A stretch of 53,326 nt of DNA, the filler included, from Bipalium vagum (Eukaryota): assembly GCA_037834085.1 (NCBI GenBank). It is 3 parts of 3 records of this genome, joined end to end, with 100 filler letters (N's around TTAATTAATTAA, not from the genome) between each part and the next. Parts side by side here need not be neighbours in the genome. Positions count along the whole stretch, not along the records: positions 35,138 to 53,326 come from JBBMKC010037308.1; 2 more parts are not named here. One strand, given 5' to 3'. Position numbers and translations under genes: made by a program. The first letter of the stretch is position 1. The number at the start of each line of letters is the position of its first letter. Under the pieces are notes generated by a model. That model had not been told where the DNA came from. It worked only from the letters and a program-made list of their open reading frames with translations, and did no database searches. Shown here piece by piece: positions 1 through 53,326 of the stretch.

Positions 1-134
1 AATTAAATTACTTTGATTAATATGTAAAATTAAATATTTAAATTTAAATCAATTTAATTTATAAGATCACATTTGATACAGATAAACAAATTAAGCTTTA
101 ATTTGTGAAATATAAAAAAAAGTCGTCAAAGTTT

Positions 135-164
135 AGGGGGTGAACTTACTTAATTCGCCTACTG
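135..164. mobile_element. Probable terminal inverted repeat (right end) of a Tc1-like element
   Basis: The reverse complement reads TA|CAGTAGGCGAATTAAGTAAGTTCACCCC, the CAGT-start, TA-flanked pattern of Tc1-type TIRs. The partner end is not in the window. Confidence 0.4.
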
Positions 165-299
165 TATATAAAGAATATCAATTAAGTAGATTTACAAATT
201 TAAAGTGTATTAAATCTTTCATTATTTAGTTTTGTTTAATTGAACTAATCTGACTTGTATGTTGACTTTTAATATTTTAAATTGTAATTTATTCTAACA

Positions 300-520
300 T
301 TAGGTATGAAAATTAATTCCCATCGTTTTTATGTATATAAAGTACTTTATTTAAAGGTAATAAAATGTCAAAATATTTTCCGTTAGCAGCTACACTTTTG
401 ACCAGCTGTCAGGCAAAGAATGGATTCCGCGGTAAAAGAAATCTTGATCATTTGAAAAAATCCATTGATATATCCATCTTTTGACATCTTCATAGGCATT
501 GAAGGCCTTTCCAGGAAGTA
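300..520 (-). mobile_element. Mariner 3' fragment
   Basis: The minus strand encodes WIFSNDQDFFYRGIHSLPDSW..VAANGKYFD (mariner C-terminus, frameshifted). A TTAGGT-type TIR begins at 300. Confidence 0.75.
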
Positions 521-2469
521 TATTTAATTATAACTATATTTATAACTATTACTTTATAATTGAAACTATCACTAAAAAGAACTTATAAACATAAACTTTA
601 ATTTGTATAATTTGTTAACTTGTTCTAAGTCCATAAGAAACTAAATAACTACTAAAATTTATTTATTTCAAAAAATCTGCACTTTCATAAAAATCAATAA
701 TTAAAACAATTTCAATTATTGATTTTACTGAATTATTAAGATTACGTAAAATCTTTATAATTCTTTATAATGTATTTTCCAAGCGTTTTTGAATTAAATA
801 ATTAAGAAAGGGTACTGAAATTTCAAAAAAATTATGCTTCCAATCAATTATTATCATATAAATAAAAATATAATAATGCTCAGTCCTTTCCAAAAGTCTT
901 TTCTAACTAATGTGGGGATGGTTTTTACGATTTAATGTAGAAATTTTAAAACGAATACAAAACCAGACTGTTAATGGCATTGACCTAATTGGTTAATGTT
1001 TGATCTTCCCTCTGCATAGATTCATATGAAATATGACAATGCTCCTTAACATCGATCTGCATCAGCATTATTTTTCTCAGTGAACGTCAAATCGATATAT
1101 AATATTGGCCTGCAAATTCTCTCGATGCCAATCCGATTGAAAATTTATGGCATTTCATAAAGATCAAAATGAATGACTTGCGACCTTTGAAGGCTGATAA
1201 AAATGAGAGGAGTTACAGAAGATATAATATAATTTACTCACTTATGTCGCAGAATTGTTGATTCCATGTTTTATTAACAAAATGAAAGGTAACTCAACAA
1301 AATATTAATAAACTTTAATTTTTATAATTTAAATGGATGCGAACATAATTTTCAAACGACTGTAATTAAATAGATATTTGTTGATGGCCAATTACGTATG
1401 CCGCTAACCCAATCATTTGGGTTATACAAAGTGCACAGTTTTCCTTAAACTAATATTAATTTCTCCAGTGAGTCTGGTAGATACATTTATGATATTTTCT
1501 GAGAATTTCACACACTTTTTAATATGCATCTATGCCATAGTTTTTTTCGTAAAATTGAAGAAATGAAAACCGGGTGTTAAAATGTTATATTAATTTATAA
1601 CAGTATTAACTTTACATTATTCAACAGGGAAAATATTTTAAAAATCTGTTGCTTTGGTTCTGTGATTTATAAAAAATTTCTTTTGTAATTTACATTTAAC
1701 GGAACAAATCCAAAGAATTTAATATTGATAAAAAATAATTAAAAATTTATCACTTTACAAACTTAACGAGATTATTTATTTTATATTATATTTTATATAT
1801 GAAATATTACTTCAATGATTAGTTAACTTTATAAATGAACTTCAGCAGTTCTTCATAATTATGAAAGACATTTTGTGAAGGTTGCAGAAGGATTCTGGGG
1901 AAGCTTTCAAATCTTTAATAATATTTCTTTTTTTTTAATAAAGTATTCATTAATTTGCACAAGTAATAATCAATGTTAACACTTATCAATTTTTGTTAAG
2001 TAAATTTATTTCTTTAATTATATAATAATTATTTTTCACAATATTATAACAAGATTATGATCAATGTTGTAAATTACATCTACTGACAGACAAAATACTT
2101 GAGTCCTGTTGGGGATTTCTCCAAAATTTAATTAATTCTAGATTATTTTTAATTAATATAAGTATTTGTTTGGTTAACTTTTGTAATAAACATTGCAAAT
2201 TTTAAGTACATAGTCTTATGCAATTTACCAGATTTTTAAATGACTTAGAAGGACTGTCAATATACCTTTATACAAATAGGACATGGAGTTATTAAATTGA
2301 GTTAATATGCAGCTTATGAAGGTTAGCTATACTTTCTGTGTAATAATCACAATTAAGTTATGGTAACAGTATTATACCGTAAAGTATGAAATGTATACTT
2401 TGATTTGGTCATTCTTCAAATTGATTATCTCTGCGGCTTTTTATTATAAATTAATAGTTCTTGTCTTAA

Positions 2470-3582
2470 TATTTTGTCCGAACCACAATTAATAAGGTAA
2501 GACATGAAATTGTATTTCACATATACAATTGTAAATTGTAAATTATGGTTCATACATAATGGTAAAATAGAAAATTCGCGTTAAAGTGGATTTATAATGT
2601 AGTTCCATATTATATCCAGTACAGTGCAAACCAACCAGAAAGTGAAAGATGTGTTTGGCGATAGTGTACCTAATCAAAGCTTCATCGATTGTTGGTTCAC
2701 AAAATTCAAATCTGGTGATTTTCACTTGGAAAATTAGCACAAAAATAGACCTATAACCAAAGTTAATAGTGCCAAATAAGAACTTATAGTGAATAGGTAC
2801 ACATCTCAGTATACAAGTGATCTTGTACCAATGTCTCATGTGTATTCCAACTATTTTAGAACATTTAAAATAAATAAGTAAAATAAAAAATCCAAATTGA
2901 TGGATTCTATATGGAATTACGGAAATCCATAAATTCTCTCAAGTAATAAGAGTGGTCTATTTTTGTATTTTATTGTTACATGTGACGAAAAATGAATTCT
3001 ATATGACAATCGTAAGCGATCTACACACTGGTTAGATGCCTGTAAATCTCTTAAATATTGTAAAATTCAAAAATTGATCAAATGTTGATGGTGGACAAAT
3101 GGTAGGTTGATACACTACAGGTTTTTGAAACACGGTCAATTAATCCCACTAGAAGTCTACTGAATTCAATTGGAAGAAATAATGGAGAATCTTGAAAAAT
3201 ATCGGCCAAGAAAGATAGGATAAAAATCTTTAAGACTCAATTAAGAATTCTGGAAATTAATTTAGAAACCATTGATCATTCTCCTAATTCCTCAGACTTT
3301 TCACCTACCGAATACCACTTTTCCTTAATGTGGAAAAATTCTTATAAGTAAAAATTTCTAATCTCAAGAGATTATCCAAAGTGCCTTTAAGTTTATCATT
3401 AATTCTCTGAAATCTGACTTTTTAATACAGACATCGTCAATTCTTCGATGAGATGGCAGAAGTGCATCCTTCCTAAAAGTGTTTACCTTGATTAATTCCA
3501 TTATTCCTTGTAGAGATTTGTTTGATAATAAGTCTAAGCATTTTATACTTTATGATATAATCATTCATTGGACCCAAGAATA
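2470..3582 (+). mobile_element. Degenerate mariner element
   Basis: Motifs occur in order with many stops and frameshifts: VFGDSVP..WFTKFKSGDFSLE, VTCDEK*ILYDNRKRSTHWLD, HSPNSSDFSPTEYHF, RWQKCI. Confidence 0.85.
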
Positions 3583-6216
3583 TTTAAGACTTTATATATT
3601 TACTGGCAGGAATCTCATGAACTTTTAATGTTGCTTTCAATTAATTTTGAACATGATATTAATTAATTAATCATAGTTAATTCAAAATCATAGAGATTTT
3701 CCAACAAGTAATTGTTAAAATCGTTAAATCTTTTAAATTTGAGATGAATTCCTCTAAAATAAAAATTCCTTAAATAAATAAATTAATTTTTAATAATTGT
3801 TATAATTAAAAATAGAACAGCAATCCATTCATTGTTACTGAAAACAGAACTATTTCATCAAACATATTTTAGATAATAAAAAATTTTAAAAAATATTTTG
3901 TTTTATTAATTGTATTTTAATTAAACTTAAACTTTTAAATATCAATAAAAATATAAAGAGAAATGTTATTTGTACATTATCCGTCAAAAGCACTTTCCCA
4001 TTAGGCCTATTTGATGTATATGAAACGCTTGTGATTATCATTTGATAATATAATAAAATAAAATTTATTATGAAAGTAATAAACAATGGAATTTGTTTTA
4101 AAATATCAATAAATTTATAAAAATATGAAACAAAAGATTTTTTAGGTATTTATTATCGATTATTTACATGAAAATTGTTACGGTTAATTTAGGCATTGGT
4201 AATAAATTTCATATTTGTAATCATGTTACGTCAAATACTAACTCAAGATTTATTATTATTTAATATATTAATTATAATTTTATTTTACAATTTATTGTCA
4301 CCATACACCAAGCACGACAAAGTTATTGTGTTACTGTGAGTATGCAATAATTATGATAATAATAATAATATAAAAGCTCTATTATCTTTTCCCATAGATT
4401 TGATTTTTCGTTTAATTTTTTATTTAATCGAATTAGCTGATTTCTGATAATAATTTTGATAAAAAACATTTCCTGGAATTTAGATGGCGCGCTCATTAAC
4501 AATAATTTGTACTGACTGTAATTTGTCAGATTAAAATCTGATCTCATGAACTGTGGAGATCGCGTTGAAAATAAAAATATAATTTACCCCTTTCGTAAAA
4601 ATATTTAAATTGAATTTCAATAACAAATGTGATTTTTGCATTTTGAAGGACATTTTTAAATTATTTTGCCAACAATTATTAATATTGAAATTCTATTGGT
4701 AAATAAATTTAAATTAATAATGTTTAATTAATTAAAAAAATATTTTGTAAACTATTTTTTTGATACAGTAAATGTTTTTCTAAAACAATACTAAATCTTC
4801 GTCAATAAATCTCTTGTTAAGACCCCATCTTAAGTCAACCAAGTTTTGCAGTCTTAACAGACTTAGTTTTTCATGTCCTGCTGAAATGTTACTTTATTTC
4901 TATTGGCCAAACGTGAACATTTTCTTTTTAAGAACTGGCTTCAGATTATATAATTTTACAAAGTATTTTTTTAGAACTTTTTGTTTGGTTCATAAAAATA
5001 AATTCTTCATCAACAATTCAAAAAAGCATCTTTCTGGTGTAAATCTACTTTGGAGCTGTCACCGGCACCTCCAATGCAGTTTTCGATGGTCTACCAAAGA
5101 TTTCTGTACTATTTTTAAAAAAAATTAAATTTCTTTCACCTGTGGTATATTTTATATTAAAATGACTTAGAATTGTCTGTCTTGTTAAAAGGAACTTATT
5201 TTCAACTGGTGATTTGAAATTATATTATTGATTCTGATATTATAAAATATAGTCGTTTTATCAATAAGTTCTTTTTAAAGCTCATCTACAACTCGATATT
5301 TTGTAGATCGTAATGGAACTTTGTTTCTTTAACTGCGTCCTTTTCGTGAGTGTAAGGAATTTGGCTTTATGACTTCAGAAATTGTCGATAACGAAACAGT
5401 AACTAACAGTAAGTACTGAACATTTTTATTTTTTCTTTTTTAAATTAATGAAGAATAATACCATAATCTTTATTCGTTATTTCTAGCATTCAAATAAATT
5501 ATAGGTCTTGTACGATATTTTAAAAATATTCTCTACAAAAGAGGATATATTATAATAAATTCTAACAGTAATCAAAAAATTGGAAATATTTCATATTGAT
5601 AATTATTTGTGAATTACGAAATTAAGACTGCGTTAATCAATCAATTAAATATTGAGAAGTGTGCACTATATTTGGGATGAAACATTTCCAAGAAACATTT
5701 CCAAAAATAAAATTCAAATCAAAATATAAATAATCAATATTTTATCAATTAGGGAATTAGTTTCAAGAGAAATTGATTTTATGTAAAGTAAAATAACTCG
5801 GTTAAAGTAATATCTTTAATATATCAATGAAAAATTGAATTTTCATTATTTATTTATTAATTTTTGAATTATAATAATACATAATTTTTCATTAAAATAT
5901 TCTCTTTCAGTGGTCAAGTAAATGGGGTGCTCGGAAAGTTTGTGGAATTGGGTACTTTAAGTGATATCCATATTTTATAACTGATGTAATCACAAATACA
6001 GTTCACCCAAGAAGAAGTCTTAAAGATATTTTCAATTTTCAATTTAAAGATCGGTAAGGAAGACTTAATTTGTCCAACGAAGTTTAACTGCTTTTTGTAT
6101 ATCTAAATGTGCAAAATTTATTTTTATGCTACTGAAACGAATCAATAATTTTATTGATGTTCGCAAAAGATTTAATTAGAAGTATAAAAAAATTTTCTGC
6201 TTTAATTTAAGTAATA

Positions 6217-7324
6217 TTAGGTTGTCCCATAAGTAATTGTACTTTTTTAAATCTCTCTATATATTGCTATTAGCGATTGTTTTTGCAATTCTTTTGATTT
6301 AGTTATTGATCTTAATATTATCATAATCAATGTTAACTATTTTTGTTTTAGATATTTTAACTAATGGCGGAAATATTAGCAGGAGATCGACATGCGTTGC
6401 GAGCATGTATATTATATGAATTTCTACAGGAACGTAAAGCTAGTGATGCTCATCGAAATTTGTGCACTTATCGAGGAACCCATGGCAAGTGTAAAGAAAC
6501 TTGCTTCAACACTCGATCTAGCAAAAACTATTATCCATCGTCATCTGAGGAACTCAGGAAGAAGGCCAAAATTTGGTAAGTTATACCTCATGAACTGACC
6601 GATCAGCAAAAATTGAACCGTTGTGCCATATCAATCTCATTGCTCTCTCGCAGACGGACGTTTTCTTGGATTGACAAAATTATTATAGTGATGAAAAATG
6701 GGTTACGTACGATAACCCCACCAAGAAACGACAATAGGTTGAATCCGGCGAAAACCCAAAAAAGATTCTGAAACATGAAATCCATGGTAAAAAGGTGTTG
6801 CTGTCAGTTTGGTGGGATTCAAAGGGAATAATTTATCTTGAGCTGCTTCCTGATAATACCACAGTTACTGCTAATGTATACTGTGAACAATTGCAGGAAA
6901 TGATAGCCGCTTATTGAAGTCTGCGTCCAAATGCTGATCACGTAATATTGTTGCATGATGACGCCCGTCCTCACAGTGCAAAACTGATTCGAGAAAAACT
7001 GAGAGAGTTGGATGTCGAAATCTTGCCACATCCTGCATATAATCCCGACCTTGCTCCAATCGATTTTCACTTATTCAGGTCCCTGCAACATCATTTGGAT
7101 GGTAGGCGTTACATAAATCGGAACAATCTTCTCACTGACCTCAAGCCTTCTTCAGTAGCCAGCCTCCAGAATTCTAAAAGCGTGGATTCGTCCAATTAAC
7201 AGAACGTTGGCAAGAAGTTATTAGATATAAAGAAGAATATATTGATTTATAAAGTTTTGTTTTTAATAAATTTTGTAAATAAAGTTTTATTAAGAAAAGT
7301 ACAATTACTTATGGAAAAACCTAA
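6217..7324 (+). mobile_element. Mariner (DD34D) element with both TIRs; internally deleted, transposase pseudogene
   Basis: 30-bp TIRs TTAGGTTGTCCCATAAGTAATTGTACTTTT (2 mismatches between ends), with TA on both sides. Motifs IPHELT, DEKWVTYDN, KKVLLSVWWD, LLHDDARPH, HPAYNPDLAPIDFHLF. Confidence 0.95.
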
Positions 7325-7379
7325 TAACTTTATAATTTTGGAAATATTTTACTAGAACAGATAAAAAGTCTTTAGCATC

Positions 7380-7892
7380 AAAATGAAAAAAAAATCTTTC
7401 AAAGTAATCGCCCTGATTTTGAGTACAGTGACCCATCATGTCCTCCAATTTACAGTAGACTTTTTATCAGAAGGAATTGTATCAAAGAAAATATGAGCAG
7501 CATTATCCAATTCTTCTGCAGCAAAACTTTTCAGATTTTAGAATTGCCAAAAATCACAAGGAGCAACATATGGACTGTAAGGTTGGTGTGGAAGCATCTC
7601 TAATACCCATACCAGTGAGTCTATCATACTGTGGGTCTTCTTTGACCAAATTTCAAGCTGCGATCACATTTTTATCCAAAGTAACTTCTGTTGGGCTACT
7701 AGATCACGGAAGATTATCAAAGAAAGTTCTACCTATTCGAAATTAACGAAACCAATTCGTAACTGAACAATAATTAACAGCGTTTGTCCCAAATGCTATT
7801 AATCTCGTTGGTTGTGTATATTGCGGAAGCCATAGCCAATTATTTCACTAATATTCCTGAAATTAAACATCATACTTTCTTCGTTCATCCAT
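7380..7892 (-). mobile_element. Internally deleted mariner
   Basis: The minus strand has N-terminal AFGTNAVNYCSVTNWFR*FRIGR..LVKEDP joined directly to LEMLPHQPYSPYVAPCDFW and the terminal GDYFE. Confidence 0.8.
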
Positions 7893-8483
7893 AAATTTTA
7901 TTCATTATTATTAGTAAAATATTCAGCATAGAAATTTTTTAAATTTATCTTTTATTTTTTAAATTAATTGATTATTTAACATAGATATTATATCATTAAA
8001 AAATCGTGTTGTCTTCAGCGCTAAAGAATTTTCATCTGTATTAATATAAATAAATTGAATTGCTATTTCTGACCCTTACAGTTTCCATAATCACAAAATT
8101 GAAATTAATTTTAAAAAATAAAATTTTAGTTTAAAAATTTAATGTGAATAAATATTAAAAAAATACCCATTCAAAAAATTAAAATATATAGAACAAAATA
8201 TTCTTTGGTGCCATGAAAAATGAGTGTTTTAATTGAAGCGTTGTTTAAATAACCAATCAGTTTAAATTAAATATTAATTAATAATAATCGACAAACAATT
8301 TTATAATTGACTGTGGATTGGCACCCAATCATTCATATTTCATTAAAAATAAAACAAAATCAAATTTCTGTTTTAAATACCCAAGGACGTCTGTGTGACA
8401 ATATTGTTTATAGGAACTGAGCTCTCACAAACTGTAACAGGTTATCAAAGATTGCACTATTTATTATTTAAATGATGATGTGT

Positions 8484-9382
8484 CAACTACTGGTCAAAAG
8501 TTTGGAAATACCTCAAGAACAAATGAAATTTGAAGATTCCAGTCTTACACAACTGGTTTTATTTTTTTTTAAATAATTTGATGTATTTATTATTATTAAT
8601 TTAAAATACTTTCTATTAAGATTACATTAACACTATTTTTACATACAAAATCCCAATAATTAATTTTCTTTGATGTAAGCACATTTTTTGATGACGGCGA
8701 CATTTTAGGTAATGTTTCCACATTTTATGTAGTTTTTGTACACTTATATTGTTCCAAGCATCATTCAAGGAAGTTCACTTATCTCCTTGCCTTTTTGTTT
8801 CCATATTTCTTACTTGACAGTCAAACTCATCCAAAAATAACTGGATAGGACTAAAATCTGGCGATTGAAGCGGCCATTTCAACATTTGAAATATTCCATC
8901 TTTTTTGTTAAATAATTATAATACAGCTTAGAAGTGAGTTTGGGGTCGTTGTCATGTTGAAAAGTAAGACTGTGGTCAATTAATTCAATGCCAGATGGGA
9001 TTGCGTATTGCTGAAGAATGCAATGATATCTATTTCCTTATGATGTCAATTTTCACTAACATGCGAACTCAATCATAAGCAAAAAAAACCCCATACCGTT
9101 ACTGAACCACCCCTATGTTTCAATGTAGGTAAAATACATCGGGGTTTATATCGTTCATTAACTTTTCTTCGAAAAAATTATCGACGATGACTTCAAAATA
9201 TAAATTTTAAATCGAAATTTTAACAGGACCTTAACAAAAATATTTTGATTTATAGTTAAATAACATAGAAACAATAAATACAAAAAGATTTGAGTAAAAA
9301 GATTTTAAATATCCTAGACATGACATTAATCTTGATTTTTCATTTTTTGTTAGGGGTTTCCAAACTTTTGACCAATAGACTG
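8484..9382 (-). mobile_element. Tc1-like (DD34E-type) element, internally deleted
   Basis: Inverted ends share CTAYTGGTCAAAAGTTTGGAAA. Minus-strand motifs PTLKHRGGSVTVWG, FQHDNDPKLTS and KWPLQSPDFSPI. Confidence 0.9.
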
Positions 9383-10329
9383 TAAATCCAATTTTTTGAT
9401 TTTGTTCATAAGGGAAAAAATATTATTATTAAAAATGTTGACAGATGATGTGATTTTGAATATTTCACCTTATCCTTTTGAAAATCAACAAAGCAGTCAT
9501 CTTTAACTGGTTTCTAAACATGGTAAAAATTGTCTCGGATAAAAAAGTTGATAAAAGTTTTTGACTCTAAAGAATAGCAAATTGTAGTTGAACTCAGCTT
9601 AAATTTTGAAATGTTATTGATTGATTAATATTTAAGGATGATCAAAAAGATTGGTTATCCGTTAATACAAAGAAATATAAGGACTCCGATATTTATACAG
9701 TAATTAATCCATAGGGACTTTTACCGAGGAATAGTATATTAGAGAAAATATTATGGGACCTTTTTAAACCTTGTTCGAAGAGATTGTACTTGCCCAGCTT
9801 ATAAGAAAGGTTATTTTCAGCTGTTGCATTCCATATGAAATCGTATGTAATAGGCTAATATTAAATTGAGAAAATTGGGATTAATTTATTTTCCGTTTGA
9901 AAATATTCACAATTTCCATTGTTATAATTGGTTATAATTCTCCCGTGCATAAAATAAAAATGTACGATAATATGATTAGAATTATCCTTGTTCTATTTTT
10001 TACATAATCTGTTGATTATTATATTATCGCATGTTTCATAAAATGTCAGAAAAAATAATTTGAATAATTACAATATTTTTCGAAAATAAAATTTCATATT
10101 TTGTTTTCACTTGCTTAATTATTTATTTATACTTTTATGTGATATGATGCAAAAATACGTTTTCAAAAATAATTTTAACTGATTTTTATAATAGATTGAT
10201 GGAAAATAACTGCTTTGTAAAGATAGCAAAATAATAATCGGACACATTTATAATGCACGCCTTGTATTAATCAAAGTTATGGAAATTATATTGCGTTAAA
10301 TACAGCTGTATATGATTTTATTGAACATG

Positions 10330-10958
10330 CAGTAGAGGCGGAATTAATCGGGACACGATAATTTTCGTAACATCTTATTACATTTACAAATAAAATCAAT
10401 ATTATTTACATACAACAAGCAGATATATGTGTAATAAGGCATTTGATAATGTTAATAAGAATTATATTGATCTTTACGTCTCATTAAAGCTTATATGCAA
10501 TAATATCTATCAACTTTTTACAAAAAATCTTAAATTTCAGGATCTGAACTTCAGACTTTGAGAACAAAAGTTAATAATTCGTTTTTTGTTTTTGGATTAA
10601 GATTACAGACCTTTTTCTTAAGAATGGACAACATATTCTCGATGGGATTCATTTCAGGCAATGATACAGCCACAAGTAAAAGAGTTTTTATTTTTATGAA
10701 GATGTATCATTGTAGTTTTTGCAGTATGACAGGGTGCGCCTTCTTATTGATAGATACCAATACTAATCTATCTACTATACGATACTATACCAATCTTTAA
10801 CTTGATCAATTAATCGATAGTTTATTATATTTTCGGCATACTTTTTAAAATTACAATAACTTAAACAAACAATAAATATAAACAAATATTGAAATACCAA
10901 AAAAGAAATAATAAAAACCAATTTAATTACAGTGTCCCGATTAATTTCGCCTCTACTG
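10330..10958 (-). mobile_element. Short non-autonomous Tc1-like element with 27-bp TIRs
   Basis: TIR CAGTAGAGGCGRAATTAATCGGGACAC (1 mismatch between ends). Minus-strand remnant Q*EGAPCHTAKTT...PEMNPIENMLSILKKKV. Confidence 0.85.
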
Positions 10959-11429
10959 TATATGAGTTATTGGAAATTTATTATTTTAAAAAATTATATA
11001 TTACCGGAATGTTAATTATGTAAATAAACCAAATTTTAAACATCGAATGATAAGGTCATTCAATTTGCATCATTATTTATTTTGAATAATTTTAATCTCT
11101 GAGAATGATGGTAAACAAGAAATAATAATATTATTTTCCCAATTTTATTATAATTATTATTAAGGGTGCTAACGATAATGGGAATTTTTATTTCTAAAAT
11201 CATATAGTCAATCCCATAAAGTTTATCATGTTTCAAGTCTGCCATTTTCTGGAGTTAGGTAACAGCTTTTTATTGAAATGTCTTCAAATTGTTTTGTTTA
11301 TGTAATATTTTGGCAAAGTGCCATTTCTGAAATTCTTCATTTTTTAAAGTTTTCTTTTCTTTGTAAAAAAGTACGAGACAAACTTTAGAGGGTTGACTGT
11401 ACTTACAATATTATTCATGTCAATAGAGA

Positions 11430-11560
11430 GTAGGAATAATTCTGTTACATGGTAATGTCAGACCAACGTGTGAAAGAATACATTGCAAAAGCTGATCGAC
11501 CTAAACATTGAAACTTTGCAATATCCTCCATATTCGCTCGACTTAACTCGGATAGATTCT
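11430..11560 (+). mobile_element. Mariner catalytic-domain fragment
   Basis: GIILLHGNVRP...LNIETLQYPPYSLDL resembles LLHDNARP...HPPYSPDL. Confidence 0.65.
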
Positions 11561-12559
11561 GAATATAGTTTCTCATTGGCGAAAATATTTAGAATCCAAT
11601 GATTATTATTTCAATAAAATAGAATTTGATTTATCTAACTTTAATGATTTTATTGCTTATTATGTAATCTGACATTTCACATGTTACAACATAATTTAAT
11701 AGAGTGACTTTATAAACAATATTATAACATGTATATAATTTAAATAATAATATAATTTAATACTATTTTTTTGTTACCTGGTTTATATGAGCAAAACGCA
11801 AAAGAGTATTATTGAATATTCATTAGTTATATTAATCAAAAAATTAATTAAAGAAAAATGATATGCAATCCTAACTTTTTCCTGTTTTTCTTTATTGAGA
11901 GGAAATTAATATTAGAATTTCTTATCTAGCAAATAAAATATGAAAAATGAGCATTTTTGTACAATTATTTTATATCTGTGAGGTACTTATTGTTATGGAA
12001 GCAAAGAGTAAAATAATAAAGTTAAAGGATTAAATATTATAGCAATGAACAGGAATTAATAATGGAATTAATTATAAAAAGTTATTATCACTAATTAACT
12101 CATTCGCAGTCTTTATTTCTTTTAAGAGTTTTGTTTTGTTTCTAAAAAAAAGTTATATATACAAAAATTTCGTTGGTTTTCCTCCATATCATACATTTCT
12201 ATAAATCTTTTTCAATACTTTCTTATAGACCCTGTACTTTGTTTATAATGCTCACTGCTACCATTTTTTCCTTGAAGGGTTTTACAGATATAATATTTGT
12301 ACAGTTTTGAGAAAATTAGTTTCTTTATAAATGAAATATTCACTTTCATATCAAAAATTAGCAAATATAATTCCAAATAATTATATATTTTAAAAATATA
12401 TATTTTTAAACGGAGCTTCTATTAATAATAAATACTGGAATAATTGGAAAGGTCGTCAAAGAAAACTTAAGAAATCATTTTTATTGTTCAAAAATAATTT
12501 TCATGAAATTATTCTCCCTAAAACTCAATGCAATTTTCCTGTCTTTCTCCAATTTATTG

Positions 12560-13550
12560 ATCCTATCTCAAAAATGACTTCCCGAAAGCCCTTCAAAATA
12601 TTTAATGACAGCTGCTATAATTACATGATTTGATGAAAACAACTTTCCACGTAGAAAATGTTTTTTAAAAACATATGGAAATCAAACGGTGCCAGATCTA
12701 ATGAATATGATAATTCCTTCAATGTGACGATTGCAAAAAGTCATTTGTGAGCTGGAGCATTGTCTTGATGAAAATTGATTTTTTTCTTGAATAAGCCGTT
12801 TTTTTTCACGAATCTGTTTCTAACTGATCCTAGAGGCATGCATAATATTCAACTGAAGTTTTATTACCGGTTTTAGATAATAAATTAACACAAGGTCGTC
12901 AGGATTCCAAAAAACCGATCCCATAACCTTTTTCGACTATTTCTGGTCGAACTGAGTTCACTCTACAGTCTCAAAAGTAAATAAACAACCCGATAAATTC
13001 GGATTTCATCAACTGCTCCAAAGCAATGTTTCCATTCCGTTTTAATCTTTAGGAAAAGAGCCAAATGCTGGATAGATAATTTTACTCGAATTTTTAAAAA
13101 AAATATAACAAATGCGGCACTTATTTTGCAAATGTTTATGAAGTCTAATTTCTAAACCAAAGTGTGGAGCACACGATTAATAGAGATCTATGGAATTAAC
13201 AATATTTTGAGATATTACACTTACGATTCGCCTGTACGACAAATATCTTCAATGCTTTCAAACTCACGTTGAAACACCAGAGCTCACATTCAAACCATCA
13301 CCTATAACTTTTACAGTTTAATTATGAATTTGCATGATTTGAAACCTTATAAAACAAAGTAAATTGATAACAGAACTCGAATTTTTCCATTTGAAAAGCA
13401 CTTCAACTTTAAATCTCATTAAATAAAAATCAATGTTATACCAATGCTCTTGATATTTTCTGAGTTTATCTGAATAATAGATTTTAAAACTACATATAAT
13501 TTATAGTTATCAAGATTCCAGTTAACTGGAAGCCAAAACTTCTTGATATT
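12560..13550 (-). mobile_element. Degenerate mariner
   Basis: Minus-strand VMGSVFWN, FHQDNAPAHK and YSLDLAPFDFHMF occur in the correct order. Confidence 0.75.
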
Positions 13551-13689
13551 ATATTTTTGAGTCATTGCAAAAAGTCAATTTTTAAATTCTGTATTACCAA
13601 CAAGAATCAAAACGTGATAGCTAATGATTTATATTAAAACGAATCATACTGTTTAAGTGATATTATCAGGTATTATTTAAAACAAGAAT

Positions 13690-14012
13690 ATAAATTAAAT
13701 ACATTTACGTTATGTAATGTTATATGAATTTTATAAGGTCATAAGTGTTGGAATTACTTATAAAAACCTTCATGACGTATATTTGCATGGCGGTCTTTGT
13801 CTAAGGAATATCAAGAAAGGGTTGGAGGATTATTCTCTTTCTGCAAGATCTTTAGCAATTAAAGATGACATGATGGTGCCATGTTAGAAACAAATTCAAT
13901 AATTTCAACAGATGAGATTGCTATTAGCATTGGTTTAAATATTTCGACCGCATTTCGTCATTTAAGGAGCCAGAATAAGTTTCTAAATTCGATTGATGGG
14001 TACCGCATACGA
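13690..14012 (+). mobile_element. Mariner N-terminal fragment
   Basis: HTH-like remnant (IAISIGLNISTAFRHL) ending in the WVPH linker motif. Confidence 0.5.
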
Positions 14013-15451
14013 TATTTAGTGTTTAATAGTTAGTGTATAAATAATATTAAAAGTTTATTTCTTTATTAATGTAAATAAATTAAGAAATAAAAAAGTTCAA
14101 CTGAATGTTTTGTGATTAATTTTATAATTTAAACTAATATATATTACTGAATTTCTCTGAAAATCGACCTGGATCATTTCTACCCAGTTTTTATGAAAAA
14201 AATTAAAAACAACTTACTCAACATAAGATAGTTACTGATATCATCTTCACTGGCTCCTTCTCCCGAATCTGCACTGCAAATGTCCAAGTCGCTGGTAACA
14301 AGACATTGGTAACTTGCTTTTGGTATTGTGGTCGTCTAAAGTGAAAATTGACGATTTCATTATGAAATAACTATTTCTTAATTCGATTGTTAAACATTAT
14401 GCTTAAAGGAAAAAATTATTCTTTTGTCATAACTTATTACCCATCTCCTGGGATGTTTGGTCAAATTTATATTGCATATATAACCTAGTGTTTTAGTTTA
14501 GCAATTATTTCTGGAGACAATGTGAACTTTTTAGGGAATTCTAGCATATAAATTTAATGACCCCATGATCATTTGATACACAGTGATGCCACAGTTCTGA
14601 CTGCATATACATTTAGAGTTTATGGTTGAATGGTCTGACGGGTCCATTTTTCATTGTCGGCATTCTCATAAGCCATTTATTTCAGAGATGGCTTTGTGAA
14701 GTAAAGACAATATTTGTAACCGAAATAAGTAATTATTAATTTACTTTTAATATCGAGAAATATTATCCTTGATACGGCGAATAAAATTTTTAATTAATTC
14801 TAATTTAATTTCTTAATTATGAGAGAAAATTTCTGGTTTACAAGGTCTATGAAGATTGGTTCATTTTAATTTTACAAAATAATGAATATAATAAAGTAAT
14901 ATATGTATAAAGAGATTCACTTAAAACTTCTCAATAATTATTATTAAGGGTTTAATGTCTGAAATTTTATAATTCTATTTGTAATACTACTACTAAGAAG
15001 AAGAAGAAGGGGAATAGAAAAATATTTGTTATACAATTTACATTAATTTAATTAATTATTAATTAATTAATTATTATTTTTAATTAAATATATATTTTCT
15101 TTTCATTAAATATTCATACCAACTGCCATTTAACTTATGATCATGATAGACTCAGGTAAAAATTACAGCAGAGTAAGAGGATGATAATCCAGTCCCGTTT
15201 TAGTTTGGATATTTTTGTTGAAATATTTGCTGAAACTATCCTTGTATAAAACAAATGGAATCTTTTCCATAACCATTTTCTGTTTTTTGAATAGTCTACT
15301 TGTTGAAAGAGTACGTGATTTTAGTAATATTTTATTTAATATTTTTTCTAGAGTACATTAAAGGAACAATAAATCGATATGAAAAAGAATTAATTATTTA
15401 GTGAATTTTTGGTTGGATTTAGAAACGAGTTGAAGCTTAATGTTGAATATA

Positions 15452-16060
15452 CAGTGGCAAATATTCGTTTAGGCGCAGTACGAAAAAGATCATTTTTCTA
15501 TCATATATACAGGAAAAGTAATTGATATTTACTTTATCATAATTACCCTATAAATTAAATGGCGTACATAAAGAATATCTTGAGAATATTTTAAAATTAA
15601 AAAGAATAATTTGATAAAAGTAATTTTGTGATAAATTTGCCAAATATTCGTTTAAGCACAGTTTTGAAAAACAATAACATTATAATAATCCTAATTAATA
15701 TTAATTGGTTTAAACAATCAAAAGATATTCTATTTCAAATATGGTGCCTTTTTATTATTATTATTAAAATATTGAATTTTTTACCATTTTTTAGTTATTA
15801 GCCAGATCAAAGAGTACAGAGGAAAAAATAGAAATACATGTAAAATGATACAAAGAACAAAATATGTCAAATAAGAAGATTGCAGTAAAAATTGGAAGAA
15901 AACGTTATAAAAATAAAAGGGAATCAAAATCTGAGGATGCAACAGAAAAGTCAAATGAAATCAAAAGCTGTTAGGAACCATTTGGATAGCACTCAAATTA
16001 AACGAAATCTAGATCCCCTGGTCACTAAGGAGCATATCGCTCATCTATTGCGGTCATCAT
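15452..16060 (+). mobile_element. 5' part of a Tc1/Tc3-like element with an IR/DR-type end
   Basis: TA|CAGTGG start. 22-bp direct repeat CAAATATTCGTTTARGCRCAGT at 15458 and 15641. Downstream HTH remnant MSNKKIAVKIGR...STQIKRNL. Confidence 0.65.
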
Positions 16061-17583
16061 TGTAGTTTCCTCACAAAGCATTATATTTATTCCAGCTAGA
16101 GAAAATACTTTAATAATGGTATAAGGGGTTATGGTAAAATTTTGAAAATTTTTTAGATTAAATAGTTTTTATACTTTTGTCCAATAATAATGAAGATAAT
16201 TTTATAAAAAATCATGACAGTGGTATCCTTTGAAGGTAATGGAGAAGAATATTTAAATTGACTGTAGAAGATTTGAATGAAAAGATCGAAACATGGATCA
16301 CGATCGTATTATAAATAAAATTTTGTGTGTTCGAAAATGTTTTCTAAAAAGCGTGTATTTGAAAAGAAAAAGATTTTTGTTCACGATATTAAAAAATATA
16401 TATATATGTATACATAATATTAATAACTGTAATGAAATCTCCTCTCATTTCATCCAACGAAATCGTTCCCAATTGATGTATGAATATGTTTTACATTTTT
16501 ATGCATAAAATTCTATCATTGATTTGAATTTAGGAAGTCTTTATTTATTTATTTATTTCCGAATTTTGTATGTTGTCATAGCAATTATAAATGTTACAAA
16601 AATAATAATAATTATTATTATTACCAATAAAAATTTTCCATGAGCTTCATTGACATAAAATTAATAAATCATTTTCAGAATGTGACTTATTGAAAGGAGA
16701 AATGAACAATAATTTTTAAAGAAAAATAATGAAGAATATATTTCGACAAAAAAAACGATGTTACTAATTTGGAATTTTCTTTCTTTTTGTTGCTTGTCGA
16801 GACGTAACTAATTGACATTTTATTCGCGATATTTATTTGGAGATTAATTCTATCACAAGAAAATCTTAAAGTTACAATTGAAATCGACAGCTTCAATCAA
16901 AATTGAATTTCATTAGAATTTTTGGAAAAAATAATCATTTTAAATTGAATATTGAGGAATAAATTCGCGAATATCGAAAAATGTTCCTTTCTAAAAATCC
17001 CTGCTGCCTGTTGCAGATTTATTTGCGTTCTTCCTGGTGGCAGAAATGTTAAATATTTCCAATAATTATTAACATTTATACTTTTTATTGTAATTATTTT
17101 AATTTGTAATTATTGTCATTTTTTCTCATTGTAATTATCTAATTACGTCGATTCTGTTATTTATGAATTTTTTAAAATATTTTGTTCAATCTCAGAAAAT
17201 CGAATTGAAAAAATATTTTAATTTTTTAAAATAAAAATTCAAATATATCTTTTTAATATTTTTGTATTTTAATGATTATATTTTTCATATATTTCAATAT
17301 TTCACAATATAAAGCAATTAAAAACGGTGAACGTGGATAAGTACAACATGATAAATATATAAATAAATAAATTTATTTATTTATTTGTTTATTTTCATTT
17401 TTATATATTTATTTATACTTTATTTATATTTATGTATTTATTTATAAATCATTTTTTATTTAATAAATTGTATTTAATTATATTAAATTGTATAAAATTA
17501 AATCATATTAAATTATTATATTGAATTAAGTTATATTATTCAATTATTATCATTCTATTTTCATTTAAATAATTTGTTAAATC

Positions 17584-18180
17584 ACCGGTTAAAGTAATAA
17601 TATGGTCATATTTATGAAAGAGTCTATTCTCGTTGTTTTTAATTTTAAAAAAATTTTCAATTCATAAAAAATTTGTTATTTGTTTGAAACATTTGTTTAT
17701 ATTTTGTTTATATTTGGTAATCTTCTTTATAAAATAATTTGTAAGATTTATTGATTTTTTTAGATTTTATATTTGTTAACAATGCATAAAAAGTCGAACA
17801 GCATGAAAACCTCTTGAACTTTTCAGACAAAAACAATAGTTCTGGTATTAAAAAAAAGATGTTGCGCGATTGGAAAAAGCAGGAGAATAGGATATGTGAA
17901 GTGGTAAATTTGTCGGAAGAGTTTCTGAATACCAGGCTAAAAGACTTACTCGTAAATGTGGAAAACTTGAAATTATTTGATGTCCATGTGTTTCTACATA
18001 AAATATAAAATGAAATAGTTATTAACATACTGAAATGAAGCTTGTTTTCAACTTTAATTTTCGATGTTCCTTGTTATTGGAGACCGAGTCTATTTTTGGG
18101 GGGTTATATTTTAAAATTTTTTTAACGTTAGAAAAATCCTGTTTTAAAATAAACCCGGTATCATTTTCGAAGAAAACCGG
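17584..18180 (+). mobile_element. pogo/Tigger-like remnant
   Basis: GIKKKMLRDWKKQENRI resembles the HTH_psq-type N-terminus. The right end CCCGGTATCATTTTCGAAGAAAACCGG|TA resembles pogo-type TIRs. The left boundary is uncertain. Confidence 0.5.
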
Positions 18181-18479
18181 TAATGATATCATAGTATATT
18201 CTATTAAAAACTTGTAAAAAATATGGTGTACATTTCTGTTCTGTATGGGAAAGGTCTAATAGCAAATTAGTTATGTTACAGTTAATAATTTTTGTTCACA
18301 TTTATTCTGAGATTTAATTAACAGAAATAACCATCTTGGTATAATTGATCTGGAAAATTAGTGGTGAAGTTTTCTAAAGATTCCTAATGATTTTGAACAC
18401 TATATCCAATGTAATAAATGATAAATAATAAATAAAGAAAGAAAAGTAATTATGGAAAGGTAAATATTTTTGAAGTTCG

Positions 18480-18965
18480 GAACGGTTAATCTGTTTTTAG
18501 GGCTATAATTGTACCAATACCAGAAATTATAATGGTTAATCTCTCCAGTTAACTTACTTTTGTTTAACTCTAAAATCTTGTTATCCAAGGAAAAAATCCT
18601 ATCATAAACGTCTTCACTGTCCTTAATTACAGCGTTTTGCTCACATAAGTGGAAACAGAATCCTCAGATTATATTGTAGTATCTGCTACTGCCATATCTA
18701 TTCTGTGAGCATCTTTTCGAATCAACAACTTTCTTGATTTTTCAACCATTTCTTAAAATTTTGGAATATTTTCATGTGTTAAGACTGAACGACATCGATA
18801 GGATTTTATTTTTCCATGCTTACTCTCAGTTTTCTTAAACTTTCCAGCTTTTTTCAGTGTTTCCCTAGTTGGCTGTGCAGTGAAAACCTTGATTCTACTA
18901 CCTAGTCACTTTCTGAAAATATTTTAATTTAACATTTCATAAATTAATTTGATTTTTTCTTCCAT
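18480..18965 (-). mobile_element. rosa/maT-like (DD41D/DD37D-type) transposase N-terminal remnant
   Basis: Minus-strand PTRETL..KFKKTES.. and LTGEINHYNFWYWYNYSP resemble the family motif L.G.VN..N.RYW...NP. Confidence 0.55.
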
Positions 18966-19056
18966 ATTTTAAAATTATAAAACACATAATAATAAAAAGT
19001 CAACCTCATGAACAATCGCGATACTCGAATTCAGTACCTTGTACTCATGCCTTTAT

Positions 19057-19156
19057 NNNNNNNNNNNNNNNNNNNNNNNNNNNNNNNNNNNNNNNNNNNN
19101 TTAATTAATTAANNNNNNNNNNNNNNNNNNNNNNNNNNNNNNNNNNNNNNNNNNNN
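19057..19156. other. Assembly gap with artificial linker
   Basis: 44 N + TTAATTAATTAA + 44 N = 100 nt. The linker puts stops in all six frames. Confidence 0.97.
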
Positions 19157-19314
19157 TTATTAATTTCATAGATAAATGAAATTTCAGCTAAAACAATTGA
19201 ATGTATGATGAATTAAAATTATTACGAGAGGGTACTTTCAGTGTACGAGTCGTGAAATTATCATAGTTTACCACTAATAATCAAAACTTATTGTACATAG
19301 ACCATTCTTATGTA

Positions 19315-19840
19315 CATTCAAACATGGTCAATATGAAACTCGTTGAATATGAACACACAATTTTAAAATGTGCAGATTTATTTCCATGTTTTTATATTAA
19401 TCAACAACTTGATGAGTTCTTATTTGAAAAACAAAAGAATAACGATTACGATGAAGTAGAAAAAAGTAATGAAGAATGTGTTGCCAACTTGGAAACTACA
19501 TGTGTGAATGGATACGAAACCTTTCAATGTGTACAAAACCTTCAAAATTATTTTCAAATTAATCTTCCAGAAAATTTAAAAAATACGGGAGTTAATGATA
19601 TTCAAGGCGACAAAGAAAATCGACAAATGAAAATTGCAGACTTCATTACTTGTCAAAGAAATGAAAATTAAATCAAAGATAACATTTTATAAGTGAAACG
19701 TCTTCATTTTGATATTTTATGAATTTAATATGAATTTTAGTAGTGTGAGAGTTACGTAATGTTTGTTCACATTGTTTTTTCTCATTATGAACACGTGGAA
19801 AAATCCGAAAGTTTGTGTTCATATTGACTATATTTGACTG
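19315..19840 (+). mobile_element. Non-autonomous Tigger/pogo element retaining only the transposase C-terminus
   Basis: TA-flanked inverted ends CATTCAAACATGGTCAATATGAA / CAGTCAAATATAGTCAATATGAA. The ORF ends in RQMKIADFI, like the Tigger KQxKITDFF terminus. Confidence 0.75.
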
Positions 19841-20599
19841 TACCTCATAATCTACTGCTAAGAGAAATAACCAAATGATTTTCTTAATGAATTGAACTAG
19901 TTTCAGTGGTAACAATAAGAATAAGCAACAGTTTTAGACCCTTTCTCAGATAATGAACGAATTCCATGGCAGAAATATAAGGGAAGAGCAATCATTAAAA
20001 TATAGCTGAGCAATAATGCTTCCGGCAAATGCTATTTTGTTGGTAAAAACTGCATGAAAACATCAAGGTATTTTAATCAATTTAAAAGACTGTTAGATCT
20101 TACTCTTTACATGTATTTTCAAATATTACCTCAGTTGTTTTCGTTTATAATTAAACAAAAGGGGTACTGGACATGAATCGATTACAAATGATATTCTTAA
20201 TTTAATATACCAAAAAGTTTCTCTTACGTTTTTCTTCGTTTTATCAATTCTGAACCGTTCTAAACAATAAATGATTTTGCTATTTCTAAAAAGATGTCAA
20301 TTTAAATAAAGACACTTCCATCTAAGAACAATTGAATTCTTCTGGGAGAAAAGCTTTCTGAGGACCTAATGTGACTCAATCAGAAAGAATTGGTAAATCT
20401 CCCCATGACATGGTCTCTTACAGGAATCCAAGAATCTTCAAAAATCGGGTAGACATTCAGGCAAAAATACAGGAAAGAAAATAACGGAAGACCGCTAATC
20501 TTTGCCAAAGAGAAATATATTACCAGGTTCAGCAACTGATAAGACTGTCGCCTATGATATCACTTTAACTATTTTCGAAAGTCGTCTCGCGATTTTCGC

Positions 20600-21110
20600 T
20601 GTAACAATTTTCGTTTATAATTGTAACACAGTACACATTTTTCGGATATTTAATAACGGAAAATAAAACCACGTTTTTCATGTGTATATATTGAGTTACA
20701 AATAACAGGTGAGAAGTAAAACAAGGGACAATATTCAAATGTTCGCCATTTCTATATCACTCGCTTTCCGGTCTAGACTCATTTTTCAGAAACTTTCCTT
20801 TATAAGTTTTATTAAGAAATTCATCTCCAAAGATTTAAAATATTTATTATATATGTCGAAGATGATCGCAAACGGTGGTATTGTCAACCACAAATATTTT
20901 TGAATGAGTTATTTGAAAGAATCGATTGAAATGACCTGTCTCCAGAACGGAAATGAATGTATCAATATTGAATATCTCGTTTGATAATTGAATCTTTGCC
21001 ACACGCTTAGTAAATGTTGCATGTAGCCTTTGATGGATTTCTTTTTAATTTAAATTCATATAAGAGACGTGTTTGAATTTGGACGTTGTCCAAATATAGA
21101 GATTTTTATA
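20600..21110 (-). mobile_element. Mariner N-terminal remnant
   Basis: Minus strand IQTRLLYEFKLKRNPSKATCNIY*ACGKD...FRSGD...VDNTTVCDHL. Confidence 0.7.
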
Positions 21111-22859
21111 TTATTCAAACAAACCTAAAACAATAAAGTAAATTTTTATTTCAATAGAAATTTTTATTTCCTAATCCAAATAAAATCAATAATTATAAAA
21201 ATATTAATCGAAATTTTAATATATTTTTGCTTTATTCTTCATAATTCTATTTTTTTAAAAAATCACTTTTACGATACGAAAATAATATCATTTATATAAT
21301 AAAATGTTTATTAAAAGTTTTCATAAACATTTTCAAATTAAAATAAATATTTAATTTCCAACTAATTATTTTATTTTAAAAATTTATACAATTATTTTTA
21401 CCTAATGAAATATTTGAAAACATTTTAAAATTGAGAAATAAAACCGATTAAATTTTGGCCATCTGCCAGCTTATTAAATGTATAAACAATAATCTAAATT
21501 CAGTTCCCAATTGTTTTATTTGTTTTATTGCGTTGCATGTTTCACTAAAGATTAATTTTATTAATAATTTTTGTTTTAAATAAATTCTTTTTCCACGTCA
21601 TACTGTTACAGAAATCGATACTCTGGCAAATTCACAAGTTACAGAAAGAAATTTATATAAAGATGTTAACTTTACAACTAGGATTTCATGGTAATAATAA
21701 AAAACAAAAAATAAAATAATAAAAAATGGCTTCCATGTGAAAATGAATATTTATGAAAAAATAAAGAAAATCTGAACAGAGAGCCATAAAATCTACTTGT
21801 CAAAATAAGTCGTGGTTTATGAATCAAAACTGACAGATGGCCATAGATACACGTCTTCTATTATTTATATTATTGGATCTATTATAATGGATTTTATTGG
21901 ATCACTGCTCGACAAAATTTTTTAATTTTAAGACTTTTGTTCTAATTAAATTGATTTATGAATTTCGGTATCCATTTTCGTTAGGATTAAATCATGAATT
22001 GATCAATTATGAAATAAGATAAAATTTTCTTTTTATTCAATGAAGGAATTTATGGAAAGATTTCTAAAATATTTCTTTAGTCTCAGCTAAGTAATTTGTA
22101 GTAATATATTTAGAATTAACATCTACGACCAAGGCATACATAAATTGCTAATCTGTAAGATTACAAGAGAAAATTTGTTATTTTTAATCCGTTATTGATG
22201 AAGCAAATTAAAATAAAATAATTATAAATTTTTAAAAAATCAATTTTTGTTTTAATGAATAAAAATATTGCTATTCATTTATATGAAAGAAAATAAAATA
22301 AAAATAAATGAAAACTATATTTATTGATATCAATATCAGGACCACTGAGTAAACTTCATTATTATTTAATATTTAATAAAAAAATATTTCTCTCATGTGT
22401 ATATATATATTTATAAAATTTTATAATATCATCACATTTTAAAAAATATTATTTTCCATTACTTTATTGAGTTCATTTTCAAAAAATAAAAAACTTCTTT
22501 AGAATTTCTTTAAAAATTCTTATCATGTAATTTACATTGCAAAAAGTTATAAAATATTTCAATAAGAAAAAAAAATTATTATTATTATTATTATTATAAA
22601 TGTATAATAAATATTATTAACTTTAGTTTTTTCTTCTTAATTATTTTATCAAAAAATTCCGGTTATTTATTCACCCACCTAATAAAAATAAACTTTCAGT
22701 TATAAGAACCGCGTTAATTGATGCATAGTTTAATATTAAAATAGATAAATGATAGGATATCTTCTTTATCTTCAAAAAATTATTAATGATCTTAGAGATC
22801 AGAACGGTAACCAGATCATACAGTTCAAGTTAAACAAGAAAGTAGAAATTATAAATTTT

Positions 22860-23846
22860 GGTTTCAAGTAAATTCTCATTTTTTGTTAATTTGAAAAGAC
22901 ATTCTTTCTCAAAGTAAAAACATTATCCTATAAATCGTAAAAGTTTTCCTTTGAATAAAAATTTTTTTATAACTAAAATAAAATATTAAACAATTGTTTT
23001 CTTAAATATCAGGTGGAACTAACGTGAAGTAAGGCTATAATTTTCATCTGTATAATGAACTTTTAAGGGCAATCATTTTCTTTGCATTGCTGTGGAACCG
23101 AACCATTTTTTGTTGAACTCATCTTTAAATATACAAACAGTGGATTGCTGCTTACTTTTATTACAACTAAATTCACGTTACATCAATGGTTAAAATGTTG
23201 TAAATTTAATTTGAATGACCTATGTTAAATATTGGATCATTTTGATACCATTTAACACGATATTCTTTTATAGAAGATGTCGAATGGTGTGGGATTAAAC
23301 AACTACAAAGCTTCCGTACTTTCAGATGATCCAGGAAAATGGTTTTAATTGGTTTCATGTCAATACCAACATATGCCTCAAATTCACGGTATGTGATATG
23401 TAGATCTCTTTCAATCATTTCACGCTCATCAGAAATATTAGTGACTACAACTGACTTTGATGGACTACCCTCACAAAATTTTCCTTAAAAATAGTGCGTT
23501 CACGTTGTAATTCTCCGACTAATTTGTTAACGCAACTCTTTGGTGGTGATTCATTCCGAAATGTTAAATGAAATAGATTTAGACATTGTTTCTATGTTCA
23601 GGCAACATTTTAAATCATAATAAATCATTGGACGATAATTTTCATAAATTAGTTCTTACTCATATTTTAAATGTTTTCCTATTTAAAACAAATCATTATT
23701 TCAAATGTATAATTATTTAAATCAATTCATTATCTTAAATTATTCAAATGATTTTTTGGTAATTCAATATCGAATTTTATGATTATGTCAGTTATTAAAA
23801 GCGCCTAATAAAATTCCAGATTTCACAATCTTTCCAGCACCCCAGG
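22860..23846 (-). mobile_element. Degenerate mariner
   Basis: ORF 23206..23418 reads IERDLHITYREFEAYVGI...DHLKVRKLCSCLIPHH. A TA-flanked TIR-like end CCTGGGGTGCTGGAAAG lies at 23846. Confidence 0.8.
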
Positions 23847-25239
23847 TACAATATAGATTAATTTTTAAAATATTTAGAATTTCAACTAATTTAAATAATT
23901 AACCAATTCTTTAATTTTTATATTTTAAATGTTTGAAAAATTTCACATTTATTCAAAAGAGTAAATTGGGAAAAAATATCAGGTTAAAATAATTCGACGA
24001 GGAATAACGATGAATAAAACAATAATTAATAATTAATCTGCGCTAAGAGAGTTCTGATTTCATATTAATTGTATTTATTTTGGTGTCAAATTTCTGTACA
24101 TAATAAATAAGAGCTGTGGTCGGATTGAGTTTTGCCTCTAATTTTTAGAATTTATTTACAAATCCATGTGAGAATCAATGATAATCAAATACATTTATGA
24201 AGCCTGGATTCCCTAATCTACAATGAAATGAAAGTCATACTTATTAATGGAGAATCAATTATAGATATCTTTTCCGGAACTCCGAAGACTTACTCTATCC
24301 ATTACACATCGTCCCCATGTTGGTGACAAAGTAAATAGGGTGAAAATTGGTTCTAATAATTAGAAGCATAATTCTCAATTGTGCGAATTTTATTCAGTCA
24401 ATAAAAGTATTGAATTACACTGTTAAAAAAGCGAATTATTTTATTCCAATGATGATAATTGTCCATCATTTTCTCAAATATCATAAGCTGACCCGGTGAA
24501 TTATTATTATTGGGATTGGGAAAATTTGACACTGACAAACAATGAGAAGAGGCAAACTTTTTATTTTAATGTTTAATTTTACTTTTAAAAAATATGATCA
24601 GTTCAATAAAAATTTTTCTGTTACTGGTGACATTTCTCAGAAATGCCTAGTTCTAGTTCACTGAACCATAACTGGTGGCCTGATCTGAGAACATATCCGT
24701 GGTGAGTTTTCCTGTCTTGCTTTCGTTGCACAAAATAGTTCATGTCTCATCTGCTTTGCCGTTGTCAATATCAACAAAAGTGTTATGATATAATTTTATT
24801 TATTATCTCAAGCGATTTCTTCACTTTTATGCCCTGACTGAATAATAATAATTATTAATAATTTTAATTATGAAAATTGTTTTTGTTTATTTTAAAATGC
24901 TTTACATTTTTACCGGATGAATTAGTTTTTTTTTCGAAGAATTTTTAAAATAATAATTTTATTATTATAGAAAAATGATTTTTTTTAATATTAGAAAAAT
25001 TTAATTAATTGTGATAAATCGAAAATCTCGGCTTTCCTTCTTCATTAAAATGGATGTAATAAAAAATTCCGTATATTTTATCTTTTGACTTTTATTTGGT
25101 TTTTATTAAAAAAAACTATTTAGTTTCTGAACTCTTTTTCCGATAATTGCAAAGGAAGATTAATTTATTTTTCCCAATTTAACTTCATTCTGATTGGGGA
25201 AATATATTGTTTTAATCAGCTTCATTTATTTAATGTAAT

Positions 25240-26155
25240 ACAATTATTTCCTTGTTCAAATACGACTTCTCCCTATTCCGATCGATGTCAGCTTACATAT
25301 AAATATTTGTAAAAAATTCCCATTGTAAATGTTAAATTTTATTGTATTAAAATGGTATTGGTGAAACGTTTTATTTTATTGTAAAGAATGAAGCGGAAAT
25401 GTCGCCTGGTTCTACATTTTGTAACGAAAATACTGCATCTCACAGAATTTGTAGAATGTGGTTTTATCGGCGTAAACATGGGGGTTTCCAAACAAATAAA
25501 AAAAAGATGTAACCAGCAAAAATTGAGATATAAACTTTTCAAAACATTGAAGATTCGTGCTGTCCTCCTATTGTGTTTCTGCACATCTGAAAGTAATTGT
25601 GGAATGGTCTGTAAATAATGACATTGGGTCTTTGCGATATAATGAAAGAAAAACTGAATCTCAAAAGATAATTATTAATTATCCCTTGGAAAGCAAAAAA
25701 TTAATTTTTTTGTACTTATACCATATATTAAAAATGAACTCGTTACAATAATCCAAACTGAAAAATGTGTTTGGTTAAGGCAAGTGAACCGTTTCATCAA
25801 AACTTGTACCATAGACAAATTTTGGTTGTCACTAGATGACGTTTTACTTACAGGTTTGTCCAGTACTGAACTCGTTTTTTAAAAATTTATTAAATAAACT
25901 TCGTATGACGTTAACATTTGGAGGTGCTCTTTACATAATCAATCTCAATTGCCAACTTCGCGGAATTAAATTTCGTTTAACATAAACTGATTTGAACCCT
26001 TTTGTCCAGTGTCAAAACTGTTTGAAAATTATCAAGTAATTAAAAGTAAAATTTAAAATTAAAACCATGCAAAAATCGTTTAATCAATATCAACTGATTG
26101 ATCGTTGATTTTCTTTTGATAATTAAAATAGCGAAGGGACTTTACACTCACCCTG
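25240..26155 (-). mobile_element. rosa/maT-like (CAGGGTG-TIR) element remnant
   Basis: The end reads TA|CAGGGTGAGTGTAAAGTCCC on the minus strand. Remnants PNVNVIRSLFNKFLK..SVLDKP, FFYLFG..VYADK and G..VFEQ. Confidence 0.65.
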
Positions 26156-27499
26156 TATAATCGTGATACTTTCTAACACATGTAGTCTTCATGAAATTGT
26201 AAATTAAATGAACATTATCTTTTGTCATGTAGCATTCTTTAAATAATTCTTTATTAATAATTTTGTAAACAAACGATTTCAATGTAAATAAACAATAACA
26301 AACAATGTAAATAAGCAATAAATAACCAACGACAGAATTTATTAATATTTTTCAATATTAATGCTTCTTTTTTTTTCCACATTTTTTTTCACATTTTTAG
26401 TTCTGGTCATTCCATGTAGACCTAACAGTGTCAGGGTGCAAGAAACAGGAATGTATTGACCATAATTTTCAACTGTATTATATTTTTTGTGGCCTGTTCA
26501 TTCCCATTTAATATATATAATTAAATTGCTATTATTAGATGAAAATATTATTTATTTAAAATATTTTTGAGTCAAAGGAAATACAATTCCTCCTGTAGAG
26601 ATTGAGAATAATAAAGAGAAAGTAAAATTCTAAAATAAAACATTTCATAGGATTTTGACAAAAGGGAAAAATAGATTTCAGTGTGATCTGGATTATTAAA
26701 GATTAAAAACTGTAAAAATAATTAGTAAATTAATTGAGATTCAGTATAATCATCTGTACATAGTTTTCTTAACCGGGAAAAGATTAATTTCTTTTAATTT
26801 TACCTATCACTTTTACGGAAACTTCTTCACTTTGTCCAAGATTATTTTTCTATTATCTTCTATCATCATTCATCCCCATTGTTTTGGGGAATCAATTTTC
26901 ATTCTTTCACATATGGCTTATCAATAACAATTTAATGACCAATTCGTAATAATAAAAAAACCGACTCTGAGATATCTAAAATAATCAATAAAAATAATTT
27001 ATTTTTTATAAGTTCACCTTAAAAAAATGAGTGGTATAATTTTTATTGATGGAATCATAAATGAAAGAGAAAAGGTTGAGAAAACACCAATAATAAATTA
27101 AAGCTCGGTATTTATTCATTTTCTAATTAATGGATCTGCTAATCTTCGTTCACCTTTGAACATTTAGCGACGTAATGAGAACTCATTATGTCGCCATAGT
27201 TAATGATCTGTAGAGAAAGCTCAAAATCGTTTTATAAATCTTCTCTTTGATCCAACTCAAGTTTTAAAGAGCGAATACATAACAAATGAACTCAATTCCA
27301 TACTATTGCTTTTGTATCATAATCTGTGGTTGGATTAATTTCAGAGTAATTTATGAATTAATTGGACTGGTTAACCATAAAAACTCGATACCAGCTGACA
27401 AGCTCTGGAGTAGTCGTATTTTGATTTCATAACTTTTATCTAAAAGCTTAAGGGGAATTTAACATAAATTTCGCCCGGGTTGTGTGTCCTTTTCCAAAA

Positions 27500-27910
27500 G
27501 TCTAAAAATGATAAGTTACAATTTCTCCAAGATAACCAAGCCATTCACACTGCGCATTTTTCTGAGTCTTTCTCATTAAAGTATTGAAATTGATTTATCT
27601 GACTTCTTCCTACACCTTCTACATCTGAAGAAACTTTAAAGTTGTAAAATGGACAACCAACGTAGGTGGAAATTGTCATAATGATTCATCCGCAAGACTT
27701 CTTCAGTTATCAGTTTTGATAAACTGGTCCAACGTTGGGATAAGTACTTCAACGGCATTTTCGGTATATCAAGAATTGATAATTGATATTATATAATAAA
27801 CTGATTCGTACTTTGTGTTAGAGTGCAGTGATATTTGGAGATGTTATCTTTCTTATTCTCACTACGTATTGTGCGTAAAAAACAAAGTCTCGGTAATTTG
27901 ACTTTTCCAA
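27500..27910 (+). mobile_element. Mariner 3' remnant
   Basis: FLQDNQAIHTA, DLSDFFL and PQDFF..DKLVQRWDKYFNG. Confidence 0.6.
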
Positions 27911-28979
27911 ATTAATTAATTTATTTAATAAATGAATTTAATTAAAATCAACGATTCTGACATAAAATTTAGTAGGAATTCGAAATTAAATTAAGTTTTC
28001 GCGTTCTTCGTCCTAACTTCCTTTCGTGTATATCAGGAATCTGATATATTTATTGAATTTGCTCCTTATGGAACTGCTTGCCCCCTCCTTATTTTATCAA
28101 CCATCTGATGACCTCAGTTGAGGACTAATTGTAAAATACTTAATAATGTAAGACGATTCTTCTACATATGCCAGAAGAGAATTTGTTTCCGATTTGGCTT
28201 CTTTCATCAATTTTGAGCTGGTTAAATGTGATAATTTTATTATTTTTAATAATATTTTCATGCTTCAAATGAATATCACTTTAAATGTATTAATTAATAT
28301 AATATAATAACGTACTAAATCACGTGGCGTTTTCGTTGTAATGAACTGAAATCAAATATCTCAACTACACATGATTATTTACGCTGGAATATTTATCTAT
28401 ATTAAGCACCGTAATTACCATAGTTTCATAAATAGAATACATTTACAGAAGATGTCGTTGTGATTTATACAAATAGAATTTTAAGATATTTTAGTGCTTC
28501 TAGAACAGTTCGATAAGTTTGTGGAAAAGTAAGCAACAAATAAATTTATAAAAAAAAACAAGGTCACTATATTGTTCCAACTAACTTATCAAGTTTTTTT
28601 TCGTAACAAAATATATAGAAATCTTCGAAATATGCACTTACTTTATTCACACTTTCCTTATGTGATTGTTCTATCTACAAGCCATATTTAGATATGAAAA
28701 CAGAAAAAATGGTGTTAAGAACTAAAACTCAATAAAAAACTTAATTTAGAACAATCAAAACTAAAGAAAATGGTGCAGAATTAAGATATTTTATTAAACA
28801 AATTGTTGTGAAGTCTGATCGTGGATTGTAATCGTGGATCTGTGAATCTGTGTAATCATGATGGGAAAGGATTATTTAAATCAGCTCGATGAAGCACTTA
28901 CTAATCTCAAATATATTTCCCTTTTCAAAGTAATCGACTAGAATTACACCTTGTAAATCTTAAAAATTGTTACCCAAAT

Positions 28980-29600
28980 CACTCGAAGCTGCAACATTTT
29001 TCAAAAGCATTCTTTTACACCAAAATCACTTAGTTTTATTCATTATTTTAATTGATTTTTAATATCGATCTGTTGAAATAAAACGAAATTCTTTGGATTA
29101 TGTTTCCACAGTCACAAATATTAAATGTAATTTTACCCAATTATGAAAGCTTTAATAATTCAAAATATTTATATGAGTTTTAAAATGATCAATATCACAC
29201 TTCAATTCAGAGTTCACAAAAGATCATTTTTGAATCATTTGGCCTGTCACATCAATTGGAGTCAAAACATGCTTAATTATCTGCATTTGCACAATCACAG
29301 CCAAAATCTGTAAACCATTAATGAATCATTTCAATTGATGTGTGCTCATAATTTTAAAAAAGTCTTTATTCTAGTTTCAGTAACCGTTTGACCACTTAAC
29401 TTTTAATAAGCACTACCATGGTTTTCCATTTGGATTCTTTTTAATATTGACAAGTTTAAAAAAATTATATATTTGTCTTTATTCACAGATTTTATCTTTC
29501 GTATGTTTTATTTATTACACACAAAGTTCAATTGTAATACTGCTTGAATTCATTTATTTTTTCAAGTAGTTATTGAACTGCTCTCGTATATCCAATTAAT
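28980..29600 (-). mobile_element. Possible highly decayed hAT-like transposase remnant
   Basis: Weak minus-strand resemblance (GCDCANADN.., DSKMIF..) to the hAT G..YDNA.NM and A.F..C..H.L motifs. Confidence 0.28.
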
Positions 29601-30717
29601 ATTTCCAAAAAATTATAGGAAAAAATCTGAAGCACACTAATTTTTCATACAAGTATTATAATTTTGATTAAAACTCAAAAAGTATGACTAAAAATTCAAA
29701 AATTATGTATAATTTTATAAAAATTACATAAAGATGGAAAAATAAATAATATTTTTACAAAATGAATTAGACATTTTTCATATTATTATTTTAGAAGATG
29801 CCGAATATTGTCACGAAATACTTTTGTGAAGAAAGTCAGTTTTTGAAGCAGTTTTTTGTAGACTGTGTTGTTTACACAATTTTAATTTCTTGCTAAATTT
29901 TTACACATTTTCGTTAGGACAAAACCAAGATAAAAGTGATAAGGAAACAAGATCCCAGGTGTAAGATGGTTCAATTCAAACCCATACATGGAATTCCACA
30001 TAAGGAGAAACGTGAAAAATGTTTACCCTTTCTCAAATTTCTAAACTTTCCAATTGATTTTCAATAGCATATTTAAGTGGAGGACACAATTGTAAAATAT
30101 TATTTAATAATATATTAACAAATGAATAAATATATATAAAGCCTGGTGTTTACTTATTATTTTTGCATGTTTTAAATTGTGAATCAATTAATAAATTGGT
30201 TTCAATGCAAAAATGAATTGGGCCTAAGTGAAAATCGATCGATTTTTTTAAAAAAAAAACTAAACAAATGAAATAATTAGTTTATCGAATATATAATTTA
30301 ATAAAATATGAGATTTCATCGTAAACCTTTGTACATTTTAAGAAGACTATAACATGGTAACTTTTTTTAATGGTTTAGGTATTATCTATTATTTCTCGTT
30401 GACTTTAATTGTCCAATTGATAATATTAAATATCTTATGCAACTATTTTTATTTTATTATTATCATAAAGAAAATTTCTCAATGTAACATTTGACATAAT
30501 ATAAGTTTCCATTAAATTTTTTTGTAAAGACAGATCCAGTTTGTTATTAAGTTATTAGGTGTTTTTAGCGAGACATGGGAAAATAACAGTTTTAATTAGT
30601 GTTTATAGATCAATTAATATAACAAAAACATAATGTACCATTTTGAAAAAGAAAATATACAAATCTCTTAAGAAAACATTTAGAATTTTATTGTAAGGGG
30701 AAAAACAAGAAAATTGT

Positions 30718-30741
30718 CGTTTTCGTTTTCGTTTTCGTTTT
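30718..30741. repeat. (CGTTTT)4 microsatellite
   Basis: Four tandem CGTTTT units followed by CATTTT. Confidence 0.9.
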
Positions 30742-31637
30742 CATTTTTTGTTTTATAAGCTGAAAACAACGATTTCAATGAACATTTACATTATTATTGA
30801 CATTGTTTTAGAGAAAAATACATCTTTAAAATAGCTGAAATATCTTGTCAAAACTGTATTACGTAAAACCTAAAAAACCAGATTAACATATTCCACACAG
30901 AAAGTAAAATTAGTTTGGAGTAGTTCTTAAAGGTTTGAATAATTAAATTTTATGAATATCAAAAATTTTATAAATACATAACATATTAATTTTTAAATCG
31001 AAACATTTAAATTTTAATTTAATAGGACCAAAAAGTTTTTTAATGACATTTGTTTTAATACTCAAAACATGACAACTCCAGGTAATTAAAATTATCATTT
31101 AAATTTAAATTTGTCAAATATGTCAAAGGTAACAATTTTATAGTTCAAATTTTGATATTTTAAGCAATTCTTTTTGATTTTGATAAACCTCAAAACAATT
31201 CCTAAATGTAAATTTTCATTTATCAAATATTTATATAATAGATTGACAATTACAACTTTGATTAAAATTAATGAGCTTTAAATAAAATAAAATTCAATTA
31301 CAAGACACTCACATTGGTCATCTTCATTTATTAAAAGCCATAGGAAAATTATTAATTATTTTACTTTATTACTTTAATAAAATAATGTTATAAATGTTTC
31401 ATTAAAAGAATTAGTAAAAGTATTAATAATATTAAAATCAATTTTCATTGGAGGATAATTTGATTGGTCGGCTCTCATGAAATAACATGCTTAATATAGG
31501 AAATGGTGATAACATTTTGATACAGGTGTTTGTTCTGTCTGTTGCATATGGCGACCAGTTTACTGTTAAACTGTGAAGGCATGCTTACAAATTGGTAAGC
31601 TTGTCTACCATATTTTGTCTTTGTGTATGCTTATGTT

Positions 31638-31653
31638 TGTGTGTGTGTGTGTG
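31638..31653. repeat. (TG)8 microsatellite
   Basis: Direct reading. Confidence 0.9.
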
Positions 31654-32770
31654 ATTGTGAGTATGACTGCCTAACTTTTTTCGTTGCATGAGATCATCTG
31701 ATGTCTGTGTATTTATAAATATATCAATTAACGCTTGTTTGTGTAATAATGTGTTTTCGTTTGTCTGAGAATATGTGTGTGTGTCTATTAATTAATGGTA
31801 AACGACCAACATTTGTGCTGGTGTTCCCATGGAAATGGTTTTAATAAGAATATCATGACTATTTTTTCTTATTTTGATCTTTAGATAATGATCACAACAA
31901 ATTGATCGGACACTGTTCGATTATGTTTTCCGTAATTAAAATCGCTGGTGTTCGTTTATTAGTTTTTAATGAAATTAGCAGCTTTTCTGTTGATATTGGA
32001 AATTGTCCACGAAACGTCTCTTTCAGAGTTGCAGAATTTACAAGAATCGTTTTTCCTATCTTCACATATATCATTGTTTTAGAGTTGAATTTTTTATTGT
32101 TACTTGATAAGAAATGTCGGCAAAATTTTATAGGATTGAAGACTTCACTTTTTGTATATTTTTAAATATTATTATTTTACATATTTTGTGTATCTGCTTA
32201 GAAAATAGGTCAATATTCGGTGGTTATAATATTTATTGTTGCCTGATAAAATTATCGGTAGAATTTAATCGGACCGAAGATTTTTATCTTTAATATACTT
32301 TTTAATATATATTAAAATTACTGACTGAGAAGAAAAGCTAATTGCACCAGATGGTAGATAAAGTAGAAAATGGACAAGGTTGCGTGTTATATGTTAGAAA
32401 TGAAATGATTGTATAAGAGTAAGATAATTTAAGATTGAATATGTTTGTAGAATTGTAGAAAAACCATTATCTGTAAATTAGATTGATTTTGTTTGAATAG
32501 AGGATTGGATTTTGGTTCTAAGTGAGTTAGAAGATGCATAGCGAGAGGAAGGTCAAGCTTTACATTATCGGATGTTTTAGCTAGGGTTTGAGCAATCTGA
32601 GTTGTCTAAAGTTCGTGATTAAGCCATATCGTTTGGACAGATATTGACAAGTTGATAAAGAAATACACGAAGTGGTGATAAACTTTAATATTTTTTTTAT
32701 TGTTTAAGGTCAAGAGATCGAATTATGAAGTTTAGAATCATTTTAATTGTTGGATTAGCCAAAGGCTCTT

Positions 32771-34162
32771 CAGTGGACTTTGGTTAATACGATGTTGTCG
32801 GGATTTCCAAAAATCATCGTGATAAGCGATATATCGTATTAGCAGAAGTGTAAATAAAATTTCATTTACATGACATGTATTATACAATGGGAAGAATAAG
32901 AAATAAATGAAACAATCGATTTTCAAACATTTATTACTTGTCCGTTATTGATAGTTGTTTAGTACAGCTTAGTTTATTTAAGATATAATCTTCAATTATT
33001 TAAGTTTGTTTCATTTCTACACTAAGATTGTTCTGTTGAAGGTATTGACGAACGTCTTTGGCATTTAAATATTCTTCCACATTACAAGATAAATTTTCAT
33101 CTTCATTTCGTCTTCCTTTCATAATTTCATCACAGATATCCGAATCTCTTAGCATCGAGGTCGTATCACATCCACAAAAAGATCAAAATCTTCTCTTCAC
33201 GATTTCAGCAACATTTTATTCATCATTTAATAAAATATTTTCATCAATTTATAAGTCTGAATCATTTTCAGCTATTTTTGGATTAAAATGACAGTGCTGA
33301 AAACATTTCATAATCAAACCTGCCCTAACTAAAGACCAAGGTGAAGTGCAAAGTTAACTTGTCTTTAGAATTTTTATAATCAGCTACTGGATCCATTTTT
33401 TGAAAATGTAATGTTCCATTGAGTAATGCTTTATAAAATAATGCATTTCTAGCATCATATCCGGTAACTAATTTCGGTAAGGTGGTGGGAATGTAAGAAT
33501 CAGTTGCAAAAATGTCAGCATTGCTTTTCTCCTATAATGCGCTTGTAATTAATATTGCGCCTGTTTTGCACCTTTCTGGTTTTTAAATAAAATTCATTTC
33601 AAAACTAAAATGCATAGCTTTTCCAGTAGTAACAGGACAGATATCGTGCAATTTTGATCACGTCGCTCTTTAAACTACATTAGTAGAGCATTATCCAGTT
33701 TAACAGAGATACAATTTCGATGTTGCATCATTGTATTTTTCTCATTGGGAAAAAAACATTCCGCGAATCTTGATGTCATTGAATTTAATGGTTTCCTAAG
33801 TAGATTGAGACAATTTATATTTTTTGACTACTTCTGGTTGTTTCATCTAAAATGTTTATTTTAGTTTTTAAACATAAAACTTTGCTTTAGCATTCATTTT
33901 ATATTGTTAGTATTTATTTTTAAAAATATTGGATTTCTGTAGAAATTTAAAGAAATTAAATATAAAATATTCTATTAAGCGATATTTAAAAATTAAATTT
34001 GATTTAATTTCAAAAATAATAAACGATTTATCATATTATGCGATATCGTATTAAGCGATGCTTTTATATATCAAAATTATATATATTAAAAAGGGTCCAA
34101 TTAATTATATCTTGATATCCACATAATCGTATTAAGCGTAACGTATTAACCGACTTCCACTG
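32771..34162 (-). mobile_element. Tigger/pogo (DDE_1) element with both TIRs, degenerate
   Basis: Inverted ends CAGTGGACTTTGGTTAATACG / CAGTGGAAGTCGGTTAATACG, with subterminal TATTAAGCG repeats. Minus-strand YNDAT, ILTFPPP, PWSLVRAGLIMKCFQHCHF and an acidic C-terminus. Confidence 0.85.
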
Positions 34163-34347
34163 TACCATGTTAAGGGAAATGAAAACATACAGATCTGATA
34201 ATAATATTAATATTAATGTATCACTATTAAAATGATATAAATAAATATTTCTAATGTTTAGTTTATACTACTATAAAAAGTGTGTAACAATCTTACTCAT
34301 TATTTTGAGTTATAATTTTAAGAATAATAATGATAAAGTCATAATAG

Positions 34348-35037
34348 TGAGGTCTTAATAATAATAATAATAATAATTGGAATGCAATCCCAACTTTAAT
34401 TGCATTTTTAAGATAGTAATAATAATAATAATTATTATTATTATGATAATAATTAGCCTCGGCATCGAGGTGCTTAAATAGGAATTGTACTAGATAGTGG
34501 GAGTTGTTAATTCCTTTTGTCTCTGCGTACAGACAACGATAGAAAATAGAAGTTATTAATGGAAATAGCCGTCTCGAAGTGTAGGTATTAGTGATCTTAA
34601 CTCAATCTCTACGGCTATATAAATAGACAGATATTCCGATTAATTTACCCCAGAAAACATCGAAAATCATTGTTTATTATTCTTTTTATTTGTTTTATTA
34701 GTCCAGTTATTATTATTCATTTTGTTTCCGTGAAGATTCCATTTGTTCGTGAAGATCAGTGGTTACAGTATTTTTAATTTCTTTCGCCAAAGACGACAAT
34801 GCAAGAGGATTTATCAAGGGAACTCCTTGTCGCTCCTGGTGAGACTGTTTTATTTTACTTTTGACTCTTTCTTTTGTGATCATTCTTCGCTTTCGATTTT
34901 TAGACTATTATTATTAGGTTGTAAAGAAATTAATTGCGGTTTATGAAACTAAATTTTTGTAGTATGAATTAATAAAGGAAAATTTGTTTTATTAATATAA
35001 ATTTGTTTTCATATTGAAGCGTAAATTTTAAAAAAGG
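34348..35037 (+). mobile_element. LTR-like interspersed repeat, copy A
   Basis: TAA tracts, a small hairpin, a stem-enclosed CTATATAAA and an AT-rich downstream tract with AATAAA. Homologous to the minus-strand copy near 35.6 kb. Boundaries are uncertain. Confidence 0.4.
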
Positions 35038-35137
35038 NNNNNNNNNNNNNNNNNNNNNNNNNNNNNNNNNNNNNNNNNNNNTTAATTAATTAANNNNNNN
35101 NNNNNNNNNNNNNNNNNNNNNNNNNNNNNNNNNNNNN
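35038..35137. other. Assembly gap with artificial linker
   Basis: 44 N + TTAATTAATTAA + 44 N, identical in design to the gap at 19057. Confidence 0.97.
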
Positions 35138-35399
35138 CAATCAAGAGTGCAGCAACTTCTTAAAAATAAGGGCATGTGGACCAAATATTAATATTTTTTG
35201 TGCATGATCATATGTAGTATATATTTTTTAGTGTTTTCCATTTTAATAAATTATTATTCTTGCATTTAATAATGAATTGCGTAAAAAAATATTTTAGAAA
35301 TTGAATTTAAGACTAAAACACGAAACTTTTTGTTTGAGTCTATTTCAATGGCCAGGTACTGTAAAATTCTCTTGCATGTTCATCATCATAAAAAATGCA

Positions 35400-35713
35400 A
35401 GTACTGCAAAATGAAATCTTAGAATTAATAAATTCGGGTCTTCTTCTTTTATAAATAAAAATAAATCTCCTATACTTCTTCAATAATAATCGTCTTCTTC
35501 TTAAAATACTTTTTTATTAATACCTTCTTTCTGACAAATGACAAAAAATAATAAAATTTCCTTTAGTAAATTTATGGGAGACTTTCTGGGAATAGCCTTC
35601 GCCTTATATAGTCGTAGAGAATGGTGTGCGAGTAACAATCTCTAAGTTTAGAAGGCTATTCCCATTAATCAATCTATGTTACTTTTAATATCTCGACGGC
35701 GAGATAAAATTAC

Positions 35714-35771
<58 letters not shown>

Positions 35772-35900
35772 TAATAATAATAATAATAATAGTTCTATTA
35801 TGATTAAATCATTATCCCGAAGGCAGAATATAATTACTTTTTATTATTATATTTTTATCATTATCTCGACAGCAAGATAATATTATATAAACGATCATCA
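35400..35900 (-). mobile_element. LTR-like interspersed repeat, copy B
   Basis: The minus strand reads TTAATGGGAATAGCCTTC...TCTCTACGACTATATAAGG..GAAGGCTATTCCCAGAAA, collinear with copy A. Confidence 0.4.
35715..35790. repeat. (TAA)n microsatellite, about 25 units with one CAA
   Basis: Direct reading. Confidence 0.95.
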
Positions 35901-36999
35901 CGTTTTCTTTAAAAGTAAATCTTTTAATTATAACTTAATTAATTTTATTATTATTATTATTCCTTTGTGATTCAAGGTTATTTTTATGGTTTAAATGTTT
36001 GTGGCTTTATTGAACCCAACATAAAATTGATTCCAAATTTCTAAAAATAGTTTTTAACTGAGTCTTTTATTATATGCCTTGTAGTTAGATGGTTTCGATC
36101 TATTAAATAACTCAAACAATTAAATTAATTTGTCAAAATAAATTATGTAATTGATCGAAACCAATAAAGTATTATACATTTATATAAATAAAAATTTTGA
36201 TAAATAGGTGTAATAAATACATTTTTGTAAAATCTTTGTTATCGTTATGTTAATAACTGTTAATATTTCTCTTTACTATGAATATTTGAAAAAAATGGAG
36301 CGATAGTGTTCATTTTTAACAGGGTTGACAGTAATTTTATTTTTGAAATATGTTCAACTAACCTAGTGAGAATATCCAAAAGCAGTAAGTTAACGAAATA
36401 GAACACACAAGGAAGAAAAGACTAATGGTATCAAATAATGACAGGGAGATAATTGTAGCTAAAACACTGGAAGTTATTCCATAAAAACAATTGCCTCTAT
36501 GCTCGAGATAAAATACTAAACTGTGAACACCATTGTAAAAAGTCTTTAAAGATAACCTAATAAACGCAGTGGTGACAGACGTTCCAAGTTAAGCTTGGAA
36601 ATATAAAATGATTTTTTCTCTCATGTGGATGAAGAATGCACTTTAAAATAAAAAGACAACTTCTAGGCTAGAAAGTAATTAATGAATAATAATTTTTATT
36701 TGCTGTTTGCTGTTTTTAATTAAAATTATTTTTTATTATATTATTGGTTGACAAAATTAGTTAATAATTTTAAAAACCATATATTTATTTATTTGTAAGT
36801 TATTTATTCAATTATAACTTCAACATCGATAATTTCACAATTTGTTCTAGTCCCAATTTGGTTCCTAACAATTTGCATGAAAGGATTTTATAACTTCAAA
36901 ATTATATATAGTGATTTTTTAAATTCACACATTTTTAAGTAAACTTTTAAATATTATTTGTTTAAATAATAAATAGGTTTTGTAATATTTTAGAATTAA

Positions 37000-37480
37000 A
37001 TAAACTTTCACAATAAATGAGTTCCAAAACAATTAGTGAAAAAATTAAATTTTATCAGATTTACAAAACAGTCGAAGATTACCCAACAAGGTTTGGTCGA
37101 ATGAGTATCTAAGGAATTCGAAAAAACATTTGACAGAACAACAATTTCAAAAATTTTGAAATTTGCAGAAAATTTAGTAGAAAATGCTGAGAAATCCTTG
37201 ATACAAAAGATAAGATGCAGAAATATAACAATTCCGTGGGTGGATTCAAATTTGAATGAGTTTGTTGTTAAAAATAGAACAAAAATAATTACTGAGGCGA
37301 TATTGATAGAACAAGTAACAAGATTTTCAAATACTGAAAGCCAACTGTCCGAATAAGAAAAAATTGACAAGAGGGTAGATACTTTCATTTAAAAATATCA
37401 TGGTATTAAGCATCGAGCTATATCTCGTTCTGTTAATTAGAGCATAGTTGACTCAAATTAACCACTTACAAAAATATTGT
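37000..37480 (+). mobile_element. Tigger/pogo N-terminal remnant (HTH_psq and CENP-B-type HTH)
   Basis: KITQQGLVE*VSKEFEKTFDRTTISKILK...IPWVDSNLNEFV..IITEAILIEQ...KYHGIKHR. Confidence 0.75.
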
Positions 37481-37859
37481 CAAGTTACTCACTAATTAAT
37501 ATTTTTAATTTCGATTAAACCAATCTCTCTTACCGCTTGGAACCAAATAAGACCCTAGCTATGAAACAGATTTATGGAAGAAAAAACTTGAAAAAGAATA
37601 ACGATCGGTTTTATGAAAAGTTAAAATAAAATTCAAAGAGAGCTTGATTTAAGAATAGAGAACAATATAAAAAAACCATGTTATAGAATTATTTTAAATA
37701 AATATATATGATTGATCATTATGTAATTTTTAATAAATTATCGATTGCTATATAACATTGAGTTTGATTTTGTAATTTCACAACAACAAAATTCTTATTT
37801 CATAGATGAATGACTGTATATATATTGAAAGATAAAAAAGTATAAAAATTATTTAGATT

Positions 37860-38120
37860 TAAGTGTTTTAAAAGAAACCATTAGATGTGTTTTAATTATG
37901 AGACTGGAGCCGAAACGAAAAAAACAGCGAGTGCTTTCTGCTAAATAAAAAATTGATTGGGATGATCAATGGAAAAAATGTGATATGGAGTGACAAGAAG
38001 AAATTTTTTACCTACCCCTAGCATGATTTAGAAGAGTTAGTTCAAACGCGAAAGGGTTACTATTTCAATTTTAATGGAAAATAAACTCTAGCCATTGTTT
38101 GAAACAAAGACCAGTGGGAG
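37860..38120 (+). mobile_element. Tc1/Tc3-like fragment
   Basis: KKQRVLSAK*KIDWDDQWK.VIWSDKKKF resembles W..VI(W/F)SDEKKF. Confidence 0.6.
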
Positions 38121-39149
38121 TAATATTTTTTATGATTATATATTTTTTGTGATTTTTTGATAAAATACTTCTTATTTGTTTAGTTTTTATTCATGTTCAT
38201 GTAAAATAAAAACCTCTGAGAAATTATCCTAACCATTATAGATATTCTTATTATTATTACCATTATTATAATTATTATTATTATCTTTAAAAATAAATAA
38301 AATATATAATTTAAAAATGGAAAAGCCGATTTACTAAAAATATAATTTAGTGTAAAAAATAATTAAAAAAGGAATAAGAATTAGGTAAAAAATTAAAAAT
38401 AAAATATAATTTTAAAGAAAAATTAACCTACGTCTGAATAATAATTAAGGTCAGCATAGAGTGACCAACTGTCACAAAAACAAAAAACAAAATTAGGGTT
38501 ATCAAGCACAATAATGAAGGCAGACCAGAACAGATATAAATTAGGCGCCGCAAATTATAAACAAATCAAAGACATTTTGCGATACAAAATTTGTATAAAT
38601 GCAGCTATCAAATTCTAAAACGCACTACGTAGAATTCGCATATTTTGTCATAGGTAAATTTTAATATTTTTATTTTTATATTTGATCATATTGACGCTTG
38701 GCAATTTGATATAGAATTGCATAAGTTATATATTTTTAAAATCACTCTTCTAATAATTACTAGTAATTAGAAACTAGGATTATTTGTCTTTTTTATTTGC
38801 ATTCTGTTGTTTTCCTTTTTTGTTTACATTTTACACAACAGTTACGGCTGGTAAATTGTCTCAGGTCCTTTCCACAGCTTACAAGGTAACTGTGGAAGGA
38901 CATTCAGAGGTTCTGATTAAACAAATTTGTAATTATCAGTTTTACCAATAAAAATATTTGATATCGATTTTGTTCTTACTTAGAATTTTTATTGTGTAGC
39001 TCATAATATTTGCTCATAATAGTTTTATCGATATTAGTTCCGAAATACACACTATAAATTCTTCTGATATTTGTTGCAAATATTTTGTTAAGTTGCCTTA
39101 AGATCCGATTTGATACTTTTAATATCATAAAATCACTCCACTTTTTAGG

Positions 39150-39520
39150 AACTTAGCAATACCAAAAGAAGCAAAAAGAGGTTTACATCCTCATTAATAA
39201 ATAAAACGTCAAAATCGGTTCATAACGCTGATGAAAATTTGGATATTCATTATAATAGTGTTCACAGAATAAAACAAAAACTAGGTAGTCAAAAATCAAA
39301 AAATAAGAGCACGAAAAGGGAGCAAGTATATTTACAATAGGGTTGTACCATCCTGTGGACATTTCATTTGTGTCATGAATGATGAGACTTACGTACCAGC
39401 AGATCCAAACCAAGTGCCTGGTAAAGAATTTTACTCAGAAATACCTGGACTGCAATTGGATCCATCACAAAAGGTTATTAAAAAAAGAAAAATATCATAA
39501 AGTTTTTAGTTTGACAAGAA
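39150..39520 (+). mobile_element. DD37E-type (ITmD37E/TRT-like) transposase fragment
   Basis: ICVMNDETYVPADPNQVPGKEFY resembles the MDDETYV..D..QLPG..FY motif of DD37E elements. Confidence 0.62.
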
Positions 39521-40259
39521 ATTTCTTTTTTAATATAGAAATTCTCAAAATAATAATAAATAATATAAATTTCAATAAAACATATACTGTAAAAACCTTA
39601 ATTATATAAAATTATAAAATAAAAATTATATATAATTTATTTTTAATTTATAATGTAAATGGAATAACAATTTTCAAGCCATTATACAATATTGATTGCT
39701 TATAAAAAGTATTTATTTTTAATTAAATTAATTATTAAATTAGACTTGGTGCTAATTGGATGAGTTTTTAGTCTTTCTTCATTGTATTTTAAGTAAATTG
39801 GATAAAATAAAAATACAGTACAATTTTATTTTTAAAAATACAAGATAGAATTTTGGTATGCGAATGAGAAAATTGAGAATACTTCTGTCTTGTGGCTCTT
39901 AAAAAAGAAAATTATTAAAACTTTAATTGAAGTACTGCAGAAAACTCAGGAAGCGACTGGTATTGATTTAGCAGCTGGTTTTGAAGATATTTTGGTAAAT
40001 GAATATCAAAAAAATAATGTAAACCTTGAACAGGTGCTCAAGAGCATTCAATATCAACGTCATATATGAAAACGCTCAAGTAGAACAATGAATATTTTAA
40101 TTTAATTAAAGAAGACGCGACATAAAAAACCTGAGAAAATGGATTTTGTTTATAATAAACAGTAAAAATGTGCGATTTTCAATTATGTAATTAGTTTTGG
40201 GTGTTAACCAATTTTAAATGCATTTATTATGATTTTAATGCTTAAAATGAGTTAGATAA

Positions 40260-40411
40260 NNNNNNNNNNNNNNNNNNNNNNNNNNNNNNNNNNNNNNNNN
40301 NNNNNNNNNNNNNNNNNNNNNNNNNNNNNNNNNNNNNNNNNNNNNNNNNNNNNNNNNNNNNNNNNNNNNNNNNNNNNNNNNNNNNNNNNNNNNNNNNNNN
40401 NNNNNNNNNNN
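40260..40411. other. Assembly gap (152 N)
   Basis: Run of N. Confidence 0.99.
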
Positions 40412-43069
40412 ATTTATCGGATCAGTCAAATATTAATTAATTAATATTTAATTTTAAATCAAAACGATAGAAATCTGAAATATTTACAAAGCCACAAATA
40501 ATGACAGCTAAATATTTTGGTAAACATTGGCAAACATTATTGTAGTGGACCAATACTTCTGCAATCTGTCATAACATCAACATAGTCAACATGTCTTTAT
40601 GGATTTATTTTTTTATAATAAATATGTAATATTTGATTATTTATTTCTGTTTAGTAGTCACGGAAAATTAGAGAATCCGTAGTTTATTTGATCAGAAATG
40701 TTTTCCTTTCAATTGTTTGGCCATTTGGCTAATTTTGCATACCAGTCTAGTTAATATTGACAAATCCCCCAAAAGTTGCTTCCCCTTTGTGAATCTTGAT
40801 TGTTTGCCCTAAGAACAGAGGCAAGGAAAAGTTTTACTTTCCCAAGAATACCTCGTCCTAGTCATTGTGGAATATGGAAGCAAATTTTGAGATGATTTGA
40901 GTTTTCGTCTATCTATTTCACGTCTCAAAGTTTGTTGCTGCTCTTTGACTAAAACTAATCAAAATATAAAATTTTCTGTGGAATCCATAATTAACAAGAA
41001 TTAAGCATTGTATTTGTGGCCATTAAATAACCTTTACGACTACCAAGAAATAATGGGTATTTTTCTACATTATTAATTCACTAAGATGTGTTATATAAAT
41101 CCATATTTTATGGTATTTTCATATTTTATAAGCACTGTTAAAATATTATTTTAACGCTTGATAAAATGAAATTAATAATAATAAAAAATAGTAAAAAAAA
41201 TCCTCAAAATAATGTGATATCATTTTCCATGTAAATAATTCTTTATTCTTATTTCTGATACCAAATTTACATGGTAAATCAGGGTAAGATTTACATAAAA
41301 TAAGAACATCAAAAGTAAAATGTCCATTTAAATAATGGGCAGTGTAATGAATGTAATGGGATACTAATTATTTTCATTATTATGTAATTTCTACAGGTAA
41401 TGTTAATTGGAATAATTTTTATGTAAATCTAATGTTTTGTAAGACACTTGTTACGTAGTATAATTATCAAATTTCCTTTGTTATAATATTTTTTCCCTAA
41501 ACCAAAGGATAATGAAACAATGATATTATATTCATCTTTTATTTATTAAGTAATAATTTAATAATTATTATTTAAGGAAATTTTACCTATTAATAAAATT
41601 AATGAAATTTCTCCATATGTAGGTGAAATATGTTATGTTGATAAAAATTTTTATAAATAATTATAAAATCAAGAATAATAATCAATGACGATTGGAAATA
41701 AATAATTAATTTTATTTCTATCCTCAAATATTAATCATTGATTTTTGATGAATAGTTTCTATAAATTCTAAATTAGAAAATAATGGACACTGAATTATTT
41801 TATTATTATTACTATTATTATTATTACTATTATTATTATTATATTATTATCATATTATTATAAGCTGTTATATTAAAAATTATTATGGTAATTGAGTTTT
41901 AGTTGATTTTTTAAAATTTTTTTAAAATTTTTTTTTAATTTACTCGGCAAAATTGAATTTGATTGATTAACTTGCGGATTATTTTTTCAGTAACCATAAT
42001 TAAGAAAATAAACAATTTTTTATTTTATGCGTTTAGCAGCGGTATCAACTGCAAAAGGGAAAAATTATAAAAATGTATAAATAATTTTCCTACATTTCAA
42101 ATAAATTTAGAACTAAATGATAATAAAATTTTTACTAAATAAAATGTTTTCGAAGCTCAAATGTTCAAACATTTGCTCATATTAACTCACAAACTAATAA
42201 ACCCATTACATCATTTCATTCCTTCTGTATAACATTGACACCATTAATTAGAACGTCGGAAAATATAACTGAAGCTAAAATTATGATAACTGCAGTGACA
42301 TCCAACCATCATAATATATTTTAAAAAACCTAATTATTTTGACTGCTGGTTTAAAAAATGATTTGCCAATTCGTTTGATTTTAATGATTATGTATAAAGC
42401 AGATTTCATGCTGGTGTGATATTAACACGTGAGCCCCTATTTACAAATAAATGCTTTCTCAATTGTTATAAATAAGGCTCCGTTCAACCATCGATTCTGT
42501 CATGCACCGAGGAACACATGTACGGGCCATTCTCAACAGATCTAAGCAACTGCTTCCATATTTAAAATGAGGGTGAAAAATAAAGGGTGAATCTATATAC
42601 ATGGTTATGTACTTATTTATGTATTTATAAAACGTTTTGATGAGCTTAGACCAACAGCTGTTTTTACGACGAAAATTTCAACTTCAGTGGACATGCTCTA
42701 TTGGAAATGACGATGATTAAAAAACACTCTTAATTAAATAATAAATTTGTATCATTTGAGATCATATCAATTTTTAATGGATGTTAACGAAAGTGACAAA
42801 ATAATAATTTTTAAATCAAATGAAAATCAGTTTAAAATCAATAGAGAAAAGTAATCATTAAATTTTTTTTAAAAATAATAAAAATATTACTATTAATACT
42901 ATAAGCAGTTTTCCGAAACATTTCTTTCATATATATTTTATAAAAGCAATTACTTCCTTTCGCAATAGATGATATGAAGGATATGAAAGGAGAAAACCAA
43001 AATGTTGCAAGAAAAATATGTCAGATTGTTGCCCTACACATTGTCTTTTTCAATTGTTTTTTGTAGAAG

Positions 43070-43467
43070 ACAATCACTTGTTTGACAATTTTTCCACCAT
43101 ACACACACGCAGAACGTAAGGAAGTCGTGAAATTTGATTGGTGGGCAAAGACTTCAATCACGATAAAGCGCTTTGATTAATAGTACAATCACAGAAGAGA
43201 AGATTATTATTCAATGCTTGACGTAACAGACGTTCGATCTGATTGGCGCTCACCGTCATCAGTGCCATTGAGTAAATGAGATTCGCTAATATAAAGTGAG
43301 TCGAGGAATGTTTTTATATTTTCCAAATTTATATTATCCTCATAAACATTGATATTTGCCTTTCTGCACACTTTATAATATCATTTCAAATATATAATTG
43401 TTTTAATTATAACCGGAAAAAAGTAAATCACTTTTAAATTGGACCTGTAACATTTTTTTCTCTTCAG
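43070..43467 (+). promoter_or_regulatory. Putative proximal promoter / 5' leader of the gfi1-like gene
   Basis: Locally GC-richer and free of transposon remnants. Contains GGAAGT (43120), TGACGTAA (43219), inverted CCAAT (ATTGG, 43242), TATAAA (43290-43295) and multiple AATCA(C) sites. Confidence 0.55.
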
Positions 43468-43469
43468 AA

Positions 43470-43569
43470 ATGTACCGATCCGACATGGTCCAGCCTCATG
43501 ATGGTTTGACCAAACAAAATCTGAACAATCTACCAATTCCATTTCCATGGTTAGCGTTATTTCGAAAAT
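43470..43569 (+). CDS. gfi1: gfi1-like coding exon 1 ([33 protein letters not shown])
   Basis: ATG at 43470 lies just after a pyrimidine tract and CAG. The frame is open to a phase-1 donor (T|GTAATT at 43570) that matches the phase-1 acceptor at 43647. There is no homology support, so this exon is less certain than the finger exons. Confidence 0.65.
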
Positions 43570-46023
43570 GTAATTTTTTATCACTTTGAATTCTTTTCTG
43601 TCAAGCTATATTTACGTGTATATATTATTAATATTTTTTTGATTTAGTCTTTGGATTAAATGTCCCGCTTCCTATTTTTCCAAATGCACATTTCAATCCC
43701 AACATTTTATCAAAACAAATTTTCAACAGCAACTCCAATTTTACAATGAATAATTCTTCGAAAACATTTTCGCCTCCGACATCAAATATACCGAGAATTG
43801 TGTCTCCCTTTAATTTTTCAAAAATCGACACCAGTGTTCATAGTTCTTCGGAAATCAGTTGTCAAGGTGATAGCAGCATCGGAGAAATGAACATGAATGG
43901 AATTCCAGTTGGAAATGAAGTAAATGAAAATAATATGGAAGTCTTAAATAACTTCAAATGTATTCGTTGTAAAAAATATTTTCCAAATTCTCATGGTCTG
44001 GAAGTCCATGTCAGAAGGTTATTTGACTGTTTTTAAAATACAACTGTTAACATATTTTCTTTTAGATCACACAGTGGTCGACGACCTTATGAATGTGATA
44101 TCTGTCCAAAAAGCTTTGGTCATTCGGTGAGCTTATCTCAACATCGAGTAACTCATACGCAGGAAAAACAATTTCAATGTCCACAATGTGGAAAGCGTTT
44201 CAAAAGATCTTCAACATTAAGCACTCATTTACTAATTCATACGGGAAATCGTCCTTTTCCTTGTCCTTATTGTTCCAAAAGTTTCCATCAGAAATCAGAC
44301 ATGAAAAAGCACACGTACACTCACACAGGTAATAATATTAGTAATGATATCAATAATGATAATAATCCAATCAATATTTTAATTAATTAAACTTTTCATT
44401 AATAAATAATAAGTTGGTTTAAGTAATAAAATAGGCTATAGAATTCGTTTGTATAGAGATTTGTAAAACTTTCAATTTTAATAAATTGTTGGCTTAGGCA
44501 ACAATGGATGAATTGCAAACAATAGGATGTATAATTTTGGATACAATAGATAAGTACCAGCTTAGGCAATGATGAGTTTATCATATTAAGAGATAATTCC
44601 CAAGTGAATTCGAATCTGAGGACAATAAACAGAGACAAATACATAACTCCAATACAAGTAGCATGTTAGATTATTTGGCCGCCATAATTAGCGATTTTAT
44701 CTATTAATATTATGATTGCATGTCCACGTCTTTGTATTTGGCCATATCTGAGTTTTATACCAACATTTATGGTCTCGTGGTAGATGTAATTTCCATTTAA
44801 TGATGAATTTATGATTTCTTTCATCAATAAGGTTTTTAATCCAATTGAAAATATTTCAATATAGATATGAACGAGCTCTCAGATATTGATTAAATCTATT
44901 AAGGAAAATTTATGATACCATATGTTGGTTAGATAATAACTCCATAATATTTTTTTGATAATATAAATCCACCAGTTCATTAATTAAATCTTTGTCTCCT
45001 GTTTTTCTGTATGAGAAGCGAAATGTAAAGTCAGGAGACTTGATCATCAAAACATTCTGAAGAGAATGGCATCGTCTAGTACTAGTGGGATCCAGTCGAA
45101 CTGTTTGTAATATTTAAGATTGGGATGCTTCATTCACGACTTTTGTTGTTTTGTTGCATCAAGACTTAGTTCTTCAATAATATATAAAAATTAATTTGTA
45201 TTCCTTTCATCTAGATTTGTTATTTAGGTTTTAGGAAAATTTGAGGAAATTCACTAACCGCTCCTAACATAATAACTGATTGTCATTATCCAATACCCTT
45301 AAGGTCTCAAAGAATATTATTTTTATTATTATAGTCATATCATGATATGGCCACATTTTCGAATGAAGAAGAATTGTTTCTTGATTCTGAATACTTAGCG
45401 ATTTATTTAAATGTTCTAATGTCTCTTGTTAGGAAATCTATTAAACACCTAAACCTGATATTTTACGTGACATTCTGCCAGTAATTCTTTTACTGAAATG
45501 AGATCCCTTGACATGATAAAACCAATTAAACATTATCTATTATTATGACAATGAAAGCGTTTGTTTGATGAATATTGTTTAAGAGTTTAACAAAGAAGTT
45601 AATGAGAGTATTATTATAAATTATTATTATTATTACTATTCATATTACCATTATATAATTGTAGGAGAAAAGCCATATAAATGTGTCGTATGTGGTAAGG
45701 CATTCAGTCAATCATCAAATCTCATAACGCACTCCCGAAAGCATTCTGGAGAGAAGCCTTTCTGGTGTCATAAATGTTCCAGAGGATTTCAAAGAAACGT
45801 AGATCTACGAAGACATATTCAGTCTCAACACGTTGAAGAAAATGAGGCATTTTGTAAAACCATAGATAGATTATCATCATCCAGTATGGATGAAAAATGT
45901 TACATAGATCCTATTAAAAATGAGTCTGTAAATATTATAAATATACCAATGAAGAAAACAAACTTACCTTATTCAGTAGAAAATATTCTTGCAAACCATT
46001 CACAGTTGGATCATTTATGTTGA
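43470..46023 (+). CDS. gfi1: Gfi1/Senseless/PAG-3 family C2H2 zinc-finger transcription factor; 4 coding exons, join(43470..43569,43648..44017,44066..44328,45665..46023), 363 aa
   Basis: The spliced translation gives six fingers: [116 protein letters not shown] and [24 protein letters not shown]. These carry the diagnostic Gfi1 strings [33 protein letters not shown] and [13 protein letters not shown]. All introns are GT-AG and phase-compatible (78, 48 and 1336 nt). Total CDS is 1092 nt ending in TGA. Confidence 0.95.
43648..44017 (+). CDS. gfi1: gfi1-like coding exon 2 (Asn/Ser-rich region and most of zinc finger 1)
   Basis: Acceptor TTTTTTTGATTTAG ends at 43647. The frame is open, includes ORF 43746..44036 and reaches HGLEVHVR. 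Donor AG|GTTATT at 44018. Confidence 0.88.
44066..44328 (+). CDS. gfi1: gfi1-like coding exon 3 (zinc fingers 2-4)
   Basis: Acceptor TTTTCTTTTAG ends at 44065. Encodes [10 protein letters not shown]...HTYTHT. Donor CAG|GTAATA at 44329. Confidence 0.95.
44420..45130 (-). mobile_element. Decayed non-LTR retrotransposon (CR1/L2-like RT) remnant in intron 3
   Basis: Minus-strand remnants in RT order, heavily frameshifted: [31 protein letters not shown]. Confidence 0.5.
45665..46023 (+). CDS. gfi1: gfi1-like coding exon 4 (zinc fingers 5-6 and C-terminal tail)
   Basis: Acceptor TTGTAG ends at 45664. Encodes [27 protein letters not shown]...[19 protein letters not shown]. Not in the ORF track. 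Confidence 0.95.
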
Positions 46024-46109
46024 ATGATAAACTATATAATACTGTCTGAAGAAAACGAAATCTAAACATTCTATTGTACAGAAATGATTTGTACATTTTT
46101 CTCGATCTT

Positions 46110-46115
46110 AATAAA
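46110..46115 (+). terminator. Candidate polyadenylation signal of the gfi1-like gene
   Basis: First AATAAA after the stop codon, about 87 nt downstream, followed by T-rich sequence. Confidence 0.5.
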
Positions 46116-47449
46116 ATTTCAGATCAACCTTTGTATTTTAAAAGTTCAAGAATCATATTTCCAGATCAGTCAATAATGAGAGTGTTGGTTCTTTTTATCT
46201 CGCTGTAGTTTTGTTCCAAAATGTAATGTTTGAGCCTAAATTTATCAATTGTTGTAAACAGCGTTTTGCGATTGTACTTTTATTTTAATTGGTTTAAATT
46301 AGGTTTATTTTGTTTGAAACGAAGATACGTTTAAATGATTTCAAGAACAAATTTTGAGTGGCAAATGTGAAATTGATTGAAGAAATCAATAAATTGTTTG
46401 ACATTTTTTCTTCCATCATTAATATTTATTTTAATGAACCTTGAGGAACTCATTCAGAATTTAGTGTGACTTAGGAATAAGTACAAATCCCATGGACTTT
46501 TTTTAATTTACTGTTTTGTTCCTTTTTTGCTGAAAAGTTAGAGGTTCTTTTATCTTTTGAAAGAATATAAGAATAGGATATCTTATAATCCTAAAAAGAT
46601 TGCTACTGTAAATGTGCATGATATTTTAGTGAATAAAATATGAGGTCTGACTATATGTGACAATAGTGTTTGTTTTGTGTTAATAATTCGGCTCAATTAT
46701 CCAGTGGAAAGTATTTAGACATTTTTTTACACTGGCTTCAAGTAATTATCTTAGAAAAAAATGAAGACTTTCACAGAAGTTTTCCACTTTAGAAAATATA
46801 TTTAGATCTTATATTTCTTAATGATCAAAATATAACAATTGGACTTTTGGCTTATCATTAATTGTCGGTAACTCGAACTTTTCCTTATTCGATTAATTTT
46901 TAGTATCAAATTCTTGATACGGTCACACAAGTATATGATAGAATGTTTCATTTGTGAATGGGTTTTCGAAACAAGGATTCTTATTTTAGTACGATGTTCT
47001 CTGATTAATATTTTTTTGTGAAAGGTTATTTTATCAAATTTCTCATAGAATATGAACATTATCTAAGTTTCTTGGAACATGGTTTTCATTAAAATTATTG
47101 TTTCCATTCTTTTTTGATTCTGTAAGTTGATTTTGGAAACTGAACTCAGTACCTCTAAGTAAATTCTCTAGTTTTGCTTTTTAGCAAGAATATGACTTAA
47201 GTAGATATTGTCTCAAAACAAAAATTTTACTTTAAATCATTGAGTTAATTTCCAATGCTCTTTGAGTTACCGTAGTATTTAAGTTTTATGTTCAAAATGA
47301 CCTTGATGTACAAGCATAGTATGAACAATGTCTATGATTTTTCACCGTTTTATTTAATTTTTATATGTTTTTTATACGGTAATTATATTTTAATACAGTT
47401 TTCATGAAGTATTTCATTAAATATTTTTAATAATAACTAATTATAAATT

Positions 47450-48040
47450 TTATAAAAGATTTAACGGAACACGGAATAATCAAATTAGAAAAAATTTCAT
47501 TTACAATTACAAATTAGGCAAAAAAAACGGCTTGAAAATGTTGGCCAAGAACTAATTAATGATTGTGTTGTGCAGCGTGGATATGAACTTTTTGTCAGAT
47601 CGATGTGATCCTTGACTGTCACGAAGGTCACGACATTAATAATGACAAGCTAAAGAAGATAGTCGAGGTGGATCCAATTAAAGCCATTATAGAAGTAGCA
47701 GGGGAACAAAACCTCGACCATACCATTCTAATTCATCATTTAAATATAATTGAAAAGGTAAAACTATTGAAATGTTGGTGCAACACCAGTTGAGCGGAAA
47801 ACAATGAATCATCATTTTAAAGTGGTATCTTCACTGCTTTTACACAACAACAATGATCCATTTCTTCATCGAATCATGATGTGCAATGAAATGGAGGCTA
47901 TGTCAAATCGAAAACGTTCGATACAATGGTTGGACAATAGTGAAGCTCTTAGGCACTTTCAAAAACTAATTTAAACCCAAAAAACAAGTTATCTTGACTA
48001 TTTGGTAGTTCAATTATCAAGATATCAAAAAACTTGTTAA
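47450..48040 (+). mobile_element. Mariner 5' half, degenerate
   Basis: INNDKLKKIVEVDP..DHTILIHHL, PFLHRIMMCNE and RKRSIQWLD. Confidence 0.75.
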
Positions 48041-48078
48041 TTGATAACCGAAATGTATTGCCTCTTAGATTTTATTTT

Positions 48079-49200
48079 GATTATCTTTTGAAAAGTCCCT
48101 GGCCCGAACATGAAAATACACTAATAGTAAAAAACTACCAAAATTAATGAAAAGTGCATTGTTTTAGACTATGAAATACCAAATTTTAATGAATTTATCA
48201 ATTTTTTTAAATTATCCACTAACATTAGAATTACATACTCAGTTTTGATTTTTTAGATGGAAAAGGTGAATTCCGTATATTGATTAAGCTCTATTTTTTA
48301 TGAAAGAAAACTCAAAAAGAAGCAGAAGAAAACTGGATAAATATTATAGTGATTTTGCTTCTTCGTATTCAATGGTAAAAAACTGGGTCGCTGACTTTAC
48401 ACGCGGTTTAAACTTTTAAAGCACAAATGAAGCAGTCTTCAGATTGAAGTGGTTGTGTCAGAGAACATTCAAAAATCCATGAAGCAATTATGGATGATCG
48501 AAAAATCAAAATCCGCGAGCTATCTAACTTTACAAAGAGTCAATAGTGTTTGGAAAATAATTCACTATGAATTTGAAATGAAAAAGCTTGTCGCAAAATG
48601 GGTGCCGCGCACTTTGACAATCAATCAAAAGCAGCAACGAGTTAATGATTCAAAGCTGTATTTAAGCGTTTTTAATGGAAATCAAAATGAATTTTGAGTA
48701 GTTTTATAACCGTTGATGAAACTTGGATGCATAACCGGTGAAGGTGCTCCACACCGGCCAAAATCACACTGGTCAGCTGGAAAGGTTATGACAACTGTTT
48801 TTCGTGACGCCTATGGAATACTAACTATTGATTTCATTGAAAAATGGAAAACGATAATGGGACGATATCATGCAGCATTAATGGGTGAATTAAGTAATAT
48901 AAAGGTAGTAAAAACCACATTTAGCACAAAAGAAAGTGTTTTTTCATCATGAAAATTCACAACCTCATCGAAATGTAATTTCAACGATTAAAATACACGA
49001 ATTGCACTAAAATTTGCTTCTGCATCCATTTTATTCTCTGGACTTAGCACCTAGCGACTTTTTCTTATTCCCAAACTTCAAAAGATCACTCTCTTGTAAA
49101 AGATTTTAGACAAATGGAGACTATGTTGAATAATAAAACTTTTTCATGTCTTAAAAAATTATTTTTGTTTGTAAGACCAGGGACTTTTCGAACAACCTAG
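48079..49200 (+). mobile_element. Mariner (Himar1/irritans-like) with both TIRs, pseudogenised
   Basis: TIR core GAAAAGTCCCTGG at 48090 and inverted at 49177-49189; the end is CTAG|TA. Motifs KWVPRTLT, FITVDETWMH, AGKVMTTVFRDAYGI and YSLDLAPSDFFLFPN. Confidence 0.9.
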
Positions 49201-49279
49201 TATATTTTTCAATTTTATTTTATTCTAAAACTTGGTTTTTTACCCACCTTAAAAACCCAATTTCATCCAAACACAATAT

Positions 49280-49425
49280 TCCAATAAGATGGAGCATTAG
49301 TTCATTATGGTCGAATTTTCGAAACCGTAGATCAGCAATTTCCAGGAAGATTGCGAAGACGCGTACTAATTGTTTAGGCTGTGAGGTCACCAGACTTGTC
49401 CTCTTTGGACTTTTTGTGTTTTAAA
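49280..49425 (+). mobile_element. rosa/DD41D-like catalytic fragment
   Basis: Q*DGALVHYG..VDQQFPGR...*AVRSPDLSSLDFL. Confidence 0.7.
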
Positions 49426-51769
49426 TTTTTGACCACCAGTTTAATATTTTGATTACAATTTAATTTTCAAATGTTTAAATTTATTTTTATACATTCTAAT
49501 GACAAAGATAATTCTTGCGATTCTTCATGTGCTTCTTATTTTCCTATTGTCTTTTGACAATTATCTTTTTAGTTTATATTTTATGGATATTTTAAAATTA
49601 AAAAAAATTCATTAACGTCTTGCTTCCTCAATAATTCATTAACGTTGATCTCAAAAAAGTACAAAGAGGGTAGCAATAAATAGGTCACATAACATATTTG
49701 ATAGAAATATGTGAATATTTGAATTATTATTTATATTTCATGTCTTATATTTATTTATAATCAAAGCCAATCATAAGATATTTTTAATAACGTGTATTGT
49801 TATCATTCTACTCATAAAATAATACTAAAGTAACACTAATACTATATCAGAATGGCATATGGACTCTACTTTCCAACTTCAACATGTTAAGAAGAAAAAT
49901 CAAATACCAAGATTTCCTGTAACCTTTTTCTCCGGCAATCTTGTGCTAGAATTCATATAAATATTTTTTAATATTAACTTAACTAAAATAAAAGTTAATC
50001 TAATTAATTTAATTTTAATTTCCACAGGTTTCCATATTTAATTGATCATTTTTTGTAAATCTCACAAAAACACGATGACCGACCCAGGGCTAAATTAATA
50101 TATATATCAAAATAAATTATAAATATTAACCATTGTGTTACTGTAATAATAACAATGTGTTGTACTGGGTAAATATTATATCACTAACCAACCAATACAG
50201 AATTTCATATAAATCCTGTGAGTAGTATATATTTCATTAAGTCACCGAATTAGAAGAGTTTCCGAGCTCTTAATATTCTTCTAGGAAAAGATTGGATATA
50301 ATACGTAAATACCTGTTTTGAAAAAGATTGAATAAAGAAAAAACCTTTATATTTTATTTTATTTTATTATTTTTCATCGTTAAGAGATGACATAAACATA
50401 CCAAAAAAATTTTTATAATAAAAATCAAGAATTTTATTTTCATTAATTTAATAAACTTAAAAAATAATATATAAAAATGTTAGTCTGTATTTATTTTACA
50501 AAACGTTTTTAATCTCAATTCGTTACTGTTCGTAACATATCCACTGGTGAAAAGTGAGCGGGCTGTTTATTTTTTACAAAATAAAAATATAATATAAAGC
50601 AAAATTTTCATTTTTACAATGGAAAATAAATAAAATCAAATAACCGAACACAACTGACAACCATCTAAAAAATATTGTAGTAAACAATATACATATATAA
50701 AAAAAACTAAAATTTCCACCTCAAATTCCTCTGACAGCAGAAATTATTAAAATAAAGCCTGGTGAAAATTGTCAATGAAAAAGAAATTCTTAGAAATTGT
50801 TATACTATTAGAGATTTGTCCAGTCTGTTTTTTTTACCAGCTTTGAACTGATATTGATCACTGCAATGATAAAAATTTTATGCAATTAATTAATATTGGT
50901 GTTACGAAATTTTTATTAAGAAAAGCGAAAAAAAATAATCATCCCATGCATATAAAATTCAATTGAATAATTTTTAATATTTTAATTTTATGATTCAACT
51001 TGACATTTATTTTGTGTTGGATTTTTTCCATCATTAGTACAAAATTGAGGTTTTATATTGCGGAAGATATTAATCAGAAAAATTGTTGGACGTAGATTCT
51101 AATGTTATCATTACACTGCTCTAGAGAACGTTCTATAAATAATTCAATTCTTTTAGCTAGAAAACTGTGATAAAATTCAATCACCATTTTTCTGGTCGTA
51201 AAAAACACTTTAATTTATTCTTTATTATTGTGAAAGCCTATACAGGTTTTTCAGAGTTTGAGAACAGGAATAAAATGAAAGCAATCTGTCACCAATTTTA
51301 GCGACTAACAGATTGTTATATGGTCTTCATAAAATTGATCGTCTTTTAAAAGTTGTAGAAAATATATCTGGAGTTATTAAATTATTGTTTTATTACTAAG
51401 AATATTTTTCAATTTTTCACAATTTCAGATTGTTTGATTTATTTTTTGTTGATATTCTTTGATTAAAATCACAAAAAATCTTCCTAATTTAATTATAAAT
51501 AATTAATTAAAATAAAGTTTTTCTATTCTCAAAATTTGTTCAACCATAATTGACATTCACTGAAATTAAAAATAATAAATAATAGATTTTTACAGTGCAA
51601 AATCTTCTTTTTTTCTATTTTTTATTATTTCTATTTCTATTATTTCTTGAGTCTTTTAATCATTTATTATTTTCATTTTTCAAAACAAGTTATTTTGTAA
51701 TTTTGAGCAATTTTCGAATTAGTTTGACTGCTTTCGAAAAATATTCATTTGGCATATAATTTGTTTGTA

Positions 51770-52330
51770 AAGGTCAAATTAATTAAAACAAGGGCGGTTC
51801 CATCAAATGAGCATCAAGAAATTCGTTAGGGTTCTAACTCAGATTATATATAATATAAAACTCCATGATCTTTTCTTTTGGAATTTTGGCACATTCTTGG
51901 TGTAAGAGTAAGCTTTAGCTCCTCAATAATTGTGCTATAAGTTAAGAAAAATTTCATTGATTTTCATCTGGTGATTGAGGAGGAAATTTCTGTTAACCTT
52001 TTCTTCGAATTCACCTGTTTGGTAGCTTATTGTCAAGGTATTCCCTCACTTCACTATGGTATTCTGCAGGTTCACCATCTTGCAGGAAATAAAATCTTTA
52101 TCTTCAACGTCTTTTTTAATTTTTTATATAATAAATTCATGCAAGAGATTTAGGTATTTGACAATTGTTATTACAGTTTCGAAGAAAAAAGGTCTAATTA
52201 CTCAGTAATTTTAAAGACCTCCGAACAACTAAACCCTTTGTTGATGGGTAATGTGGTGATTTCTAAGTACCATTCACAAAACTCTATTCTCCTTTTTGCA
52301 TCATCTTTTGATTGAGCATTAGTCAAACTG
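51770..52330 (-). mobile_element. rosa/DD41D-like remnant
   Basis: Minus strand KRRIEFCEWYL and FYFLQDGEPAEYHSEVREYLDNKLPNR*IRRKG*QKFPPQSPD. Confidence 0.75.
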
Positions 52331-52365
52331 AGAATATAACTTTTAAAGTGATTTCGCTTCAAAAT

Positions 52366-52830
52366 ATTAAGTTGTAAAGAAATAAATGGCGCTTCTTAAC
52401 ATTGAACTTTAAATGAACAAATCATACCTTAAACAAAATTTTATTTATCAAAATAAAAACCTTTACATTTTACACATTTCTCCCAATAAGTCACAAGCTG
52501 ATTTATCCCGATTCGATAAAAATATGGAGCTCTAGATGATACAAAATATTCAAAGACTTTAATTTCAGCATCATCATTGGGGAATGTTCTCTCGCTAAAG
52601 AATTTGTTCAAGTGTTTGAAGAAATAATAATCAGTAGACAAGAGGTCTGGTAAGTAGGCTGGGTGAGGCAGAATTTCAATATGAAGCTAGTTCGATTTTT
52701 GTACGTTAGGTTGCCCAACGTGTATCTGAGGTTATCATGAAGAATCAATGGGCCCTTTCTATTGACCAAGGCTGGGTAAATTCAATTAGGTTTTTGATAC
52801 ATTTCTTCGATTTTCACACAATACAAGTAT
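52366..52830 (-). mobile_element. Mariner 3' half (Hsmar1/cecropia-like)
   Basis: LVNRKGPLILHDN, HPAYLPDLLSTDYYFFKHL...GINQLVTYWEKCVKCKGFYFDK*, with a TIR-like end near 52366. Confidence 0.9.
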
Positions 52831-53251
52831 GACCAGATTCATGTGCCATTTTTGGTTTGAAACCCTTATCAATCCTGTTAGAATTTAATATTAAAATGAT
52901 AGGAAACAATTCAATTACTAATTAACAAGAAATTAGAATCACAAATGTAATTTTTTTAATTTAATAGACTAATTTTATTAATTTATTTATTTTCAAAAAT
53001 CAGTTTGCGTCCTTAGAAGATTGTCCAATCTACAATATTAGTAGCACATCAGCTTTGAAATGGGAAAGAAACTTGAACAAAATCCCTGGGCGATATATAT
53101 AATAATTATTGAACATATTGGATATTTTGAGTCTTCAAAATGCAAAACTTTTGTCAACTATAAGCCTTTTTCAATAGTGCAATCAACAAAATTCGAACAG
53201 ATGATAATTAATTGTGAAACCCTACTATGACAAAAATTAATCCTTTAAGGG

Positions 53252-53326
<75 letters not shown>
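53252..53326. repeat. (ATT)25 microsatellite running to the window end
   Basis: Direct reading. Confidence 0.98.

What the first reader, a model, noticed from the sequence alone, without database searches (positions are those of the whole stretch)
45970..45990. C-terminal eh1-like (Groucho/TLE-binding) motif on a Gfi1/Senseless protein
Seen: after finger 6 there is a tail of about 64 aa, low in recognisable features except [10 protein letters not shown] near the end. Established: the eh1 consensus is F(Y)S(I/V)xxI(L/M), and eh1 recruits Groucho/TLE. Vertebrate Gfi1/Gfi1b end almost immediately after finger 6 and repress through an N-terminal SNAG-LSD1/CoREST interaction. Inference: this orthologue has gained a Groucho-recruiting module. 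With the broken SNAG, this suggests a co-repressor switch in a conserved sensory/neural fate regulator. I do not know of this arrangement in the family but cannot search to confirm that it is new.
Basis: partly seen in the sequence, partly recalled or inferred. Interest (0 to 1): 0.72.

Follow-up and report, generated by a model that had tools for sequence, protein, structure and literature searches.

The report
Groucho-binding motif on flatworm-type Gfi1
A nerve-cell fate regulator (Gfi1) in this animal ends in a short peptide that is also kept in six flatworm genera and likely recruits the Groucho co-repressor, which would replace the usual SNAG repression tag that these proteins appear to lack.

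Summary
Confirmed: YSVENIL lies at 45970-45990, 47 residues into a 63-residue tail after finger 6 of a six-finger Gfi1/PAG-3/Senseless gene. A strict eh1 match arises in 0.1% of tail shuffles. It is conserved. Of 137 Gfi-type proteins retrieved, 7 carry it after finger 6 (0.05 expected). The six named carriers are all parasitic flatworms (trematodes, a cestode, a monogenean), mostly as LPYS[VI]xxLL, the only invariant spot in otherwise unalignable tails. So it is not this orthologue's own gain but likely a flatworm-lineage feature; the window's organism is unplaced. A second pattern emerged: nematode PAG-3 (9 of 9 named genera with an N-terminus) and 3 of 6 arthropod genera carry an eh1-like word before the fingers. 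SNAG is present in molluscs, an annelid, a nemertean, a priapulid and hemichordates, and never occurs together with eh1 (0 of 137). Best reading: a Groucho/TLE-recruiting eh1, part of a repeated SNAG-to-eh1 swap. Binding, repression and splicing are untested. Ten literature searches found no eh1 report for this family.

The parts
45970..45990 (+). eh1-type motif YSVENIL (aromatic-S-V-x-x-I-L)
   Evidence: Y, S and last L invariant in 7 of 7 rows of an unguided alignment; predicted short helix in a low-confidence tail
45964..45969 (+). Leu-Pro directly before the motif, a flatworm-type extension (LPYS[VI]xxLL)
   Evidence: L at -2 in 6 of 7 and P at -1 in 5 of 7 tails, positions not in the search pattern
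45832..46023 (+). 63-residue C-terminal tail plus stop codon; not alignable apart from the motif; predicted disordered
45665..45831 (+). start of predicted last exon: zinc fingers 5 and 6
44066..44328 (+). predicted exon 3: end of finger 1 and fingers 2-4
   Evidence: a second copy in run X1 differs at 28 synonymous and 0 non-synonymous codons among the differences shown
43648..44017 (+). predicted exon 2: intermediate region and most of finger 1
   Evidence: its first 97 bases are also similar in the second copy
43470..43569 (+). predicted first coding exon, begins MYRSDMVQ (SNAG absent or degenerate); start and donor unconfirmed
   Evidence: a strong acceptor-like site ends at 43467, and an alternative donor at 43504 also keeps the frame
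46110..46115 (+). AATAAA, candidate polyadenylation signal 87 bases after the stop

Best explanation
The peptide is a conserved eh1-type motif at the end of a Gfi1/PAG-3/Senseless zinc-finger protein, and it likely recruits the Groucho/TLE co-repressor in place of the SNAG-LSD1 route that this protein appears to lack. Shown: the motif, its place after finger 6, its conservation in six named flatworm genera, and the absence of SNAG in those proteins. Inferred: fingers 3-5 would bind the Gfi DNA site (helices unchanged); the disordered 46-residue linker would let the motif fold as a short helix across the central pore of the Groucho WD40 propeller (established for eh1 peptides); Groucho would then silence target genes during sensory-neuron specification. 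The motif was likely inherited from a flatworm ancestor rather than gained here. Nematodes and some arthropods seem to have reached the same solution with an eh1 placed before the fingers.
For: Chance 0.1% per tail. Strict eh1 after finger 6 in 7 of 137 Gfi-type proteins against 0.053 expected from shuffles. The six named carriers are Heterobilharzia, Trichobilharzia, Paragonimus, Fasciola, Cichlidogyrus and Schistocephalus; one is unnamed. Masking the motif in the targets keeps 6 of the 7 at or above the listing cut-off, so the query's motif did not pull them in. Unguided MAFFT aligns the motif as the only invariant columns after the fingers. Off-pattern positions are kept too: L-2 6/7, P-1 5/7, E4 5/7, against a typical flank identity of 0-0.2. 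AlphaFold2 gives pLDDT under 50 for residues 60-100 and a helix at 104-111 with local pLDDT 62. A Tyr-type eh1 is functional in Hairless, and C-terminal eh1 after zinc fingers is described for odd and bowl (PMC1310626). SNAG (27 of 137) and strict eh1 (16 of 137) never co-occur. Rare finger residues are shared with trematodes, e.g. Thr in HTYTH: 4 of 37 rows, all trematodes. Planarian GFI1B RNAi removes two ciliated neuron types (PMC11232438).
Against: No binding or repression data. The window protein is a long branch (about 1.0 changes per site) that the finger tree does not place; a clade with flatworms is not rejected (p-AU 0.615) but not shown. In the unanchored 9-mer test the motif was the best match with 0 of 60 shuffles in 6 of 9 tails; it was best but weak in Cichlidogyrus (13 of 60), not the best segment in Paragonimus, and absent in Seison. 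40 of 81 near-full-length proteins have neither SNAG nor strict eh1, so loss of SNAG does not require eh1, though some are probably truncated gene models. The carriers form about three lineages, so the exclusivity is not 16 independent cases. The gene model is not confirmed by RNA. No free-living flatworm was among the named hits.
Confidence: 0.78

Rival explanations
1. The motif is a real eh1 but arose independently in this lineage; the organism is not a flatworm and the match to flatworm tails is convergence.
For: eh1 evolves convergently (PMC1310626). Strongyloides PAG-3 has YSIENIL at its N-terminus, identical to the Schistocephalus C-terminal word. The tree does not group the window with flatworms. 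Seison ends in FYINTIL.
Against: Same side of the finger array, within 17 residues of the C-terminus in 6 of 7 rows, and the LP extension outside the consensus. No C-terminal strict eh1 in 0 of 62 named non-flatworm proteins. Trematode-only finger residues are shared.
Confidence: 0.12
2. The conserved word binds something other than Groucho, or mainly sets turnover of the protein rather than repression.
For: A 2026 preprint reports that eh1 factors presented by TLE are degraded through SCF-FBXL14 (PMC13308096, passages). Gfi proteins also act as co-activators (PMC9098437; PMC11457946). The conserved LP extension is not part of the eh1 core.
Against: The conserved positions are exactly the eh1 hydrophobic pattern (1, 3, 6, 7). 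The degradation route in the preprint itself needs TLE binding, so it adds to the best reading rather than replacing it.
Confidence: 0.1
3. A chance match in an unconstrained or untranslated tail, or a product of a wrong gene model.
For: The tail has intron-like G+C (0.276 against 0.40 in the finger part). DNA similarity to a second copy in the same run stops at 45846. Three donor-like sites lie in the last exon.
Against: A 64-codon open frame has a 0.3% chance at local intron composition. The same motif ends orthologous proteins from six genera.
Confidence: 0.04

Closest known systems
Gfi1/Gfi1b (vertebrates), Senseless (fly), PAG-3 (C. elegans)
   Same: Six C2H2 fingers with the family's recognition helices; the family acts in sensory and neural fate (PMC9098437, PMC2889900, PMC11232438; passages).
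   Different: No working SNAG; C-terminal eh1; unusual linkers between fingers 3-4 and 5-6. In Copley's eh1 scan human GFI1, GFI1B and fly sens scored -7.8 bits and pag-3 2.9 bits, below his 10-bit cut-off and not discussed in the parts read.
Odd-skipped/Bowl zinc-finger repressors
   Same: eh1-like motif at the C-terminal end after a C2H2 array (PMC1310626).
   Different: A different finger family; their eh1 does not replace a SNAG as far as I recall.
CES-1 (C. elegans)
   Same: C2H2 factor with an eh1 that interacts with UNC-37/Groucho (PMC1310626). Recalled, not checked: it belongs to the Snail/Scratch group, whose other members use SNAG, which would make it a precedent for the swap.
   Different: N-terminal motif, different family.
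Fezf/Fezl/Earmuff
   Same: C2H2 neural repressor with an eh1 needed for repression (PMC1310626); six fingers (recalled).
   Different: The window's fingers are 70-78% identical to full Gfi arrays; no Fezf sequence was compared directly.

Membership tests
Gfi1/PAG-3/Senseless | Six tandem C2H2 fingers with family-specific helices ([36 protein letters not shown]) | tested here: met
   77% identity over 168 columns to the best homologue
Gfi1/PAG-3/Senseless | Placement inside the family tree next to a named lineage | tested here: inconclusive
   long branch, no starred group holds it; clade with flatworms not rejected, p-AU 0.615
SNAG-domain repressors | N-terminal MP[RK]SFL[VI][KR] | tested here: not met
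   predicted start MYRSDMVQ, 3 of 7 identities, Pro2 and Phe5 lost; no better SNAG-like start on the + strand of the window; start not confirmed by RNA
eh1 motif | Core aromatic-x-I/V-x-x-I/L-L (FxIxxIL, PMC4287436; Tyr form in Hairless, PMC1310626) | tested here: met
   YSVENIL
eh1 motif | Outside the DNA-binding domain, in a disordered region, able to form a short helix | tested here: met
   predicted only: AlphaFold2 on a 7-row alignment, mean pLDDT 63
eh1 motif | Conserved among orthologues as a peak above its flanks | tested here: met
eh1 motif | Binds the central pore of the Groucho/TLE WD40 domain | not testable with these tools
   no Groucho sequence was among the session's results, so no complex was modelled
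eh1 motif | Required for repression | not testable with these tools
   needs a reporter or rescue assay
Fezf/Earmuff | Fezf-type fingers with N-terminal eh1 | not tested
   no Fezf sequence retrieved; set aside because of the high identity to Gfi arrays

The most novel reading that the evidence does not exclude
SNAG is ancestral for bilaterian Gfi proteins, and the family has swapped SNAG-LSD1 for eh1-Groucho at least twice independently: with a C-terminal eh1 in flatworms and an N-terminal eh1 in nematodes and some arthropods. This would give PAG-3 and flatworm GFI1B, which lack SNAG, a direct repression mechanism through UNC-37/Groucho that can be tested at once in C. elegans and planarians.
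Probability: 0.55. Interest if true: 0.76.

Novelty: new variant of a known kind. Interest (0 to 1): 0.64.

Why it matters
Papers read here describe SNAG as a vertebrate acquisition (PMC9098437, PMC2889900; passages) and leave open how invertebrate Gfi proteins repress. The retrieved sequences show SNAG in molluscs, an annelid, a nemertean, a priapulid and hemichordates, and eh1 in lineages without it. If the motif binds Groucho, a conserved neuron-fate regulator has changed co-repressor more than once while keeping its DNA-binding fingers. That gives a two-residue test of PAG-3 and planarian GFI1B function. Each ingredient is known (eh1 gains are common), so this is a new arrangement, not a new kind of system.

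Tried and rejected
No whole genome is held for this window. No RNA holder listed, so splicing was not tested. Word searches with the tail alone found nothing (12 candidates), and with the last exon were swamped by many-finger proteins (120 listed of 2,490, none Gfi type). The metagenome scan gave 54 loci of generic finger proteins at 38-52% identity; one matched a Gfi-like word and was not followed. The ESM Atlas gave generic C2H2 clusters. A PDB search with the last 32 residues gave one chance hit. Whether the second copy in run X1 keeps the motif is open: its match ended at 45846. No complex with Groucho was modelled. Pfam scan of 9 other window frames: one DDE transposase-like hit below cut-off, no marker to place the organism. 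The 98/96 support for 'FW+WINDOW' is only against nematode rows and was not used. The reviews PMC517899 and PMC289154 are not held and may bear on prior knowledge. 'Long tail is unusual' rejected: many invertebrate tails exceed 60 residues without a motif. 'Retrieval was biased by the motif in the query' largely rejected.

Full report
Observation. The + strand at 45970-45990 translates to YSVENIL. Splice-site enumeration gives a four-exon model: ATG 43470, introns 43570-43647 (an alternative donor at 43504 also keeps the frame), 44018-44065 and 44329-45664, stop at 46021-46023, about 363 residues. The last exon holds fingers 5 and 6 and a 63-residue tail; the motif starts at tail residue 47 and ten residues follow it. 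AATAAA lies at 46110. The model is not confirmed by transcripts.

Family. The six-finger array is Gfi1/PAG-3/Senseless type: 77% identity over 168 columns to the best homologue, recognition helices of fingers 3-5 unchanged, but a very long branch (1.19 against a median of 0.047) and altered linkers. The one run that holds this DNA also holds a second, diverged copy. Among the differences shown (40 of 69 rows), exon 3 has 28 synonymous and 0 non-synonymous codon changes, so the fingers are under purifying selection. Whether that copy is a paralogue or another animal in the library is unknown, and its tail could not be read.

Chance. The strict pattern [FY]S[IV]xx[IL][LM] appears in 0.10% of 200,000 shuffles of the tail and at 7 of 106,648 six-frame positions of the window; a loose pattern appears in 7.9% of shuffles.

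Homologue set. A search with exon 3 listed 120 of 2,241 hits, 57 of them Gfi type, mostly molluscs and other marine invertebrates; none had an eh1-like word after finger 6. A profile of finger 6 without its linker plus the window's tail, tuned offline to avoid many-finger proteins, listed 150 of 207 hits among 1.84 billion representatives. Eighty were Gfi type; 70 were dropped, of which 3 were finger-6-only Gfi fragments without eh1 and 67 were unrelated. Of the 137 kept, 7 have a strict eh1 after finger 6 (0.053 expected), 9 before the fingers (0.157 expected), 27 have SNAG, and none has both SNAG and eh1. With the motif masked, 6 of the 7 still score at or above the 150th hit.

Who carries it. 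The C-terminal carriers are Heterobilharzia (LPYSVENLL), Trichobilharzia (LPYSVENLL), Paragonimus (LPYSVALLL), Fasciola (LPYSVELLL, two species), Schistocephalus (ISYSIENIL), Cichlidogyrus (LGYSVAQLL) and unnamed P0384 (LPYSIEQLL). That is 9 of 10 named flatworm records and 6 of 6 genera with a complete tail; the tenth, Dibothriocephalus, is marked partial and stops before the matching position. Tails range from 63 to 161 residues and do not align, yet unguided MAFFT puts Tyr, Ser and the last Leu as the only invariant columns after the fingers. Positions outside the search pattern are kept as well: Leu -2 in 6 of 7, Pro -1 in 5 of 7, Glu 4 in 5 of 7. The unanchored test was clear in 6 of 9 tails, weak for Cichlidogyrus, pointed elsewhere for Paragonimus and failed for Seison.

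The organism. The finger tree does not place the window protein. A clade with five flatworm rows is not rejected (p-AU 0.615) but not shown. It shares several rare residues with flatworms, two of them with trematodes only. A flatworm is therefore likely, not established. No free-living flatworm was among the named hits, so the age of the motif within flatworms is open.

The wider pattern. With a slightly wider pattern, 11 of 13 named nematode records carry an eh1 before the fingers: all nine genera with an N-terminus (Plectus, Caenorhabditis, Strongyloides, Panagrellus, Auanema, Bursaphelenchus, Aphelenchoides, Halicephalobus, Acrobeloides); the two misses are a shorter model and a last-exon fragment. 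One unnamed nematode-type protein, P0287, lacks it. Three of six arthropod genera have one (Tigriopus, Centruroides, Cherax); Allacma, Orchesella and Aethina do not. SNAG is in 17 of 30 mollusc records and in Tubulanus, Owenia, Priapulus and three hemichordates. Against a strict rule: 40 of 81 near-full-length proteins have neither motif, some probably because their models lack the first exon, and the carriers are only about three lineages.

SNAG in the window. It may be a remnant or chance. An acceptor-like site ends three bases upstream, so another first exon cannot be excluded; the two in-frame upstream candidates found carry no SNAG.

Mechanism. AlphaFold2 on a 7-row alignment predicts the two fingers, a low-confidence linker (residues 60-100) and a helix at 104-111 with local pLDDT 62. 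eh1 peptides bind across the central pore of the Groucho WD40 propeller (PMC4287436, passages), and mutating two core residues abolishes UNC-37 binding and function of MLS-1 (PMC3154951, passages). The Tyr form works in Hairless, and odd and bowl carry eh1-like motifs after their fingers (PMC1310626, parts 1-2 of 4 read). I infer DNA binding by fingers 3-5 and Groucho recruitment by the tail. A preprint adds that eh1 factors on TLE are turned over by SCF-FBXL14 (PMC13308096, passages). None of these steps was tested for this protein.

Literature. Searches: Gfi1+eh1+Groucho, 0 papers; senseless+eh1+Groucho, 4, of which one was opened and mentions Senseless only in a reference; eh1 motif/zinc finger/Gfi/SNAG, 174, none of the 20 listed holds 'eh1 motif'; eh1/pag-3/unc-37, 22, none of the 20 listed holds both eh1 and pag-3; Gfi1+Groucho+engrailed homology, 1 paper on FOXC1, listing only; SNAG/eh1/Groucho/LSD1, 9, none of the 8 listed holds both SNAG and eh1. 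Passages of PMC2657203 and PMC11457946 do not link PAG-3 to UNC-37. Copley's supplement scores pag-3 at 2.9 bits and GFI1, GFI1B and sens at -7.8. Human GFI1B co-precipitates with TLE3 through a different N-terminal element (PMC6426870, passages), so a Gfi-TLE link as such is in print. Planarian GFI1B RNAi removes two ciliated neuron populations (PMC11232438, one passage). The library lacks most subscription journals and two key reviews, so absence from print is not established.

Verdict. A real, conserved eh1-type motif on a SNAG-less Gfi protein; likely a flatworm-lineage feature rather than a private gain, and paralleled by an N-terminal eh1 in nematodes and some arthropods. New variant of a known kind; confidence 0.78 in Groucho recruitment; interest 0.64.

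Noticed in passing
P0232, P0252, P0267/P0397, P0286, P0302, P0347, P0352, P0357/P0398, P0399: Nematode PAG-3 proteins carry an N-terminal eh1-like word (YS[IV]xxLL); Strongyloides has two. Many also end in a short LNLS-type word.
   Followed up: partly
P0358, P0407, P0148: Copepod, scorpion and crayfish Gfi proteins have an eh1-like word before the fingers (FSVSSLL, YTIEELL, FTISSLV).
   Followed up: partly
P0360 (Seison nebaliae): Ends in FYINTILS and begins with LFDIVSVI, both close to FxIxxIL; they fail the strict pattern used here.
   Followed up: partly
P0373, P0333, P0354; P0317, P0331, P0336: Two other conserved C-terminal words in Gfi tails: P[IV]GxxIQELA (one carrier is the bdelloid Didymodactylos) and KCKDPIGDEIRKLE (carriers unnamed). 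Possibly another co-factor motif.
   Followed up: no
tree, mollusc rows: Molluscs have two Gfi paralogue groups, both with SNAG-bearing members.
   Followed up: no
window 43646-44723 and 45663-45846: Run X1 holds a second diverged copy of this gene at lower depth; it is also similar over part of intron 3 (44518-44723), which may mark a conserved regulatory element.
   Followed up: partly
window 43242-43467: Reverse CCAAT at 43242, TATAAA at 43290, a Gfi-site-like AAATCACT at 43425 (consensus recalled; possible autoregulation) and a strong acceptor ending at 43467 just before the ATG.
   Followed up: partly
window 6918-7199, 23206-23484, 47587-47974, 48431-48952, 52441-52781: Fragments that read like decayed mariner-type transposases; only the first has a Pfam hit (DDE_3, below cut-off).
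   Followed up: partly
window 19057-19156, 35038-35137, 40260-40411: Runs of N.
   Followed up: no
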